Shown one piece after another: positions 1 through 5,511 of a DNA stretch of 5,511 bases (position 1 is the first letter of the stretch; each line of letters starts with the position of its first letter). The position numbers and the translations under genes are program-made. The DNA lies in the IMG/VR virus record IMGVR_UViG_3300045988_049372, positions 1 to 5,511 of that record; one strand, 5' to 3'. This DNA comes from a virus. Below the pieces are notes generated by a model, which saw only the letters and a list, made by a program, of their open reading frames with translations, made no database searches and was not told where the DNA came from.

Positions 1-398
1 GTCGCAGCATTTAAAAGCACGTCAGAATCTAACTTTTTTATAGTACCTTCACCAACACGCTGAGCAGTATCGGCCTGTTTTTGAGCAGCCTTAGCAGAAT
101 TGCCAGCAGCCTGCGAAGACATACCAGCAGTAACGCCTTCGCCTAAATTATACTGACTAGCAAGAGCAGAAGCACCATTTATAGAACCGCCAACACCTTG
201 CGTAGCAGCAAGCATAGGATTAAGTCCAGCCTTTTGCATATCTTCCATAGACCATTGATAACGATGCTGATAATTATACTGATTACGCTGATTAGCTACT
301 GTTGCAGCATGGCGGTCAGCAGAGTTAGAAAGAGCACCACCAATGATAGACGAAATGCCACCAGTAACAGCTCCAAGAGCAGAACCAAGAAATGACAT
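1..398 (-). CDS. VP2 minor capsid / DNA pilot protein, N-terminal part. The gene crosses the circular junction; its remainder is 5456..5057. Full gene is 798 nt, 265 aa.
   Basis: ATG at 398..396 on the minus strand is preceded by AAGGAG with a 9-nt spacer. Reverse-complement translation of 398..1 is an open frame with no stop: MSFLGSALGAVTGGISSIIGGALSNSADRHAATVANQRNQYNYQHRYQWSMEDMQKAGLNPMLAATQGVGG.... It is in frame with the track ORF 5057..5476 once position 1 is identified with 5457. Gly/Ala/Ser-rich N-terminus, the QRN..YN motifs and NPMLA are typical of gokushovirus VP2. It lies immediately downstream of VP1 after a 17-nt spacer. Confidence 0.6.
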   Translation of the reverse strand, partial: MSFLGSALGAVTGGISSIIGGALSNSADRHAATVANQRNQYNYQHRYQWSMEDMQKAGLNPMLAATQGVGGSINGASALASQYNLGEGVTAGMSSQAAGNSAKAAQKQADTAQRVGEGTIKKLDSDVLLNAA

Positions 399-415
399 GG
401 CAAATCACTCCTTTT

Positions 416-2074
416 TTAGAAATGACCCATCATACCGGGTATACCATACATAGGCATAGGACGGATACACTTTAAATTAAACTTGACATCGAGCAGGAAA
501 TGAGGATAGGACGGAACAGCGACTACACGACTAATAGGCGGGTGGTCTTGTATAAACTCATCAGAAAGCGTAGGCAGCGTAGCAAATTTTTGCGATAAAT
601 GCCAAATATCAAGAGGTTCCTTATAAGTGCTCCGAAATTGACCAGTAATCAAAGACGGCTTATAGCGGTATTCAGCATAGCGCTCTTGGTAGCCAAATAC
701 TTTTTTATCATCAGCATTTCCTTGGCAATAAATCTCGATATTTTCTATGGCTTGTTCACCTAAATGCGCGAAAGACGGCCAATAAAAATCGAGCACATCA
801 GAACGCAGCCACATTTTATTTACTCCTTGCTGATAAGTCAAATCAGCACGAACGTTGATTAAGCCGATAATATAACCAAATTCCGAAAAAGATTTTGTAA
901 AGGCATGATAACGCTGGGCATTCAGACCATAAGCAGCTAAATTACCTTGTGGGGTTGTAGAGTCGGTAGAGCTTGTCTGAGTAACCGGGTTAATATTCAT
1001 CATACTAGAATGCGAGCCAAGGAATTCAGGACGTTGCAAACGAGCATCCGGATTAGTTACGCCGAAGTGTGCTTGAAGTTTTTCAGTGTACCTGGTGCCG
1101 CCGCGAGCGTCAGTCTCATAATAGCGTTGCAACATAAAAGCTTGACGAAGTGAATTAATAGTAACAGCAGTAACGCCAGACAAATCAGCATAAATATTAG
1201 GCGGAGTGCTAGCAGTAATAGAACCGGAATCTGAAGCATTGCTCAATGAGATAGCGCGACCAGCAGGCGCATTTGCAGCAATAAAAACGCCTTTATCATG
1301 GACTGTACCCAAAGCATCAACCCATGAAACACTTTCAATAGGAGTACCGGATGAAACACCAATACCAGCAACAGGAGCGTTACCGTTTAAAGGCAAGTCA
1401 ACAGCCGGACCTTTCTGAGGCCAAGGAAGAGCACCGGTGAAATAGTCATATCTTTTTCCACGCGGAGCCGGGTCATACCAATTACTTACGCCGGACGGAA
1501 AGCCATAATTAGGATTAGCGGTAGATTGACCCATTGGTTCCAAGACTGTACTAGATTCGCCTTTGCTAACCTTAACAGATTTCTGTAAGTTCTCATCTCT
1601 AAACCACTCGTTCCAAATGAGCCAGTACGAGCGGAACGGCAAGCAGTTAACGGAAACATTCTTAAAAGTACCGGAAGCACACGCGATACCCATATAATCG
1701 GGAAGCTTATTAGTCATATCGCCGGTTAGAGAAACAGTAGGTACAAGATAGTCCGTAGAATCTTCGGGATTTTCTTGCTCACCGCACAAATTAACCCATT
1801 TATCATATACGAGCCTACTGGGAACGAAGAAAAAGAAAGACTCAATATAGATGTTATCCATGAAAGGAACTACCGGAGTAGCCAAGCGGCAAAACTCAAC
1901 CGGATTTAAAGTAAACGTATCGCCTGGGATAACCTCATCCACGAAATAGGGAATCAGCTGGCCTTCGTTAAAAGTTGTCTTGTAAACATGACTTCTATCG
2001 AAAACAGAACGGCGAATATTAGCCTGCGGAATCATCGCAAAATGCGATTGATTTACACGAATATTACGAGCCAT
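416..2074 (-). CDS. Major capsid protein VP1 (Microviridae F-protein family), 552 aa.
   Basis: Complete ORF. N-terminal region has the gokushovirus VP1 signature: HFAMIPQANIRRSVFDRSHVYKTTFNEGQLIPYFVDEVIPGDTF...TPVVPFMDNIYIESFFFFVPSRLVYDKW. Size is typical of VP1 with the large insertion loop. AAGGAG RBS at 2091..2086. Confidence 0.93.
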   Translation of the reverse strand: MARNIRVNQSHFAMIPQANIRRSVFDRSHVYKTTFNEGQLIPYFVDEVIPGDTFTLNPVEFCRLATPVVPFMDNIYIESFFFFVPSRLVYDKWVNLCGEQENPEDSTDYLVPTVSLTGDMTNKLPDYMGIACASGTFKNVSVNCLPFRSYWLIWNEWFRDENLQKSVKVSKGESSTVLEPMGQSTANPNYGFPSGVSNWYDPAPRGKRYDYFTGALPWPQKGPAVDLPLNGNAPVAGIGVSSGTPIESVSWVDALGTVHDKGVFIAANAPAGRAISLSNASDSGSITASTPPNIYADLSGVTAVTINSLRQAFMLQRYYETDARGGTRYTEKLQAHFGVTNPDARLQRPEFLGSHSSMMNINPVTQTSSTDSTTPQGNLAAYGLNAQRYHAFTKSFSEFGYIIGLINVRADLTYQQGVNKMWLRSDVLDFYWPSFAHLGEQAIENIEIYCQGNADDKKVFGYQERYAEYRYKPSLITGQFRSTYKEPLDIWHLSQKFATLPTLSDEFIQDHPPISRVVAVPSYPHFLLDVKFNLKCIRPMPMYGIPGMMGHF

Positions 2075-2199
2075 GATATTATTAACTCCTTAATTTTATT
2101 AAAAGACCAAAAAGCACGAGAACGGCATTTTTGTTATCAAATCAGAAGGTAATTAAAAATAAATAAAAGGCTTATTTTTGAAGGTTTTTTCTGATTTTG

Positions 2200-2247
2200 T
2201 GTCACCTTGATCAGTTACGATCAAGTAGGTAACTGATCAAGGTGACA
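2200..2247. repeat. Perfect 19-bp inverted repeat in the VP3-VP1 intergenic spacer, containing three GATC sites. Arms TGTCACCTTGATCAGTTAC (2200..2218) / GTAACTGATCAAGGTGACA (2229..2247), 10-nt loop GATCAAGTAG.
   Basis: Read directly from the sequence. The arms are exact reverse complements. Each arm also contains the self-palindrome TGATCA. GATC at 2208, 2219 and 2235. Confidence 0.9.
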
Positions 2248-2285
2248 GGGTTATTATTCTACATAAGTGAATATTAGCATATAAG

Positions 2286-2729
2286 TTATTTTTGCTCTAA
2301 TTTAGGCTCTCCTGCTACCGGAGTGACAGGTGCTACCGGAGTATCTACAATAGTCTTTGCTTTTAGGCCTAACTCCTCAAGTCTAGCAACAACCTTTTCG
2401 TCAGTAGATGTTAGAGCATCAAGCAGCATACGCGGGTCATTGCCAAATTCAGCGCGAACGCTGGAAGGCAAATCTGCAAACTCTGCGTTGACGTTAGCAA
2501 CGAGGTTGCAGGCCGTTTCATAGTCAGGCAGTAATGTAGTATCACCGTATTGCAGCGTAGCCGGGTCATGCGCTCCGACAGAATCAACAATGCCGGTAGT
2601 ATTAAAGTTAGCGATAATGTGATGAATGTCGCATTCTTCCGCGAAAGTTTGGTCAGCAAGCGAAGGCTGTGTAATTTCTACGTGCGGTTTTGGCGGTTGC
2701 TCATCATATAACGTAAAAAACTTAGCCAT
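2286..2729 (-). CDS. Putative internal scaffolding protein VP3 (gokushovirus VP3-like), 147 aa.
   Basis: Complete ORF with AAGGAG RBS 10 nt upstream of the ATG at 2729. Acidic protein, size typical of gokushovirus VP3. The motifs EECDIHHII, YGD and AEFADLPSSVRAEFGNDP resemble the conserved ECDINNII ... F..LP..R..F.NDP core of Chlamydia-phage-type scaffold proteins. This is from memory, not a search. Confidence 0.5.
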   Translation of the reverse strand: MAKFFTLYDEQPPKPHVEITQPSLADQTFAEECDIHHIIANFNTTGIVDSVGAHDPATLQYGDTTLLPDYETACNLVANVNAEFADLPSSVRAEFGNDPRMLLDALTSTDEKVVARLEELGLKAKTIVDTPVAPVTPVAGEPKLEQK

Positions 2730-2857
2730 GCGTAAAAATCTCCTTTCTCAACCTAACAAGGCGCGCAGGTCAGTTTTGCGTAAGGCTCAATTCTCGTCCG
2801 CGGTTGTTACGAAGATGTGAAGCGATTGTTCCAGCTGGCGAGCAGCAAAGCGCAATC

Positions 2858-2876
2858 ATACCGGCATAGCCGGTAT
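2858..2876. other. GC-rich stem-loop ATACCGGC-ATA-GCCGGTAT in the leader upstream of VP3: 8-bp stem, 3-nt loop.
   Basis: Exact inverted repeat read from the sequence. On the coding (minus) strand it is preceded by T6 and followed by GATTGCGC. No U-tract follows the stem, so it is not a canonical intrinsic terminator. Confidence 0.7.
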
Positions 2877-2915
2877 ATAAATACAAAAAAGACGCCTAAC
2901 ATTACGCTAGACGCC

Positions 2916-3278
2916 TTAATTGCGTTGTGATATTACAACTTGCCTTGTTAGTATTATACCACAACATTGGAAAGCGGGCAAGCGTACCTTATGAGTACAT
3001 TTTAGCAGTCTCGGGGGGGGAGGAGTCAATAGTTCCGTGGCGGTAGAAAGCAACAAAGTGGGAGATTGCGGGGAAAACACGCATGTTTTATCGTCAAACT
3101 CACCAAGATACATAAGCACAAAGTCCTCGTGATAATCATGGATAATGTTAGAACGCTCCGGAGTAGAGGGCTGATTAACCATGATTTGGAATTGACGAAT
3201 AGCCATAGCGTTATTCTGCTGAGTAAAAGGCGGATTCATTAACTCGCCTTTTCTGTCGTAAATACAATAAAGTTTCAT
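2916..3278 (-). CDS. Hypothetical protein, second gene of the accessory cassette. 120 aa as read; the C-terminal roughly 50 aa are low complexity and span a G8/C8 tract.
   Basis: ATG at 3278 overlaps the upstream stop (ATGA) and is preceded by GAGGTGA with a 7-nt spacer. The N-terminal 65 aa (MKLYCIYDRKGELMNPPFTQQNNAMAIRQFQIMVNQPSTPERSNIIHDYHEDFVLMYLGEFDDKTC) look like a genuine globular protein. The remainder (SPQSPTLLLSTATELLTPPPPRLLKC...) reads like translated non-coding DNA and contains a promoter-like element. Confidence 0.5.
   Translation of the reverse strand: MKLYCIYDRKGELMNPPFTQQNNAMAIRQFQIMVNQPSTPERSNIIHDYHEDFVLMYLGEFDDKTCVFSPQSPTLLLSTATELLTPPPPRLLKCTHKVRLPAFQCCGIILTRQVVISQRN
2953..2981 (-). 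promoter_or_regulatory. Candidate sigma70 promoter for the VP3-VP1-VP2 block: -35 TTGCCC (2981..2976), 17-nt spacer, extended -10 TGgTATAAT (2961..2953). Predicted TSS is near 2946.
   Basis: Minus-strand reading is TTGCCCgctttccaatgttgTGGTATAAT. The -10 is perfect, with an upstream TG and exact 17-nt spacing. It lies inside the low-complexity 3' end of the 120-aa ORF, about 220 nt upstream of the VP3 ATG. Confidence 0.5.
3013..3020. repeat. G8 homopolymer (C8 on the coding strand, encoding PPPP) inside the 120-aa ORF.
   Basis: Read directly. It is the only long G/C homopolymer in this roughly 42% GC genome. A -1 change gives stop after ...TPPRDC. A +1 change gives stop after ...PPPPETAKMYS. 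Confidence 0.8.
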
Positions 3279-3580
3279 TTTTTAATCACCTCAAAAGAAC
3301 CTTTTTTAAGACAAGCGATAAACTCTTGCTTGGCCAAATACGGGAGAACAAAATAAAAAGAGTCGAACAGAAGAACTTGATTTTGAGAAACTAATTTAGA
3401 TTGAGCACAAGGACGAAGATAAATACCGTTAGGCATTTTACGAATCCAGGCACGAGCAGCGGAATAAGACATAAAAAAAGGATAGTCGTCAAGATAGCTC
3501 AAAGCGTCTTCAAAGAAATCTTTATTAGATTGATTCCGAAGGTCTAAAGCAAAAAATTTATCAGCGTAGTTTTTTAACAT
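3275..3580 (-). CDS. Hypothetical protein, first gene of the accessory cassette, 101 aa. The track's 3637 start is revised to the ATG at 3580.
   Basis: The ATG at 3580..3578 is preceded by GAGGTGA 5 nt upstream. It sits about 19 nt downstream of the predicted TSS of a perfect consensus promoter. The track's upstream ATG at 3637 lies between the -35 and -10 hexamers, so it cannot be the start. Protein: MLKNYADKFFALDLRNQSNKDFFEDALSYLDDYPFFMSYSAARAWIRKMPNGIYLRPCAQSKLVSQNQVLLFDSFYFVLPYLAKQEFIACLKKGSFEVIKK. No recognisable family. Confidence 0.6.
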   Translation of the reverse strand: MLKNYADKFFALDLRNQSNKDFFEDALSYLDDYPFFMSYSAARAWIRKMPNGIYLRPCAQSKLVSQNQVLLFDSFYFVLPYLAKQEFIACLKKGSFEVIKK

Positions 3581-3605
3581 TACGCTCACCTCACTTTCTA
3601 TACAT

Positions 3606-3634
3606 ATTATACCATGAGGAAACGCAACTGTCAA
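3606..3634 (-). promoter_or_regulatory. Perfect consensus sigma70 promoter: TTGACA (3634..3629), 17-nt spacer, TATAAT (3611..3606).
   Basis: Minus-strand reading is TTGACAgttgcgtttcctcatggTATAAT. Both hexamers match consensus 6/6 with the optimal 17-nt spacer. It sits in the 80-nt spacer between the rep stop (3661) and the 101-aa gene, reading into that gene. Confidence 0.75.
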
Positions 3635-3660
3635 CAACTTTTTGCAACTTTTAGCAACTT
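3634..3660 (-). repeat. Three direct repeats A(2-5)GTTG(C/T) phased at 10-bp intervals (AGTTGC 3659..3654, AGTTGC 3649..3644, AGTTGT 3639..3634). They lie immediately upstream of, and overlap, the -35 hexamer.
   Basis: Minus strand reads AAGTTGCtAAAAGTTGCAAAAAGTTGTTGACA. Helical phasing together with A-tracts suggests an UP-element, an operator or iteron-like sites. Confidence 0.65.
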
Positions 3661-4605
3661 TTATAAACCTAAATTATCAAAATCACGCTCGAATTGCTCC
3701 TGCCGGTGCTTCAAAATCTTTTCCTTGGCTTCCAATCTTTTGCAATCAATAACAGCAGCCTTTGCATTATCGGCCTTATTTTGCTTGTATATACTATACC
3801 AAACGGGATTACTACGCTCAAATAATGTTTGATAGTAACGAGGTATCTTATACTTAGCTCCGTTGATTGTTACAAAGCCAAGTTTAAAAATATCCTCAGA
3901 GTAACGACCGAAATAGTCTGCTCCAATGCCTGGCTTAAGAGAGCTGCCAACAAACTCCGGACTAATACCAAGAGCATCATACATAAAGGCATTTTTACCG
4001 GTCTGCTTTTTGAGAGAGTATTTAGCGACATACCGGGCCGACTCAAATGTGATAGCTCCGACAATATTATAACCATAAGGCCAAAGCTTCTCCAGCGTAG
4101 GAGAACGAAAGAGATTATAGCCAGCTGCTAACGCCGATACCTTCCGGACATCAGCAGGAAACCAACCAAAGCACAAAATATGATAATGTGGACGGCGATT
4201 GAGATCGCCATACTCACCGCAACACAGAAAACGAATTTTAGAACTGTCATGATAATCTAAATAGCGACGCAACCTCTTAAAAAATAGTTGCAAATGTTCA
4301 CGATGCAGCGAGCAATCTGCTGGAAGGCAATCATCATTATAAGTTAGCGTGATGAAGCAGTTATGCAAATGTAATTTAGCTTCGTGAACACAACGAATAG
4401 CCCAATCATTAGCTTTATCAAGACGGCAGCCAAGGCATTGACCGCAAGGAACGACAACAGCATAATTATTAGCTAACTCACTTTTAGCTATTTCCAGAGA
4501 TTTCCCGGATAAATCGCGATAAGAAACAAAATTAGAAAGCTCAAATTTGCCGTTAGCATTTGGAACGGCAGAGCGTTTAGCAAACATAGGATTTAGGCAA
4601 GTCAT
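3661..4605 (-). CDS. Replication initiation protein VP4. Rolling-circle HUH endonuclease of superfamily I, Microviridae gene A / VP4 type.
   Basis: RCR motif I CFITLTY, motif II RPHYHILCFGW (HxH) and motif III ARYVAKYSLKK (paired catalytic tyrosines Y..KY). N-terminal CxxC..C cluster VVVPCGQCLGCRLD is typical of gokushovirus VP4. Start is set at the ATG at 4605 (MTCLNPMF..., matching the common M.CL.P VP4 N-terminus). The track's 4617 start is a GTG with no SD. Confidence 0.9.
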   Translation of the reverse strand: MTCLNPMFAKRSAVPNANGKFELSNFVSYRDLSGKSLEIAKSELANNYAVVVPCGQCLGCRLDKANDWAIRCVHEAKLHLHNCFITLTYNDDCLPADCSLHREHLQLFFKRLRRYLDYHDSSKIRFLCCGEYGDLNRRPHYHILCFGWFPADVRKVSALAAGYNLFRSPTLEKLWPYGYNIVGAITFESARYVAKYSLKKQTGKNAFMYDALGISPEFVGSSLKPGIGADYFGRYSEDIFKLGFVTINGAKYKIPRYYQTLFERSNPVWYSIYKQNKADNAKAAVIDCKRLEAKEKILKHRQEQFERDFDNLGL

Positions 4606-4623
4606 AATATCACACACTTTCTG

Positions 4624-4737
4624 TTACATGCGGATACCGCCGCGCATGTTGCGAGATTTAAGATTTTTGAGCCGTGGCACGGCATGGTTACGAAAGTTCC
4701 GGCGCGAAGCTCCGCGAGAAATTCTAGTTCTTTTCAT
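4624..4737 (-). CDS. Small arginine-rich DNA-binding protein, 37 aa. Gokushovirus ORF8-like; functional analogue of phiX174 J.
   Basis: It is below the 60-aa cut-off, so it is not in the ORF track. The ATG at 4737 is preceded by AAGGAG with an 8-nt spacer; the TAA stop is at 4626..4624. Protein: MKRTRISRGASRRNFRNHAVPRLKNLKSRNMRGGIRM. About 30% Arg/Lys. The C-terminal MRGGIR motif matches my recollection of the Chlamydia-phage ORF8 C-terminus (...IMRGGIRF). Confidence 0.65.
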   Translation of the reverse strand: MKRTRISRGASRRNFRNHAVPRLKNLKSRNMRGGIRM

Positions 4738-4775
4738 GACGTTTACTCCTTAAATAAATACCAAGGGTTAAAAGG

Positions 4776-5045
4776 TTAATTATTTTTTCCCAAAAAGCGG
4801 GAGTAACTTTTTTCTTCCGTCGCTGCTGCTGCCGCGTGGCGAAAGCCATTTACATCGTCGCTACCTCTTTTCTGCATATTAACAAGATCATCTTGCATAG
4901 CAAGCGAGATAGCTTTAAGGCTTGCGCTACCTTCACGATCGTATTTGCCAGTACGAAACATATCAATAAAATCAACAACCTCTTGAATGAAAGGAATAAC
5001 GGTAGATACGAGAAAAGTCAAAATAGCAGTAGTTTTGTTTGACAT
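4776..5045 (-). CDS. Hypothetical 89-aa protein with an N-terminal hydrophobic, putatively transmembrane helix. Candidate membrane or lysis protein.
   Basis: The ATG at 5045 is preceded by GAGGTGA with a 6-nt spacer; the VP2 stop TGA is embedded in this RBS. Residues 6-22 (TAILTFLVSTVIPFIQEVV) are hydrophobic, followed by a charged soluble tail. No family recognised. Confidence 0.55.
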   Translation of the reverse strand: MSNKTTAILTFLVSTVIPFIQEVVDFIDMFRTGKYDREGSASLKAISLAMQDDLVNMQKRGSDDVNGFRHAAAAATEEKSYSRFLGKNN

Positions 5046-5056
5046 AATTAATCACC

Positions 5057-5511
5057 TCATTTAGAAAAATAATTAGCAATACCGGAAAACAAACGATTAG
5101 CAGCACGGGCGACAGTATTCCAAGGCAGACCGTCATTGGAAAGACCAAGATTTTTGTAATCCTTATTGCGAGAAACCTTATAATCATAATCTGCAGCAGC
5201 AACATCAGTCAGCTGGGAATTGTAAGCAGCGGAACTATTAGCAGCATTGCCCTGAGCAATCATCATGTTAGCTTGGGCAGGCATAACTACACTACGCTGA
5301 TAAAGAGCATTTTGAGTTTGCTCATCAATTAGCTGACCTTGCTTTTCAGCATTGCGTAAATTCTGTTTATACAATGCGACATTATCAGCATAAGTATCGG
5401 CAGCCAACTTATTAGCAATAGTTTTTCCAGCAGCTTCAGCTTCAAAGTTTTTCGAAGTCGCAGCATTTAAAAGCACGTCAGAATCTAACTTTTTTATAGT
5501 ACCTTCACCAA
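5057..5511 (-). CDS. VP2 minor capsid / DNA pilot protein, C-terminal part (same gene as 1..398). Bases 5457..5511 duplicate 1..55.
   Basis: The track ORF 5057..5476 begins at an internal GTG. The frame stays open upstream to the window edge and is in phase with 398..1 across the junction. The C-terminal region is rich in A/N/Q with a predicted coiled-coil-like stretch (KQNLRNAEKQGQLIDEQTQNALYQ), as in other VP2 proteins. Confidence 0.6.
   Translation of the reverse strand, partial: GEGTIKKLDSDVLLNAATSKNFEAEAAGKTIANKLAADTYADNVALYKQNLRNAEKQGQLIDEQTQNALYQRSVVMPAQANMMIAQGNAANSSAAYNSQLTDVAAADYDYKVSRNKDYKNLGLSNDGLPWNTVARAANRLFSGIANYFSK
5457..5511. repeat. 55-nt exact terminal direct repeat (identical to 1..55). 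This is the circular-genome overlap. Unit genome length is 5456 nt.
   Basis: gtcgcagcatttaaaagcacgtcagaatctaacttttttatagtaccttcaccaa is present at both ends. Position 5456 (a) differs from anything preceding position 1, so the overlap is exactly 55 nt. Confidence 0.95.

What the first reader, a model, noticed from the sequence alone, without database searches (positions are those of the whole stretch)
2200..2247. Perfect 19-bp hairpin with a GATC triplet in the VP3-VP1 spacer: candidate complementary-strand origin or RNA-processing element
A 19/19 inverted repeat is far beyond chance in 5.4 kb. It lies in the 210-nt intergenic spacer just upstream of the major capsid gene. In ssDNA phages a hairpin on the packaged strand next to the F (major capsid) gene is the classic priming signal for complementary-strand synthesis (G4 oriC for DnaG, phiX174 n' site for PriA). 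On the coding strand it is followed by an A-rich run, not U-rich, so it is not a standard intrinsic terminator. It could still stabilise upstream mRNA, as the phiX174 hairpins do. The stem arms and the loop together carry three Dam-type GATC sites, and TGATCA sub-palindromes allow alternative cruciform folds.
Basis: partly seen in the sequence, partly recalled or inferred. Interest (0 to 1): 0.6.

Follow-up and report, generated by a model that had tools for sequence, protein, structure and literature searches.

The report
Gokushovirus replication-origin hairpin with phiX174-like nick site
The perfect 19-bp hairpin is real and conserved, and it most likely marks where this small single-stranded DNA phage's own replication protein cuts the viral strand to start and finish rolling-circle copying; I found no description of this element for this virus group, though it follows a well-known principle.

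Summary
A 19/19 inverted repeat (2200-2218 / 2229-2247) with a 10-nt loop lies in the 211-nt VP3-VP1 spacer of a circular 5,456-nt gokushovirus. All genes are on the window's minus strand. In 100 shuffles the longest hairpin stem was 11 bp.

The interpretation needs changing. On the viral (coding) strand the loop reads CTACTTGATC. This is 8/10 identical to the phiX174 viral-strand origin decamer CAACTTG^ATA (9/10 in relatives), the site cut by protein A. All 15 close relatives keep a 19-20 bp stem, with three compensatory double changes and no broken pair. Distant gokushoviruses have unrelated stems (54 distinct) but the same loop motif CTTG[ATG]T, including Chp2, phiMH2K, SpV4 and an E. coli prophage. 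The motif occurs in 97 of 114 contigs, always intergenic and usually just after VP3. The genome's VP4 protein shares phiX174 A's catalytic motifs, including YVAKY.

Best reading (about 0.75): this is the viral-strand rolling-circle origin, nicked between G2222 and A2221.

The three GATC sites are not conserved as a set: only one relative keeps even the loop site. No terminator features were found.

Two neighbouring covarying stems are better candidates for the complementary-strand origin.

Verdict: a new variant of a known kind, of moderate interest.

The parts
2229..2247 (-). 5' arm of the hairpin on the viral (coding) strand: TGTCACCTTGATCAGTTAC
   Evidence: All 19 pairs are kept in 15 distinct sequences (285/285 cells), with 3 pairs changed on both sides.
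2219..2228 (-). Loop CTACTTGATC on the viral strand. The predicted VP4 cleavage site lies between G2222 and A2221 (CTACTTG^ATC).
   Evidence: One search gives the sequence. The phiX174 origin is CAACTTG^ATA, nicked at G4305/A4306. The core TACTTGAT is invariant in 16/16 clade members. CTTG[ATG]T sits in the hairpin loop in 97/114 gokushovirus contigs. The nick position is inferred by homology and was not measured.
2200..2218 (-). 3' arm of the hairpin on the viral strand: GTAACTGATCAAGGTGACA
   Evidence: The GTAACTG next to the loop is conserved in sequence across many distant lineages, whether paired or not.
2248..2285 (-). 38-nt block between the VP3 stop codon and the hairpin, almost invariant in the clade (…ATGCTAATATTCACTTATGTAGAATAATAACC). 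Its role is unknown; it may be an accessory origin or Rep-binding sequence, or a promoter.
   Evidence: This block plus the hairpin is 93% identical to relatives, against 81% for the VP1 coding DNA.
3661..4617 (-). VP4, the HUH rolling-circle replication initiator and presumed enzyme acting on the loop. Motifs: FITLTY, HYHILCF (HUH), RYVAKYSLKK (Tyr196/Tyr200).
   Evidence: Pfam PF23343, E = 2.7e-22. phrog_942 replication initiation protein, E = 6e-106. BLASTP against phiX174 A, E = 4e-6 over motifs 1-2. The YVAKY core is identical to phiX174 A Y343/Y347.
2139..2197 (-). Stem B: AAATCAGAA pairs with TTCTGATTT and encloses an A/T-rich segment. It starts 2 nt downstream of the origin hairpin. 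Role unknown; candidates are the complementary-strand origin or a VP1 5'-leader structure.
   Evidence: Two adjacent pairs switch together (TCAG/CTGA versus TACG/CGTA) in 8 of 16 sequences, and none is broken.
2108..2133 (-). Stem C: CAAAAAtGCCGttctCGtGCTTTTTG, a small hairpin 33 nt upstream of the VP1 ATG. Role unknown.
   Evidence: Two pairs carry compensatory changes (A-T to G-C in 8/16, G-C to C-G in 2/16) and none is broken. dG -4.7 kcal/mol, z = -3.3.
2286..2729 (-). VP3 scaffold gene, the upstream neighbour. The hairpin follows VP3 in most gokushoviruses, whatever gene comes next.
   Evidence: Pfam Chlamy_scaf, E = 7e-26. VP3 is the upstream gene in 84 of 94 genomes.
416..2074 (-). VP1 major capsid gene, the downstream neighbour. 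Its RBS AAGGAG is at 2086-2091.
   Evidence: Pfam Phage_F, E = 2e-174.

Best explanation
The hairpin is the viral-strand (plus-strand) origin of rolling-circle replication of this gokushovirus. In the supercoiled double-stranded replicative form, the perfect 19-bp inverted repeat can extrude as a cruciform. In displaced or packaged single-stranded DNA it folds directly. Either way the 10-nt loop CTACTTGATC of the viral strand is exposed as single-stranded DNA. The phage's HUH endonuclease VP4 then cuts between G2222 and A2221 and becomes covalently linked through one of its two tyrosines (Y196/Y200) to the 5' phosphate. Host polymerase extends the free 3'-OH. After one round the regenerated hairpin in the displaced strand is cut by the second tyrosine, and the strand is ligated into a circle for packaging. 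What is shown: the structure; its conservation with compensatory changes; a strand-specific loop motif conserved on unrelated stems; its identity to the phiX174 cleavage decamer; and the shared Rep catalytic motifs. What is inferred: cleavage itself, the exact nick position, cruciform extrusion and the two-tyrosine cycle, all by homology with phiX174 protein A.
For: (1) The loop CTACTTGATC (CTACTTGATA in most relatives) is 8/10 (9/10) identical to the phiX174 origin decamer CAACTTG^ATA. GenBank annotates that origin at 4306, and the literature describes it as cut between G4305 and A4306. The extended match CCTACTTGATAGTAA versus CCAACTTGATATTAA is 13/15. The pC194 origin also contains CTTGATAATAAGGGTAAC. 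(2) In 16 clade members the stem is fully paired (285/285 cells) with 3 double-compensatory pairs and no one-sided change, and the loop core is invariant. (3) 97 of 114 gokushovirus contigs of 4-6.5 kb have a perfect hairpin with CTTG[ATG]T in its loop on the coding strand, against 17 on the other strand. Among stems of 9 bp or more the counts are 83/202 versus 2/202. There are 54 unrelated stem sequences, and the element is the longest hairpin in 65 of 95 genomes. (4) It is present in the cultured references Chp2, phiMH2K and SpV4; Chp1 has a hairpin at the same position with a variant loop motif, CTTGGC. It is also present in the closest named GenBank genome, in an E. coli enterogokushovirus prophage and in three more distant microviruses. 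Hosts this different argue for recognition by a virus-encoded protein. (5) It is intergenic in 93 of 94 genomes and lies right after VP3 in 84 of 94, even though the downstream gene differs. (6) VP4 has the HUH and YVAKY motifs of phiX174 A. Rep monophyly of Gokushovirinae and Bullavirinae is published (PMC6668415). (7) The spacer is more conserved (90%) than the VP1 coding DNA (81%). (8) The only other CTTGATA in a phiX-like position, inside VP4 at 4416-4422, varies at synonymous sites and so is not under nucleotide-level selection.
Against: There is no experimental evidence of cleavage or origin activity for any gokushovirus. The phiX174 origin works without a hairpin, lies inside gene A, and needs an AT-rich spacer plus a downstream 'key' sequence (my recollection of the older literature) that have no clear counterpart here. 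The base after the presumed nick is not invariant across the subfamily (A 81%, T 19%; Chp1 has CTTGGC). CTTGAT also occurs three more times on the coding strand by chance. The hairpin must be on the viral strand both for a viral-strand origin (the nicked strand) and for a complementary-strand origin (the ssDNA template), so strand specificity alone does not separate them. A double role cannot be excluded.
Confidence: 0.75

Rival explanations
1. Complementary-strand (minus) origin only. The hairpin on the packaged ssDNA is the entry or priming signal for host primase, PriA or RNA polymerase that converts ssDNA to the replicative form.
For: It is a very stable hairpin on the viral strand in the main intergenic region next to the capsid gene. 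This is the same kind of place as the phiX174 PriA site and the G4 origin (phiX174 ori(-) described). It is conserved in position across relatives.
Against: It does not explain why the loop matches the Rep cleavage decamer of phiX174. It also does not explain why that loop is invariant across phages of unrelated hosts while the stems are free to change, since host priming signals are host-specific. From my own knowledge, known single-strand origins are long imperfect structures, not one perfect 19-bp stem. Two adjacent covarying stems are alternative candidates for this role.
Confidence: 0.08
2. RNA element. The hairpin acts in the polycistronic mRNA as a 3' stabiliser, processing site or weak terminator after VP3, or as a 5' leader structure regulating VP1.
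For: The hairpin is transcribed if transcripts run VP3 to VP1, and it folds equally well as RNA. phiX174 uses intergenic hairpins as terminators.
Against: There is no U-tract, and the terminator scan found nothing in 1900-2900. There are no G-U pairs and no one-sided changes in 285 cells. The conserved loop sequence is not needed for a purely structural RNA role. There is no Rfam match.
Confidence: 0.04
3. Palindromic double-stranded binding site (operator) for a dimeric regulator or packaging protein such as VP5 or a host factor, unrelated to nicking.
For: It is a perfect palindrome in a regulatory spacer upstream of the most highly expressed gene. Concerted changes in both half-sites are also expected for a symmetric operator.
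Against: Stems are unrelated between lineages (54 different sequences) while the asymmetric, strand-specific loop is what is conserved, which is the opposite of an operator. Stem length ranges from 7 to 20 bp.
Confidence: 0.06
4. Dam- or GATC-dependent element: three methylation sites controlling cruciform formation or replication timing.
For: Three of the genome's six GATC sites fall within 48 nt.
Against: Only the loop site is shared with one relative (L006). The stem sites are GACC/GGTC or GAAC/GTTC in all 15 relatives and in L128. They arose from one compensatory C:G to T:A change. GATC is depleted genome-wide (6 observed, 15-20 expected).
Confidence: 0.01

Closest known systems
phiX174 (Bullavirinae) viral-strand origin, the 30-nt sequence cut by gene A protein at G4305/A4306
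   Same: Same virus family and homologous Rep (HUH plus YVAKY two-tyrosine motif). The cleavage decamer is nearly identical (CAACTTGATA versus CTACTTGAT[A/C]). It lies on the viral/coding strand.
   Different: The phiX174 origin lies inside the rep gene, is not in a hairpin, and from my recollection depends on an AT-rich spacer and a downstream key sequence. Here the motif is intergenic (after VP3), sits in the loop of a 19-bp perfect hairpin, and the 3' flank is the stem GTAACTG…
Double-strand origins of pC194/pUB110-family rolling-circle plasmids (and IS91-type elements, which from my own knowledge target CTTG)
   Same: Same Rep superfamily and the same CTTGATA core. The pC194 origin is TTCTTATCTTGATAATAAGGGTAAC. 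That the nick follows the G is from my own knowledge of that literature.
   Different: These are plasmid replicons with a separate single-strand origin. From my own knowledge, the nick site is not displayed in a long perfect hairpin loop.
Stem-loop origins of CRESS-DNA viruses (circo-, gemini-, nanoviruses) and pT181-type plasmids
   Same: Same architecture and logic: a conserved nick motif in the loop, a variable stem maintained by compensatory change, an intergenic location, and cleavage by an HUH Rep.
   Different: The loop motif differs (a nonanucleotide of the TAGTATTAC type versus yTACTTGAT), and so does the Rep class (single Tyr plus an SF3 helicase domain versus two Tyr and no helicase domain detected).
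phiX174 n'/PriA site and G4 complementary-strand origin
   Same: A stable hairpin on the packaged strand in an intergenic region beside the capsid gene.
   Different: Those are host-factor recognition structures with no Rep-site motif. This loop carries the Rep cleavage motif and is conserved across phages of unrelated hosts.

Membership tests
phiX174/pC194-type viral-strand (double-strand) origin of rolling-circle replication | A cognate superfamily-I HUH Rep with two catalytic tyrosines is encoded by the same replicon | tested here: met
   VP4 (3661-4617, minus strand): Pfam PF23343, phrog_942. Motifs HYHILCF and RYVAKYSLKK match phiX174 A HFHAVHF and FYVAKYVNKK.
phiX174/pC194-type viral-strand (double-strand) origin of rolling-circle replication | The nick-site consensus …CTTG^AT(A) is present on the viral (displaced) strand | tested here: met
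   The loop reads CTACTTGATC on the coding strand, against CAACTTGATA in phiX174 and CTTGATA in pC194. It is on the coding strand in 97/114 contigs, against 17 on the other strand.
phiX174/pC194-type viral-strand (double-strand) origin of rolling-circle replication | The motif is under nucleotide-level selection in relatives | tested here: met
   It is invariant in 16/16 clade members and retained on 54 unrelated stems. The in-gene CTTGATA at 4416-4422 is not conserved at synonymous sites.
phiX174/pC194-type viral-strand (double-strand) origin of rolling-circle replication | A phiX174-style AT-rich spacer and 'key' binding sequence lie 3' of the nick, and the origin is located inside the rep gene | tested here: not met
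   The 3' flank is the stem GTAACTGATCAAGGTGACA, and only TAA aligns with the phiX174 ATATTAATAAC. The element is intergenic. It is therefore a variant, not a copy, of the Bullavirinae origin.
phiX174/pC194-type viral-strand (double-strand) origin of rolling-circle replication | Site-specific cleavage and ligation by the Rep, and origin activity in vivo | not testable with these tools
   This needs purified VP4 with oligonucleotides, or genetics in a cultivable relative.
Hairpin-loop origins of HUH replicons (CRESS-DNA viruses, pT181 type) | A conserved nick motif in the loop of a stem kept by compensatory substitutions | tested here: met
Hairpin-loop origins of HUH replicons (CRESS-DNA viruses, pT181 type) | A CRESS-type nonanucleotide (NANTATTAC) and a Rep with an SF3 helicase domain | tested here: not met
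   The loop is CTACTTGATC. VP4 matches only the HUH nuclease family and no helicase domain.
Complementary-strand origin (phiX174 PriA site, G4 primase origin, plasmid single-strand origins) | A folded structure on the packaged strand in a non-coding region | tested here: met
   This feature is shared with viral-strand hairpin origins and does not discriminate.
Complementary-strand origin (phiX174 PriA site, G4 primase origin, plasmid single-strand origins) | Recognition by host priming machinery (primer synthesis on the ssDNA) | not testable with these tools
   Indirect evidence is against it: the same loop occurs in phages of Chlamydia, Bdellovibrio, Spiroplasma and E. coli.
Intrinsic (Rho-independent) terminator | A G+C-rich stem followed directly by a U-tract on the transcribed strand | tested here: not met
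   The scan found 0 terminator-like sites in 1900-2900. The tail is CAAAAUCAGAAAAAA.
XerCD/dif-type integration site of temperate gokushoviruses | A 28-bp dif-like motif | tested here: not met
   There is no match to E. coli dif with up to 3 mismatches. The hairpin has no similarity to dif. The host's dif is unknown, so this holds only for the E. coli form.

The most novel reading that the evidence does not exclude
A hairpin presenting yTACTTG^AT in its loop, placed just downstream of the scaffold gene VP3, is the general viral-strand origin of Gokushovirinae and of several other non-Bullavirinae microvirus lineages. I found no description or annotation of it. If so, the textbook phiX174 origin (no hairpin, buried in gene A) would be the derived exception in the family. 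Together with the two adjacent covarying stems, a possible complementary-strand origin, the VP3-VP1 spacer would form a compact cis-acting replication module. That module could be used to annotate origins in thousands of metagenomic microviruses and to build phagemids or replicons for hosts such as Chlamydia.
Probability: 0.55. Interest if true: 0.6.

Novelty: new variant of a known kind. Interest (0 to 1): 0.5.

Why it matters
Gokushoviruses are among the most abundant ssDNA phages in gut and environmental viromes. I found no origin of replication described for them in the genomics papers I could search, and none annotated in the six database records I inspected in which the element occurs. 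A simple sequence-plus-structure signature would make the cis-acting replication signal directly testable: a hairpin on the coding strand with CTTG[AT]T in its loop, downstream of VP3. E. coli enterogokushoviruses carry it and can be resurrected in the laboratory (PMC7062461). The signature would also give a natural zero coordinate for circular microvirus genomes. It would allow minimal replicons or phagemids to be designed for hosts that are hard to manipulate genetically. It would also show that the Rep cleavage motif has been conserved across the deepest split in the Microviridae while its presentation (hairpin loop versus in-gene duplex) changed.

Tried and rejected
- **Dam/GATC reading: rejected.** The stem GATCs are unique to this genome, and GATC is depleted overall.
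- **Alternative TGATCA cruciforms: rejected.** The 19-bp hairpin is the centroid fold.
- **Intrinsic terminator: rejected.** There is no U-tract and the scan found nothing.
- **Known RNA family or tRNA: none found**.
- **dif/XerCD site: no match**.
- **A phiX174-like origin inside the rep gene.** The CTTGATA at 4416-4422 encodes L-D-K and varies at synonymous sites in relatives, so it was rejected.
- **Assembly or amplification artefact: rejected.** The element is present in 16 independent contigs and in cultured phages.
- **An exact copy of the window's arm in IMG/VR: none**, so the window itself is not in that collection.
- **Near-identical named phage: none.** The best megablast hit covers 5% of the window. 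The closest named VP1 is 67% identical.
- **Literature.** None described a gokushovirus origin hairpin. The original Chp2 and phiMH2K papers are not held, so an older mention cannot be excluded.
- **Promoter scan of the spacer: nothing convincing**.

Full report
**What the window is.** The first 55 bases of the window repeat exactly at its end, so it is a circularly assembled genome of 5,456 nt. All genes lie on the window's minus strand.
- VP1 major capsid: 416-2074 (Pfam Phage_F, E = 2e-174).
- VP3 scaffold: 2286-2729 (Chlamy_scaf).
- VP5: 2916-3278.
- VP4 replication initiator: 3661-4617 (REP_ORF2-G2P; phrog_942).
- VP2 pilot protein: from 398 across the window ends to 5057.

This is a gokushovirus with the gene order VP4-VP5-VP3-VP1-VP2. 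No near-identical phage is in GenBank. The closest named VP1 is 67% identical and comes from mink and monkey faeces. Microviridae package the coding-sense strand (established knowledge of the family), so the viral strand is the window's minus strand.

**The observation.** The arms 2200-2218 and 2229-2247 are 19/19 complementary around a 10-nt loop.
- The longest perfect stem in 100 dinucleotide shuffles of the genome was 11 bp, with a mean of 8.5.
- As DNA the 48-mer folds at -19.5 kcal/mol (z = -9.5), and the full hairpin is the centroid structure.
- The 211-nt VP3-VP1 spacer as a whole has z = -7.9.
- The three GATC sites and the A-rich downstream run are as described.

**Close relatives.** A VP1-based search of IMG/VR returned 15 contigs with 83-95% VP1 identity, from at least four samples. 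Every one has a 19-20 bp perfect hairpin 121-124 nt upstream of the VP1 start.
- In the alignment all 285 pair-cells are Watson-Crick.
- Three stem pairs show changes on both sides: C:G becomes T:A in this window and A:T in L001, and two loop-proximal pairs change in L012.
- There are no one-sided changes and no G-T pairs. No shuffle or slid register reproduces this pattern.
- The two stem GATCs of the window are the product of one such compensatory change. Relatives have GACC/GGTC or GAAC/GTTC there.
- The loop is CTACTTGATA in most relatives (CTACTTGATC only here and in L006), so the 'Dam triplet' is not a conserved feature. GATC is in fact depleted in this genome: 6 observed against 15-20 expected.
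- The spacer is more conserved than the coding DNA: 90% versus 81% nucleotide identity to relatives, and 93% for the hairpin block.

**The loop sequence.** On the viral strand the loop reads CTACTTGATC. The phiX174 record places the origin of viral-strand synthesis at 4306, within cccCAACTTGATATTAATAAC. A recent phiX174 study restates that protein A cleaves and religates between G4305 and A4306 in this 30-nt origin, using Tyr343 and Tyr347.
- The loop is 8/10 identical to CAACTTGATA, and 9/10 in most relatives.
- With flanks, CCTACTTGATAGTAA matches CCAACTTGATATTAA at 13 of 15 positions.
- The origin of plasmid pC194, whose Rep belongs to the same superfamily, also contains CTTGATAATAAGGGTAAC.
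- VP4 shares with phiX174 A the motif-1 block (FITLTY / FDTLTL), the HUH motif (HYHILCF / HFHAVHF) and an identical YVAKY two-tyrosine core.
- Published network analysis finds the Reps of Gokushovirinae and Bullavirinae monophyletic (PMC6668415).

**Distant relatives.** This is the decisive comparison. I scanned 114 gokushovirus contigs of 4-6.5 kb for perfect hairpins whose loop contains CTTG[ATG]T.
- 97 contigs have one on the coding strand, against 17 on the opposite strand. The opposite-strand cases are mostly 6-bp chance stems.
- Among stems of 9 bp or more, 83 of 202 coding-strand hairpins carry the motif, against 2 of 202 on the other strand.
- The stems fall into 54 unrelated sequences, and in 65 of 95 genomes this is the longest hairpin.
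- Several of the 'missing' cases are truncated loci or imperfect stems, such as L065 and L084.

The cultured reference phages have the element too:

| Phage | Hairpin |
|---|---|
| Chp2 | CTAGCGTATAACAG tctACTTGAT CTGTTATACGCTAG |
| phiMH2K | AGTTCGGCTAC ggaccctACTTGTTgtaa GTAGCCGAACT |
| SpV4 | TGGGGCATAT attACTTGTTata ATATGCCCCA |
| Chp1 | GGGCTATAT cctCTTGGCT ATATAGCCC |

It is also in the nearest named GenBank genome and in an E. coli enterogokushovirus prophage (CCTGGCACAGT gccctACTTGATgta ACTGTGCCAGG). In three much more distant microviruses (26-30% VP1 identity) the longest hairpin of the genome likewise has CTTGAT or CTTGTC in its loop. Two Alpavirinae-like genomes showed no clear counterpart.

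The element overlaps a predicted ORF in only one of the 94 genomes (L031). In 84 of 94 it directly follows VP3, whether the next gene is VP1 (57), VP4 (20) or ORF8 (7).

A conserved, strand-specific loop on freely evolving stems, in phages of Chlamydia, Bdellovibrio, Spiroplasma, E. coli and gut bacteria, is the signature of a site read by the virus's own HUH endonuclease. It is not what a host-specific priming signal would look like.

**Mechanism proposed.** In supercoiled replicative-form DNA the inverted repeat extrudes. In displaced ssDNA it simply folds. Either way CTACTTG^ATC is presented as single-stranded DNA.
1. VP4 cuts after G2222 and attaches to the 5' end of A2221.
2. Host enzymes extend the 3'-OH.
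3. After one round the regenerated hairpin is cut and the strand is circularised.

The structure, its conservation, the motif identity and the enzyme motifs are shown here. Cleavage, the exact nick position, extrusion and the two-tyrosine cycle are inferred from phiX174. I put this reading at about 0.75.

**Rival readings.**
- *RNA stabiliser or terminator.* It lacks a U-tract, G-U pairs and any Rfam match (0.04).
- *Symmetric operator.* This predicts conserved half-sites and a free centre, the opposite of what is seen (0.06).
- *Dam dependence.* Contradicted by the relatives (0.01).
- *An in-gene origin as in phiX174.* I checked the CTTGATA at 4416-4422 inside VP4. It encodes Leu-Asp-Lys and varies freely at synonymous positions in relatives.
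- *dif-like site.* None is present.

**Neighbouring structures.** Just downstream of the hairpin, two further stems covary within the clade.
- Stem B (2139-2197) is AAATCAGAA / TTCTGATTT. It switches between TCAG/CTGA and TACG/CGTA in 8 of 16 sequences.
- Stem C (2108-2133) is CAAAAAtGCCG…CGtGCTTTTTG. It has an A-T to G-C change in 8 of 16 and a G-C to C-G change in 2 of 16.
- Across both stems there are 19 pairs, 4 with double changes and none broken.

Their role is open.

**Comparison with what is known.** The element works like two known things at once. It carries the phiX174/pC194-type cleavage motif and Rep, and it has the stem-loop presentation typical of CRESS-DNA virus and pT181-type origins.
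- It is not a copy of the phiX174 origin: there is no in-gene location and no AT-rich spacer or key sequence.
- It is not a CRESS origin either: there is no nonanucleotide and no helicase domain in the Rep.

All ten full-text searches and targeted reading of the main gokushovirus genomics papers found no description of such an origin. None of the records I inspected in which the element occurs annotates it. Chp1's record lists four other hairpins but not this one. The original Chp2 and phiMH2K papers are not in the library, so an older remark cannot be ruled out.

**Verdict.** I classify it as a new variant of a known kind. Interest is moderate (0.5). It is unsurprising in principle for an HUH replicon. 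It is nevertheless useful, general across a very abundant phage group, and directly testable in E. coli enterogokushoviruses.

Noticed in passing
window 1-55 and 5457-5511: There is an exact 55-nt terminal direct repeat. The window is a circularly assembled genome of 5,456 nt.
   Followed up: yes
window 398-1 continuing at 5456-5057, minus strand: The VP2 (pilot protein) gene runs across the window ends and encodes 265 aa starting MSFLGSALGAVTGGI. Only its C-terminal part appears in the ORF list.
   Followed up: yes
window 2139-2197 and 2108-2133, minus strand: Two further stems between the origin hairpin and VP1 show compensatory substitutions within the clade: 4 of 19 pairs changed on both sides and none broken. 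Function unknown. Candidates are the complementary-strand origin or a VP1 leader or weak terminator.
   Followed up: partly
window 2248-2285, minus strand: The 38 nt between the VP3 stop and the hairpin are almost invariant in 16 genomes (…ATGCTAATATTCACTTATGTAGAATAATAACC). This is more conserved than the coding DNA. It contains CACTTATGTAG, which loosely resembles the loop. Role unknown.
   Followed up: partly
whole window; GATC at 2209, 2219, 2235, 4203, 4886, 4937: GATC is under-represented: 6 observed, against about 15 in dinucleotide shuffles and about 20 from base composition. Half of the sites sit in the hairpin. This may reflect avoidance of a GATC-specific restriction system in the unknown host.
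   Followed up: partly
window 4416-4422, minus strand (inside VP4): A second CTTGATA lies inside the rep gene, reminiscent of the in-gene origin of phiX174. It encodes Leu-Asp-Lys of a CxxCRLDK motif and varies at synonymous sites in relatives, so it is coincidental.
   Followed up: yes
window 3275-3637 and 4776-5045, minus strand: There are two ORFs without assigned function. The 120-aa ORF between VP4 and VP5 has no Pfam or PHROG hit. The 89-aa ORF matches only phrog_23638, of unknown function.
   Followed up: no
L017-L028, L037 (about 55% VP1 clade), 19-31 nt upstream of VP1: This sister clade has, besides the short origin hairpin, a second conserved 11-12 bp hairpin (AAACCTAATAAT …tttgctttagg… ATTATTAGGTTT) right in front of the VP1 start. 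It is absent from the window's clade. Function unknown.
   Followed up: no
L128 (SFFE01000042.1), 1793-1840: The only hit in the genome collection is a 5.5-kb contig that is a whole gokushovirus of the window's clade, binned into a Clostridiales MAG. This is a weak host hint or a binning artefact.
   Followed up: partly
L135 (bajarodmic virus 1055) 3117-3149: In this distant microvirus the motif-bearing hairpin (CTTGCGTTTTGC ctCTTGTCa GCAAAACGCAAG) lies inside the annotated rep gene. This is intermediate between the gokushovirus (intergenic hairpin) and phiX174 (in-gene, no hairpin) arrangements.
   Followed up: no
L046 (Chp1, NC_001741) 2750-2777: The Chp1 record annotates four 'hairpin-like structures' (h1-h4) but not this 9-bp hairpin just after ORF3/VP3. 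Its loop, cctCTTGGCT, is the most divergent version seen.
   Followed up: partly
L130 (Microviridae Bog1249_12) 1980-2020: The longest hairpin of this Stokavirinae-like genome (15 bp) carries CTTGATC in its stem rather than its loop. A 7-bp hairpin nearby has CTTGTC in the loop. It is unclear which, if either, is the origin.
   Followed up: no

What the first reader, a model, noticed from the sequence alone, without database searches (positions are those of the whole stretch)
4776..5045. 89-aa protein with an N-terminal hydrophobic helix downstream of VP2: candidate single-gene lysis or membrane-targeting protein
Gokushovirus-like phages lack a phiX174 E homologue, and their lysis mechanism is mostly unknown. 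This gene is tightly coupled to VP2: the VP2 stop lies inside its GAGGTGA RBS. It encodes one hydrophobic helix plus a charged tail, which is the architecture of small phage lysis effectors (amurins/Sgl) and also of superinfection-exclusion proteins. It does not look like a scaffold protein.
Basis: inference. Interest (0 to 1): 0.6.

Follow-up and report, generated by a model that had tools for sequence, protein, structure and literature searches.

The report
Conserved small hydrophobic-helix gokushovirus accessory protein
This is a real, strongly conserved 89-residue gene of a gut gokushovirus that has a membrane-type N-terminal helix and matches no known protein family; it is a reasonable but unproven candidate for the long-missing lysis gene of these phages.

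Summary
An 89-codon ORF lies on the minus strand at 5045..4776, directly after VP2. A GAGGTGA Shine-Dalgarno overlaps the VP2 stop codon. The window is a complete circular gokushovirus genome. The ORF is a genuine gene: it is intact in all 85 related genomes I fetched, and the order VP2–ORF–J-like–VP4 is conserved. dN/dS is about 0.15 overall and 0.004–0.04 in the hydrophobic segment. Its first 27 residues are as conserved as the best parts of the capsid protein. The family is narrow: PHROG 23638 (unknown function) and 27 clusters among 1.84 billion proteins, all on ~5 kb contigs, the annotated records being from mammalian faeces. It has no homology to phiX174 E or K, MS2 L, holins, defence proteins, this phage's own proteins or any solved structure. 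Architecture: a basic N-terminus, a 16-residue hydrophobic core, an acidic amphipathic extension, a second helix, a variable disordered linker and a conserved C-terminal SRF(L/F) motif. Function is not established. The lysis reading is plausible: no other lysis gene is present, and an endolysin-type peptidase fills the same slot in a related phage. Against it, hydrophobicity is only moderate, the tail is neutral rather than basic, expression looks strong and unrestrained, and many gokushoviruses lack the gene. I put a lysis role at about 0.35.

The parts
4776..5045 (-). ORF89 coding sequence (89 aa plus stop). Member of PHROG 23638 (unknown function).
   Evidence: ORF. (phrog_23638, E=2e-14). 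(89 database homologues; 248 viral contigs). (intact in 84/84 loci). (dN/dS 0.14-0.16).
5052..5058 (-). Shine-Dalgarno GAGGTGA, 6 nt upstream of the ATG. It overlaps the VP2 stop codon (5057..5059) by 2 nt.
   Evidence: An SD-like motif and a VP2-stop/ATG gap of -8..+18 nt are conserved in 82/86 genomes. No sequestering RNA structure (z=-0.17).
4986..5033 (-). Residues 5-20 (TTAILTFLVSTVIPFI): hydrophobic core with invariant P18. Candidate transmembrane segment.
   Evidence: KD19 maximum 1.78-2.07 across the family. dN/dS 0.004 (89-aa clade) and 0.04 (79-aa clade) at dS 0.4-0.8. Invariant residues are spread all round the helix.
4950..4985 (-). Residues 21-32 (QEVVDFIDMFRT): acidic amphipathic continuation of helix 1. 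Q21, E22 and D25 are invariant.
   Evidence: Hydrophobic moment 1.6-2.1. Polar residues cluster on one face, R=0.62. Invariant columns. The flank carries a net charge of -1 to -2 in 13 of 14 representatives tabulated; P0106 is +1.
4863..4937 (-). Residues 37-61: predicted second helix, moderately conserved (L43, D53, L54).
   Evidence: AlphaFold2 helix 37-61, pLDDT about 70-77. Conservation.
4812..4862 (-). Residues 62-78: variable, indel-rich, predicted disordered linker.
   Evidence: pLDDT below 50 for residues 63-78. Indels and low conservation in the alignments. dN/dS 0.23-0.31 for residues 34-78.
4788..4811 (-). Residues 79-86 (KSYSRFLG): conserved C-terminal motif (S/R)RF(L/F/I/W), followed by a short polar or basic end.
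   Evidence: S82, R83 and F84 are invariant. The motif is kept in the most divergent members although synonymous sites are saturated between clades (pS 0.66).
5057..5511 (-). 3' part of VP2 (DNA pilot protein). The gene starts at 398 and wraps across the circular junction (398..1, then on to 5057; 265 aa).
   Evidence: Synteny with annotated VP2.
4624..4737 (-). Arg/Lys-rich 37-aa J/VP8-like DNA-binding protein gene, immediately downstream (38-nt gap here; a 4-nt overlap in the 79-aa clade).
   Evidence: phrog_10695.. (distance -4 in 66 genomes, +38 or +39 in 17).

Best explanation
ORF89 is a lineage-specific accessory protein of a clade of mammalian-gut gokushoviruses. I propose that it is a small single-pass membrane protein acting as the phage's non-enzymatic lysis effector, working like a single-gene-lysis 'protein antibiotic'.

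Proposed mechanism:
1. It is made from the VP2-ORF89-J gene block using a strong Shine-Dalgarno.
2. It inserts into the host cytoplasmic membrane through residues 5-20. The conserved charge asymmetry weakly favours N-in/C-out.
3. The almost invariant helix docks onto a conserved host envelope-biogenesis or membrane component.
4. The acidic juxtamembrane helix and the C-terminal SRF(L/F) peptide, held on a flexible linker, supply further contacts.
5. The cell wall fails without any phage muralytic enzyme.

Shown: gene reality, conservation pattern, architecture, synteny, and absence of any known homologue or endolysin.

Inferred: membrane insertion, topology, the existence of a host target, and lysis itself.
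For: 1. It is a real, strongly selected gene. It is intact in all 84 genomes of the first set. dN/dS is 0.14-0.16 overall and 0.004-0.04 in the hydrophobic core, with dS of 0.4-0.8, so the constraint acts on amino acids and not on nucleotides.
2. The N-terminal 27 residues are 22/27 identical between clades whose VP1 is 53% identical. The best VP4 window, which includes the catalytic HUH motif, is only 17/27. This points to a specific and slowly evolving partner rather than a generic anchor.
3. The hydrophobic segment passes the classical KD threshold in 16 of the 17 members scored (P0106 is 1.58). Its flanking charges are nearly always +1 on the N side and -1 to -2 on the C side.
4. It meets two of the three Sgl-candidate nomination criteria of PMC7693330 (length and a Shine-Dalgarno); the third, a predicted TMD, is only suggested by hydropathy.
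5. The genome encodes no endolysin, peptidase or E homologue. Gokushoviruses have no known lysis gene (PMC7062461).
6. In a related gokushovirus (PQ007005, and PQ006262/PQ007286) the same VP2-X-J-VP4 slot holds a Peptidase_M15_3 that is 40-43% identical to annotated endolysins. Another relative has an unrelated 42-aa N-terminal-TM protein coupled to the VP2 stop. Lysis-associated accessory genes lie between VP1 and VP4 in other microvirus families (PMC9239249).
7. No ORF89-bearing genome carries a peptidase.
Against: 1. Hydrophobicity is only moderate. The core is about 16 residues and contains 5 Ser/Thr and a Pro. No dedicated TM predictor was available.
2. The tail is net neutral, unlike the basic tails of E and L.
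3. The RBS is as strong as that of VP5 and is not sequestered. E and L are translated sparingly.
4. The gene is absent from most gokushoviruses, including some at the same VP1 distance with 4.1-4.8 kb genomes that hold only core genes. Lysis in the subfamily therefore does not generally need it.
5. Peptidases also occur in the other accessory slot (VP4 to VP5), and most sampled slots are empty. The positional argument is weak.
6. A rival hydrophobic ORF embedded in VP4 in the +1 frame persists in this lineage and coincides with a dip in VP4 synonymous diversity.
7. Base rate: most small TMD-bearing Sgl candidates were not lytic when tested (PMC7693330).
Confidence: 0.35

Rival explanations
1. 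Superinfection-exclusion or entry-blocking membrane protein. The helix sits in the membrane of the infected cell and blocks DNA delivery by incoming related phages, for example by engaging the VP2 conduit or its host receptor or channel.
For: It has a small N-terminal-anchor architecture and is strongly and constitutively expressed from an unsequestered SD. It is tightly linked to VP2, the DNA pilot gene. It is an accessory, lineage-restricted gene, as exclusion genes usually are. The extreme conservation of the helix could reflect binding to a conserved part of VP2.
Against: No match to any PADLOC defence or exclusion model or to any other family. These phages show no sign of lysogeny: no prophage copy was found among 185,579 species genomes, only a free 5.5-kb contig. 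Retention in 100% of genomes with dN/dS as low as 0.004 is unusually strict for an exclusion gene.
Confidence: 0.2
2. VP2-associated assembly or piloting cofactor. The protein is co-produced with VP2 and binds it, or the capsid interior. It would chaperone the hydrophobic N-terminus of VP2, help load VP2 into procapsids, or act with it during DNA delivery.
For: The position immediately after the VP2 stop is conserved in 82/86 genomes. Invariant residues lie all round the hydrophobic helix, which suggests burial in a protein complex rather than exposure to lipid. VP2 C-termini and the ORF89 C-terminus both end in aromatic + G/S + basic motifs (a loose resemblance).
Against: No homology to any structural or scaffold protein. 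VP2 itself diverges fast (32-45% identity between clades) while the ORF89 helix barely changes. Gokushoviruses with similar VP2 proteins manage without the gene. No such component is described in the gokushovirus papers consulted here; I did not read the virion-structure papers themselves.
Confidence: 0.15
3. Not a membrane protein. It is a soluble helical-hairpin oligomer whose hydrophobic helix forms a bundle core, with a regulatory or host-takeover role mediated by the C-terminal SRF(L/F) peptide.
For: AlphaFold2 predicts a helix-turn-helix hairpin (3-32, 37-61). The hydrophobic core is short and rich in Ser/Thr. All-round conservation of the helix fits a buried core. The disordered linker plus a conserved terminal peptide is typical of docking motifs.
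Against: The model is of moderate or low confidence (pLDDT 67, pTM 0.42). The core 5-20 is uniformly hydrophobic rather than amphipathic (muH 0.98 against mean H 1.98; no facial clustering), which is unusual for a soluble 89-residue protein. The flank-charge asymmetry is conserved.
Confidence: 0.1

Closest known systems
phiX174 protein E (Bullavirinae single-gene lysis protein, MraY inhibitor)
   Same: It is a microvirus-encoded protein of almost the same size (89 vs 91 aa). It has an N-terminal hydrophobic helix containing a conserved proline (P18 vs P21). The helix is the most conserved part and the rest is much more variable. No muralytic enzyme is encoded in the genome.
   Different: No sequence or profile similarity (hhalign probability 0.2%; no Pfam hit). 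ORF89 is a stand-alone gene, not overprinted inside another gene. The helix is much less hydrophobic (KD 1.78 vs 2.79). The tail is neutral rather than strongly basic (0 vs +11). The SD is strong and unsequestered. Flank charges suggest the opposite topology. ORF89 also has a conserved C-terminal motif.
Levivirus Sgl proteins such as MS2 L, and the metagenomic Sgl candidates of PMC7693330
   Same: It is a small orphan protein that meets two of their three operational criteria (at least 25 codons and an SD); the third, a TMD, is only suggested by hydropathy. Its hydrophobicity is similar to that of the L transmembrane segment (KD 1.78 vs 1.74). It is lineage-restricted and has no homologues elsewhere.
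   Different: It is a DNA-phage gene that does not overlap a neighbouring gene. The hydrophobic segment is N-terminal, whereas in L it is C-terminal. The tail is neutral. The family is far more conserved than typical Sgls, which evolve rapidly (vs PMC7693330).
Peptidase_M15_3 endolysin-type accessory genes of gokushoviruses (e.g. PQ007005)
   Same: They occupy the identical genomic slot (VP2 - X - J-like - VP4). In the sample examined, they never occur together with ORF89.
   Different: They are a completely different protein: an enzyme of 138 aa with no hydrophobic helix. These peptidases also occur in a second accessory slot.
Single-TMD holins / N-terminally anchored phage membrane proteins (class III holins, Sie-type proteins)
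   Same: One N-terminal hydrophobic helix, a weakly predicted N-in/C-out orientation, and a charged extramembrane part.
   Different: No partner endolysin gene. No homology to any holin family in Pfam, NCBIfam or PHROGs, or to PADLOC models. It is much smaller than T4 T or the lactococcal Sie proteins (the size comparison rests on my own knowledge).

Membership tests
PHROG 23638 (phage protein family of unknown function) | Significant full-length match to the family profile | tested here: met
   E=2e-14, residues 1-86 against profile positions 1-73 of 79.
phiX174 E / Microvirus lysis protein family | Sequence or profile homology to protein E | tested here: not met
   No Pfam hit at E<=1 for any of 26 members. 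hhalign probability 0.2%.
phiX174 E / Microvirus lysis protein family | N-terminal transmembrane helix with an essential conserved proline | tested here: inconclusive
   P18 is invariant within the hydrophobic segment. The segment is only moderately hydrophobic (KD 1.78 vs 2.79), and membrane insertion has not been shown.
phiX174 E / Microvirus lysis protein family | Basic C-terminal domain; gene overprinted within another gene and weakly translated | tested here: not met
   Net charge 0 vs +11. Stand-alone ORF. Strong GAGGTGA SD, not sequestered.
phiX174 E / Microvirus lysis protein family | Inhibition of MraY, causing lysis of growing cells | not testable with these tools
   Needs expression and suppressor genetics.
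Operational Sgl candidate (criteria of Chamakura et al. 2020, PMC7693330) | ORF of at least 25 codons with a legitimate Shine-Dalgarno | tested here: met
   89 codons; GAGGTGA 6 nt upstream of the ATG; conserved across the family.
Operational Sgl candidate (criteria of Chamakura et al. 2020, PMC7693330) | Predicted transmembrane domain (TMHMM) | tested here: inconclusive
   TMHMM was not available. KD19 maximum is 1.78-2.07, above the 1.6 threshold in all scored members but one (1.58). A simple Hessa-scale sum is unfavourable (+4 to +5), close to MS2 L (+3.4).
Operational Sgl candidate (criteria of Chamakura et al. 2020, PMC7693330) | Lysis or growth arrest on induced expression | not testable with these tools
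   Experimental. The base rate in that study was 33 functional of 293 candidates.
Canonical holin (holin-endolysin system) | Adjacent or co-encoded endolysin | tested here: not met
   No peptidase or endolysin domain in the window. No tblastn hit at E<=0.1 in any of the 86 ORF89-bearing genomes (best hit E=0.40, 39 aa).
Canonical holin (holin-endolysin system) | Homology to a described holin family | tested here: not met
   No Pfam, NCBIfam or PHROG holin match.
Microvirus structural/scaffold proteins (VP1, VP2, VP3, VP5, J/VP8) | Profile homology to any of this phage's structural or assembly proteins | tested here: not met
   hhalign probabilities of 0.1-0.2% against VP1, VP2, VP3, VP4, VP5 and J. 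No solved-structure relative.
Known anti-phage defence / exclusion proteins (PADLOC-DB) | Match to a defence-system model | tested here: not met
   No family for the window protein. Only 2 of 26 members give a chance-level hit (E=0.015).

The most novel reading that the evidence does not exclude
ORF89 is the first dedicated, non-enzymatic lysis effector identified in Gokushovirinae. It would be a new, sequence-orphan 'protein antibiotic'. Its near-invariant helix would bind a conserved envelope-biogenesis target in the predicted Clostridiales (Gram-positive) hosts. That would make it the first single-gene lysis protein from a phage of Gram-positive bacteria.
Probability: 0.3. Interest if true: 0.8.

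Novelty: new variant of a known kind. Interest (0 to 1): 0.5.

Why it matters
How gokushoviruses lyse their hosts has been an open question since the first genomes. They are among the most abundant phages in animal guts and in many environments, yet they have no E homologue and mostly no endolysin. Every single-gene lysis protein solved so far has pointed to a druggable step of cell-wall synthesis (MraY, MurA, MurJ). This family gives a concrete, cheap test: an 89-codon gene with clear mutational targets (P18, E22/D25, S82-R83-F84). If it is lytic, suppressor mapping could reveal a target, possibly in Gram-positive anaerobes. If it is not lytic, the extreme conservation of the helix still marks an unknown, essential-looking interaction in a dominant group of gut phages.

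Tried and rejected
1. Homology to known families: Pfam, NCBIfam, PADLOC, PDB sequence profiles, and hhalign against E, K, L and all of the phage's own proteins. Nothing significant. The best PDB sequence hit was the hydrophobic N-terminal helix of a geopilin at E=0.84, which I rejected as chance.
2. Fold search of the AlphaFold2 model against BFVD and the PDB: only generic helical hairpins, none with E<0.001.
3. Host identification through prophages: one scan of 185,579 species genomes found a single free 5.5-kb contig binned into a Clostridiales MAG. This is weak evidence, used only alongside the SD usage and PMC10159846.
4. RNA-structure control of translation, as in MS2 L: no structure (z=-0.17). 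Promoter and terminator scans were at chance level.
5. The idea that invariant residues line one face of the helix (pore lining): rejected. Invariant residues are not clustered (8858/20000 random subsets do as well). Only the 21-32 stretch is amphipathic.
6. 'Guilt by position': partly rejected. A peptidase sits in the same slot in one small group (PQ007005, PQ006262, PQ007286), but peptidases also sit in the VP4-VP5 slot, and most of the 15 genomes fetched outside this family (16 fetched in all) have an empty slot.
7. Search for close relatives of the slot peptidase in IMG/VR: none found.
8. Alt-frame hydrophobic ORFs as rival lysis genes: most are not conserved. They are expected by-products of 44-49% T at third codon positions, and the VP4 +1 stretch is open in 30% of synonymous shuffles. 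The VP4-embedded ORF remains ambiguous.
9. Resemblance of the C-terminal motif to MinD or FtsZ C-terminal peptides and to VP2 C-termini: recalled from memory or seen only loosely. Not testable here and not used as evidence.

Full report
**1. What the window is**

All substantial ORFs lie on the minus strand and give a full gokushovirus gene set:
- VP1, 2074..416 (Phage_F, E=2e-174).
- VP3, 2729..2286 (Chlamy_scaf).
- VP5, 3278..2916 (Phage_ORF5).
- VP4, 4617..3661 (replication initiator).
- An Arg-rich 37-aa J/VP8-like protein, 4737..4624.
- VP2.

The window begins and ends with the same 55 nt. It is therefore a circularly assembled genome of about 5456 nt. VP2 (265 aa) starts at 398, runs off the left end and continues from the right end down to its TGA at 5059..5057. 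GC content is 41.6%.

**2. The observation**

- The ORF is exactly at 4776..5045, on the minus strand.
- The sequence AAA-TGA-GGTGATTAATT-ATG places GAGGTGA (5058..5052) across the last two bases of the VP2 stop and 6 nt before the ATG.
- The hydrophobic segment is residues 5-20 (TTAILTFLVSTVIPFI). Its Kyte-Doolittle 19-residue maximum is 1.78. This is above the classical 1.6 cut-off, equal to the MS2 L membrane segment (1.74) and far below phiX174 E (2.79).
- The remainder is charged but net neutral (11 basic, 11 acidic), unlike E (+11) or L (+6).

The helix is only moderately hydrophobic, and the tail is not basic.

**3. It is a real gene under strong selection**

- The big protein database holds 89 homologues. 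Those that carry a name are all called 'hypothetical protein' (most carry none), and all but one sit on contigs of about 6 kb or less.
- 248 IMG/VR contigs encode a relative.
- 20 GenBank microvirus records from human, pig, monkey, dog and mink faeces contain it, mostly unannotated.
- In 84 of 84 genomes the reading frame is intact. Members fall into an 89-aa clade and a 79-aa clade.
- Nei-Gojobori estimates give dN/dS of 0.14-0.16 overall. Values are 0.004 (89-aa clade) and 0.04 (79-aa clade) for residues 5-20, 0.05-0.06 for residues 21-33, and 0.23-0.31 for the middle. Synonymous divergence is high (dS 0.4-1.0) over the N-terminal part, so the conservation is at the protein level and not due to an overlapping nucleotide element.
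- Gene order VP2-ORF-J-VP4 is conserved.
- The ATG lies within -8..+18 nt of the VP2 stop in 82 of 86 genomes, always behind an SD-like motif. The J-like gene follows at -4 nt in 66 of 86 genomes and at +38 or +39 nt in 17 more.

**4. Anatomy of the family**

An exhaustive profile search of 1.84 billion representative proteins finds only 27 clusters. The most divergent members keep the same skeleton:
- N-terminus: M-x-x-K-(T/V)-(T/S)-x-I-L-(T/A)-F-…-P-F-(I/V)-(Q/R)-(E/D)-x-x-D.
- A moderately conserved second segment.
- A variable, indel-rich linker.
- A C-terminal (S/R)-R-F-(L/F/I/W), followed by a few polar or basic residues.

AlphaFold2 gives helix 3-32, helix 37-61 and a disordered 63-78, at mean pLDDT 67 and pTM 0.42. 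Residues 21-32 form an acidic amphipathic stretch: E22, D25 and D28 lie on one face, with resultant 0.62. The core 5-20 is uniformly hydrophobic. Contrary to my first impression, its invariant residues are spread all round the helix.

Flank charges are conserved in nearly all of the 14 representatives tabulated: +1 before the core (0 in two) and -1 to -2 in the 15 residues after it (+1 in one). By the positive-inside rule this weakly favours N-in/C-out. That is inference only.

The first 27 residues are 22/27 identical between clades whose VP1 is 53% identical. No 27-residue window of VP4 (best 17/27, over the HUH motif), VP2 (21/27), VP3 or VP5 does as well. Only a few per cent of VP1 windows do. 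A generic membrane anchor would not be held this tightly, so the helix very probably makes a specific contact.

**5. What it is not**

There is no significant similarity to:
- any Pfam, NCBIfam or PADLOC model;
- any PDB sequence;
- phiX174 E or K, or MS2 L;
- this phage's VP1-VP5 and J proteins.

Fold searches gave only generic helical hairpins. The only family membership is PHROG 23638, of unknown function.

**6. Context bearing on function**

Literature:
- Gokushovirus genomes lack a peptidoglycan-synthesis inhibitor, and some have acquired peptidases (PMC7062461).
- Lysis-associated accessory genes sit between VP1 and VP4 in several other microvirus families. Overprinted genes were not assessed in that study (PMC9239249).
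- Gut gokushoviruses are predicted from CRISPR spacers to infect Clostridiales (PMC10159846).

Host. Every gene here except VP4 has a strong SD. On my own knowledge that Bacteroidetes make little use of Shine-Dalgarno sites, this argues against a Bacteroidetes host. The only hit in 185,579 species genomes is a free contig binned with a Clostridiales MAG. The host is thus probably a Firmicute, with low confidence.

Slot comparison. I examined 16 gokushoviruses with 26-67% VP1 identity to the window. The VP2 to J/VP4 slot held the following:
- A Peptidase_M15_3 in PQ007005, and also in PQ006262 and PQ007286. It is 40-43% identical to annotated endolysins of dsDNA phages.
- An unrelated 42-aa N-terminal-TM protein overlapping the VP2 stop, in PP511673.
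- A non-hydrophobic 81-aa protein, in OQ686905.
- A divergent ORF89-family member plus an extra 37-aa hydrophobic ORF, in KT264820.
- Only the J-like gene, or nothing, in the others.

Peptidases also occur in the VP4 to VP5 slot. No ORF89-bearing genome has a peptidase. The position is therefore compatible with a lysis function, but it is really a general accessory-gene slot.

**7. Arguments against an E-like lysis protein**

- There is no RNA structure around the start codon (z=-0.17).
- The SD is identical to that of VP5. The protein should therefore be made abundantly, whereas E and L are throttled.
- The tail is neutral and the hydrophobic core is short.
- Phages at the same capsid distance, with 4.1-4.8 kb genomes, lack the gene. 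Gokushovirus lysis in general must rest on something else.
- In the only large functional screen of such candidates, 33 of 293 were active, and 178 TMD-bearing ORFs did nothing in E. coli (PMC7693330).

**8. A rival lysis candidate in the same genome**

Many alt-frame hydrophobic ORFs exist because third codon positions are 44-49% T. Most are not conserved.

One is harder to dismiss. It lies at 4250..4128, in the +1 frame inside VP4, and encodes 40 aa: MTVLKFVFCVAVSMAISIAVHIIIFCALVGFLLMSGRYRR.
- It keeps an ATG and an open frame in 13 of the 13 close relatives that aligned over its full length (of 18).
- It has positional equivalents in the distant L003, L019 and the 79-aa clade.
- It coincides with a dip in VP4 synonymous diversity (0.25-0.27 against 0.38-0.48 in the flanks).

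However, the stretch is open in 30% of synonymous shuffles. Outside this lineage the +1 frame is open but is not consistently hydrophobic or ATG-initiated. It remains unresolved. It is relevant because more than half of the functional ssRNA-phage Sgls are +1-frame ORFs inside rep.

**9. Verdict**

The gene is real, strongly constrained and architecturally distinctive, and it belongs to no characterised family.

My best single explanation is a small membrane-inserted effector whose invariant helix binds a conserved partner and brings about lysis without a muralytic enzyme. I give this about 0.35.

The rivals are:
- a superinfection or entry blocker (0.2);
- a VP2-associated assembly or piloting cofactor (0.15);
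- a soluble oligomer with a docking peptide (0.1).

The rest is unassigned.

The finding does not overturn anything known. It does supply a concrete, cheaply testable candidate for an old open question, which justifies a middling interest score.

Noticed in passing
window 1-55 and 5457-5511: There is an exact 55-nt terminal direct repeat. The window is a circularly assembled complete genome of about 5456 nt, and VP2 (265 aa) spans the junction.
   Followed up: yes
window 4128-4250, minus strand (+1 frame inside VP4): A 40-aa strongly hydrophobic ORF with a basic end (MTVLKF...SGRYRR) is embedded over the GEYG...PHYH motif of VP4. It is open with an ATG in 13 of the 13 close relatives that aligned over its full length (of 18), has positional equivalents in distant family genomes, and coincides with a dip in VP4 synonymous diversity. 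However, it is open in 30% of synonymous shuffles and is not consistently hydrophobic outside the lineage. It could be an overprinted gene (a rival lysis candidate), a codon-usage by-product, or a replication origin inside VP4.
   Followed up: partly
window 3275-3580, minus strand: There is a 101-aa ORF between VP4 and VP5. Its likely true start is M20 of the listed 120-aa ORF, behind GTGAGGTGA. It has no PHROG or Pfam match. Homologues occur in only 2 of 85 related genomes (L011 at 54% identity; L010 partial). This makes it a second, highly variable accessory gene of unknown function.
   Followed up: partly
L091 (PP511673.1) 2547-2675; L085 (KT264820.1) 2526-2639: Unrelated small N-terminal-TM ORFs sit directly after VP2 in other gokushoviruses. 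One is a 42-aa protein overlapping the VP2 stop (MMDILFLVIACIPAFIVLRFFWY...). The other is a 37-aa hydrophobic ORF that precedes the ORF89-family member in the mink virus.
   Followed up: no
L089 (PQ007005.1) 2561-2977; L095 (PP511414.1) 4107-4502; L098 (MG945383.1) 1777-2166: Endolysin-type M15 peptidases occur in two different accessory slots of gokushovirus genomes: VP2 to J/VP4, and VP4/J to VP5. The L089 enzyme has no obvious signal sequence and no neighbouring small TM gene, so how it reaches the wall is unclear.
   Followed up: partly
window 5057-5095 (VP2 C-terminus) and 4788-4811 (ORF89 C-terminus); same regions in L001, L002, L010, L016, L037: VP2 C-termini (RLFSGIANYFSK, GRYFGRRYKNYV, GIGYLFK, KKIYFGR) and ORF89-family C-termini (SRFLGKNN, SRFFGSWRDAK) all end in an aromatic/hydrophobic + G/S + basic pattern. 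The resemblance is loose and may be chance. It could also reflect a shared docking site or binding at the membrane interface.
   Followed up: no
window 4788-4811 and equivalent codons in the 79-aa clade: Synonymous divergence drops at the last conserved codons of the ORF (dS 0.23 and 0.05, against 0.3-0.8 elsewhere). In the 79-aa clade this is probably because the SD and ATG of the J-like gene lie inside the ORF's 3' end (4-nt overlap).
   Followed up: partly
proteins P0095, P0107 (database entries): Some database 'homologues' are chimeras. The conserved N-terminal helix is joined to ...DRKSTRLNSSH..., a recurrent assembly or adaptor-type artefact sequence (my own recollection). They should not be read as domain fusions.
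   Followed up: no
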